Shown: piece after piece, positions 1 to 64,000 of the stretch
Layout of the letters: every line of letters starts with the position of its first letter
How positions within the stretch are numbered: position 1 is the first letter of the stretch
NCBI GenBank assembly: GCA_015680685.1
Contig: MNCI01001727.1
Coordinates: 393,617 to 457,616, forward strand
Reading direction: 5' to 3'
Length of the DNA stretch: 64,000 nucleotides
Origin: Gnetum montanum
Taxonomy: Eukaryota > Plantae > Gnetophyta
The notes under the pieces: generated by a model
What the model was told of the DNA's origin: nothing
Seen by the model: only the letters and a program-made list of their open reading frames with translations
The model's database searches: none
Position numbers and translations under genes: made by a program

Positions 1-2174
1 CTTACCATTTTTCATTTACCTCGCTACTTCGGACGTAGTGTTAGTAGCATTGCTTTGTCAAAGGAAGGATGATGGGTTGGAAGTTCCCATCTACTACTTG
101 AGCCATGCTTTATATGCATATGAAACGAGGTATAATGAAATCGAGTGTAATTGTCTAGCATTAATTTTTACGCTCAAAAAGTGTAGACACTACCTTTTCC
201 GTAGCCAAGTTAACATCATTTATAAAAATAACATCCTTAGGACCATTACGCATAACTTATATGAGAGTAGTAGGATCGCTCGTTGGAAGGCTATCACCGC
301 AGAATTTGATCTGCATTACATTGGCCAATCATCTACGAAAGGCCAAGCGATAGCCGACCAGTTAGTCACGTCACCAATTAACAGTCACGCAACCATAGAA
401 CCAAAATTTCCTGATGAATACGTACATAGTCTAAGCTATGTATTGACAGGCCCTGAAGCAATGTTGTATTTCGACGGAGCTTCAACTGCTAGGGGTGGCA
501 GTGCTGCCACTGTTATTATGCTATCGCCTGAAGATGTGCATCTCCACGCTTATCGCTTGACCTTCCCCTGTACAAACAATGTGGCAGAGTACGAGGGACT
601 CCTCAGGGGATTACTAACTGCGAGTGAACTCGATGTTCAACACCTGACGATTAGGGGCAATTCGATGCTTGTCATAAATCAGATCACAGGAGTCTACGCC
701 TGTAAGGCTGTACATTTGTAGCCCTACTACGATAAGGCTAAAGATCTTCTGAGACGATTCGCGACCACCGATGCCCAGCACATGCCACGCATGGATAACA
801 CACTAGCCGACGCACTGGCAACACTGGCTTTGAACGTGCCTTCACACCTATTTGACACCTGCCCTGCATTGATAACAGACTGCGTAGATCTTATCATTCA
901 GGCGATGCAAATATCTTCTATTCTCGAGGAAAGCGCACCTGAATGGTACGATGACATTAAAACTTACCTTCTACAGGGTGAGCTACCGCCCTAATTGACA
1001 CGCTCACAGAAAGATGCGATTCGCAAGCAGGCTAAGCAATACGTCATCGTAGGAGACAGTATTCTTTGTAGACGCTCTTTTGATGGCGTGTTGCTTACCT
1101 GCGTCGACAGAAGCCAAACGCAGCATATAGTCAACGAGGTTCACGAGGGACTGTGCGACGGCCACGTAGCACCCCGAGCTATGGCCCTAAAAATCTGTCG
1201 CTTAGGGTACTACTGGCCACGCATGGAAAAAGATTGCCTGATGAAGGTTAAAACTTGTGACATGTGTCAGCGTCACACGAATCTCATACACGTGTCAACA
1301 TACAACGCAGATAACATGGCCATTCCAACGATGGGGACTTGACATTATAGGCCCCATCACGCTGAAATCTTCTGCAGGGCACAACTTCATTATTACCACT
1401 ACTGAGTACTTTACGAAGTGGGTAGAAGCTGTCCCCCTGCGAAAAATCACATCCCAACAAGTTTGCCATTTTATCCTGGACAATATCGTAACCAGATTTG
1501 GTCTCCTAATGACTATCATGACCAACAATGGGCCACAGTTTAGTAGTATGGAAACCAAATCCTTCTGTGATAACCTGGGCATTAGGTAGTCTTTTTCCTC
1601 CCCCTATTACCTGCAAGCAAATGGTCAAGCTGAAGCAACGAACAAAGTGATCATCAATTTTCTTAAGAAAATGCTTGACAACAACAAAAGACGGTGGCAC
1701 GAACAAATCCTCTATGTGCTCTGGGCATATCGTACCACATGTAGGACGGCTACGGGCAGTACGCCCTATAGCCTGGTTTACGGATCTGAAGCAGTGCTGC
1801 CTCTCGAGTTGCAAATTCCTTCTCTGAGAATGGTCCTCTCTACCATTATAAATGAGGCTCAACACACCGAGTCTCGGATAATGGATTTGGATTCATTGGA
1901 AGAGAAGCGAATGCAGGCTTTTGACACAATTGAGACATATCAGCATAAATAGAGACAAAAGCATCATCACAACCTTCAGCAGCACCCGATCAAGAAGGGA
2001 GATCTCGTTCTCAAGGCCATTCGCGAACCAGTAGGTAAGTTCTTTGTGAACTAGGAGGGCCCTTTCTTGGTGACAGATGCGTACACCAACGGAGCATTCA
2101 GGCTAGCAGACATCAACGACAACGCACTACCAAACCCTGTAAATCACGTATATCTGAAGAGGTATTACATCTAG
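1..2174 (+). pseudogene. Tat pol remnant: RNase H, additional archaeal-type RNase H (aRH), integrase
   Basis: PIYYLS...YNEIECNCLAL (RH); LYFDGAS...TNNVAEYEGL (aRH); HEGLCDGH...CDMC zinc finger; WPFQRWGLDIIGP (rve); LWAYRTT...TPYSLVYG; several stops and frameshifts; ends TAG at 2172-2174. Confidence 0.9.
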
Positions 2175-2212
2175 CAGTGTCTCCGGTGTGAACAAGCAGG
2201 TATGGCATTGAT

Positions 2213-2790
2213 CGTCCGCTACGACGTTAAACAGGCACGTTGTGACCGTCTGCTACGACGAAAAAATGGAAATGTTGTACAGGTCCGCCAAGACGAAAAA
2301 CTGGCATCTTTTGCACGCGTCCGCCACGACGCTAAACTAGCACAGGTAAGTAGCCGTCTGCTGAGATGTAAAACTAGCATAGATTTGTCCATGGGTCATG
2401 ACATGAAACTGACATCCACAGCACGGTCTGCTAAGACCATAAATCAGACATACCACTGTCCGCTACGACGAAAAACTGGCAATGTTGTACAGGTCCGCCA
2501 AGACGAAAAACTGGCATCTTTTGCACGCGTCTACCATGACGCTAAACTGGCACAAGTAAGTAGCCATCTGCTGAGATGTAAAACTAGCACAGATTTGTCC
2601 ATGGGTCATGACACGAAACTGACATCCACAGCACGGTCTACTGAGATCATAAATCAAACATACCACCGTCCGCTACGACGTAAAACTAGCACTTCTTGGT
2701 CCGCCCAGACTTTAAACTGGGACCATGGTCTGCTGAGACTTAAAACCAGTAACAGCAGTCTACCAGGACTTAAAACTGGGACTTACAGAC
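2213..2790 (+). repeat. Tandem array of ~30-37 bp monomers (core GTCYGCYAxGACGxAAACTRGCA) with a 210-bp higher-order duplication
   Basis: About 17 monomers read by eye; block ~2248-2457 is nearly identical to ~2458-2667. Confidence 0.9.
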
Positions 2791-3887
2791 TACTACCATG
2801 TACATCAAGCGAGCGTGATCATCTCTATACAGTTGCACAAACAACGAGGTGGGATACTGGGACAGTCCCAGTGTCGCCACCCCACCGGCATCCTACTGAT
2901 TCCTCGGATGAGCTGAGAGGCATCTTACTGATCCCTCGGAGATGCCGCCGCTGCGCCCACTGCAACGGTGGTACCTCTGAGAGTTTAGACTCACCAGTCG
3001 GAGCCCCGATGAAATCTTCGTCGACAACGACCTCGGGAACCTCCGCCGATCATCGCTATCGGACACTGGCTTCGCAAATTCATCTAGCTGGTTTCCTGTA
3101 CAACTAGCTAGCTGCATTGTGTCTGATGCCTTTTGGCGAAGATATGCTGGGCCAATCGTCAGGATTGGCGGCTCCGCCCTCATGCTTCGGCTCCTTCTTT
3201 ACGGCCCAATCACTCTATCTCGCATCAAACGGCACTCATTTCGACAACCTCGCCTCTTGTTCGCATGAGCAATGGTGTCCTTTGTTTTTCTTTTGTGGTT
3301 GCAGGTTACTTGCCTTGGAGGATGTCGTTCAAAGGTGCGTCCATCTAAGTGGTGAAGTACAGCAGCGTGTTGAGATGGCTACTCAGGTTTGCTCGACCAC
3401 TTAGACCTGCATGCCTATACCTCTCACAATACTACCCCTAGCTCTTATTTCCTTTCATCCCCACCACCCGCTCCCCATACACGAAAGCTACATACACAAG
3501 TATCCCTTTTCCATGCTCACATTGGCAGAGATATCGTAGAGGTGATGCGCCATGCTCCTTTTGCAAGCATTCCTGCTATAATCAGCGATAGAGAAATCTC
3601 AGGCTGACGCGCTACGCTCGTCTGAAAGCATTCCTGTTGACATATGTGTGCGTACGTTTCTGTGTGTTCCGCAACCATATTCCATATTCCTACCATCCTC
3701 ACCTATCTTATGTCTTCCCCGAACCCGTTTCCTACTATGTTATTCACTGTCCCATTCCCTCTCGCTTCGCTCTTCCATGTTGATAGGGCAACTCCTGGGT
3801 AGCCATGTATGGACGTTGTTCTTGCTTCTACCAATCCGGTGTTTCGCATTCTTTGTCGATGTCTTTCGGGCAAGCCCTCCAACCGTC

Positions 3888-3903
3888 AACAAAGAGGGGC
3901 CAT
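3888..3903 (+). other. Polypurine tract of the Tat element
   Basis: AACAAAGAGGGGCCAT immediately 5' of LTR start TG. Confidence 0.75.
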
Positions 3904-5360
3904 TGAAACACCATGAAAATTGCGAGTCGGCCTCAGGTGAAGATTCACAATTCAGGCAAGGGTGCATGTCAGAATTCCAGAAAGAAAAGTAAGACAGAGC
4001 AACACCAAGAGGCGTGTAGCATCAAGTCCTCAACTTCTTGTGCAAATTCCTAATCTTTCTATGCTTTTTCTGTTTACGCTATATCACACGACGTAGCGTA
4101 ATGGCGCTTAGCGTGATTTTGCTTAAGCATGGTCAGGCATCAGAAGGCTAGTTACTTCAGCGTAAGGAGAGGCTTGAGCAGCGTAATATGTGACTTCTCG
4201 TGTATTTTTCTAAGTCTCTTATTCAAGGACAGGTTTTACGCTCTGTTACGCACGGCAGCGTAATAAGCTCCAAAACAGTCAAAGGCAAAAGTCTAAAGAA
4301 GCGCAATTGCTTATCATACGCTCATCACGCAATGTAGCGTATCACAACGTATTGCGTCGCCGAGCCAGACATAGCTTACGCTTCATTACGTGCGATTGCG
4401 TAAGCGAGCATAAAATAGCTCGACTCCATTGTTCCTATGTTGTAATATGCTCATGTACGTAACGCAGCGTAAATGAGCATAATATCACTCAAAGACAGTT
4501 GAAACATGCCCGATGTACACCTCTTCTTCAGACACACAATACGCAAATGAGCGTATTATGCGTAGTCATGAAGTTTGACGCAAAAATGATCAAACCAACG
4601 GTACCCGAAACATTCGGGATACACATCATCAGGGTTGCACCTTCTCCATAGGACGACGTAGCCTATAAATACCCCAGTTGACAAAGATACAGGGGTTGGA
4701 AAATCAGAGAAGCAAAGGCATTTTTCTGAGCACTGGAGCACTTATCACTTCTGAGCAGAGATATAGAGAGCAGTGCTTTAGCAACCGTTGATAGCATCAC
4801 CTTCCGGTAGAAATAGAACACAGTTCACTTTGAGCATCGGCCACAGGAGTAATCGTTCTGCTGGGGAAGACTCTATTGGTTAGAAATAGTTGATCAGTAG
4901 ACGTCAAAGCTTGACATTCCTTGCACCCCGGCTTTAGCCCACGAGGTATATCGGACTTCTGTTTGGACAATTTTCTTGTTGTTTTGTGCTTGCTTTATAT
5001 TCGGTAATCGGGATCTCCCCAGTGTAACGAGATATACAAAATATACAGTTTTCAAGTCAAAGTGTAGATCTTGAAACTACATGTTTCTCTTATGTCAACC
5101 TCCTCTTATCGTGTTTAACATTATCATCGTTGCAAATCATCTACATCGTTTTCCCCTCGTTTTGCGATTCCTCGAATTAGATTTTTCCACGAGATATTCA
5201 TTGGTTTACTGATTAGTAAGTCCCTGTCTGGTCGACAAGACTATTCAGGGCACCGCGGATTCGTTTTTCCAGCATAGCCCTCGCGCGGATCTATGGTTAA
5301 AACTGTGTACACGGAAATTTGTTCGGTATTTTCCAGCTGCTGACATTTTCTGGCGTTACA
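3904..5360 (+). repeat. 3' LTR of the Tat element (~1.46 kb, TG...CA)
   Basis: Both ends match the TSD-flanked solo LTR at 37522-39121 (reverse strand); TATA-like CCTATAAATA near 4662. Confidence 0.85.
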
Positions 5361-8300
5361 CACATGCCATAGATAGTGTATGGAGTTCTGCTTGAATAGA
5401 AAGAATTGGAAGTTTTTCATACACTAACTCATAGGGAGAGTAGCCTATAAAGAGTTTCCATGTGGAGCAGTATGCCCAAAGAGCATCGTTCCATTTGGTG
5501 CTCTAATCTTGCTAATAGTTCTTATCAATATTTTCGTAATCTCCCTATTGGTGACTTCAACTTGACCATTCACTTGAACATGGTATGGTGTAGTCAATTT
5601 GTGTTTAACCCTAAGCATTGCACCAGCTTTCAAAAATTTGCACCTGTAAAATATGTGCCATTGTCAAAAATAAGTGCACGAGGCATGCCAAACCTATTTA
5701 TGATTTGTTGTTGAACAAATCGTGCAACTGTAGATGATGTACAATCCATAATAGTGGTTGCTTTTGCCCATTTTGTAAAGTAGTCAACAACAACAACGAT
5801 GTAGGCTTTTCCATTGGACATTGGTGTAATAGCCCCCATAAAATCAATTCCCCATATGTTGAAGGGTTCTAAAGGTTGAATCCATTGTTGCAGATCCTCC
5901 ATTCTAGAAGTCATTCCCCCATCACGTTGATAGCACTCACAAGATTGGAAAAAATGATGGACATCTTGAAACAATGTAGGCCAATAATATCTTGCAAGTA
6001 GGATTTTAATGGATGTTCGTCTCTCGACATAATGACCTCCACAAGGATCCTCATGAGCATCTTGGAGAACTCGTAGTTGATTTATATCGAGAACGCACCA
6101 TCGAACCAAACCATTGGGACATACTTTATAAAGTTGCCCGTTGATTTCCATAAAATACTTGGCTCAGTGAAGAAACTATTGTTTCTTTTTAGCATCTAAC
6201 TCTTGTGGTGTTTGTTGTGTAAGGAGATAAGTGAGAATACTACTGTACCATTTTGTCTCCATGATCAATTGATTAGTTACTACACCTACAAAGAGGAGTT
6301 CATTAGGGAAATTATTAGAAATTGGATACTCATCCTCTTTGTTGTCCCATCACAAATGAGATAAATGATTAGCAACTACGTTCTCGGTGCCTTTTCGATC
6401 AATCATCGTAAGATCGAACTCCTATAAGATTACAAGTCATCGTATAATGTGAGGGCTCACCATTGGTTTATTCATTAGAAACTGTATTGCACTATGATCT
6501 GTGTGTATAAATATCTTATAGCCTAATACATAGTGCCTAAATTTTTCCAGTGCAAACACTACAACCATCAACTCTTTCTCTGTTGTAGTGTAGTTAAGTT
6601 GTGCACCACCAATACTTCGACTTGCATAGTGGATGTAATAAGGACGTTTTTGTTCATCTAACTATGTAAGTATGGCTCCTAAAGCATAGTTGGATGTGTT
6701 AGTCACTATGTGGAATGGTCTGGACCAGTCACGAGCTTGTAGAATGGGTGTTTCTATGAGCTTCTGTTTTAAAGTTTAGAAAGCTAATTCGCATTCCTTG
6801 GTCCATTCAAAAGGTACATCCTTTTTCGTTAGTTCAACCAGTGGTTTTGCAACCTTTGAAAAGCTCTCAATAAAGTGTTTGTAATAGCTAGTGTGTCCAA
6901 GGAATGACCAAATATCTTTTACAATTTCAGGTTGATGGGTAATTCCTTGGATAACTTTGATCTTTTCGGGGTCTACCTCTATCCTTATTTGTGACATCTT
7001 ATGCCCTAGTACAATGCCTTCTTAGATCATTAAATGACTTTTGTGCAATGGAGCCTTAAGTTGGTTTCTACACATTGTTTTAGTACTTGCTCTAACCAAT
7101 CCAAGGCTTGATCAAAGTTCACTCCGTAGGTGGAGAAGTATTCCATGAAGACCTCCATACCATTTCCTATCTACTATTGGAATATGCTTAGAACTAATCA
7201 TTGAAACATTGCAGGGGCATTGCACAAGCCAAACGACATCTATTTGTATGCAAATATTCCCAAGGACTAGTGAACGTAGTCTTGGCTTGGTCTTCTACAG
7301 CTATTTGTATTTGGTTGTACCCACTGTACCCATCCAGAAAACTATAGTAGCGATGCCTTGCAATGGTGTCTAAGACTTGGTCGACGAATGGCAACAGAAA
7401 GTGGTCTTTGAATGTTGCCATGTTTAGTAGCCTAAAATCTATGCACATCCTCCATTTACCTCTCTTTTCGGGCACAATAACTGAGGGACTAAGCCATTCA
7501 CTATCAGCAATGGGGTATATGAACCCAACTTTTAAAAGTTGTTCGATTTCTTCCTTAACCACTTGCTTAAGCTTTAGGTTAAGTAGCCTCTATGGTTGTC
7601 TTCGAGGCTTCATGGAGGGGTCAGTGTAATTCTATGTTGGCATATCCTAGGATCCATTCCTATTAATTCAAGATATGACCAAGCAAAGGCTTTCGACCAT
7701 TTATTTATTACCTTCAGTGGTCTCTCTTTTTGTTGAGAAGCAAGCTTAGTGTTAATAATTACCAATTTTCCATTCATGAGAAACATGTATTCCATACCAG
7801 TGGGCAATGATTTTAACTCAAGGGGCTCTTGCTTAAACTTATTAGGGATTTCCAACTTTTCCCAGTTGATATTTTCAATGTCAAGACTTGGAAGTTGGCG
7901 ATGGACTTGCTCTAATGTGTCTATGCTATCGATGTAAGTGCAAGTCAAACCCTTTGTTGGTTCCATACATATAGTTAAACTACTCTCTTGATCAGTTGCT
8001 AGCCACTAGGTGCCTTCTTGTCTTGTGGATGCTGCATACAAGCACCTTTGTATATTAGTTACTTGTGCACATTGATTGCATGCATGCAATGTTAAACTTT
8101 GTACAAACCATGAATTCTGCATACAATTACACCCTATGTCACTGTATGCAATGCATGGAACTTTTTTCTTCTTGATCTTTCCAAACATATTTTTCTTTGA
8201 TATTTCCAGGGAAAGATCACAGATTCCTAGGCATGCATCAATTGTACTTAGCCATGCTCTTCCCATTATGATTGGAAAGTCCCCCTTACCATTGTTGACT

Positions 8301-11101
8301 TGAATCACTAGGAAATTGGCTGGGTACAACCATCCACAAATAGTGGTGACAATGTCCTCCACTATTCTTAATGGGATAGTTATGGATTGATCAGCCAACT
8401 CTAAATGAATGTTACTCTTTTTTAATGGATGCAAGTTCCAGGCCTTGTACATTTCTTGAGAAATTAAGTTGACCATAGAACCTGAATCTAAAAGAGCTTT
8501 GCATGGCTCATTCCCAGCAATCTGTAGATATATAAGAGGACTCCCAATATCAGAGAATTTCCTAGGAAGATGACTAGCTTTCATCCAATCGGTGATAACA
8601 TGAGTTAACATGATTGTATGTGTTGGATGTGGTGTTTGGTCTGAAGGGAGTTTCAAAGTTTTGATTGGTAATGAGGTGTCTAAGGGATTAGCTGCTTGTG
8701 GTTGCAAGGACTTAGTTGGAATGTTGGTTCTAAAGAAAGGTCTTTTCTTCATGCGGTTTTCAGGACCAACAATAGATTGAGAGTTAACAGCCTTCGTAGC
8801 ATTATGTTGCTATGGCTGAGTAGGGAGCTCACCCTACATAGCTGGAGCAGGTGGTAATGGAGATATGGGTGGAAGAGATGCAACTAGATGAGAAGGATAA
8901 TATGTTTGTGGAACATCACCCCTAGGAGAAGGAGTCCTATAATACTCACAGGCTTGGTAGTGAGGTTGATGAGTGACATGACCAATAGAGTCACGTGGAG
9001 AGATTGGTTGCTGCATGCAATATCCATACGGGTCAGGTTGACGGTAAGGATACTATTTCCATGGTGGTGGCATTTCCCATGATTTTGGGTGCTACCATTG
9101 TTGATACTACTTAGTTGGTTGTGGTGGAGTTCCACTTGAATAATATGTTAAGGATTGGTGGAACTGTCTTGGGTTACGTTGAGGATAAGGTAACCTTCGG
9201 GGTGTTTGCCTTCTGTTTAATCGTGGGTTGAGTGCATACACCCTAGACTCTTGTAGATGTGAGATTACAAGGCAACATCCCTTAGGATGGTTATATTGGC
9301 ATATCTCGCATCCACTATCATTGTTTGTATCTGAATCCACAACCTCTTTGATGATGGCAACTTTGCCCTTACCCTTGTTATGTGCATATTCAACTTCTCT
9401 CTTTTTTCTCTTTTCGCGATCACTACCTTGCTCTATAGACTCCTCTACTATTTTGAGAACGATTTGAAATCTATTATCTAGGGAGTCCCACATTTGGTCT
9501 ACCTTTGCTGATACTTCCGATGCCAACTTTTGAATAAGCAAAGTTTTCCTATTCAGCATCTCTTCGAGTGGTGACTTTTCTTCATCCTCACAAAATCTTA
9601 CTCCCTTTTTTCGAAGGGAAGGATCTCTGTTATATTCCTCCACACTCTCTCTTTTCCTTAACTCACCTTTCTCTTTAGCAACTTGATCCAATAATCTCTG
9701 TACTTGATGGACCCTAAGCTCGGATAGTCTTCCTTGGGCATAAGTCCCATGGGTTCTTCGCATTTCATGCCTAAGCCCATCTACGAGATGGCGTAGTTGA
9801 TCCCTTTGCAAATAACCATGGCTAGGACAACGATGTAACAGTGCATAATATTGACCCATGGTAGCATCCAAGGGTTCATGTCCTCCTTGTTTCCATCCTT
9901 GGATTTGCTTTCATAGGTTGGACACTCAGGAGTATGTTTGGTACTTATCGTTAAACATTTCTAACATGGTACTCCACCTACGAATGGATTTCAATTCTAA
10001 GGATTGGTACCAGCTCTCCGCTTCTTTGACTAGCGCCCATGGAAACAAATTTAGTTTTTTCCATTCATTTTCTATGTTTTGTAAGGCACATGCATCATGA
10101 AATGCTTGTAGATGATTTTGAGGATCAACGTTGTATCCTCCTTCAAATCGTGGGATATTGTTGGAACTCTAACAGCCTCAGTTATGTCTAACAGACTTCG
10201 GGTGGCAAGTAGGGGTTCATCGTGATCGTATTATCTATGGCGTCTATGATGCCTATGTGGTTCCCTACTTTCCCTCTTTTCATGATGAGTTTCTCTAGAA
10301 TGCCCTCATCCCCTTTCTCGAATGTTTTGTCCATGACCTCCATTTTGCTTACTATTATCCTCAAGGTCTTTTCCCTTATGACTGCATCCAAATCCTAAAG
10401 GAGAGGATGAAGGAGATGATGAAGGTGAAGAAGAAGGAGGACTGTCACCATGATGGTGCATGCTTCCTTCTCTTCAGTGGTTGTGGCCTCGATTGCAATT
10501 ACGATCGAAATGTCCATCTTTATCATGTGTTCATGTTCCTTTTTTAGATCCTTTGTGTCTGTCGGTACTAGAATCCGGGTTATGGATAGTTGAGTGAATA
10601 TTCTAACACAACCCCTTGACCGAAGTCAACAGGAGGAACATCATTGTATGGGAGACTTCCTGAGGCAGGTTCACCACCCTCATTTTCACATATGACATAC
10701 GAGACATTCTAAGAAAAATTTCCCTTCATGGATACATGAAGTCTCTCCTATTGTAGATCCCTTTGATGTTGTGCCTTCATAGGTCGATACTCTCTCAAGT
10801 GATGATCATGCAGAACGTACTCTACCTATAAGTGCTGCATACCAATTCATGTGAGATCACGAAGAAGCATGCCCAGGACTGAGCGATTGGGAGGTAACAC
10901 TATGTTACCTTCTAAATCATGCCAACACAATTGTTCATCCTGGTGGAGGATAAAGGTAAAGTTTGGTATATACTCATCGGGATGAACCTATACCACACGA
11001 AATTGTTGAGGGACTAGCAGATTATCATGTGTACTACGCCTCTGATTGTTCCTTGTATCGAACCTAGGTAGTGAAACACTTTCGTAAGAAGAAGGAGACA
11101 T
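5361..11101 (-). pseudogene. Athila gag-pol remnant (gag, protease, RT, RNase H, integrase)
   Basis: ORF fragments 9107-9871, 8006-8752, 7610-7966, 7194-7562, 6776-6997, 5630-6151; many stops and frameshifts; putative gag ATG at 11101 matches 49600 in element B. Confidence 0.85.
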
Positions 11102-11220
11102 AATTGTCTATTTAGTGTGCAATATTCTTCTTTTTAATAATTGTAAGATTACCAATCCTAAGGGTTCATTCTAATGATGAGAAAGATTTCCTAAGTTCTA
11201 ATTAGTACATAAACAACAAA

Positions 11221-11240
11221 GTCCCTAGCAACAACGTCAA
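11221..11240 (-). other. Degenerate primer-binding site (tRNA-Asp type)
   Basis: TTGACGTTGTTGCTAGGGAC, compared with TTGGCGCCGTTGTTGGGGAC at the same position in element B. Confidence 0.6.
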
Positions 11241-12048
11241 TGATGAGGGGCGAGGGATCCCTACACTCAACCATACGAATATGAGTGTACATGCACAATC
11301 CAGTCGAATTCCAAGGACTAAGTGCTTATGCACCTTTGTGGAACAAGGACGGGTTAGTCAATCGTTGTCTTCTCAAGCTTACTTGTATGGCACAATTGTA
11401 TGGTTAAGTAAACTTGAGATATATGATTTTTATGGCTTTTATATTTTTATGTCTTGGTGCTACAAAGGGAGGAGAGAGATAACTAAGTAACTAATCTAAT
11501 TTAACTACTCAACTATGCTTTAACTAGTCCTAACATCAGTATCTGTTCTCACTTGTCGTACATATCCTAAACCAATGCAACACTACTAGGATTACCAAAC
11601 GCTAATCGTTACTAGGTTACCAAGTGTTACACGCATGCTCGAAGTGGTCGTACTGAGTGTGCTTACTTAGGAGAGTTGTAGGGTGAAAGATAGAACATTA
11701 TTTAACTAAGGAAAGCATTAAGTAACAGTAATTAACATTAATTAATCTATTCTAAATGCTGCAAGGTTTATCACAAAGTTCTTCTTTATTGTTGTACATA
11801 AGGTGAGCTCAGGTACACAATGCTTGAATAAAGATCCGTTCACTTTATGACTCCTACTGCGGGTGCTTAGAAATAATTCTATCTTTGGAAAGGGAAAAAG
11901 GCAAGAGTTTGGATAAGGGGCTAAGACTAATTGCCAAAACCAAGTGCACCTACCTCTTATTTATAGGGAATGAGGCAAGTCCCAATATCGGATGCTCGAT
12001 ATCACGTGGAAGGCTTCGATATCGCGGTCCCAATATCGTGGTTCATCA
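11241..12048 (-). repeat. 5' LTR of Athila element A
   Basis: TGATGAACC...CCCCTCATCA termini; colinear with the LTRs of element B. Confidence 0.85.
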
Positions 12049-12614
12049 CCAATCAAGATATTAATACCTTTGTGTGAAAGAAGTAATTATAGCTATATCC
12101 AAATAAAGAGTGTCACCTTCCCCCATAAGAGCAACTGCAACATGCTAAGGAACTAAAAAGCTTAAATGAGTCACATGGATTTATCAAATATGAGGAGGAC
12201 ATGATGATGATTGATACTTTAAACATGGAATTTGAAGGGATTTGTGCATGTGGCTTTTTACCTTTTCCACATGATGCACTTTAGATTTTGTTGGTTTAAT
12301 AAAGGAAATAGTCAATGGTTCCTAAGCTTGAAGGGTCTATTAGGTTTTTGGGACATGAACTTGTCAGAAAGGCTTGGGAGTCTATTGCCCATTTGTTTTT
12401 ATTTATCATGTGTCTGTGGTGAAGCTACTCTCTACCCCTAATTGGATGGGTTTCTACCCCTTCTTGTTGGTGCTTTAGTGAGCTTTTCACTCACTTTGTA
12501 ATGTAATCTTTTTTTTCGATAATATAATCTTAACCTTCTTTTAAAAAACCAATGCATGTTCCTTGACCACCATGACAAATTAACATGGTGTCAAACTCTC
12601 AAAACTTCAACTCA

Positions 12615-13758
12615 TGCTTGTTGACCTGAAGGTGATTGATATGGTCATGCAAGAAGCGATGGCTAAGGCCACAGCAAAGATTATGTGCCTAGAAGCAAGG
12701 AAAGCAGAGATTGTAGTGATGATGAAAGCCACCTTGGAGGTGGCAGCGGCAAAGGAAGCAAAGGTCACTAAGGAGGTGGCAGCGCAAGCTCAACAAGAGG
12801 AGCAGCTCTTGTTGGAGGCTAAATGGTAGGCAAGAGAGGAGGAGTTCTACCACAAGATGGCCCTAGCTAAGAGTCAGTTTGTTGAATAGAAGCATGAGGT
12901 AAAGAGGCATTGAAATCTCCAAGAGTCAGCGAACCGGGTAGTGCTTGAGGACACACTGTGGGAGCAAATCTGTATCGAGATCGTTCAAGAGGAGTAGCAC
13001 AGAGTTGAACAAGAGCTTGCGAAATAGGAGCAATGTAAGCAAGAGTAGAGGAAGGCGTAGGAACTCCAACGATAGAATGATTGTGCCCATGAGCAAAATG
13101 CTTAAATGTGGTTAAAGATAGGAAAATGCCCATATGTGGTTATGGACATTAACTGCAACATGTCTTGGTTGGCTCTATGCTAGCACATCCACAAAACTTC
13201 ATCTTGATGGGACAAATACAGCTAAGGAGTGAGCATGAAGGTTGAGGCCTTAAAAGACTTCCAGCAGGCTACTACATTTGTGGACACTGAGTAACACAAA
13301 GAAATTCTGGATGCCATTCATGCCCAAGAATGTGCAACTTGTCATTGTATTAGGCTTTCTAGATATCTTTAGGCTCTTGGTCTTTTGTTGTTCTTTTTTT
13401 GTCAATCAAGTGGATGTTTCCTTGTTTTGATTGAGTTTTGGGTTTGGTCCTTGGGTCTCATTTTTGGGGTTTCTACTGGTATTTTGAGAATGGAGGGACC
13501 CACATTAGGGGGATTGTTCTTTTCCTTGTTTGCTTAATTAACTCGACCCACATTAGGGGGGTCTTTCTTTAACTTGTTTGCTTAATCAACTCTAATCGTG
13601 AGGTGTTTGCCCCCCTTCCAAAGGGTGGTTTGATGGGGATAATACAGAGCTTCACTGCTTCTATGTCACTTTGGTTCTGTTTTTCATTGTATATATCACA
13701 ATTTTCTTAATATAATTTTCCCAATCTCTTTTCAAAAAAATAAAAATAAAAATAAAAA
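12615..13758 (+). mobile_element. 5'-truncated LINE copy A (only the coiled-coil/His-Cys tail of the ORF2 extension, 3' UTR and A-rich tail)
   Basis: TSD TTCAACTCA at 12606-12614 and 13759-13767; A-rich tail ~13734-13758; peptide QATTFVDTE*HKEILDAIHAQECATCHCIRLSRYL* matches the end of LINE copy B. Confidence 0.8.
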
Positions 13759-14531
13759 TTCAACTCACTTTCCTAACATCTCATGTTTGCACAATGAGAG
13801 AAATGCAGCCCTAGACAAGCACCATTTAGCAATGTTTAAAACTTAATAGTTGTCTCAACAAAACCCACACCCCTTCAACAAAATTTCCAACAAACAATGC
13901 CCACTTTTATTTACCAACATGGGTACAGTCATGATCAAATTTCAAATATGCATAAGTCCTTATATTACATAAATACTCAATGGATCTTGTAGTCCACACA
14001 AGAAGAACATAGGTGTTTAATAAAATGGTAGGGTATTAAGCACTCCAAAAGGTAAACCATTGCTGCCCACAAAAGAGATCATTGACGTTCAATAAAGTTA
14101 GATATTTGGGTTAATTTTTCATGTCTTATTGACTACTTACTTCACCTTTAATATGCATTTTGCTATGCCTCTAGCTAGCATTTGATGTATACATTAGAAA
14201 ATGCTACCAGAATTAATGGCTTCACAGTATAACTAGTTACTCAACAAAACTTCAGTACTTATGAAGTTATTAACAAGCTGACCTTGTCTTGTAGATTTAA
14301 ATAGACACTTCGGCATTGTATTCTATACAAATAAGGTTCAAAGATGTCTACCTGAAGCTTGATTGTCATGAGAAAATTTAGAGGTAATCCAAAATCAAAA
14401 TGATCTTTAAAATATTAAAATGCACAGAAAAATCAAATTGGTTTATTTACATTAATGTAATATGTCCTTTTTATTCACTCAATAAAATTCAAATCTAGTT
14501 TTCTTTCCCGCTCAAACCGACATGTTTTCCA

Positions 14532-14617
14532 GTGATGCCCATATACAGAATTTAATAATGCAAAGTACATAATTATCTATTGTGATGCCCATATACAGAA
14601 TTTAATAATGCAAAGTA
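14532..14617 (+). repeat. Short direct duplication (36 bp, period 50)
   Basis: GTGATGCCCATATACAGAATTTAATAATGCAAAGTA twice. Confidence 0.85.
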
Positions 14618-14674
14618 TATGTATCTTTAAACACAGTAATACTTTCACATTAGTCCCATCCACTTGAGGTATAA

Positions 14675-14804
14675 TCAGTATTCACCAGTACTAGTACAGT
14701 TTAGAATGTCACTAAGTGAAATGTTGCCTATGTCCTTTCTCACAAGAGAAGGCCCAGCCTCTACAAGCTTTTCCTCCGATAATGTTGTGGCCACTGCAAT
14801 GCGT
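14675..14804 (-). CDS. SOQ1: SOQ1-like exon 7 (ends at donor 14686 or reads to TGA at 14675-14677)
   Basis: tgcag acceptor; RIAVATTLSEEKLVEAGPSLVRKDIGNISLSDILNCTST-GEY*; possible donor G|GTGAAT. Confidence 0.82.
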
Positions 14805-15332
14805 CTGCACCAAATGAAATACTCAGAATAAAAAGAATTTCAAAAGCGATCATTTATATTTAAATAAAACAAAAAAATCATTAAGCTATATATGGTAGAA
14901 AAGTAATGACATGCAATGTTCCTTCATTTTGCTCAATTCAAGCAACAGAATATAGCAACATGGTTAGCACAACCTAGTCGTAAAAAAAAAAAATCAAAAT
15001 ATTGTGTTGACAGCTAACACCCGAATTCAAAATGAAATATTACATTGCTATGTCAAATAAATGTGGCTTGTTGGTAAGATTTATGACATAAATTCTACAC
15101 GTCAAAAGTACAGATGAATTCTATCCGATTGATCCCTACAGCTTCCAAATGAACATAATTATGAATATCAATAAATACAACTGCAGTTTCAGTTTTATAC
15201 AGGTGAGCAACATTTTTATGCATGCTGAAAGTAGTGGAATAACTAGACAGAAAAACACAAAATTAATGTTTAAATAAGTCAACAGCACCAGCAAAGCTAT
15301 GACATGCATGGTCGTAGGACTTGCATACTTGC

Positions 15333-15391
15333 CTCATTTTGGCAGCTTTGGCAGCTTCAATACCAGCAAATGCATCTTCAATAACTACACA
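15333..15391 (-). CDS. SOQ1: SOQ1-like exon 6
   Basis: tttag acceptor; CVVIEDAFAGIEAAKAAKMR (HAD motif IV); GC donor GCAAGT. Confidence 0.88.
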
Positions 15392-16479
15392 CTAAAACAC
15401 CATCCAAAAAATAATAATAAATGTATCATATACCAGAATCAGTAAATTGAGATTTTAGTGCTTACCAGTAAGAGAAAATTCAATATTAATCAGTTTTCTG
15501 AACAGGTAAAAAGAAAATTTTATAAATAAGAACATAAGAATTAATGTATAACTAGAATTGCCTTCGGATCGTAGAAATCAACCAAGAGATATAAATAAAA
15601 ATAACCATATGCTTTTGAAAGCAATGACAGTCATAATACATGAGATAACATTATCTTAAGAGACCAATACATTCATAACCTCATGCATAAGAATTTTGAT
15701 CTAGTATATTCAGATATCCGAGCAATCAGATCTCAATTTACATTTCACCTTTTTCCAAAATTTTAGTGCTAACCATCATTGTCTCTAGATTTCTTTCTAT
15801 CTCCTCAAAAGTTGAGCAATTTCTTTCCTATCAAAGTTCAAAGTCCACCTTCTAGCAAAGCACTTCCAAACTTTATCAGTTCATCATGCTCCAACAATCC
15901 ATCTCCTGATTATTATCCAAACTTTAAAATTTTGATTTCTGGATATATCCAAACTTTATTTCCAATATCAACAATTGGAGAGAAACGCATAAAGGTATGA
16001 TTGTCATCCACACAAAAGAAAAGGTATTTGTTAACCATCACCCATCCTCATTTCATCATTTGCTATTGAGATTTTCTTTCTATGTTATTCTAAAAAGCAC
16101 ATAAATGGATACCCCTTAGGAATTCAGCTCACTTTCTTCCAACGAACAGTGTATCAAGTCCTTTTCATATTGTCAAAGCACCGATACAAAGTGGTCCTTT
16201 TAAGAATTCCTCTGTTTGATTTGAATATTTTGCCTTCACCACATTCATTAATTTGATCAAACAATCTAAAAATGTGCTATTTGAAAACCACCTAAAGAAT
16301 ATCCTCCATCCTACCATAATCCTGGTATCTAATGACTGTAATGCTGAAATTCTATTTACATTATATGCAAGAGAATTAAGGATGAGAAAATTGAGCTGTT
16401 TTATCTTGCATGGATTCACTTCCACCCTTGACTTACTTAACAAAACTGATTAACCACATAATTTATTAATCATTCATGG

Positions 16480-17765
16480 ATTTGGGCACAGGTTTTGTTT
16501 TGTTGGTCATTTTGGGGCATGTGTTGAAAGAGTTGTCAATTTTAGAGGTTGGCAGCAAAATAAGGTTCATCTGAACTAGCTACATCAGAAATTTCAGCTT
16601 CATTGGAGTTGATTTTGACCACCACGAGTGACTAGAAGGTCATGTCTGCAATAACACAAGTCATGGTATTCTACCGCAGGTCATGGTGGCTGACAATAGG
16701 TCATGGTCAAATTGTGCTGTTATACTGTGAGCCCACCACGGGTCATGGCCTGTCAGAAACAAAGAAATATGAACTCTGAAAAAACCACGAGCAGGCCACG
16801 GGTCATGTTAAGGTTGTGGTGAATGTTCTGGCCTCTGTGGTACCTCCTATACTTCAAATTTGGTCCCATGAGTGGACAATGAGTCATGGGACTGTGGAAA
16901 TCTCAGACCACAAGTGGACCAAGAGTACTTGTGGTCTCTAACCACATGTTGTGATGAGGTCATGGTTGTTCACCATGATTCATTGTGAAGCCATGGTTGC
17001 CTGGAAATGTCTCTGTGTTCACCAAGAGTTGTGTTAAAGTTGTGGTTCTACAGAGAATAGAGAACAACTCTGAAACAAAAGTTTGGAAGCAATCTAAGCA
17101 AATATGAGGCTTTAAACTTGACAATAAAGGCTAGAAGCATGCTACACAGCCTCTAAACATAGTGAGGCAAGCTTGAATTGAAAGATAAACATTAAATGAG
17201 CCCTGAATTCAACATATGTGTGCAAAATGCACCAAACCCACAAAAACATGCATAAACTCTTAAATGTTTAGTTAATTCACTTCAAATGCTTTTAGGAACA
17301 TAAGACAAACATAGGAAAGACTTTCACAAGCTAGAGAAGCTTGGAACAAGCTCATGCACAAAGATTTATGAGCTTTTACATGAAATTGACATAGAAGGGG
17401 CTGAAACCCTTCAACATGAACATGAAACAAGGAAGAAATCAGCTTAAATTGGCAAATGGGGAGTGGATCCCATGAAACAGAATATAAAACCACTTTTAAA
17501 TTCTTCAATTCTTCATTACTAACATGAGGAAACATGCAGTTAACTTTAGAAACTTGTGAAAAAAATGAAAATGAGACATGCTTGCAAAAAACATGTGAGA
17601 ATGCCTGAGATGTGAGAAATTATGGGAAAAACACTTGTGAGAACCTGGGAGAAGAACCCATGACTTTAGTTTATGTTCTATAAGCTCTATGTCTTATACC
17701 CAAAACAAAATAACTTAAGACATAGCAACACACCAAGTAAAGGGATCAAAACCTGGGTCGTTACA
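16480..17765 (-). mobile_element. LTR-like fragment (Gypsy chromovirus/Tekay-type start)
   Basis: Minus strand begins TGTAACGACCCAGG at 17765; cluster of degenerate CCACGGGTCATGG-type motifs at 16620-17050; left end not defined. Confidence 0.5.
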
Positions 17766-17868
17766 TCTTTCCGCACCTTCCTCTTGGAAGATTTCAAGTA
17801 GTTGGAGAATAACTTGCACTAAAAACTTAAAGGCATGCCCTGACCACTATACATGCAGATTTATTTTG

Positions 17869-17912
17869 ATACATACATATATACATACATACATACATAC
17901 CCACACACACAT
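17869..17912 (+). repeat. (TACA)n/(CA)n microsatellite
   Basis: atacatacatatatacatacatacatacatacccacacacacat. Confidence 0.9.
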
Positions 17913-18016
17913 ATAATGCATCACAAGGCATCATGACATTATTCTAAGGCAAATGTTGATAATATAAACAAATTATAATACTGATCATTCTCTCAAAAAA
18001 AAATATAAACAAATTA

Positions 18017-19290
18017 TGAGAACGGTGAGGATGACAGTGCAGCAGGAGCAAAGGATGGCAATGTTTAAGGTGAATAGGGTGGTCTGCACAGCAAGCAGGG
18101 AGAACAAGACAAGAATATAGCTACGGAGGAGCAAAGGAGGACCATAGAAGCATCAAAGGTGACACAAGCCATAGTTTGAATGACCATAGCAGCAAGGCAT
18201 GCCAAGAAGATGGTGGCCAGGAAGAGGATAGACAAGGTCCCCAATTTCATATAGTTCAACAAACTTATGAGGACACAGAGAGGAGGTTGGACATTCTGAT
18301 GAGCAGGGAGACACCGATGGCTTCGGCAGCTTTGAGGATGTTAGGGCACATGCAAACCATAACAGGTCTTCACACCCAAGCAAAGGAGGTAATAGAACAA
18401 CATCAGTAAAGAATGGGAAACTCCACCTGTAGGTGAAAGCATGCAAATCCTAAAGTGCAATTTGATCAGTAAGTTTGTTTCTGCCAATGTGCATCCTAAA
18501 ATTAAACAGGTTAAGTGTTGGATCATGTCTTCCTAAGGTGTTGCAATGGTTGAAGCTAGTGTTCTTCCAAGAGATCTCTTACTTTTTATTTATTAGTCCC
18601 TAGAAGATCAGGAAAAGCCTTAAGGAGGCCCCTTGATTTTGTCATCACCAATTGACATGCAAGATCTCACAAAGACCCTAACCTCTTTGATAAGGTTTAG
18701 GTCTAGATTCAGATCTTTAGGTGTTCTTAGCAGTTCTAGTACAACTCCTTTTTATCCACACTTGTAGGGTTTTTTATTGAATTTATTTCCTTGACAGGTT
18801 CATTGTATTGCAAGCTAGAATGGGATATGCTCGCTACTATGTTTAGAGATCCCTACAAAAGCATAAACTCTTGCATAAAATCTGCTTAGAGATGCCATCT
18901 AAGGAGGAGATTTTACAAGTTGAGTATGAAAATATCCCTACGGATAACAAACCCAAGGCTTTGGCCCTTGGAAACAAACGGCAAGCTCCTACTAGGAATA
19001 GAAACACTTTTTCAACATCTAGGAAGAATAACAATGGTCCAAGCCATGCAAGCTTGCAAGGCTATGATTTCTATGGTAAGCCCTAATCAAGCCAAAGATT
19101 GTTGAGCTCAAATGAGGAAAGAAGTTCAAGCCAACACAATACAATCAAGTTGACAAATTGTTAGGCAGAAGGGCAAAGTCCAAACAACAACTCCTCTAAA
19201 GCTAGGCACTAAGGTCAAGATGCCTTCAGCAATACCAACCCCAAGAAACTTAGAGAAGATGAATACGGGGAACCAGTTCTCTGCCGTCAT
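18017..19290 (+). mobile_element. LINE ORF1 (DUF4283-like) remnant
   Basis: QILKCNLISKFVS...VKCWIMSS*GVAMVEASVLPRDLLLFIY*SLEDQEK aligns with ORF1 of LINE B (EHSLIGCFVS...WGVGAVDVRSLSEDLLLFISSTKEDR). Confidence 0.6.
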
Positions 19291-19301
19291 GGACCAAGTT
19301 G

Positions 19302-20300
19302 TGTAGTGTCCTACATTTGTACATGTGAACTTAATACTCTATTAAATACTTTACTTTAACTTATAGCATATATAGATGTGCCTAATACTTCCAAATAATA
19401 TGAAGACTTTTGATTGGGTGACATAAGCAAGATTTCTATTTATTTCTAATTTCTTTCTAGTTATTTATTATTTTTAGTTAAAATATATATTTTATTGATG
19501 AATGAGCATGGCAAACTCTAGCATTATTTTTTAATAATGCTAGGAAATTAATGTAATGTGGATCCATGGTTTATTTTGACATTTAGTTAGATTTTTTAAT
19601 TTATTGAATATTTAATTAATTAAAATACATCAAAAATTCAAAGTTGCTAGATTGTGCTCGAATTTGGTGGGCTAACTCAATTTTACACCTAAAGTATAGA
19701 TTTAAAATTAGTTTCGAGATTTTGAGATTTTAACATTCCATGATTTAAAAAGGACCTTGTGGGACCATATTTTCCTTAATTTGATTAAAATATTAATTTC
19801 TAACATGTTAGCTATGCCATGTTTGTGCTTATTACGACTGGCTCAACATGCATAAAATATTGGATATGCAGAAAGTTTAGTATCAATGATTTTTACTAGA
19901 TAAATTATAGGAAATATGGAAAATTAATAAGAGGCCAAAAATAAATTGAAACCCCTCATAGCTTATAAAGTAAAAAGTGACTTAAAACAAGACAAAAAGA
20001 TGGAGTCATAAGACAAGTCAATGTGGGATGGTGATGTATACTTTATGACATGCTTACGATGACATCTATTTTTTTTAATATGCCAATTGTCCACTTCATA
20101 TTAATTGCTAGAAAAAGAACAAATGACTCATTTAATAGAGGCCATGTGACTCTATTGAGTGTTGTCACTGTCGCATGTCCACTCCCTCATGAGAGCTTGC
20201 TTGTCCAAGTCAAGTAGCAATGATACCATGAATAAAAAAAGGATTTTTGAAGAATGGGTTATCTAGTCTTTGCCCATTGTGTAAACTTTTGTGCACAAGT
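19302..20300 (+). repeat. AT-rich interspersed repeat, LTR-like start TGTAGTG (copy 1)
   Basis: Colinear over ~800 bp with 41336-42130; right end approximate. Confidence 0.7.
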
Positions 20301-20639
20301 CTTTATCCAACCCTTAGGGTCTCCTCCATCCAATAAATAGAGGGTGGTTTGCTCTCATTTTCACCTTTCCCATGTAAGAAGAGATTATGCTAGTTTGAGG
20401 TGTGAGGAGTTGAGGAGAGGAGGATAGTGGTTTCTCCTTGCTTGTTCTCAACCACCTCTTGGACTGTCTTGAGTGGTCTTGGGCTCTTGGAAGGCTGATC
20501 TTGCTGCTGTGGGTGGAGGTTTTTTTGACGGATCCAAAGGATTGTTTTTTCTTATTTTTGTAAGAGGATTTTGGCAGCACCTTAGACTTGCAATTTAAAG
20601 TTGATTCTTGAAGCAACCAGCCGGACAAAAAACCAAGCT

Positions 20640-21140
20640 TGCACTATCCTCTACCTCCCCAAAATGGCCAACTCGTTTCTATAGGTGTGTTTCCAAACCC
20701 TTGCTGTACAGAATTTTTATTAGTAGGTGCTTTTTCTTGTAATGGCTTGGACAAGTGAAGATTGTTTCATGAGGGCATGTGGTATTTCTTGCGAGTTGTG
20801 ACTCATGGAGTCTTTCCTATATCTTGGATCTAATTTTTGGCATGCATGTATTGGACTCATGAGTTAGCATTTTCTTTGTGTCATGTGCACTTGGCATTTC
20901 ATGCTTTTGCGATCATTTATTTTTAAAATGCCCCCCATCATTCTGTCCAAGGTTGGTAATCTCTTATGTGGGCTGGACGGGGTTAGTTCTTGGAGGCACT
21001 CAGTGGTGTTAGCCCCCACAATTTTATCCAAACCTCGTGTTCTTCTTGTGTGGGCTACAAGATGTTGTAAGGTTGGAGGGACTTGGTGTATCACAACTAA
21101 ATGTTCAAAGGGTCCATTGAGTACTCGTTAATAAATAAAA
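20640..21140 (+). mobile_element. LINE ORF2 3' remnant (zf-RVT-like)
   Basis: CVMC...CDHLFLKCP across a frameshift near 20876-20935; ends in TTAATAAATAAAA. Confidence 0.45.
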
Positions 21141-21545
21141 GGAATTATGCATATTGGTGATTTTTGGTGTCTTTTGCATATTGGAAAGTCGAGTGCACAT
21201 GCTCTATTTTGTTGAGCATTTTGTGTTCATTTTTTGAGGGGTTTTCAACAAAGTCATCATGTCCCAACTCATTGTTAAATGGTCCTTCATTCAAGCTTAT
21301 ATTTCTCTCAATGTGAAAACATGGGAAGCTGGAAAAGTTTAATAATGAGATTTCAAAAATTTAATACAATGTTAACTCATCGTGGCAGTCAAGATTAGTA
21401 CATATCAGATTTTATTGTTCACATGGCAGTCAAGATTAGTGCATATCAGATTTTATTATTTTCTTTCCTTTCCATTTAGCATAAGAGCACATGGAATTTT
21501 GCTACTTATCTGCTCCAAAAATCAAAATTCTAATTCTGTAATGAC

Positions 21546-24500
21546 TTTTTTTGAGAGAGAATGTTCAGGTTTTAAATTAAATTACCAGAGAAAAAAGTAA
21601 TGTTACAGGAAACGTGCCAACAGAGGTGGCCAACATGGAAAACACCTGTGATCAAGAGGGGAATACCTCGAGTAGCGGTTCTCCAAGACAACCCCCGCCC
21701 CCCACAAAAAAAACTGAAATCAGACACCAGGGGCTCACAACGTAGACCCACAACACAAAAACAAGGCCAGATTGGCCATCTAGAGACAACAGGAAAAGCA
21801 ACCCAACAGGCAGGAGGGGGATCACAGGTGTCCAGGCAACCTATGACATGCATAGTGTGGTCGCTCAAGAGCATGGAGTATATCCAATGTATTATGATGC
21901 AATTCAGAATCTATGAAACTAACGGCCTGCTAAATTGCCTGCATGGTCACCTCCCGACAACTCTGCTCCTCGGCCAACGTCCCCCCGTCCGAGTGGAAGC
22001 ATGTGGACATATAGTGTATGTGTCGCTGGAGCACCCCCCACGAGCAATCATAATTTAGGCCCAGCACAACATATGGGCATCTCCCCTCCCTAAGCCATTG
22101 TCATGCGTTGTATTCATGCACTCAGTCTAGTTGCCTTTGTCTTTGTCACTCCTCTTCTTGCTCCCGATCTTGTTGCACCCCTTCTGCCCTCTCGTGCTCT
22201 CTACAGGCTACCTCCTCCTACAACAACTCCTCCCGAATCTAGGCACAAAGCTCATCTGCCAACCTGGCCCAAGCTGCCTCTGCCATCAAGGTTTGTTGTT
22301 GAAGCAGCTCCTACTCCCACTCCTGAAATTGGGCTTCCAGGCTCGCCTGCACTTGAGTGAGGGTTTCCTCTCATCTAGCTTCCCAATCTCATCTTTCATC
22401 GACTTGAGCAATGGCTGCCGCCTCCTCCACCAGACAATGGAGCTCCTCCTCCTGTAACAGGTCACATCCAACCTCTGTCTGCAGAAAAGTGTCTGCCACC
22501 GCCATAGGGTTTGAGACAGCCAATTCCCGAAGGCCAGCTTGCTTCTGTGAGTAAACCACTATGGGCGTGGCCCCCGACCAAGAGGACCCAGAGGGACCAA
22601 ACGGACCCACCTCGACCCTAAGGGCCTGGATGGCACCAGCCTCGACCACAACCCAGACGCCCCCCACCAAAGAGCCAAAATAAGCCCCGAGTGGCATCCT
22701 CTCTTCTGCTGCTGCAAGACAACTAGACAGAAGCAAGGCAAGTTAACCCTAGCTCCCAATTTCAAACATTTGAGGAAAGCAAAGTACATGCCCTAGAGTT
22801 TGGACCCATTGCCAAATTGGACAAAAAAACGGTCCACCAACTCAACAGTTTGAGCCCAAACATGTGGCAGAGTGGACTTGGGCACTTGTTGACTTGGCAT
22901 GCATGGCACCAGCCCAATGAAGAACATGTCAACATCCTATAACCCTCGAGTAGTGGGCAGAATGATTTCACCCTCTTCTTGGGCCCCCAAGTATTTGGCA
23001 ATCGTTGTTTCTCTAAGGGTGATTTCAACACCTCAGAAAAACATCTAGTTACCTTGCCAATTAGTAAAAAAAAAGGCATCATCTAGGAGGGTAGGGTCTC
23101 CCACTAGCCGCAGCAAGACATGGTCCCATCCACAGTGTTCCACCATCCCCCAGAGCTTAGTGTTTGCCTGAAACACCGCGCAGTTAGGCTCATAGGTTGG
23201 CATAACCTCCATCGCCGCCACCATCTCCTCCAACGCTCATGCAGCTTGTGAAGCAACCTGCATAGGTAGGGGCAAACGACGTTGTTGGAAGACTTTATGA
23301 TTTTTGGTTTTCCAAGCTTCCCATCAAAGTAAAGTGGCCCTAGAGTTTCTCGAGAGCATTGGGGGGGAGGCCAAGCCATCGTGTGCCACGTGGCATGCAT
23401 GTAGATACATTAAAAGGTGAAATGCAAGAGAGTCTCGGGCTCATTCCCGCAAAGCAGGTAGGTGGCGTCGATGTTGAAGTTGTGCCTTCTTAAATTCATT
23501 CAAATTGGCAGGGCGTTGCTTTCAAGAAGCCATAAGAAAACTTTCATTTTTTCCGACAAATGCCCCTACCATATCTACATCCAACCAGGTACCGATGGGT
23601 ACATGGTAGAAAGTAGTTGATGCGGCTCGCAATTCAACCACTCCCGCAACTACATTCGTTGTGCATGGACACAGAGTGTCTACCATGGCCTTGAGTTATG
23701 CACCCCCGACTACCATCAGATGTACTTGCCATTCATTATCCATATCCACTAGGCCATCTCCTCATCCTAGTGGGTGAATCTAATTAGTAGGCATTGCTGA
23801 CCAAGCATCATTTCATCCTCGAATTTAGAGACTCCCAGACCCCCCACGGCCCAAGGGCACGCAATCCAATCCTAGCTGGCCAAGTGCAATTTGCCACACC
23901 CCCCACCCCCCCACCCCCCCCCCCCCCCCCCCCCCCCCCCCNNNNNNNNNNNNNNNNNNNNNNNNNNNNNNNNNNNNNNNNNNNNNNNNNNNNNNNNNNN
24001 CCTGGATCATAGTCCATTGCATTGGGGGGGGAGGGGGGGGTGCCGCCAATGACCACAGCCACAAAATGTGCAATTGCTACTAGCACCCTTGATGCTAGCA
24101 CCAGCCACCCTTTTTGGGTAAGGAAATGGTTCGCCCACTTTCCTATCTGATTCTCAAGTGTCTCTAGAACTGCCCCCCAAGCCACACAACATCCCCAATT
24201 AAACAACAAAATGCCTAGGTAAGAATCCCAGAGCATTCTAGAAGGAACTCCCAAAATTTGCATAACCTGGCTCCTCACCTATGCGTCCACGTTGAGGAGG
24301 TGTACTGATGACTCCTCATGATTTACCACCAGGCCGAGTTCATCAGCCATCCATGTATGTGCCTAGTTAATGCCTTGCATTTGTGGGACCCCTGCCCGAC
24401 TGATCAACATAGTGTTCAGCCAAACACTCCACCCCAATGATTTTCAGGCCCCCCACTCCCGCAACCTTACAATAGTATCTCAAAAGATCCATACTAATGA

Positions 24501-27500
24501 TAAAGAGCAAAGGTGAAAGAGGGTCCCCTTGTTGTAATCCCCTTCTAGGAGATGAGANTGAATACATAGTTTGATGAATTTTGGATCAAATCCTTTCTAC
24601 CTTATAATTTTGGTAAGCACCTCCCAACTGATCGTATCATATGCCTTTGCAATGTCTAACTTGAGACATAGCCCAGGGAATTTTGAGAGACGCAGGGAGT
24701 GAAGGAGTTCTTGCATGAAAAACACCTAGTCTTGCAGAGTCTGTCCCTGAACAAAACCCGTTTGGTTATCCCCGACAAGTTTGGGCATGATGGGGACCAA
24801 CCTCTGCACAAGCAACTTAGAGAAAATACAGCCTAACACATTGTACACCCCTATGGGTCGAAAGTGGGCTAGAGAGGAGGCATCCGTACGCTTGGGAATG
24901 CATACGATTCGGGAGCAATTAATTTCATGGCAGACCTACCTCTTTGTCAACATTAGATTAAAGGCATCAAGAATGTTGGGTTCCACAATATCAAAAAATA
25001 CCTTGAAGAATTCCAGACTTCAACCATCCGGCCCAAGGGCCTTCACTCCAAGCATAGCCCCAATAGTTGCTTTCAGCTCCTGCCAGGTAAAAGGAGTCAA
25101 CAGTCAAGCATTGTCTTCTTCTCCCATTACCTGTAGAACCTACACTGACATTGGCAATGTAGGCTGTTTTGCCCAAATCACTCCCTAATATGTTGTCAAC
25201 TCACAAGCAATGTCCTTTGGATCATCAATTAGGTCCCTCGTGTTAGTCTGCAACACATGTCATTGACTCCATCTACGGGATTTGGCTGTGGCAAAAAAGA
25301 ATTTTGTTTGCTTGTCTCCCTCCTTGAGCCATGTGACCCGCGATCTTTGCTTCTAGTAGATTGCTTCCTCTGAGTCAAGCGACTACAATTGCATCAGAAT
25401 GTCCTGCTCCTTGTCATGCAAGTCCTCCCCAACTTCTTATTGGTATTGCACTTGGGCCAATTTGGATCGAAGGGCTGTACAGCCCATCCGAAACAAGAAC
25501 TCCTCCTCCACAGGTAAGGATCTGATAGCCCACTTCAGACAGAGGAGCCCCTCCTGAAGAAAGTTCCTAGGATCTCCTTGGCCTGGCCGATAGTTTGTGT
25601 AGATGTCCTCCACCAATGGGCATAACCAGGGCTTGAGCAACCAAGCAGCCTCAAACCGAAATGACCAAGGGGCCCATTTCCTCGGAGGCCCAATACAACA
25701 AATGAGTGATCGGTGATCCAAGGCAACCTGCTCCCGTCCCATTACCCACACATCTAGTCTCCGAAGGAAGTCCGAGCTAATGCAAACACAATCAATTCTA
25801 GAGAGAACGTAGCCAGTGCCCTTCTGCCTGTTGCTCCAAGTGAATTGGCAATTTTTGATTGCCAGGTCTACCAGAGAGTAAGATGACAAGAAATTTTGAA
25901 ACTCCTGGGCTCCAGGGGGAGCAACCAGCATCAAATGTTTCCCAATAGTGGAGCCGCTAGTTGAAATCCCCAACAACGAGCTAGGCACAGCGATCTGACA
26001 CTAGCAATGCCACTCTCTCTAGTTCTAGCAGCCTCAACTCCCAATTTTGGGCCCCACAAAAGTTGGCCAACCACAAGCCCAAGGAGGGAATGTGGACAGT
26101 CTAGGCCCACTACAATGAGTCAACTAAAAGAGTTTTGAACCACGCCAAGATGGCCAAGCCACCCACTCGCCCCATGTAGGGCTGTAGGTGCACCTTCCAG
26201 CCTTCCCATTGAAGGTGGCCGACCTTCGTTGCCTACAATTTGGTCTCCTGAAGACATACAATGTCACAATCCTCAGTGCAAACAATCTACCGTAGGGTAT
26301 TTCTTTTATAGGGCACACCCTATCCCCTATAGTTCCACGAAAGGAGCTTCATGTGTGACCGGTCAAGCGGTACTGGTAGACCTCCCACAAGGTCTGTTGT
26401 AGTCCTAAGTCAATATTCCATTTTGTCTACTTATCCTACACCAGGCTTTCGAAGGGGCGGCCCGGTCAACCCCCCTCCGGTACCACCAAAGTACACCCGA
26501 GCTCCTCTCAGTGAGGGCAAGCCTCCTTGGGCTTTTGAGATCTTGTGCTCCCCTATATCACATTAACCCAATTGCCAAGAGGGAGAAGCTCAATGCCAGG
26601 CATGGTTGACTCAGCCAAGAATGGAAAGGCCAAGGAGACCAGAGGGGAGCAGGCGGCTTGCTCCTGCCACAGCAGGGAGGCTTGTGGGGAGGCCCACTGG
26701 GGGGGTGTCGAGGGCAACATCAGCACCTGTCCCTTACACCCAACAGCCATCCAACCCCCACCCACTCCAGCCTCACACATCTTAGCATGCATCGGCCTCG
26801 CTCCCCCACCACAAAATCAATAGTCGAGCTCACGATGTCTGTTCTTCCCCAAAGGAAGCAGCCTCTCCCTCAGGCAAGGGGGGTGCGCTTTCTCCACCAA
26901 TGGTTCAGTCTCCATATTTTCAAACTCTGCTTACAACTGTTCCTTGCCACTAGGGAGTTTGAGCACCACCTCCTTGATTAAGTCCTTCGGGGACAAGGCT
27001 CGCTAGACATAGAAATAGGCAAAACCCATCTGCTCCATCGACTATGTCACCTTATCATAAGTGATGAAATCTCCAAAAAAAAACCTTGCAATCCACCTAA
27101 GAAAATCCAAGCTCCACATCTCCCATGAAATCTTGGACACACGCACCCACACTGGTGCATGAGCAAACAAGTCCGGCTCTCTATGTGCTCCTAACTATCA
27201 AGGGGTCAGAGCTAGTCCTTTGGCTCCATAAAACAATGGTTCACCTTGAAGGACCGTATTGCGGTCTTCCTTTGTTGAAGAAATAAACAGAAGCAGGTCC
27301 TCGGAAAGGCTTCTCACATCCACCGCTCCAACTCCCCACACCTTCGTCCACCGCCGGATAAGGTCCATTCGGGGGCAAGGGCGAGCGCTAGATGACACAA
27401 AACATCCTATCAAACTATGTTCCATCGTTCGCACCCGCTCCTCCAGCGGTCCACTAACCCAAAGGCGCATGACACCGTCCGAGCACGAGCATTCTTCAAT

Positions 27501-27720
27501 GTCCCCATTCACTGTCGCAAAGCACACCCCCCTCCCACCTCAAAAAAAAAAAAACATTTCCCTCCATAGCATGTCTCTCAAGGCCATCCGCCTGCAAACT
27601 GGGTTGTGCACCTCCTCAAGGCTGCATGCAATGTTCATGTTCTCTGTTTGCATTGCACCCCTTTCCTCATTTGCACAATACCCATTATCTCCGCTCACTT
27701 TGCTCGAACCCACAATACCC
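21546..27720 (-). mobile_element. Near full-length L1-type LINE copy B (ORF1 DUF4283; ORF2 endonuclease-RT-zf-RVT plus extra C-terminal domain), decayed
   Basis: ORF1 27198-27527; endonuclease FTWSNRQ...SRIDCV...DHRSL and FRFEAAWL; RT LKLDIAKAYD and GLQQGDPLSPLLF; zf-RVT KMKVFLW...CGNEPETLLH; T7 tail at 21546-21552; probable TSD ATTCTGTAATGA (21533-21544) / ATTCTTTAATGA (27721-27732). Confidence 0.88.
21822..23233 (-). pseudogene. Extra C-terminal coding region of LINE B: accessory-ORF-like domain, coiled coil and His/Cys tail
   Basis: Same frame as WEAWKTKNHKVF; homologous peptides at 28835-29160 (+) and 12615-13372 (+). Confidence 0.75.
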
Positions 27721-29161
27721 ATTCTTTAATGATGCATTTTTATAGTATAGAGACTTTTACCCCTTTTACGGTTATTATCTACTGCTTACTGTTTTTCTGA
27801 TTCCATAAAATAACAATAATAATGATAAACAGTCACCTTTAGAAGTCTATTATCCGTCCTTTGTTTTTCTTTCTTTTCCTTTTCCTGTAAAGGATGTCAG
27901 AGACTGTCCATCCTCTGTTTCAAACTTTCAGCCTACGCAAATAGAAGACCCTTTTTTCACTGGTAATTTACTCCCTATGATTCTGCCTTTCAAACTAAAG
28001 AAAGTCCAGAAACTGAAATTTGCCTTGGGCTAACTAGAAAAAAGGGAAAGTTCTCATCGCCTCTATGGTCCCTCTGGCTATATCCAGGTACATGGCATCG
28101 GTAGCAGCCCCAGCACAGCAGGTTATCAACAAGATCAATCAAATCATCATGTGTTTTGTTTAGTCTGGCCAGAAAAGAGGTCATAAAATGTATCTTATTT
28201 GCTGGGAAAAGCTAGTGAAACCAAAATCTGTAGGAGGATTGGGAGTACCAAGGTTTGAGGATTCAGTTCTATTGGGTCATCACAATCTCACCAGAAGAAT
28301 TATGGATACCAATGCAAATGATGTTTCGTGAGTCACCATAGTTAAGCGGCAATGTAGGCTCTAGGGAGTGTTCCAATAATGATTCAACTTTCTGAAGGAA
28401 CGTCTACCAACAAGACTCTACACTACGCCATTTTGCCTCATCAGAACCAGCCAGCTCAAGGGATATTTTGTAGGGCAGTATGGAATCACTCAAGGATGGC
28501 ATGCGATTTGCAGACACCTCCTGGAAAAAATCAAGATGTTTTTATAGTTCTTTACCAACCGAGGCCTTTCACTATCATCATGGTCTTGAGCTTAACACCA
28601 GCTTCCCGTTGTGCAGTGCGGATGCCACTGAAATGTAATCCCATCATTTTTATCTCTGTCCTTCTGTTTTTCACATTTGGCAGGTTAGTGGTCTCAACTT
28701 GTCCCTCCCACTACATGGTGATAGCCTTGCTAATGCACTTCTATGGTCTATCAAGAAGACCAGGAATGTTGTCATTTTCAGAAGCGCTTTTGTTTCCCTG
28801 CTTTGCATTGTCATTACACATGCTAATTTCTTATGAAAGGAGGTCCTTGCAGCCATGGGACTGATGCTAACCTATGAACCGGACTGTGAACATTTTTAAA
28901 ACAACCAAAAGCCTTGGAGTATGGTGCATCAGGTTGGATGGGCTGAACTGTTGTTGTCGCTCAAGGGAGATGCCAATTTTCAGGATTTCATTTTCTTTAC
29001 TCACTGGGAAGATGAACATACCACTTTCAAAGGGGTACATATTTGCTTATCTAAAGAAGCTATTACCAAATATTTCATCATCCAAGCATTAGGGAGGTTA
29101 TTCTGCCATCAAACCAAGGCCTTCCAGATGCAACCCCTTTCTTACTAGGGCAAATCCCCAA

Positions 29162-29787
29162 TGTTGGAAAAATGAAGACAAATACATTAATTGTTGTATT
29201 TCCTTTTATGTTGCATTTGATGTCGGGATGTGTTTTATCCCACATGTATTAGGATTGGGGTTTGGTCCTCATGTTTCCTCATAAATAGGAGGCTTGGTGT
29301 TTTATCCCACATGTATTAGGATTGGTGTTTGGTCCTCATGTTTCTTCATAAATAAAAGGCGTGGGGTAGCCTTTAGCATGTGCTTTGAAGTGAAAGCATT
29401 GTATCAAGGTTTTACCTTGGAGACGTGAGTCTTGTTGGTGTTGATCTGAGATCTATTGGAATAACAGATTGGGTGTTCAGAAAAGTTACAAGGATGGCTT
29501 GTGTCCTGAAGATTTGAGAAGAATAGAAGGCAGATCAGCATTGTCGTGGAAATAGAGTAAAAAGGGCCCGAACCACATAACTTTCTATGTTTTTGTGCTA
29601 TTTTTACTGATTTCATTCTGCTTTCATTTTGTTATCACAGCAAATGTTTGCTATAGTGTTTCTTGACCTGCTACAGTGCAATATTTTGCCTCTAATGATT
29701 TATTCAGATCTGTAGGGTTCTAATAATTTCTCTAGAGCATTTGTAGTGTGTTTTCAAATCTAATTGTTTTCAGATTTGATTATAACA
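29162..29787 (+). repeat. Copia 5' LTR
   Basis: TGTTGG...TAACA followed by the PBS; roughly 4% substitutions against the 3' LTR by manual count, plus two indels. Confidence 0.9.
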
Positions 29788-29814
29788 ACTGGTATCGAAG
29801 CTAGATTTAAAGAG

Positions 29815-32800
29815 ATGGAGAGGCTGCAAACAACGGAAAAATTGGTAAGAAGGAACTGGAACATTTGGAGCATTTTGATGAAGGTTGTTTTAGCACAAAA
29901 GGAGTGCCAAGAGGCCCTAGAACCTCTCAACCAGCAGGAATGTCAAATGTTGATTGGAGGAAAATTAAGACTAGGGCATTATCTTTCATTCATCCAACCC
30001 TAAGCAATGGGATTTTGGCCTCAATCAAACCTGATATGGATCCGCCTAATCTGTGGCAAATGCTGAAGAATAGGTTTGACAAAGTATCAGGTTTGAATAC
30101 CTTTCACATTTATCAGAAAGTTTTTAGATGCAAGAAGAGATCTGATGTGTCTTTTCAAGATCATTTGGATGAGATGATGGGAAATCTGAATAAGTTGAAG
30201 GAATATAAAATTGTTATTCCAGATTTAATTAAATCCTATGCTTTGTTAGACTCCTTACCTGATTCCTGGTCTACAAATGTGATATCTATTACTACTTCTA
30301 TGAGTGTTTCATCTATGACATTTGAACAGGTTGTGTCTACCCTTCAGGATTTAGAAGAAAGAGTAGATGAATCTTCTAGATCTAGAAATGTTCATGTAGC
30401 AGAGAAAAGAGGTAGAAGTAGGAAACCTTTCCCAAGTAGGGGGAGAAGCACGGACAAAGGAGTATCACATGGCAGAACTCAAACTCAAGAGTGCTAGTAC
30501 TGCAAGAAGAAAGGTCATTTGAAGAAGGATTGCTTTCCATGGAAAGCACAGAAAAATGAGAAGAAGTCAAAAGAAGGAACATCAAAGGTACATGTAGCTG
30601 ATGAAACCGTTAGTTTTCTGATTCAAGAACAATGTACAATGGTGGCAGATGGATGTAGCAGTGACATCTGGTTGATTGACTCAGGTGCCTCCTTTCATAT
30701 TTGTCTAGATAAGTCTTGTTTTGCATCTTATCATAAAGTTGAATCTAGTTTTGTATATGCTGCTAATGGAAAAGCTTTAAAAGTTCTTGGAATTGAAAGT
30801 ATAAGTCTACAATAAGTAGGGATGCCAAAGGTGACAATAGATAACGTTAGACATGTTCCTGAAGTTACAAAGAAGTTGATTTCAATTCCACAGCTGGATG
30901 ATTCAGGTCTGAATTTTAGTAGTGGAGGTGGACATTGGAGGATTTCCAAGGAAATCATGACCATTCTGAAAGGAAAGGAGGGCAGCTTATATACATTGAT
31001 GGCAGATTCATGCAACTCTATTGCAACAGTTTCTGATACAGAAAATTCTGAAGTGTGGCATAGACATCTTGGACACATTGGCTGGTCAAGCTTAAAGGTA
31101 CTTCAAAATCAGACTATCATTCCTATATTTTCGTATGCTCAAACTGATTGCAAAGACTGTTTAGTTGGAAAATCTATGAGAGTAAATTTTCGTAGGAATT
31201 TGGACAGCAAAAAGAAAAATAAGTTAGAATTGGTTTATTCTGATGTTTGTGGTCCTATGACTCCCATTTCTCTTGGTGGATCTATTTATTTTGTGACTTT
31301 CATAGATGATTGTACAAGGAAGGTTTGGGTTTATATGTTGAAATCAAAAGATGAAGTGTTTTCAGTTTTCAAAACATTTGTTGCAAGAGTAGAGAATGAA
31401 ACAGGTTTGAAAATAAAATGTTTGCAAACTTATAATGGTGGGGAGTACACTTCTAAAGTATTTGCTGATTTTTGCAACATCAAAGGAATTAGGCACGTTC
31501 GTACCCCTCCTAGTACACCACAGGGAAATGGAGTTGCTAAAAGATGCAACAGAACATTGCTGGATCATACTAGAACAATGGTTTCAGGTGTAGGCCTACC
31601 TAAGATATTTTGGGGAGAGGCAGTTATGACTGCTGCATATTTGGTGAACAGGTCTCCACATTCTTCAATTGATAATGTTGTTTCAGAAGTTGTTTGGAAA
31701 GGTAAAAACGTTTCATACAGTCATTTAAGAGTTTTTGGATGTGAGGCATTTATGCATATTCTAAAGGAAAACAGAACTAAGTTGGAGGACATGGCTAAAA
31801 GTTGCATATTTGTTGAATATGGAGAAGATGAGTTAGGATTCAGACTTTGGGATCCTAAATTGAAATGTGTAGTGAGATCAAGGGACGTTAAATTCAGAGA
31901 AAATGTGATGTTTAGTGAGCTGCAAAAGAAAGACAAAGACAGAAATGGCTCAGAAAGCATAAAGACTCCTTTTAGCGTGACTAAAGAAATTGAAAATGAT
32001 GAAATTCATGGATTTTCCAGATCTGGAAACTTTGGATAACATGCTGAAAGTACATGGTAGCAAGCTAAGAACTTAGGATAGCAAAGAGAAAATGCAGGAC
32101 AGTAAGAAAATGAGGTAGAAGATGATGAACAACAAGCTACAGATGTGTCTCATTGGGTTAGAAGGTCAACCAAAACTACCAGACCTCCTGACAGGTACTC
32201 TCCCTCATTGAATTATGTACTTTACAACGATAGTGATGAACCAGAAACAGTGAAAGAAGCCATGACATGTGTTGATACCACAAAGTGGAAGGCAGCTATG
32301 AATGATGAATGGAAATCACTCCAACAGAACAAAACCTGGGAGCTAGTTTAATTGCCAAAAGGGAGAAAACCCTTGGAGTGTAGGTGGCTATATAGAATTA
32401 AATCAAAGGCAAATGGGGAAAAACGTTTAAAGGCTAGGTTGGTGGTGAAAGGCTATGCATAGAAACCAGGTATTGACTTTCAAGAAATTTTTTCTCCAGT
32501 AGTAAAACACTCTTCTATACTTTTAGTGCTATCATTGGTGGCTTGCATGGACTTAGAGTTGGAACAACTTGATATAAAAACAGCATTCCTCCATGGAGAT
32601 TTGAAGGAGGAAATTTACATGAAACAGCCAGAAGGGTATGAAGAACAGCAAGGTTCAGGTTTGGTTTGTAAACTAAAAAAGAGTTTATATGGTTTGAAAC
32701 AAGCCCCTAGGCAGTGGTATAAAAGGTTTAATACTTTCATGAAGAAGCTATCTTATCAGAAAAACAACCTACACCACTGTGTGTATTTTTTTGGAGATGT

Positions 32801-33794
32801 TTCAAGTAAATTTATAGTGTTGTTGTTGTATGTTGATGATATGCTAATTGCTGGAAATGATATAGCAAAGATAAAACGTTTAAAATTGGAAATGGGCAAA
32901 GAATTTGCTATGAAGGATTTGGGATAGGCAAAGAAAATTCTTGGTATAAATATTTATAGGGACAGAAAAAGGAAGAAGTTGTGGTTGAGTCAGGAAAATT
33001 ACATTGGAAAGGTTCTAAAGCATTTCAACATGGAGGATGCAAAACCTGTAAGTACACCTTTTTCAGCACAATTTAATTTATCAAAGAAGGACTGTCCAAA
33101 GTCAAAAGAGGATTTTGAAAAGGTTAAAAATATCCCATATACTTCTGTTGTTGGGTCATTGATGTATGCCATGGTTTGTACACATCCTAATATTGCTTAT
33201 GCTGTTGGAGTAGTTAGTAGATTTATGACCAACTATGGGTGGAATCACTGGTTAGCTGTCAAATGGATTTAAAAATATTTAAAGGGCACAAAAGCGCATT
33301 GCTTATGTTTTGGAGATGCTAATCTACACATTGAAGGTTTTGTAGATGCAAACTTTGCTGCTGATCATGATACAAGATGATCTTCTATAGGGTACACATT
33401 TATTTTTGGTGGTGCAACAATGAGTTGGTTGTCACGTCTACAACCACTAGTAACTTTATCTACAACTAAATCAGAGTACGTAGCTTTCATAGAAGCATGC
33501 AAGGAGATGTTATGGATGAAGAGATTTTTGCAATCTCTTGGATTAAAACAACAAAGGTATGCTGTGTTTTGTGATAGTTTGAGTGCAATCCATCTTGCAA
33601 AGAATTCTACCTTTCATGCTTGGACAAAACATATAGATGTATGATTCCACTTCATAAGAGAAATCATAGAGGATGGCTTGGTGCATGTTCAAAAGGTCCA
33701 TACAAAGCTCAACGTTGTTGATGCTTTAACAAAACCAATGATAGCTGAAAAACACATTCTCTGTAGGAAGAAGCTTGGGATAACTAAAGCTTAA
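29815..33794 (+). pseudogene. Copia gag-pol with multiple stops and frameshifts
   Basis: ORF pieces 29865-30497, 30519-30815, 30822-32039, 32145-32351, 32526-32927, 32979-33272, 33420-33644. Confidence 0.9.
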
Positions 33795-33847
33795 TCAGAA
33801 GTGCACATCTCTTAAAGGCTGGTTGGATTTGTCTTCAAGGGGGAGTT

Positions 33848-34459
33848 TGTTGGAAAAATGAAGACAAATACATTAATTGTTGTATTTCCTTTTATGTTGC
33901 ATTTGATGTCGGGATGTATTTTATCCCACATGTATTAGGATTGGGGTTTGGTCCTCATGTTTCCTCATAAATAGGAGGCTTGGTGTTTTATCCCACATAT
34001 ATTAGGATTGGGGTTTGGTACTCATGTTTCTTCATATATAGAAGGCTTGGGGTAGCCTTTTGAAGTGAAAGCATTGTATCAAGGTTTTACCTTGGAGACG
34101 TGAGTTTTGTTGGTGTTGATCTAAGACCTGTTGGAATAACAGATTGGGTGTTCGGAAAAGTTACAAGGACGGCTTGTGTCCTGAAGATTTGAGAAGAATA
34201 GAAGGCATATCAACATTGTCGTAGAAGTAGGGTAAAAAGGGCCCAAACCACATAACTCTCTGTGTTTTTGTGCTATTTTTACTGATTTCATTCTGCTTTC
34301 ATTTTGTTATCACAGCAAATGTTTGCTAGAGTTTAGAACGTTTTGAGAGTGATTTATAGTGTTTCTTGACTTGCTACAGCGCAATATTTTGCCTCTAATG
34401 ATTTATTCAGAGCTGTAGGGTTCTAATAATTTCTCTAGAGCATTTGTAGTGTGTTTTCA
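33848..34459 (+). repeat. Copia 3' LTR (truncated by the N gap)
   Basis: Direct repeat of 29162-29750. Confidence 0.9.
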
Positions 34460-36639
34460 NNNNNNNNNNNNNNNNNNNNNNNNNNNNNNNNNNNNNNNNN
34501 NNNNNNNNNNNNNNNNNNNNNNNNNNNNNNNNNNNNNNNNNNNNNNNNNNNNNNNNNNNNNNNNNNNNNNNNNNNNNNNNNNNNNNNNNNNNNNNNNNNN
34601 NNNNNNNNNNNNNNNNNNNNNNNNNNNNNNNNNNNNNNNNNNNNNNNNNNNNNNNNNNNNNNNNNNNNNNNNNNNNNNNNNNNNNNNNNNNNNNNNNNNN
34701 NNNNNNNNNNNNNNNNNNNNNNNNNNNNNNNNNNNNNNNNNNNNNNNNNNNNNNNNNNNNNNNNNNNNNNNNNNNNNNNNNNNNNNNNNNNNNNNNNNNN
34801 NNNNNNNNNNNNNNNNNNNNNNNNNNNNNNNNNNNNNNNNNNNNNNNNNNNNNNNNNNNNNNNNNNNNNNNNNNNNNNNNNNNNNNNNNNNNNNNNNNNN
34901 NNNNNNNNNNNNNNNNNNNNNNNNNNNNNNNNNNNNNNNNNNNNNNNNNNNNNNNNNNNNNNNNNNNNNNNNNNNNNNNNNNNNNNNNNNNNNNNNNNNN
35001 NNNNNNNNNNNNNNNNNNNNNNNNNNNNNNNNNNNNNNNNNNNNNNNNNNNNNNNNNNNNNNNNNNNNNNNNNNNNNNNNNNNNNNNNNNNNNNNNNNNN
35101 NNNNNNNNNNNNNNNNNNNNNNNNNNNNNNNNNNNNNNNNNNNNNNNNNNNNNNNNNNNNNNNNNNNNNNNNNNNNNNNNNNNNNNNNNNNNNNNNNNNN
35201 NNNNNNNNNNNNNNNNNNNNNNNNNNNNNNNNNNNNNNNNNNNNNNNNNNNNNNNNNNNNNNNNNNNNNNNNNNNNNNNNNNNNNNNNNNNNNNNNNNNN
35301 NNNNNNNNNNNNNNNNNNNNNNNNNNNNNNNNNNNNNNNNNNNNNNNNNNNNNNNNNNNNNNNNNNNNNTTCCTCACCCCTTTGTATCCAACTTGTAACT
35401 TATGCTATTTCCCTATAATATAATTTAGCAAACCATTTCCCAAAAATAAAAGAAAAAGAAATTGCCTTAGACTAAAAGAGATCATTGCAAATTCCCAACT
35501 CTGATGAGCTGTGTTGATAATTAAAGTTTCATATTTGCTCTAGGTCCTCATTTTCCCTTATACTCAGATTTTATTGCTAAAAATTCAGGCCCTACATTCA
35601 AAGGTTGTTTGCCAAATTTAGGATGCCTAAAATTGGAGAAAAACAATGGTTGATTTTCAGATGAGAAGCAAAGCTATGTAGCTCTCCCCATTGTATGATG
35701 TGAGCTATTTCTTATATGGCATTTAAAATGTCCTTGAGAGGCATAGTTAGCTTCCTTTAATTATATGTTAATGATGGTGGATCTTGGAAGCCTAGAAGCC
35801 TTCTTGGGCTTAGGTCTTATTGCATAATGAATGTTTTGTACATTTTGTCATAGTTAGATTTTCCTTTCATGCAAAATAAAGTATTATTTATTTATTCTTG
35901 CTTCAATATGCTAACCCATTTATTGATCAGCAATTATGCTCAGCTATTTATGCAATTATCTATATATTCTTGCTTCAACCATGTATGTTTATTTGCTTTT
36001 CATAAAATGAACCCATATGAATTATGATTAGAAGCCCTTTTGGCCCTAGGATAAGCAATTCAATTACATAGCACTTGAAGGTTTTCAATGATGTAGGTAC
36101 CATTCATAAATATGTACCCACCTCACATACAATCCCCAGCTACCTATCTTAAGGGTATGTCAAAGTGTAGTCCAAAAATGATGGTTGAGCAAAGCCTTAT
36201 TTGTATAGCCTAGAACCTAAAGATAACCCAACCCATGATCCAATGATTCTTCAAGTTGGATGGTACTTAATGTGGGAATGCAATGCCACATTGCATGGGC
36301 AAAGTCGTTGAAGCCTATATATTTTTGATACCCAACCATTGTTTGAAGCCTATTATAGATTAAATGATCTTGTTTGGTAAAAACATAGTAGAGAATTAGA
36401 ATTACATCCAAACACATCTGTTGGTGCTACTTCTAAAACAAAACTTGTAACAAGTGAGCCACATAAATGTTTGGTATTTTTTAATTTCCTTATGATGGGA
36501 AGTGTTAGCCATCACCCTTGGTTATGCTAGTCCTTAAAGTATCATAATACTACTAAAGATAGATTATATGCAATTGATGCATCAATACTTAAAATTAAGA
36601 AAAGTAGGAAGGCCTCATCTCATGGACAACCTGTTTGAG

Positions 36640-39600
36640 GGAAGGAGGTACATAGGCCCTGTAATCAACCCATAACTATATGAGTCATATTCTTATTAGT
36701 TGCTAGAGTAAGTATAGTGCCATGTTTTAAGAGGATTGGAGAAAAAATTTGTACTTAATTTTAGAGAGTGGTTATTAGTGATCCTGCTGGATTTTGCTTT
36801 ATAGAGTCCCACCCCAAGATGTTGAAAGGGATCTGATAGAGATTCCTCAAGTTAAGGGAAGGGCTCCCTTGGGGGCAAAGGGATAAACCCCCCTCATGAG
36901 GTCTCCCAAATTGAATAACAAGTAATTCCTTCAGCAAACAAGGAGGTTTCTACAAGAAAAGACCCTCCACACCAAATGGGGGAGCTTCCTCCCTTGAGAA
37001 GATGAGTCAAGCATCTCAAGGGGTCATCCATTACTTCTCCTCCCTCACCTAAACCGATTTGTCACCAAATCCTAAAAGAAAAAGAATAAGGGTTTCAAAG
37101 TCTACCTAGAGAATCAAAAGGCAAGGAGACCCAACACACAGAAGGCAAGTGATGTACTAGTAGACCATGAGACTTCTCTCCTAGAACTACATGGGCTAGG
37201 GTACCCCATACAGACAAAATAACCTAAAAGATTTGGTGATGCAAAAAGGTTGTGATGTGGTCTATTTACAAGAAACAAAATGACAAGTTTAGCAAAGAGA
37301 GTATCTTCAATGAAAAGAATGGTACGCCTTCTTTGTTGACAGTAGGGGAAGAGCTAGAGGTTTTGTTATCCTGACAAGAATGTAAGCACATCAGTGGTAC
37401 AGCTGAACCTAGAGCATTACTACCTTCTTATCCTCCCTTAACATCTAGCTCACCAACTTCTATGGCCCTCAAAGTTGGACTAAGCACATTCAGGAATCAT
37501 GATCGTTGAGTTACTACTAGATGTAACGACGGAAAATGTCGGCAGCTGGAATACCAAACAAGATCCGTATATACAGTCTTAACCACGGATCCGTGCGAGG
37601 GCTGTGCTGGAGAAAACGAATCCGCAGTGCCCTGAACGGTCTTGTCGATCAAACAGGGACTTACTAAATCAGTAAACCGATGGAGATTATGAATATTTTC
37701 GTGGAACAATTTGATTCGACGAGTCGCAAAATGAGAGAAAAACGATGTAGATAAATTGTAATAATGATAACGTTAACACGATAAAAGGAATCAAACACGA
37801 GAGAAACGCGTGATTTCAAGATCTATGCTTTGACCCGAAAAAACGAGTATTTTGTATACCAAGTTACACTGGGGAGACCCCGATTATCCTGTGCGAAAAC
37901 AAACACAAAATAACAAGAAAACTGTCCAAGCAGAAGTACAGAATGGAGTCCGATCTACCTCGTAGGCCAGAGATGGGATGCAAGGAAGGTCAAGTTCTGA
38001 CGTCTATCGATCAACTGCTTCTGATCAATAGAACTCACAAGCCACACCAGATGATCTCTCGATCTCTGATCTGCTCCTTTTGCCTTGGGTAGTCTCTACT
38101 CGAAACTGCCAATGATCACCAATGGAGAAAGTTGTGTCTTCGCCAAAGGGCCGATCGCTCCTGCTGCCAATGCTCAAGCAAAATGTCTCTTGTCTCTGTT
38201 AAAAGATAGTGCTGCCAAAAGATTGCCAAAAATGCTGCTCTCTTTCTCTATCTGTCTCTCTGTGCCCCTTCTTGCCAACTGAGGTATTCATAAGTTTGAC
38301 AACATGTGGAGAAGGCATGGCTGTAATGACACATGTTCCAAACCTTTCAGAAGATCGTTGACTTGACCATCCTTGTGTTGAAATTCATGACTACGCACAA
38401 TACGCGCATCTGCGTATTGTGTGTATGAATAACAAATGTGGATCGGGCATGTCTCAGTTGATTTTGGGCTACATTACGCTCGTACGCATTGCGTCGTGTG
38501 CCAGAGCGTAATAAAGCACAAAAGTAATGGACTCAAGTTGCTTTACGCTCGTTCACGCTGCCAAGCGTAGTGAAGCGTAAACAATGATTAACTTGGCGAT
38601 GAATTACGCTGACGTACGCTACGTTGCGTAACGAGCGTAAGGTGATCAATCTGCAAGAAAGAGAAAAGAGTTGATCTGTTGCGCTTCCTTTGGATTCTCT
38701 TTGACGTTTTCGAAGCTCATTACGCTGCCCTGTGTAACAGAGCGTAAATCTGCTCTTGGACAAAAGACTTAGCAGAATACACGAGAGATCGCATATTACG
38801 CTGCTTAGGCCTTAAGCTTCGCCAAATCTGCTGAAGTAAACCGCCTTCTAATATCAGACTATGTTACGCTAAGTGTCATTACGCTATGTTGCGTACTATA
38901 GCGTAAAGACGGAAAACATAGTAAGATAGGAAATCTGCAAAAGGAAACCGAAATCTTGATGTCGCACGCCTCTTTGCCTTGCCTTGCCTTGTTCTCCTTT
39001 CTAGAATTNGCGCCTCTTTGCCTTGCCTCGCCTTGTTCTCCTTTCTAGAATTCTGTCATGTACTTTTGTCTGAATCACGAATCTTCGCCTGAAGCCGATT
39101 CACAATTTTCACAGTGTTTCACTAGAGACTTTAACCAAAGACTTCACAGTTGGGAAAAATCCACAATGATGAGACAGAACCTTCGGACAGCAAGGAATAC
39201 AACCAATTTCTCTAGGGATATCATCTTATAGATCTCAATATTTAGGGATGCCAATACACTTGAAGCAATAATCGTAAAGGGACTAAAAGTGTTCTCTCGA
39301 GGATTGACCAGGTGTGTGTAAGTTCTCCATTACACTTGCTCTCTCAATTTGCCCTCATAGTCTTTGAATGACAAGCCTCTACTCCTAGTCTTTGATCTTT
39401 TGCAACAAGAGAGACAAACCTCCCATCATTTCAAATTTAAGTAAAGTTGATTACAAAAAGCTTGGCTTAGGAACTTGGTTATAGATGCTTAACCAATTAC
39501 CCTAATAATCAGGATCCAAGGAACTTCCTAAAACAGGCTTTGGCCTACGTTAAGAAAGGGATAAAGATTCATCCAAAGCATGAGAAATACGCCTTCAAGT

Positions 39601-40100
39601 TTACTAAGAAACAGAGGCTTCAACATCTACACCAAATTCAATCTCTTCAAGAACAAGGCTTTGACTTGGCTGAAGAGGAAATGGAGGTTCTTCAAGACCT
39701 ACAGATGCTAAAGAAAGATCAAGAGCTTGATATACTAAGGTTTTCTTTGCTGCTGCAGAAATATCCAATAGTGCTAAGAAAATTCATATGTTGCAAGTTG
39801 ACAATGACCTCGCATTGGACCTAGACAAAATCACATAGGCCATGGAAAACTATTAGAAGGGCATTTAGACCAAGTGATCCTCCTCCCCCATTTCTATCCC
39901 AATATGGCAGGTCCTGGACCAACACAACAACCAAAAACTTTTAGTCCCAATCTCAAACGCTGAAATCTCTGAAGCCATTATCACTATGAAGTTGGGTCAT
40001 GCTCCTAGCCCTAATGGATGGCCAATTGAATTTTTTAAGGAGTTCTTTGATAGTCTTGGTGATAATCTCATTGACTCCTTCGATCTAATGCTCAAGACTT
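36640..40100 (+). mobile_element. Highly decayed LINE D (ORF1 tail, endonuclease, RT start), split by a Tat solo LTR
   Basis: CDVVYLQET (~37251); (G>R)DFN immediately after the solo LTR (39124); RIDQVCV (~39300); APSPNGWPIEFFKEF (~40000); ends approximate. Confidence 0.6.
37522..39121 (-). mobile_element. Solo LTR of a Tat-clade family with perfect 5-bp TSD
   Basis: CTAGA at 37517-37521 and 39122-39126; TG...CA termini; colinear but diverged homolog of 3904-5360. Confidence 0.9.
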
Positions 40101-40641
40101 GACTCTCCTTTCCATTATGGCTTTGGATGTGTGGTTAGTTTCACTCTTGTTGTGCCAAGCTATTGTGCTAATATTTGTTTCCAACCATAGAATTTGTTAT
40201 ATTACATAGGCCCTCATAAGAAACACATCATATGACATCCATGTATGTTGCTTCCACAATGACCTTAGACCCAAGTTATACAAATTCATATGTTACTTGT
40301 ATTTTCATTGAAAGCGACTGAAAACTAACATTGATATGCATTACTCATAGTCATACCTTCTCTTCAGCAAAGAGAATTAGCAAGGCTTTGTGTGTCCATA
40401 CACTGCTTATTTAAGCTTCAATATTTACTAGGAAATAAAGAATATGGTGAATCTTTTTTTTTTGTGGGGAAAATGAATAATAATAATAATACTTCAAAGT
40501 ACATCAGATACTTGAAGAGGGAGTCTAAAGAAAAAGCCCCATTGTAAATCTTAAATGATTGGTTAAAGAGGGCCCTGCACATAAGAACATTTACTATAGT
40601 AAACCAAATTTTCTGAAATCTATAAGATTTCTGCATTATAC

Positions 40642-40741
40642 TTCATCAGGTGATACATTCAATGTTTTTGATGCAGCTAAAAAGATATCTGGAGTAGGCT
40701 TAAGGTTCTGAAATGAATTTGCCGATATAATAGCATCAAAA
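40642..40741 (-). CDS. SOQ1: SOQ1-like exon 5
   Basis: tgcag acceptor; FDAIISANSFQNLKPTPDIFLAASKTLNVSPDE (HAD motif III KP); GT donor. Confidence 0.88.
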
Positions 40742-41335
40742 CTGCACAATCACAAGCAGCCTAATATATTAAACTGAAAATAACACGTAATTTAACAGCA
40801 AAAGCAAAGTTTCTGCTAAATGTTTTATCTCATAATTATTTCAAAGAAAAAGCAACATATCCATTTCAACTATGGAGATGTAAAAATAATTTAAAATAAC
40901 TTCATTTCAATAGTGTAATTAATAAGAATGCTTATTTCAATAATTCCTGCAAAACGAAACTTATAATATGTAAAACAAACTAAAGGTTAGCAATTTAACA
41001 GAATTGTACCAAGAATATACCTTTGTCCAAATCTATTTCTAACAAAAAAAATCAAACTTTTATGAGAAATTGTAAAACATGAAAGAACATTTCTAAAAGA
41101 GTGCACGGCTATGATCGTTTCAATCATACTGTAGAAACAGAAGTTTCACAGGATCAGTTAAAAAAGGAAAAATCCAAGAAGGCACCCTCAAAAACATTGG
41201 GTCCCTCCTATTCTTGTTAACACTGTTCATGAGCCAAGAGAAGTGCTATAGGAAAATTTGAGCACGTATACTTGATAATGAAATATGGCTTGAATGAAGG
41301 TACCTCTGTTTTCTTACATATTTGTGGCAACCACT

Positions 41336-42590
41336 TGTAGTGCCCTACATTTACACATGTGACCTTAATACTCCATCAAATACTTGTTTTGAAGCTTGTA
41401 TATACTTGCAAATGTACCTAATGCTTCTAAGTTAATATGAAAACTTCTAACTAAATGATTTAAGCAAATTTACATTTTTTTAATTATTTATTATTTTGAG
41501 ATAGAAAATTATATTTTTATTGACATATAAGTTGGTAAAATCTAAAATTATTTTTAAATGATATTATAAAATTAATGAAAAAAGGATCTATAATTTATTT
41601 TAGTGTTTTGTTGAAATTTTAAATTTATTGAATAATTTAATTAATTAAATTCCGTAAAAAATTCAAAGTTGTCATATTGTGCTCAAATTTGGTAGACTAA
41701 CTCAATTTTATATGTAAATTATATATCTATATTTAGTTTCTTTATTTGAGTCTTATGTTTTAAGATTTTAAGGTTAAATGGTTAAATAAATTACTTTGTG
41801 GGTCCATATTTTCTTTGGTTTAATTAAAATATTAATTTTCAACATGGTAACTATAGCATGTTTGTGCTTGTTTCAACTGACTCAACACAAGTAAAATATT
41901 TGATGTGTAAAAATTTTAATATCACTGCCTTTTACTAGACAAAATAGGAAATTGTGAAAATAGGCCATGGACCAAAAATAAATTAGAAATACCCTTATAA
42001 AGTGACTTTTAACAAAGGAAGTGGACCACAAATGAAAAGTCAATGAGAAAAACTATGTAGGATGGTGATGTGTGTTTGATGGACATGCTCATGATGACAT
42101 ATTTTTAATATGTACATTGTGTACTTCATATTATATTATTTTTAAAGTTAAGAACTTTTAAACAACCCAGCTTCACTCAATTACTCAACTAGTATGTGGT
42201 TTTCAACTTTTATTACATTCTTTATTATATATTTAATCAACTCACTTTAAGAATGTATTTTTATTTAAACATTTCCTCTCTTGATTAAATCTATTTCAAC
42301 TTTGGATTTAAAATGTTCCACATTTGTACATGTGCCTCAAAACCCAATGCATATGTAGTGCCCCATATTTGTACATGCGACCTTAATACTCTATCAAATA
42401 CTTAGACTTGAACTTATTTTGATGCTTGTATATATTTGTAAATGTGCCTAATGCTTCTAAGTTAATATGAACACTTCTAAGTAGATAATTTAAGCAAATT
42501 TACTATTTATTTACAAACAAAGTCAAAATGCCCCACATTTGTACATTTCCTTGATTAAATCGGTTTCAACTTTGGCTTTAAAATCATAGG
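41336..42590 (+). repeat. AT-rich interspersed repeat (copy 2, plus a partial third copy starting at 42354)
   Basis: TGTAGTGCCCTACATTTACACATGTGACCTTAATACTC... matches 19302; local re-duplication at 42280-42590. Confidence 0.7.
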
Positions 42591-43299
42591 AAATCTCCAC
42601 TTTGACTTTGTAGTCTTAGTCTGTGGCACAAAATTGAAAACCCAACACTTGCTAGTGTCAGGGTACATACAGTGAAAGTTTAGATACAGCAGATATTAAT
42701 AGAGAATTTATTATTAAAAACAGATTGCCAACGATCTAGTAATAAAATCTAAAAATAATTTGGGATATATGTAGGCTGTGGAGTGTAGTGTGGTGATATG
42801 ATTGATAATGATTTGTGATAGGGAGTGGTAGCAAGAAGTATGAAATTGGGGGTAGTAGTGGTAAAAATGATGAAAAAAAAGGTGAGATGGTCATGGAAAA
42901 TAATAGTGAATAGTGCAAAATTTTGGTGTTTTCATTTGGTAGTGAAATTTTCATTACAAAATGAGGCATATACTTTTCATTTCTATGGACTCCGCTATGG
43001 GGCCATGCTAGACTCCTAGGAATAGGTTTTCCCCAAGAGCCAAATATATTTTTTTAAAAAAGACATTTCTTATGTTTTGGGGTTTTCTAATATGTTATTC
43101 ACCCACAGACTACCTTACGACTCTTCGACTTCTAGGACATCTTCAACTTCTAGGACATTTTTCTAATGTTTCAAAACATTACATGGGTTTTTTAATACAT
43201 ACATAAACATATTACTCTTAAAACTTTATTTAAAAAACAATAGAGAAACTCCACATGCACAATATACTTCATAGCTACCTATATTGTTTGTTGCTAAGT

Positions 43300-43490
43300 T
43301 CAAAATTTGGATCATCATGCAAAGGTTCAATGCTCATCCCACTAAGGCAAGGTGGTTCAATGCTCATCCCACTAAGGCAAGGTCCTAAGAGGGTCAATGG
43401 ATAAGCAAAAGCCTAACCTCTTTTGAGTACTCGAACCTAGGTCTTACGACTTGAGAAACAAGCACCTTACAATCACTCCAAATGATGGTC
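43300..43490 (-). mobile_element. Possible tRNA-derived SINE
   Basis: Minus strand TGGAGTGATTG (A-box-like) ... GGTTCGAGTAC (B-box-like); internal 30-bp tandem duplication at 43324-43383. Confidence 0.35.
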
Positions 43491-43891
43491 CTTGTCAAGT
43501 TCAAAATATGAAAGCTGAAATTTTCTTATTGTTAATTCCTAAAAATTCAAGTTCATGAATTTGCCATTGCACAACCTAAAACCCAACATCTTTATAACTG
43601 TATTGTTTGTACAACATACCTTTGCATTTCATCTGCAGAATTTTTGTTACATTATTGAACAAAGCCATCATATCATCATGAAACTTTGTGCACATTTAAA
43701 ATCCATACCTAAAAGAACTCACGCTTATATATATCTTATCTACAGAAAAAAAATAATATATTCTAAAATGACCATGGTTGCATGATACCCAAGCCAACTA
43801 TGTTACAACCTAAAAATAGGTTCTATATTTCCACTAATCATCTGCATCTCTACCATATTTTATACAAAGTCTCTGGCAAATGAGCGCTTAC

Positions 43892-43985
43892 CATGACAGG
43901 GGTAATCCTGCAGCAGCTAAATTTGCATTCACTTTTATTCTATCAGCACTTATGCAACAGCAACTTTCAGGCCAGCAGTTTTGCA
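43892..43985 (-). CDS. SOQ1: SOQ1-like exon 4 (contains a 1-bp deletion)
   Basis: cgcag acceptor; CKTAGLKVAVA-[T(C)A]-SADRIKVNANLAAAGLPLS; GTAAG donor. Confidence 0.85.
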
Positions 43986-44122
43986 CTGCGAAATAGTTTT
44001 CAAAACACTTTTAACACTAAAATGAGAATTTCCCTTTGAACACTTGTTCCTAAACATCATATATTAGAAATAAGAAAATCTGTAACAACCTCTCTATCTG
44101 ATTTACAATAACGACAATGTAC

Positions 44123-44179
44123 CTGCATAACTAATTCCAAAGATCCACTGTATCCAAGACCAGAGTTTGGCTTAGCATA
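44123..44179 (-). CDS. SOQ1: SOQ1-like exon 3
   Basis: tgcag acceptor; YAKPNSGLGYSGSLELVMQ; GT donor. Confidence 0.85.
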
Positions 44180-44299
44180 CTGCATTGTAAAAACTGCAAA
44201 TTATCGTGAAGTTACATGAGTCAAAAATACTTTTATAGCACCTGACACAAAAGAGTCTAGCTACATAGTAAAGATAGCTAAAGAAATTGGAAGCCTCGC

Positions 44300-44400
44300 C
44301 TTTTCAAGATATATTTCAAAAAATTGTTTCTTGGCTATAAGAGGATCAAAATTTTTTACATTTTTCACCTGGGCAACTCCTCCCAAAAAGTTGGCTTCTC
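44300..44400 (-). CDS. SOQ1: SOQ1-like exon 2
   Basis: ttcag acceptor; (G)EANFLGGVAQVKNVKNFDPLIAKKQFFEIYLEK; GC donor (GCGAGG). Confidence 0.85.
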
Positions 44401-45320
44401 CTGAAATTAACTGAGGTGCATATGATTGTACAAGAATTTGGAAACATGTGACTAAGAACAAGCAGAAATACTGTTTCCAAGCATCAAACACTTCATCGTG
44501 AATTGTGCAACACCATAAGAAGAGGGCACCAAGGTACAAATTGAAAAATTAACCTGAAAGTGATAACAATGGCAGATAAACACCATTATGAATGTTATAT
44601 ATTTGCAGCATATTACCTAAAATAACAGCATTACAGAGCAACTATTTTAGGGTAGAGGTTAGAGTTTTTATAAGATTTCTCGAAGGATGAAATACTTTAT
44701 GAGTTAAGAACTAAAATGTATTAATAAATTCAGTACTCCGTTTACAAAAAAGTTGCTATGAAATATTCAATCATAAGCATTTGCTTTGTGCATTGTAATA
44801 ACTATGCAGAATCCATTGACCTGAATTTATGAATAATGAAAGCTGCGTCTTCATAGGATTGGTGCAACAAGTGTAGGTTTCTGATGAATGGTAAAAATGT
44901 AGGTCCTGACCTGCTCCGGTGGGTCACAAACAATCCTCTGCGTATGAAAAACGAAGATTTGATAACAAGCATAAACGATTTACTAAGGTAAAAATTGACT
45001 ACATTTCGTTATTTTTGAAAAATGTCCGAATCGTACATTGCTTCTTAAGGTAGCTGTAATTGTGCTTGGTATTGTTGAAATTGAAACTTTGATGTTGTGC
45101 ATAGCTAAAGAAGTCAAGAAGTTGCCCAACAAAAAAAAAATGCTTAGACATTAGCTCAGATGCAAGTCATAGGCTTATTAAATGCAAGTTAGACCTTCAC
45201 TTACTTCCTTGGAATCCTTTGATTAAATGTTACGCGGTGCACCATACGGACTGTAACAATGGAGACATGAAATGATGTTATGGCCATCAATTATAGTGGA
45301 ATGCGGAAGAGAATGAATAC

Positions 45321-45752
45321 CGGTGCCCATAAAGGGAACGAGTCGTCCTCGGAAACGCCAACTCCCATGCGCTCAAACACTTCCACGGCGGTGTGCCGTG
45401 ACGCTTCTTCGCTGTTACACAGCACTCCGTCCATGTCAAACAGCACAGCGCTTACTTTCGCTATCTCCGTTCCCGTCTCCATCTCCATCTCCATCGCCTT
45501 CCCATTCGTACTGCTTTTGCTTGCACATGCCCTCTCGCCTTTCACGCTGCTGCAACATGCGTGGGGACGCTTACGACCGTAATTTCCACTGCTGCTACTG
45601 TGCCGCTGTGGTGGTTGTTGATGCTGATATGCATAATAATTATTATTATTATTAGTGTTAGGGCTAGCGCTCCATATGCGGGAGCTGCTGATGGCCCCCA
45701 AGGACGCCAGGGCGGTAACGGTTTTTGTGTTTGCATTGTGCAGCGCATACAT
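45321..45752 (-). CDS. SOQ1: SOQ1-like exon 1 (transit-peptide-like N-terminus, HAD motif I DxD)
   Basis: First in-frame ATG at 45752 (MYALHNA...); LFDMDGVLCNSEE; GT donor GTATTC at 45320; one T missing in GAC T(T)C GTT CCC TTT ATG GGC ACC. Confidence 0.8.
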
Positions 45753-46319
45753 GGAGTCTGCTGGGGCTGGGGCTGAGGCTGAGACATGGCAGGAGCGGCA
45801 TGGCTGGCTATTGATAATGCCAAATGGGCGCTGCGTCTTCCCCACCTCGTGCTCGTGGTCGTGCTCGTGGGGATGGGCAGGGTGGCATGCGAGTGTCCGT
45901 CATGTCTGTTTTGGTTTAATTAGTTGTTCCTCTAACACTGAAACAATGCACGCATGGGGGAGGCAAGTTGAGGAGCTGCTATCCTATCCGCTTCGCTGTG
46001 GGTCATTCGTTTCTGGAACGCTTTGCTCCACGTGGAGATGCTGGGAGGCATGCTCACCCAGCTTTATTTCCCGGTCCTCACTCCAATTATATAAACCATG
46101 GATTAGTGGAAATTATCATTTAGGTTTTAGCTTAGGGACAAGGTTACCGTTTTCTCATTACAAAGCCTATGATGTGGTTGGTGAGAGCATGTGTATGTAT
46201 GTTGTGAATTGGTGTACATGCATTGTATGTCATCATACTCATGATGTGTTTCATCTAGACATGAATACATGATGACGAACTACGATTGATTGCACCTTTT
46301 AGGACATTGTAAACTGCTA

Positions 46320-48669
46320 GGACCTGCAATTAGCTCCTACTTGTAGTCACCACAGAAAGGCATCAAGACCTTCCAATAGGGAACAATTGCTTGCATTTTG
46401 AAGCTTCTGAAAAGCAAAGGGTCATCTAGAAGGTTGATGGCCATCCAAAAGGCATTCAGACCTTCTAAAAGAGAGCAATTGCTTGGAGTTTTTGGCTTCA
46501 CGAAGGCAAAGGGTCATCCAGAAGCAAGGTATTTGTAAACTACGAGCAAGTGGGATTAGCACCTTCCTGTAGTCTATACCAGAAGGCACCAAAACCTTTT
46601 AATAGTTAATAATTGCTTAAAATTTGGGGCTACTAGAAAGTAAACAACCAACTACAAGCAAGGTCTATGAAAACTACGATTCCCTATGCCTAGTAGCCTC
46701 ACGTAGTCTTAACTAGAAGGCATCAAAACCTTTCAGAAGGGAGCAACTGGTTGCATTTTGAGGCTCCTGGAAGGCTAAGGGTCATCCAAAAGGTTGATGA
46801 CCATTGGAAAGGCATTCAAGGGAGCAATTTCTTGGAGTTTTTAGCTTCCGAAAGGCAAAGGGTCATTCAATAGCAAGGTATTAGTAAACTACAAGAGAGT
46901 GTGACCAGCACATTCCCGCAGTCCATGAGAAATAAGCACAAATACCTTTCAATAGTTAATAATTTCTTAAACTTTGGGGCTACTGAAAGGCAAATGGCCA
47001 ACCAAAAGCAAGGTCTACAAAAACTACAATTCCCTACACCTAGCAGCCTCATGCAGTCCCAACTGAAAGGCATCGAAACCTTCTAAAATGGAGAATTGTT
47101 TAGAGTTTCTTGCTTCCAGAAGGTAGAGGATCATTTAGTAGCAAGGTATTCGTACACTACAAGAGGGTGCGACTAGCACCTTCTTGCAGTCCATATTGAA
47201 AGGCATCGAAACCTTTTGAAAGTGAGCAATTGCTTGCATTTTGAGGCTTCCAAAAGGCTAAGGACCATCCAGAAAGCTAAAGACCATCCAGAAGGCATTC
47301 AAACCTTCCAAAAGAGAGCAATTTCTTGGAGTTTCTAACTTCCAGAAGGCAGAGGATCATCCGGTAGCAATGTATTAGTAAACTACGAGAGGGTGCAACT
47401 AGCACCTTCCTGCAGTCTATGCTAGAAGGTACCAAGAGCTTTTGGTGGTTAATAATTACTTAAAGTTTGGGGCTACCAGAAGGCAGATGGCCAACCAAGA
47501 ACAAGGTTGACAAAAACTGTGATTCCCTGTGCCTAGCAACCTCACATAGTCCCAAGTGGAAGGCATCAGAACTTTTAAGAAGGAAGCAATTACTTGCATT
47601 TTGAGGCTCCTGAAAAGCTGAGGATCAACTGAAAGGCCTTATGCCTTCCTGAAGGAAGCAATTGGTTCAAGTTTTTAGCTTCTAGAAGGTAGAGAGTCGT
47701 CTGATACCAAGGTATTCATACAATGCGAGCTAGTGCAACTAACACCTTCCCACAATCCATGTCGAAAGGCACCAAGACCTTCCAGTAGTTGATAATTGCT
47801 TAAAGTTTGGGGCTACTAAAAGGCAGACAACCAACTAAAAGTAAGGTCTACAAAAATTGTGATTCCCTATGCTTAACAGCCTCACGTAGTCCCAACCAAA
47901 AGGCATTGAAACCTTCTAGAAGGGAGCAATTAATTGCATTTTTGGGCTTCTAAAAGGTTGAGGATTATTAGGAAGGTTGATGACCATCCGGAAGGCATTT
48001 AGACCTTCTGGAGTTGAGCAATTGTTTGGAGTTTTTGTCTTTTGGAAGGTAGAGGATCATTCGATAACAAGGTATTAGTAAACTACAAGAGGGTGCGACT
48101 AGCACCTTCCCTTAGTCCACGCCAAAAGGCACTAAGACCTTTCAGTAGTTAATAATTGCTTAAAGTTTGGGGTTATTGGAAGGCAACCAGTCAACTAGAA
48201 GCAAGGTCTATGAAAACTGTGATTTCTTGTGCCTAGCAGCCTCCTGCAATCCCAACTGGAAGGCATCAAAACTTTTCAGAAGGGAGTAAATGGTTCCATT
48301 TTGAGGCTCCCAGAAGGCTAAAGAACATCCGAAAGACATTTAGACCTTTCAAAAGGAAGCAACTGCATCTAGTAGTAAGGTATTCATACACTGTGAGAGG
48401 GTGCAACTAGCACCTTTCCGTAGTCCATGCCAAAAGGCATGAAGACCTTCTAATAGTAAATAATTGCTTAAAGTTTGGGGCTATCAAAAGGTATATGGCC
48501 AACCAAAAGCAAGGTCTACGAAAATTGGGATTCCCTGTGCCTAGCAACCTTGCGCAATCCCAACTAAAAAGCATCAAAACCTTTCGAAAGGGAGCAATCA
48601 CTTGCATTTTGAGGCTTCTAAAAGGTCAAATAACCATTTGGAAGGCATTCAAACCTTCTAAAAGGAAGC
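46320..48669 (+). repeat. Degenerate satellite, ~225-360 bp monomers built from shorter GAAGGC...ACCTT...AATTGCTT subrepeats (left part)
   Basis: Landmark CAAGGTATT recurs at about 46524, 46874, 47143, 47368, 47708, 48068 and 48376. Confidence 0.88.
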
Positions 48670-49453
48670 TGATGGGACATGATATCGCATGGGCTGCGAT
48701 ATCGCGTACGTGATATCGTAGCTCATTGCCTTGTCTATAAATAAGAGGCGGCTTTCCCTTGTAAGATCATCTAGATCTAGACCCTTAGCTAAACTCTGGC
48801 AGTTTTACCATTCCAAAGATAGAATAATTTCCATGTGCCCGTAGTAGAAGTCTCAAAGTGAACGGATCTTTATTTGAGCAAATTGTACCTAAGCACACAT
48901 TTATGTACGGCAATGAAGACGAACTTTTTGATAAACCTTGTAGTACATGGACTAAGCTAAATAGGACTTTAATTATTGTTAAATGTTTAAATGCTTTCTT
49001 AGACAATTAATCACTCTCAACCCTCAACTCTCCTAGTTAAGTGCATTCAGTATGACCACTTCGAGCATGTGTGCTACGCTTGGTAACCAAGTAACGAATA
49101 GCGTTTGGTAATCCCAATAGCGTTGCACTGGTTCAGGGTGTGTAGGGAAAGTGGGAATGGATATTGATGCTAGGAAAATTAAAGCTTAGTTAATGAAAGT
49201 TAGTTACTTAGTCTCTTCACCCTTTTCTCTCTTAGCATAGGCGATAAAAAGATAAAAGACATAAAAATCATATACCTTAGACTTACTTAACCTTACAACC
49301 GTGACAATACAAGTAAGTCTAGGAAGACAACGATTGATTAACCTTAAGTGTTCCATAAGGCACGTAAGCACTTAGTCCTTGGAGTTTGACCGGATCACGC
49401 TTGAGACGCTTGTATTCGTATGGTTGAGTGTAGGGGTACCTCGCCACTTATCA
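48670..49453 (+). repeat. Athila B 5' LTR
   Basis: TGATGGG...CTTATCA. Confidence 0.9.
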
Positions 49454-49454
49454 T

Positions 49455-49472
49455 TGGCGCCGTTGTTGGGGA
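49455..49472 (+). other. PBS complementary to the tRNA-Asp 3' end
   Basis: TGGCGCCGTTGTTGGGGA, compared with the Athila consensus TGGCGCCGTTGCCGGGGA. Confidence 0.85.
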
Positions 49473-49599
49473 CTTAGTTGTTTGTGTGCTACGTAGAACA
49501 TAGGAAATCATCCACATCGTTGGAAAGCTTAAATGAACCCTTAGGGTTAATCAAGAGAAAAATAACATAACAGTAAATAGCACACCAAATAAGACTGAA

Positions 49600-51670
49600 A
49601 TGTCTTCTTCTCCACATAAAAGCACTTCACTGCCTAGGACCAACACTAGAGACAGTCGGCGGCACAACACACATAACCAAAATTCACCAGTTCCTCAACA
49701 ATTCAGTGTGGTATATATTCATCACAATGAATATATACCTGACTTTACCTTTGTCTTCCATTAAGACAAATAACTGCGTTGGAGAGACTTGGAGGGTACC
49801 ATAGTATTACCCCCAGACAGAGCAGCCCCCAACATGCTCCTTCATGCCCTTGCACGAATATGCATATCACACTTATACGCTGAGTACGTTGCATGCGATT
49901 ACAACGCAAGGGACTACCATCCCATAGAAGTGCAATGTCAACGGGACTCACGGCAGGAGAGTTACCACACATTGTTGAAGGGCAAAGGCCCCCATAATGC
50001 TTCACCCGTCTTAAACGAAATTGAGGGTGGTGAACCTGTTTTCGTAGGTTCTCCACAAAACGATGTTTCCCCTCCTAATGATGGTCAGGAGGTGGTGTAT
50101 TAGAACCTACGCTCCACGATTGGCAACCTTGGTTCTGATCCCCATGAACACCAAGTGTTCAATGAGGGAACACAAACACATGACAAGGGTGAGCATTCTG
50201 ATTGTCATCACGATCAGGGTTGGGACCACCGAAGAGAAGGTAGGAAACATCGTCATGGCGATGGTTCTCCTTCTTCTTCCCCTTCATCATCACATTCACC
50301 CTCTCCTTCAACATCAGGATGCAATCATAAGGAACCTAACCATGAGGATAAGGGTAAACAAAATGAGAGACCTCAACGAGAGAGTCGAGAGCAAGGATGA
50401 GGGCACTCTAGAGAATCAAGGCATGAAAAGAAGAGAAAGTAGGGAATTGCATAGACATCATAGACGCTATGAGAGAAATGACAATGAAGAACCCCTACTT
50501 GCAACCCAAAGCATGTTAGACATAATGGAGTAAGAATACCTACAAGGCACCAAAAAGATAGTAAGATCAAGAGGTTGGATATGAATAACATTCCATGATT
50601 TGAGGGGGGATACAATGCTGATCCTCAGAACCACTTACAAGCATTTCACGATGCATGTGCCTTGTAGAATATAGAAAACGAGTGGCAAAAACTAAAGTTG
50701 TTTCCAAGGACACTCGTAAAAGAAGCGGAAAGCTGGTACTGGTCCTTAGAACTGGAAACCATTAGGAGGTGGAGTACAATGCTAGAACTATTTAATGATA
50801 AATATCAAATGTACTCCCGAGTGTCCAACCTATAAAAACAAATCCAAGGATGGAAGTAGGGAACTCATGAATCCTTGGATGCTTCCATGGGCCATTATTA
50901 TACATTGTTACATTGCTGCCCAAGCCATGATTACTCGCAGCAGGATCAACTATGCCATCTTGTAGATGGACTTAGGCATGAAACTAGGAGAATCCTTGGA
51001 ACATATGCCCAAGGGAGATTATCTGAGCTTAGGTCTCATCGGATCCATAGATTGCTGGAGCAAGTAGCTAAGGAAGAAGGAGAGCTACATAATAGAGAAA
51101 GCGTGGAAGAGTATAACGACAATCCTTCCCTCCGAAAAGGGGAGTAAGATTCTGTGAGGAGGAGGATGAGTCACCACTCAAAGAGTTGGTGAGTAGGAAA
51201 ACCTTGCCANCCAAGTAAAAAATGATAAAGGGGACTTCCCAATAATAATGGGGAGGGCATGGCTAAGTACCATAAATGCATGCCTAGGAATCCGTGATCT
51301 TTCCTTGGAAATATCTAAGGAAAACACTTATGGAAAGATCGAGAAGAAGAAGGTTCCATGCATCACATACAGTGATACTGAGGGTGATGGCGTATAGGAG
51401 CGTTCAACATCTCCTGCATGCAACCGGTGTACCTAGGAAGTTAACATACAAAGGTGCCTGTATGTAGCAACCACACAACAAGAGAACACCCAGTGGTTGA
51501 CAGCTAATCAAGAGAGCAACCCACCAATATGCATGGAACTAACTGGCGGACCAACTTGCGCCCACGTAGAAAGCATAGATGCACTAGAGCAAGAGTGTCA
51601 CCAACTTCCAGCCCTTAATCTGAAACCACCAATCGAGGGAAGTTGGAAACTCTTAGAAAATTTAAATGAG
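49600..51670 (+). pseudogene. Athila gag and protease-tail remnant
   Basis: DASMGHYYTLLHCCPSHDYSQQDQLCHLVDGL, compared with DATMGQYYALLHRCPSHGYLQRDQLRHLVDGL in element A; sequence missing at the n join 51210. Confidence 0.8.
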
Positions 51671-53690
51671 TACTCCGATAGGAGAATAATAGTCTGTGTG
51701 CAACCGACCAACCCTTATCATGAACCTAGAATAGTCTATGCACATAGCACATCTGAGAGAGGACGACCTCACTCATTATTTCGGATCTCTCCCTTCCAAC
51801 TCAGTCATGGGGGAGATGGCCACCTATGCTAATCATTTGGGGCCCTTAGTTTCTTTTTAAGTTTTTGTTTTACAAATTTCTTTAACTTTTCTTGTTTTTT
51901 TACAACATAGTTCATACTCCTTCATTTCTTTATGTGTTTGTTTATTTTGTTTGATTCATCACCTAATAAGTGCTCCTAATGGTGGTATGAACTGTATTCC
52001 ATTGATTGCTAATGTTTGGTTTTTACCTTAAAGTTATGATATTGATACTAAGGTATAGTTCTTTTGATATAACAGGCAATGAGTCCACTTCATCCATACA
52101 TCCATAAATTTCTATGGTCTCTCTTGGCATGGAACTATACAGTCCTTTTCTTAATAATAAGAACTATCAATGAATTGGTAACTGAGTATTTCTCAAACTA
52201 AGGAAGGACTCAAGGACTGAAAGGGTGTGACTTCAAAGGAACTTGATGCATTTGTGTTGGCCATTCTCTTGGATGCTTAGATGTTTTCTTCTTGAGTCTC
52301 CCATACCATTCTAACGTTACTCCATTATCGGGAAGCTGAGCTAATAAAAATAATAAGTCTTTGTATGGTGTGGTTCTCACGCAAAACACAAAAAAAGAAA
52401 TAGTGAGAATTCAAAGCACACCCCTTAGATGAAATAATCATTTGGGCTACAAACACTGGTTATGAAACTAAATAAAAATGTTCCCTCTAACTAAGGCCCT
52501 ACCTTGCTTCCTATCTCCTTTCTCGTTTCGTCGAAATGGTGGTGACTCTTTGGTGGATACATTCTTGTTACTTCAAGTGGATGGATTGGATGAATGTATT
52601 AATGTGAAGTCACTGGATGTGGTTTGTTTGAGGCCGGATTTGGAATGGGATCTACTAAGTCACATTAACCATTAACACACAAGGGGCTGTACACCACTTT
52701 GTTCTTGAGATTCCATTCCATTCTCTTCTTTCCATCATTCTTTCTCCATTTTCACCTCATTGTCGGTTGTATCAGTAGTCCATATTTTGGTTGATACATT
52801 ATTTTCTTTTTGGTAAACTCTTGTGGTTAAGAATTTAACTCTTGCTTCCAAATGACATTTCCAAAGCCTATGGACTTTGAATGTGGGATTGTTAGGGCAT
52901 TAAGGGCATGAGCTTGCTTTGGGGAGGACCCACTGACATTACTATTTGGTGCATCCGTTAATTTCTTTCCCTTAAAAATTTATGTAATCACTAATTATTT
53001 TGTTCATTTCCATCTTTGACATCCATTTTATTGGCGTTGCTGTTGTTTCTTTTTCTTCATCTTTCTTATTCCTTATCTTTTTCCATTCTCTCACTACCAG
53101 AGGTTCACTCTCAATCATGGGGGTCTTGGTCCAATTTTTTCGATTTTCTCCTAACCCCTACATCTTAGGTATCCACCAGTATTATATCTCTAGATCCTCA
53201 TTAGCCATATCACAACTCAGCCAATGGACCTTACACTAAGGCAAGGTATTAACTACATTGTGATTCATTTACCCTTGCTAATATCAAACTGTGTTGTGTG
53301 TGCAGATGGCAATCATACAACAATGGATTGGACCTAGAGGAAACACTTGGAATGGACTGGTGCTGAAGCAATTAGGCAAGGAACAAGATTGATGGTGCAC
53401 TTATGGATGAAAAACGAAAAGCGCAATTGTAGCGTCAATAGCAACAGACTTCTTCTTTCTTCTTTTCTCTCTCTTTTCTCTTTTCTCTCTCAGCTGCCAA
53501 ATAAGGCTAGATTTCAAATGTGTATAGTGTTCACTCTTGTTGTCATGAACACTATGTTTGCCATGTTTTGTAATGATGATCCATTCACGTCACCCCATTC
53601 ACCATTAGTATCATTCAAGTCAATAATCCCATACCTTCCCAATATTTTGTAAGGAACTCGAGGACAAGTTTTCATTCAGTCATGGGGGTA

Positions 53691-54494
53691 TGATGGGACA
53701 CGATATTTCATGGGCTGCAATATCGCGTTGGCCCCTGCGATATCGCATACACGATATCGTAGCCCGTCGCCTTGTCTATAAATAAGAGGCGGCTTTTCCT
53801 TGTAAGATCATCTAGATCTAGACCCTTAGCTAAGCTTTGGCAGTTTTACCATTCCAGAGATGGAATAATTTCCATGTGCCTGCAGTAGGAGTCTCAAAGT
53901 GAACAGATCTTTATTCGAGCAAATTGTACCTGAGCACACATTTGTGTACAGTAATAAAGATGAACTTTCTGATAAACCTTGCAGTACATGGACTAAGCTA
54001 AATAGGACTTTAATTATTGTTAAATGTTTAAATGCTTTCTTAGACAGTTAATCACTCTCAACCCTCAACTCTCCTAGTTAAGTGCATTCAGTACGACCAC
54101 TTCGAGCACGTGTGCTACGCTTGGTAACCCAGTAATGAATAGCGTTTGGTAATCCCAGTAGCATTGCACTAGTTCAGGGTGTGCAGGGCAAGTGGGAATG
54201 GATACTGATGCTAGGACAATTAAAGCTTAGTTAATGAAAGTTAGTTACTTAGTCTCTTCACCCTTTTCTCTCTTAGCCTAGGCGATAAAAAGATAAAAGA
54301 CATAAAAATCATATACCTTAGACTTACTTAACCATACAATCATGACAATACAAGTAAGTCTGGGAAGACAACCATTGATTAACCTTAAGTGTTCCATAAG
54401 GCACGTAAGCACTTAGTCCTTGGAGTTCGACCGGATCATGCGTGAGATGCTCGTATTCGTATGGTTGAGTGTAGGGGTACCTCGCCACTCATCA
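53691..54494 (+). repeat. Athila B 3' LTR
   Basis: Direct repeat of 48670-49453 with ~20 extra bp near its start. Confidence 0.9.
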
Positions 54495-55680
54495 GGAGCA
54501 ATTACTTAGACTTTTTAACTTATGGAAGGCATAAGATCATCCGATAGCAAGGTATTCACACATTGCGAGAGGGTGCAACTAGCACCTTCCCGTAGTCCAT
54601 GCTAGAAGGCACCAAGACCTTCTGATAGTTAATGATTACTTAAAGTTCAAGGCTACCACAAGACAAACGAACAACCAGAAGAAAGGTTTACGAAAACTAC
54701 AATTTCTTACACCTAGCAGCCTCATGCAGTCCCAACCAGAAGGCATTAGAACCTATCTGAAAGGAAGTAATTGGTTACATTTTGGGGCTTGAAGAAGGCT
54801 AATGACCATTCGAAAGGCATTTAGACCTTCCAAAATGGAGCAATTGCTTAGAGTTTCTAATTTCTAGAAGGTAGAGGATCATTCAGNCAAAAACTCCAAG
54901 AAATTGCTCCCTTTTTGTAGGTTTGAATGCCTTTTGAATGGTCTTTAGCCTTCTGAATGACCCTCAACCTTTTGGCAACCTCAAAATGCAAGAAATTCCT
55001 CCCTTTCGAAAGGTTCTGATGCCTTCTAATTGAGACTACATGAGGCTACTAGGGGCAAGGAATCGCAGTTTTCGTAGACCTTACTTTTGGTTGGCCATGT
55101 ACCTTCCAATAGCCCCAAACTTTAAGCAATTATTAACTACTAGAAGGTCTTGCTGTCTTCTAGCATGGACTGCAGGAAGGTGCTAGTTGCATCCTCTCAC
55201 AATTTACTAANGCTTAAAGTTTAGGGCTATTGGAAGGAAGATGGCCAACCAGAAGCAAGGTCTATGAAACTATGATTCTTTGCACCTAGCAACCTTGTGT
55301 AGTCCCAATCAAAGGCATCGAAACATTTTGAAAGGGAGCAATTGGTTGCATTTTGAGGCTCTTAGAAGGCAAAGGGTCAATTGAAAGGCATTCAGACCTT
55401 TTGAAAGAAAGCAATTGCTTGGAGTTTCTAGCTTTTGGAAGGCAAAGGGTCATCCAGTAGCAAGGTATTAGTAAATTGTGAGAGGATGCAACTAGCACCT
55501 TCCTGCAGTCCATGCTAGAAGACAGCAAGACCTTCTAGTAGTTAATAATTGCTTAAAGTTTGGGGCTATTGGAAGGCATATGGCCAACTGAAAGTAAGGT
55601 ATATGAAAACTATGATTCCTTGGACCTAGCAGCCTCACATAGTTCATATACAAAAGTCTTCTAGAAGGTATCATGCCTTC
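54495..55680 (+). repeat. Same satellite (right part); 54888-55210 inverted between single-n joins
   Basis: Continues in register with the monomer interrupted at 48669. Confidence 0.85.
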
Positions 55681-57399
55681 TAGCCGACTTAAATTTTAAA
55701 TATTTTTGGCCTTTCATGTGGTTAGACTACCTTCTAGTTAGAATTGTGTTTAACTACTATTCACAGTCCCTTGCAAAATTTTACATACATTGTGAATCAT
55801 ATTGTTTATTATGGATCGCAATGTATGTGAGACATGCATAAGGTCGCACCACACAGAATGAGGTTAAAATTAAAAATGACTGCTTTACCCCTTCATTCTT
55901 GTGGTGTTTTAGCTACAATAACAACAATAGTAACAATAACATGCAAATGTTTGTGGTGTTTTAGCTACAATAGTAACAATGCTAGGACTCAAATGCATGG
56001 GCTTCTTGATCATCAATCATATGATGGTTGAATGAGGATCATTTGACATGTCCTAGTTCTAGGCAGGCTCTAGTCCACATAGGGTTGATGATAAATGTAA
56101 CTCTATATCCTTATTTAACCATGGTGTGCCACTTGAGTAGTTTGAGTAGTGTCTCCTACCTACTTCACTTGAGCACATTGGCAAGCTTTAGCCATCCTTA
56201 GGGAAATGTGGCTTACAACTATGTTTTTGGTGAATGAGCTATGCAAAGATGATAACGCACCAAATTTACAAAAACAAATCCCTACACTAGCACATGCTTT
56301 GGTACCTCAAGCAAAGAAGTCTCAAATCAATTATTCTTAATGAAACCCTATTCTACTTTCTCATTATTGAATTCGATCATATGGGATCAATGCATATGCT
56401 TTAAATTAACATCTGTAGAAATCTAAACTTGTTTCTAAGTAGACTATAATCATAGTTTTGCATAATGAATTATGAGTGTAAGAATAACTTTATCACCACC
56501 ATAATTAGTACATGTAGGGAGGATGACATGAGGATAAAAAATGCAATGGCAGTTGTTGTGATGGGTTTCTTTGCATAGCCAGATGAGCTAGGCCGCATGC
56601 CACTACGTGTGCTTTATAACTAGCAGAAATAAGAGAAGAGGCTAATCTAGTATATGGTGTAGTTTGTAGATGGGCAGTGAGTTCAACCACATGGTGCTTC
56701 TTAGTTCATTGGTTACTAAACAATGGTGCTTAATGAATAGGCTGATCTAGTGAATTCGATTTGCTTTTGCAGGAGTGCAATTAGCTCTATGGTTCATGTG
56801 GTCCTATTTTTCTAAATAATAATTATTTATATATTAATGTAATACACACACACACAATTTTTTAATTTTATATTTTATTTAATTACAAAGAATAGAAAAA
56901 AGAGGAGATTATTTTCCTAGCTTGGTCAACACAGCCCTGCCAAGGCCCATAACCTAAGTTGGGCTTGCATAGTATGTTATCATATTTTAAAATAATAATA
57001 ATCATTATTATTACTATTATTTCATTATTAAAGTAGGGGAGGTGCATTTCTATTACTTGGATGCTTCAACTGTCTTATCATCAGTTATGCGCTCATGTTA
57101 ACAAAGCATTTAGGTGTTTCTTTTTATTATTTTATGAATGGTGATGCTATTTGTTACAATTTATACATCTAAGTATGAGGCATAAGATGAAGGAAGCTAA
57201 AAGATCTTTGAACCCAAACAAGTTAGAGGAAGGAAGCTCCAAAAGAAAAAAATTGACAGTGGATGAAAAATAGGGATGAGAGGAAAAAAAGGAATTAGAT
57301 GTGAGGTTCTATAAAGACTACAAACTTCTAGAGCTAGCTGAATAAAAATTTTCTATGTACAAGTCCTAATCATTTTAGGACTTTTGTTTTGAAAATATT

Positions 57400-59900
57400 G
57401 ATGTAAGTAGTTGGGAATCATAGGTCCCTCTTCCGAAAACTCAAGTTTGTACTCCTTTTCATCTCAATGATGTAGGGACACCTCTTCTGATTCCCATTAT
57501 TCTTCCATACATGTGTGTTCTGTAGGTCTGAGGCTTTTGGAAGACGTCTTGAAAGGCACAAAGATATATTAGTTGAGATTTGGGATTGATAGAAGATGTC
57601 TTGAATGTAGAGAAGACATCAAGCTCATTTTGTTGGTGTCTCAAGAAAGACATCTCATTCTCAGAGAAGACATCTTAAGAAAGATGTCTCCTTAAACTAG
57701 AAGATGTCTTGAGCAAGTATCTTGTTACTGAGAAGATGTCTTAGTTTGGGAGGAGATCTCTCCCAAAAATAGTAGATATCTTTGGAAAAAGTTGTATTTT
57801 GGCAGGAGACAACCTGACAAGGCTAGAGACAACTAATATGGCAAGGGAAACTTCTAAAATCATCCATCCTAATTTGAGAAACAATAAAGGTAAGGAGGAA
57901 AAGGATGGAAATAATTGAAGAGAAGGTGAGAAGGCCATGAAAACATCTAAAGAATCTCAAGATGAGTTGAGGGAAGGTTTCTAGGTTTCTTGTCTTTTAT
58001 TATTCATAAATATTGATTAATTCATAATTAGTAGAGTGAACTTGCTCTAGCATTATTAGTATTGGAGCTCTTGTATTGAGTTTTGTGTTGATTGTTTCTT
58101 GAAAATTGGTTGAGGATTTTGTTAATTTTAGATGGCATCTAAGAAGAAATAGGTGCAAGCTTTGAATTAGGACATGAGAAGCATGAATTTTTCCTTTAAG
58201 ATGATGGTTTCTTTGTTAGATGAAATACACACATATGTATATAAGAATGTGAGTCTTAGGCATATTTAAACATATAAAGGTGAAAAGCATGCATGTCTAG
58301 ATGAAAATGTTTCACAACTAGCTAGAGACAGACTAAATGATGAGGAAGGAAAATCTAGTTATAGGAGTATAGGAACTCATTAGCCAAGGATTTGAATGGG
58401 AGGGAATCCTATTTCTCAAATGAAAATTCTAAGGACTCCAACATTGATCAATACTCCTTATTTAGGTAAGCTTGACAAGGACGATGAGGCAAGGCTTACT
58501 AGAGCATTTAGAAATGTTGCATGAATTTCCTATGTGAAGTTGAAGACTTTCAATGGTTTAGATGGTAGCAATGCTTTTGTGAGTTGGCTAACGACACTTA
58601 AGAAGCATTTTTAGTTGGAAGACATACCAAATAATATGAGGGTACCTATTATTGAATCTAGATTAGAAGGTATGGCTTTTACTTAATGGAAAAAGAAGTC
58701 CTGTGGTTATTAAAGATGAAATGTTCAAGCCATCAAAGGTTGGGATTAATAAAATATAGTTTGAAAATAAAATTTGAACAATCTTGTGAGAGACAAGAGA
58801 CCATTATGAAGTTAAAATTCCTAAGGTAAGGTGACAGGGATGTCAAAGAATTCTACATCTAATTTTGTGATCTATTCCATTGAGCTAAGGTAAATTGGAA
58901 GGAGTATGAACATGCTTCAATCTTTTTAGAAGGTCTCAAAACAACATACTAGTAGGAGTTTTCTTTTTATGAGCCAAAAACTCTTAATGAGGATTATGAT
59001 TTGGCACTCAAGGCTGAGAAGAAATTAAGTGAATTTAGAAACAGGAGTAAAACAACTTCCAAGGAAAAGTAGAAGGGATCCAAAGCTGAATAAGGATCCA
59101 AGTACAAATCCAAAGACAAGGATGATAGCCATGAAAAGAAGACTAAAAGAGGTGATGAGAAGGAAAAAGCCAAGAAGGACCAAGGTAAGGGTCAAGGTAG
59201 CATCTCATTAGAAATCCAATGCTTCAAGTGTGAAGAATGGGGACATAAGCAATGGGAATGCTCATTTTACAAGGTAGCTAAGAACAAGGATGTGCAAACC
59301 ATTTAGGTAAAAGAAATGTCAAGCCAAGATCTTTAGAAAGATAATCCTAATGCTCCAAAAATTATGGATGTTTCTGAATTAAATTCTTATGCATTCATGG
59401 GGAATGTGAATAGAGGAGATCAACCTAATAGAAAATTTTTGTTTCAAATTGGGGCTAGATGCTTGCTTAGTGAGGAATGGATTCATGTCTTAATTGATGG
59501 GCAAGCCCAAAAAAATCTTGTTTATTCTAGAGCAGTTGCTAGATTGGGATTGGTAGTTAATCGTCATCCTAAACCTTATAAATGCATTAGTTTTATAAAG
59601 ATTTTTCCCAAGAGGTAATGTAATTCCAATTGATTGTGCTAATGTAATTTTTCGTATACCTTGGAATTTTAATAATGGTGCTCAATTTGATGAAGTAAGA
59701 AATGTGTAAAGTGTAGCTAGATTTGATGGAATCCATGAGTTGATTCTTGTGATAGTTGAATAAGTGAGACAACAAAGCTCACTTAATGCTTTCTTAATCC
59801 TTCTAGAAGAGAGAAAAATATATTAAGAAACTATTGTCACATTTAGGCCATTGAATGGAATAGGCTTGCATGATAAAATTGGTTAAGAGTTTTTTTTAGT
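57400..59900 (+). mobile_element. Decayed Ty3/Gypsy chromovirus (CRM-like) remnant: LTR-like region, gag, zinc knuckle, protease
   Basis: VKLKTFNG...AFVSWL; IQCFKCEEWGHKQWEC (~59214); VLIDGQAQKNLV...LGLVVNRHPKPY; GAAGATGTCTT motif cluster at 57540-57790; ends approximate. Confidence 0.6.
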
Positions 59901-61629
59901 GCTCTATTAGTATTCATAGTTATGTATGAATAATTTTGAGAAGTGGTTGTGAGCATAAGGATGAGGTTATGAAAGAAGGAAAAGCATTGTACTCTTACCA
60001 AAGATTACAAGCAAGACTTGAGAAAATCAATCACAAAAGCAATTTTAAATGTTACAATATTAAAGAGAAGGCCACAAAAATATCAAATAATTTTATATGG
60101 AACACCTTACAACAAGCTTAAGTTCATTAGAGTAAACTGAAGTAAGTATCTAGTTTTCATATTTTAATCCATGAATGGAAGAAAGCCATATTTAAAAAAC
60201 AAATCAAATATAACAGCTAGTGTAATAGTAGAATAGCTGAATTTGTGAGAATTGGCCACTCAAAGCTGAATGTTCAAACAACTTTTATCAGTTTCCTACA
60301 ACTACAAAATAAGGGTACTAGTAAGGGCAATTTGTCAAACACTTATCATGCGTTCTGCATTTGAAATATATCAATTAGCATGCCCATATTCAAAATAAAA
60401 AGAAATCAAAAAATCAAGAATAGGCATTGAATTCATAGCAATGGATAAAAGAAAAAAAACACAAACCAAGTATCAAGAATATGTCAAGATTTTGCTACTA
60501 GCTGCGCTTGGATTGTTACTAACATAGTAATTGTAATAGATGGCACTGAACACATAAGGTCAAAGGGTTTAAGAGCTAATATTGGCACTTGCATACAAAT
60601 TAAGAAGAAGAAAGGTAGGAAGCCTTGAGAGTATTGTTTAAAAATTTTAGGGACCAAAATTCGGGTTATCATAATCTTAAATTGTGTTTGCATTACATTG
60701 TTGCATCAGAAAAAAATCTTTCCTTGTATAAAATTTGTGGCACCCAGTGAATAAAAAGATTCAAGCCTAGGCATAGATGCAGGGTACCGAAAGAACCATG
60801 AATTTCTACAAAAGAAAATGCAGGAATTAGGTGACAAAATGGAGCGCACAGCATGCCAGGAAACAAGCCCTAAAGTAACAAAGACAAACAAACGACGTAG
60901 TGTGGAAAGGCCATTAAAAAAAATTAGGTACACCGCAACTGCAGCTGGTGGAGACCATAACAAAAAACTAATCATGGCAAACAGGGGCATCATTATAAAA
61001 ATTCGATGGTAGTGACTTAGGATTGTAGCAATTGCACATTTTTTTTGGAGTGTGGCACATGGAAGTATCATCAGCTGTGGCGGTAGGGTGTTGCTCTGCA
61101 GAGATCTATGGTTATAGGGGATGTGCTAGGCATTGATAGTAGCAGCAGTTCTAAACGAGGGTTTCTTGTGGCCTAGTGAAAACACGCAGAGGGCTCGGTC
61201 TGTTCACAATGACAGAGATTTTGGATGCAAAGGTTTAGGCAAAATATTTCTTTTGCGAATATGACACACTGCTTTGATGTGGTTAAAACCATATAATATT
61301 TTACCTTGCTCACATGGTTAACCCGTTGGTCATGTATTGATTAAATATTTATATACCATTTGAAAAATTTGTGTGAGGGGTTATTGACGGATGGGACACT
61401 TGTCAATTATGATAAATATTTCCTAAAATTTATGATGATCTTCATGATATGGCTCCAAAGGACACATTTTGCCACCATACCTAATTTTTCTATGGTAGTC
61501 ATGATTAAGCTACCTTGAAGATTATAATCACTAGATACTTTGCTTTATTTTATATAAGGGTTTAGACTTCTTGTGGAAGTTGCAACTACTTATAAAAATA
61601 TATATGTAATTTGAGAAAATACATGCCAA

Positions 61630-63925
61630 TGTTAGCATGATTTTCTCCTAACTTGTTGGGCAAGTTGTAACTTCCTAACTTGGTGAACAAGTTATGCAAG
61701 ACATTTTGTAAACCCTAACTACCTATGGAGCACTATAAAAAGGCTTCAAAAGGTAGATAGAAGGGGCTTTTGAGGGGAGGCAAAGAAAAAAAAAAGAAAA
61801 TAAAGAAGACATGTTGAAGATTACTTGTTAGATGGCTTGCTAAAGACACCATTTTGGCCACTTTATTTTAATCCAGTGAGTTATATTCTTCCCATTTTGT
61901 TTAAATTGCTTAGCTAGTGGTTTAGATAGTATCATGCTTGGCATTTAAAATTGGGATTTTTAGATTGCTCTTATAGTTCTTGTTGCATGATAGTAGTTTC
62001 CTTTTGAAATTTTCCATAGAAGAGCTTATGTTTAAAAGCCTTAAGAGAAATTTATTAGTTAAATTTATTATTATGCAACATTTAAGAACTGCTATTAGGA
62101 TTGCTGTAAGAGATCCTATGCAGTAGACATGCCATTGAGCAATCAATAATCAAGAGGGTTTAGAAAATCTTTGGTATTTTGATGGGATTGAAATAACTTC
62201 TTTATTTATAAAGTGAGTGTCATACTATTTCAATCAGAAATTGTCAAATCTTTTGAAGGTTCTATTAAATGCAATTGTTGACAACTATTATCTAGCAAAA
62301 ATAGAGTCTCGTATGTAGTAGTTTATGTAGCAATTTTTGGTAGCATAGTAGGATTTGTCTTGAAGAAATTTCTTGTTTGAGCATAGAAAGTTTGAACAAT
62401 TTGTAGATATTGAATTTGGGATAGCTTTATTGTGAAGTGTTTCCTTGAATTAATTTACCTTGTCTAAATATTTGAGATTGTACACAAATCTGCTTTCTTT
62501 TCTTTCTTTTCCTAAGTCCATTGAATCTCGCTCTATTTCTAGTTTTCTTGTGGAATTCTTCTCTCTGGGAAAAATTAGGAATAGATTGGCAAAATTGTGC
62601 TCAAATATTTTTGCAAAATTTTATTTGTTACAAGTAGGTATTATAAGGATCACATAGACTAGGTGATTAGACAAAACAAAAATTTTCACCAATTCATAGT
62701 ATTTGACAAAGTTTGGCTAAATCTCTTCATGATAGCCATTTATAGTTTTTTATATTCAGCCCAATCATTTCAACATTCACAACAGCAAACACATACTCAC
62801 GTTTAACCACTAAGTCTATTTGGAGGTATTTGGGCCTTGGTGTTGCCAGAGACTAGCAAGCACCTAAACCTTGTTCGAGAACACTCGTTGGCAGTCATGT
62901 TCCAAACAATTGCCAACAGTTCTTTTGGCACTAGAAGGAGGGCTAAAAAGTTATCCTCTAAGTTCATAAGCCTAATAATTCTAACACATCAATAGTTCTT
63001 CATTACTAGAAAGGCTTAAGAAATTCAACACTATTTTTAGTTCATGACCAACAAAATTGATAGTTTGAAAGGTTTCAAAGATTCAACAGAAGTTCTTGAT
63101 TATAAGATTGATTCTTCATCGGGAGAAGAACAAAAGATAGTTTTTAAATTTGGAACAAGTAGTGGAGTGAAAACTAGAAGGCTAGGAAGATCACCCATTA
63201 TATCTGGTTTATTGGTCTATAAGAGAAGATCTAGAAAGTTTAAGAGTTCAACTATTCAAAGAAATAAGATGGAAAATCCTTGGCAAAGAATCACACCATT
63301 AGGATTTTAAAATTATAATGATATTCCTGAGGTAGTTTACAAATATTTGCTTGAGCCTTTCATTCCTAGAAAAGCTTACTTAGTTGAAGAATACATTCAC
63401 ATGTTTGAGTTAACTTTAGCTCATGCAAATATTCAACATCAAGATCAAGCTTGTAGGCTATTTGTATCAAATTTAAAGGATATGGCTCAAATTTGGTATT
63501 CAAACTTACCAAGTAACAATATTAAAAGTTGGGATGACATGAAGAATCTTTTCTTAGCCCAGTTTGGTAATCAATTAGATCAACAACAACTATATTATGA
63601 ACTAATACAAGCTAAGCAAAGAGTTAAAGAATCAATTAGAGATTTCAATATCAAATTTCAACGAGTTTGCGAACTCTTTCAAAGACAATATAGACCATCA
63701 GATGAAATTCTTAGAGAAACTTATCTAAAAGCTATCAACCCTAACATTTCAATTTGGTTAAGAAGAACTCCAAACTTAACTACACTAAAAGACTACTTTA
63801 GTGAAGCTATACAATTAGAAAAATAGTTGAACTTGAATCATGAAGAAAATATTGCAACTTAAAAAAGAGAAGAGAAAGTTGCGATTCCAATGCAAGATTT
63901 TTCTCAATTTAAAGCTTTACCATGT
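61630..63925 (+). mobile_element. LTR retrotransposon (Gypsy-type gag): 5' LTR, tRNA-Asn PBS and gag, interrupted by an Athila LTR
   Basis: Candidate LTR TGTTAGCA (61630)...TGCCAACA (62918); PBS TGGCACTAGAAGGAGGG at 62926; retrotrans-gag ORF 63347-63826 (ACRLFVSNLKDMAQIWYSNL...SWDDMKNLFLAQF...KQRVKESIRDF). Confidence 0.7.
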
Positions 63926-64000
63926 TGATGAGTGGTGAGGTACCCCTACACTCAACCATACGAAATGAGCGTAGCACGCACGATCCGGTCGAACTCTGCA
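63926..64000 (-). mobile_element. 3' end of another Athila-family LTR (element continues beyond the window)
   Basis: TGATGAGTGGTGAGGTACCCCTACACTCAACCATACG is the reverse complement of the LTR ends at 49453 and 54494. Confidence 0.88.

Follow-up and report, generated by a model that had tools for sequence, protein, structure and literature searches.

What is encoded by the roughly 1.5 kb that follow the reverse transcriptase and zinc finger of a decayed LINE in Gnetum montanum, and do they belong to the element? The coding plan of LINEs is held very spare, with an ORF1 and an ORF2 that carries an endonuclease, a reverse transcriptase (RT) and sometimes an RNase H. In a 64,000-nucleotide stretch of contig MNCI01001727.1 (positions 393,617 to 457,616; hereafter the window), the preliminary description of this locus had seen the ORF2 frame of one element run on into an extra module of about 470 codons, and the peptide strings that it quoted are present at their place on the minus strand. 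In all likelihood the 1.5 kb is the decayed remnant of an accessory coding module that a family of L1-clade plant LINEs carries, and retrotransposes, at its 3' end. Its ORF structure was reconstructed from three decayed copies in the window, here called A, B and C, and from one ORF of Welwitschia mirabilis; the breaks of the decayed reading frames were set to X for scoring only.

The element in which the module was noticed, copy A, is a dead LINE copy (Table 1). In its ORF1, DUF4283 (PF14111) was matched by Pfam at E 6.2e-6, scoring 26.4 bits where the cut-off is 27.2, and an adjacent piece was matched at E 0.0037. The RVT_1 match (E 3.8e-4 on a 69-amino-acid piece) is under the gathering score because the gene of copy A is broken into pieces, and the RT is colinear with other LINE fragments inside the window. 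A weak match to zf-RVT (PF13966) was obtained on a 29-amino-acid piece (E 0.16), while the endonuclease was read by eye from the motifs LQETK, GDFN, FTWSN and a decayed SDH, with no Pfam match and with one queried piece out of frame. An assembly gap of 59 N at 23942-24000 lies inside copy A, upstream of the zinc finger, so that the junction between ORF2 and the module cannot stem from the gap. The poly(A) that had been described after copy A amounts to a run of seven A (A7), and no target-site duplication (TSD) of at least 9 nt was found for this copy. Plant L1-clade LINEs combine a DUF4283-type ORF1 with an ORF2 of APE-type endonuclease, RT and CCHC zinc finger, and their insertions are often 5'-truncated, A-tailed and flanked by a TSD. 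The element looks like an ordinary plant L1 in its ORF1, its RT and, by copy C, its mode of insertion, and also in its putative endonuclease and zinc finger.

The piece of the ORF2 motif that begins WEAWKTKNHKVF was located by translation at the end of ORF2, and the W..WK.RN motif is present in copies A and B. Past the TGA that closes ORF2, the frame of copy A resumes at 23236 with no frame change and can be followed for 470 codons to the stop of the module. On the way it meets 13 internal stops, of which 4 precede and 9 follow the change of frame, and at least one frameshift, near 22670-22740, which bears out the continuation of the ORF2 frame claimed earlier. The stretch rich in E, Q and A that lies between the linker and the C-terminal part has no proline and a single glycine, is 66% E/Q/A/K/R/L, and aligns with copy C at 37% over 123 codons (tblastx, E 5e-20). 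The stop of the module, TGA in copy A and TAG in copy C, falls in the same alignment column.

Table 1. Features of the three LINE copies, in window coordinates.
Feature	Position	Strand	Remarks
Copy A, L1-type LINE, full-length but decayed	~27650 to 21546 (5' end approximate)	-	In order: ORF1 with DUF4283, endonuclease, RT, zinc finger, extra module, 3' UTR, A7; from three-frame translation, Pfam and GC
Copy A, ORF2 end: W..WK.KN..VF motif and 16-residue tail	23240-23323	-	Aligned with copy B; closed by TGA 23237-23239
Copy A, module N-terminal domain	22670-23236	-	~190 codons, 4 stops; aligned Met 23210-23212; no HMM match
Copy A, linker	22443-22742	-	Frameshift somewhere in 22670-22740; frame in ~22440-22740 backed by copy A alone
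Copy A, E/Q/A-rich helical (coiled-coil-like) stretch	22104-22442	-	8 stops; homologous to copy C
Copy A, probable J-domain and short C-terminal tail	21825-22100	-	Internal TAG 21930-21932; module stop TGA 21822-21824
Copy A, 3' UTR	21553-21821	-	With A7 at 21546-21552, 276 nt; partly alignable with copy C 3' UTR
Copy B, 5'-truncated diverged LINE	28050-29161	+	RT C-terminal region through zinc finger into the module's first ~105 codons
Copy C, 5'-truncated insertion	12615-13758	+	Coiled coil, J-like tail and 3' UTR only

Two further loci, copies B and C, were found by tblastx within the window to share the module of copy A; similarity between the copies was absent at the DNA level, where the whole of copy A matched itself alone in a blastn search of the window. 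In copy B, the RT C-terminal region at 28185-28298 aligns with 23892-23779 of copy A, and the two copies are colinear across the junction (28185-28998 against 23892-23069, or 813 against 823 nt), with an amino-acid identity of 36-42% and E about 1e-20 (tblastx). Copy B is interrupted at 29162 by a copia LTR, and its remainder was searched for past the copia insertion and an N gap and was not found. Copy C ends in an A-rich tail of 25 nt (13734-13758) and is flanked by a 9-bp TSD, TTCAACTCA, at 12606-12614 and 13759-13767; an A-rich tail together with a flanking TSD marks it as a LINE insertion truncated at the 5' end.

These two copies bear directly on the idea of a chance juxtaposition, in which a LINE would simply adjoin a piece of some unrelated element or gene, with the common frame a coincidence. 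The window is crowded with nested gypsy, copia and LINE fragments, and copy A itself has neither a TSD nor an A-run longer than 7, and both points speak for this reading. Against this, the very diverged copy B has the same junction at near-equal spacing, copy C, TSD-flanked and A-tailed, has the tail of the module as its 3' end, and the GC content of copy A is uniform over LINE body and module (0.50 and 0.52; 0.39 for the whole window), and a chance origin of the arrangement is accordingly very hard to credit. With three LINE-linked copies in the window, it is supported that the LINE family as such carries the extra module, which a mishap at one locus would not explain; the tie to the LINE that had been proposed from copy A thus holds within the window, through the junction kept in copy B and the A-tailed, TSD-bearing tail that makes up copy C.

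The way in which the copies differ from one another is that of a protein-coding sequence. In gapless tblastx blocks, identity between the compared copies is 0.44-0.52 at the first codon position, 0.59-0.64 at the second and 0.32-0.44 at the third, where it is near random. By Nei-Gojobori proportions, pS in the module blocks is 0.72-0.90, which is saturated, against a pN of 0.32-0.43, and this contrast is gone in controls shifted one or two bases out of frame. Between the W..K.RN motif and the TGA lie 38 codons in which pS and pN are nearly the same (0.57 and 0.56), as in a loose linker. Similarity at the protein level alone, combined with saturated synonymous sites, indicates that the module diverged under purifying selection. 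The preliminary description had pointed to purifying selection on the extension as a thing to look for, and with pS above pN in frame and the two flat out of frame, the module was evidently under such selection during the spread of the family, the individual copies having decayed after insertion.

The same comparisons weigh on the possibility that the module is a passenger, that is, a host gene (for example one for a J-domain protein) acquired once via 3' transduction or template switching and carried without serving the element. Such an origin has some appeal, as J-domains are host-type domains, no relatives of the module appear among LINE proteins in 1.84 billion representatives, and the picking up of domains by LINEs has a precedent in insect R1 with its viral helicase domain (PMC4686597). 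It is nevertheless improbable, since the copies have passed beyond recognition as DNA, yet their protein sequence is conserved in the correct frame and their synonymous sites are saturated, as expected if the module was long maintained by selection in an element that went on transposing, and since the position of the stop and the downstream 3' UTR are common to the copies.

The module could be made either as an extension of ORF2 or as a protein of its own. In both junction-spanning copies, A and B, a TGA follows the ORF2 tail, in aligned positions given an indel of two codons, and a Met 7-9 codons past the TGA is aligned in copy A, copy B and the Welwitschia ORF, which begins there; the positions in copy B are 28834-28836 for the TGA and 28855-28857 for the ATG. 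The TGA in A and B, the aligned Met and the Welwitschia ORF, whose label suggests that it is complete, together favour a separate ORF3 just past the ORF2 stop. Both copies, however, hold the module in frame with ORF2 and are ridden with stops, so that it may instead be an ORF2 fusion or the product of a leaky stop; a separate ORF3 that starts at the aligned Met is slightly more likely than a C-terminal extension of ORF2. Read-through of the kind seen at plant stops was considered and set aside, as the codons after the TGA (GCG in copy A, AAG in copy B) do not match the known plant-virus contexts. A further ORF boundary was considered two codons upstream of the J-like part, where a stop is common to copy A (TGA) and copy C (TAA, then an ATG in C); at the stop densities of the two copies, chance alone would yield about 0.5 such coincidences, and this stop was therefore not taken as a boundary.

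What kind of protein the N-terminal domain represents was approached through profiles and language-model features. Nine pieces of the module were compared with Pfam, and none matched any family at E up to 10, including RVT_3/RNase H and PF00226. The preliminary description had weighed whether the module is a diverged RNase H or an ordinary ORF2 C-terminus, and both identities were rejected, as neither RVT_3/RNase_H nor any other Pfam family is matched after the zinc finger at E up to 10. When a profile of the N-terminal domain from copies A and B was searched against 1.84 billion representative proteins, one true relative was recovered (E 3e-6), an intact 91-amino-acid ORF on a Trinity transcript of Welwitschia mirabilis in EukProt, whose label begins 'ORF type:comp', read here as 'complete'; the second match, a bacterial repeat protein, was judged spurious. 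The Welwitschia ORF has no Pfam match, a homologue search with it returned itself only, and an AlphaFold model from its small alignment was poor (pLDDT 48).

By eye, the N-terminal domain has a W...TF..G..I.L....I...L.....GE.I pattern similar to that of Transposase_32 (PF20167), ATHILA ORF-1 (PF03078) and the plant mobile domain (PF10536), which sit in the accessory ORFs of LTR retrotransposons, whereas the domain described here is on a non-LTR element and has no HMMER match to them. The likeness to LTR-element accessory ORFs proposed in the preliminary description agrees with a feature search, whose scores at this level count, by the rule of the tool, as a lead and not as a test. In an ESM-Atlas language-model feature search, the neighbours of the Welwitschia ORF are unnamed plant clusters (0.93-0.94), and the closest named clusters are Transposase_32 (0.89) and ATHILA ORF-1 (0.88), both below the 0.9 line of the tool; a match by HMMER to PF20167, PF03078 or PF10536 was sought at E up to 10 and found neither with the window pieces nor with the 91-amino-acid Welwitschia ORF. 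Remote kinship of the N-terminal domain with Transposase_32/ATHILA ORF-1 is thus possible, and is offered as a lead only.

The C-terminal end of the module can be placed somewhat better. Its last ~75 residues, read by eye, fit the plan of a J-domain, with Y..LG, helix II, H-x-D and helix III, and this canonical register, that of the J-domain proteins (Hsp40/DnaJ, PF00226), is matched as Y..LG...H.D when the tail of copy A is compared with the J-domain of E. coli DnaJ by BLASTP (E 0.02); a pairwise Smith-Waterman alignment of the same two sequences is not above shuffles (z 0.8). With an HMM built from 120 DnaJ J-domains, which is narrow, copy A scored 3.1 bits, a level that 7 of 5000 shuffles also attained, and copy C 0.9 bits (139 of 5000), figures that are valid only as a targeted test of a stretch pre-picked by eye, since a six-frame scan of the whole window with this HMM yielded five other segments that score at least as high as copy A. 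Both alignments are in the canonical register, the one spanning helices I-II and the H.D in copy A and the other the H.D and helix III in copy C. As a test targeted in the same manner, hhalign of the A and C pieces against 36 J-domains gave P 0.0017 over 45 columns, again in the same register, with a probability of just 15%, and for the second half of the putative J-domain it found no match (P 0.37).

Searches of wider scope returned less. PF00226 did not match the J-like pieces of copies A and C at E up to 10, sequence searches of the PDB with the J-like piece and with the A+C profile were blank, and a search for homologous proteins with the J-like piece produced no candidate. In ESM-Atlas, DnaJ clusters are two of the top three named matches to a 56-amino-acid J-like piece (0.87 and 0.85), for which AlphaFold placed a helix at 21-35, a loop and a helix at 42-55, at a pLDDT of 56 that is too poor for a fold search.

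An intact HPD, the tripeptide between helices II and III of a J-domain, is absent from copies A and C, which read HSD (CAC TCG GAC) and HLD (CAT CTT GAT), respectively. The Ser codon TCG and the Leu codon CTT are each a single C-to-T change from a CCN proline codon, and C-to-T is the commonest decay in methylated plant repeats, so that an ancestral HPD in the tail of the module is plausible from the codons. The decay pattern of the copies is also what would be expected from the heavy methylation-driven deamination of repeats reported with the Welwitschia genome (PMC8275611). The same paper gives for Gnetum repeats a GC content near the 0.39 of the window, which together with the Welwitschia relative points to a gnetophyte or other gymnosperm.

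Taken at face value, the missing PF00226 match, the low hhalign probability with its unmatched second half, the chance occurrence of equal scores across the window and an HPD that is broken in both copies would suit a different reading, in which the tail is some other small helical domain, the J-like register is a coincidence, and the module is a LINE-specific protein of wholly novel type. This reading is unlikely, though it deserves to be kept in mind, given that three methods (BLASTP, HMM and hhalign) agree on the canonical register, that the targeted P is about 0.002, that DnaJ clusters are among the language-model neighbours, and that the Ser and Leu codons stand one transition from Pro at the very site of the HPD. 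The tail of the module is, on this balance of sequence evidence, probably a J-domain, which falls short of proof. It differs from the J-domain proteins in that HSD or HLD takes the place of HPD, in that these decayed copies have no HMM-level match, and in that it is placed C-terminally, after a coiled coil.

Additions to the end of ORF2 are familiar in LINEs. Smyshlyaev et al. are said to have described, in 2013, plant L1s with an archaeal-type RNase H added after the ORF2 zinc finger; such elements are like the present one in having an extra module at this place, which here is a three-part protein of ~460 residues and not an RNase H. A J-domain carried by a parasitic genome is found in the T antigens of polyomaviruses. 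Insect R1 LINEs, with an SF1 helicase domain at the ORF2 C-terminus (PMC4686597), have likewise gained a foreign domain at the end of ORF2, with clade, host kingdom and domain all different from those here. Full-text literature searches for LINEs or other non-LTR elements with a J-domain or DnaJ gave nothing relevant, no module of this kind appears in a survey of how L1 domains are organised across eukaryotes (PMC5203782), and the Welwitschia genome paper does not mention the module (PMC8275611). An N-terminal domain, a coiled coil and a probable J-domain after the RT of a LINE is thus an architecture that was not found described for LINEs in these sources, in line with the preliminary description, in which the extended ORF2 was not recognised from described LINE clades.

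An intact module would comprise ~460 residues, in which an N-terminal domain of ~190 residues is followed by an extended helical coiled coil and, at the C-terminus, by the probable J-domain. As ORF3, it would perhaps be translated via termination-reinitiation after the ORF2 TGA. A J-domain delivers Hsp70 to a client and triggers ATP hydrolysis, and the one proposed here may draw host Hsp70 to the LINE ribonucleoprotein and activate its ATPase there. The action of Hsp70 could then aid assembly of the ribonucleoprotein, its remodelling, its nuclear entry, or target-primed reverse transcription including release. The coiled coil may multimerise the module protein, as in L1 ORF1p, and the N-terminal domain might bind nucleic acid or chromatin and tether the protein to the LINE ribonucleoprotein. 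The model in its most complete form, a gymnosperm L1 LINE lineage with its own Hsp70 co-chaperone, made from a reinitiated ORF3, joining a Transposase_32/ATHILA-ORF1-like domain to a coiled coil and a functional J-domain, and needed for retrotransposition, with an N-terminal domain common to non-LTR and LTR elements, is put forward tentatively, as a possibility that stands somewhat below even chances.

To our knowledge, host chaperones are known for LINEs solely as recruited partners. If the model is true, a selected LINE-borne J-domain protein would be a case of a retrotransposon directly controlling Hsp70, like some DNA viruses, and would give a testable handle on the step of replication that needs chaperones. 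If the N-terminal domain is truly kin to the accessory ORFs of LTR elements, it would mean that non-LTR and LTR retrotransposons, the two great classes, have exchanged modules.

In copy A, a full-length but decayed L1-type LINE that carries an extra coding module after ORF2, and copy C, a 5'-truncated insertion with only the 3' part of that module, a stop codon occupies the same alignment column (TGA and TAA, respectively), two codons upstream of a W that is conserved in the module's J-like C-terminal tail, and in copy C the TAA is immediately followed by an ATG. This coincidence may be meaningless, since about 0.5 such shared stops are expected by chance, or it may mark an additional ORF boundary. 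At the 3' ends, the UTR of copy C is longer than that of copy A because of an internal duplication, in which CCCACATTAGGGGG...TTGTTTGCTTAAT is present twice. The AT-rich flank immediately beyond the 3' end of copy A holds two tandem 37-nt units (95% identity, spacing 41 nt).

Within copy A, C/G homopolymer-like runs, which translate as poly-Pro/poly-Gly, border a 59-N assembly gap and probably account for the break in the assembly. In copy B, a 5'-truncated, diverged LINE, the module has received a Ty1/copia insertion, whose LTRs are 90% identical and whose 3' LTR reaches an N gap.

Coordinates of features in the window
Feature	Position	Strand	Content
Stop, copy A	22101-22103	-	TGA
Stop, copy C	13103-13105	+	TAA
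3' UTR duplication, copy C	13495-13590	+	
Tandem units, copy A flank	21383-21460	+	
C/G runs at gap, copy A	23890-24030		
Ty1/copia element	29162-34459	+	insertion in copy B module
LTRs of copia element	29162-29756, 33848-34459		
ORF of copia element	30822-32036	+	gag_pre-integrs, rve, SH3_retrovirus
N gap	34460-35369		
Related LINE fragments	37167-40093 and 45743-45802; 18537-18945	+	endonuclease/RT pieces; ORF1 fragment
ORF at window start	38-718	+	RT_RNaseH, then RVT_3

Further related LINEs are represented by fragments, of which the endonuclease/RT pieces are interrupted by insertions, and no module was detected where the 3' ends of these LINEs would be expected. Two consecutive RNase H-like domains are encoded by the ORF at the start of the window; tandem domains of this kind are a known pattern of Tat-lineage Ty3/gypsy elements, with which this ORF shares its domain order.
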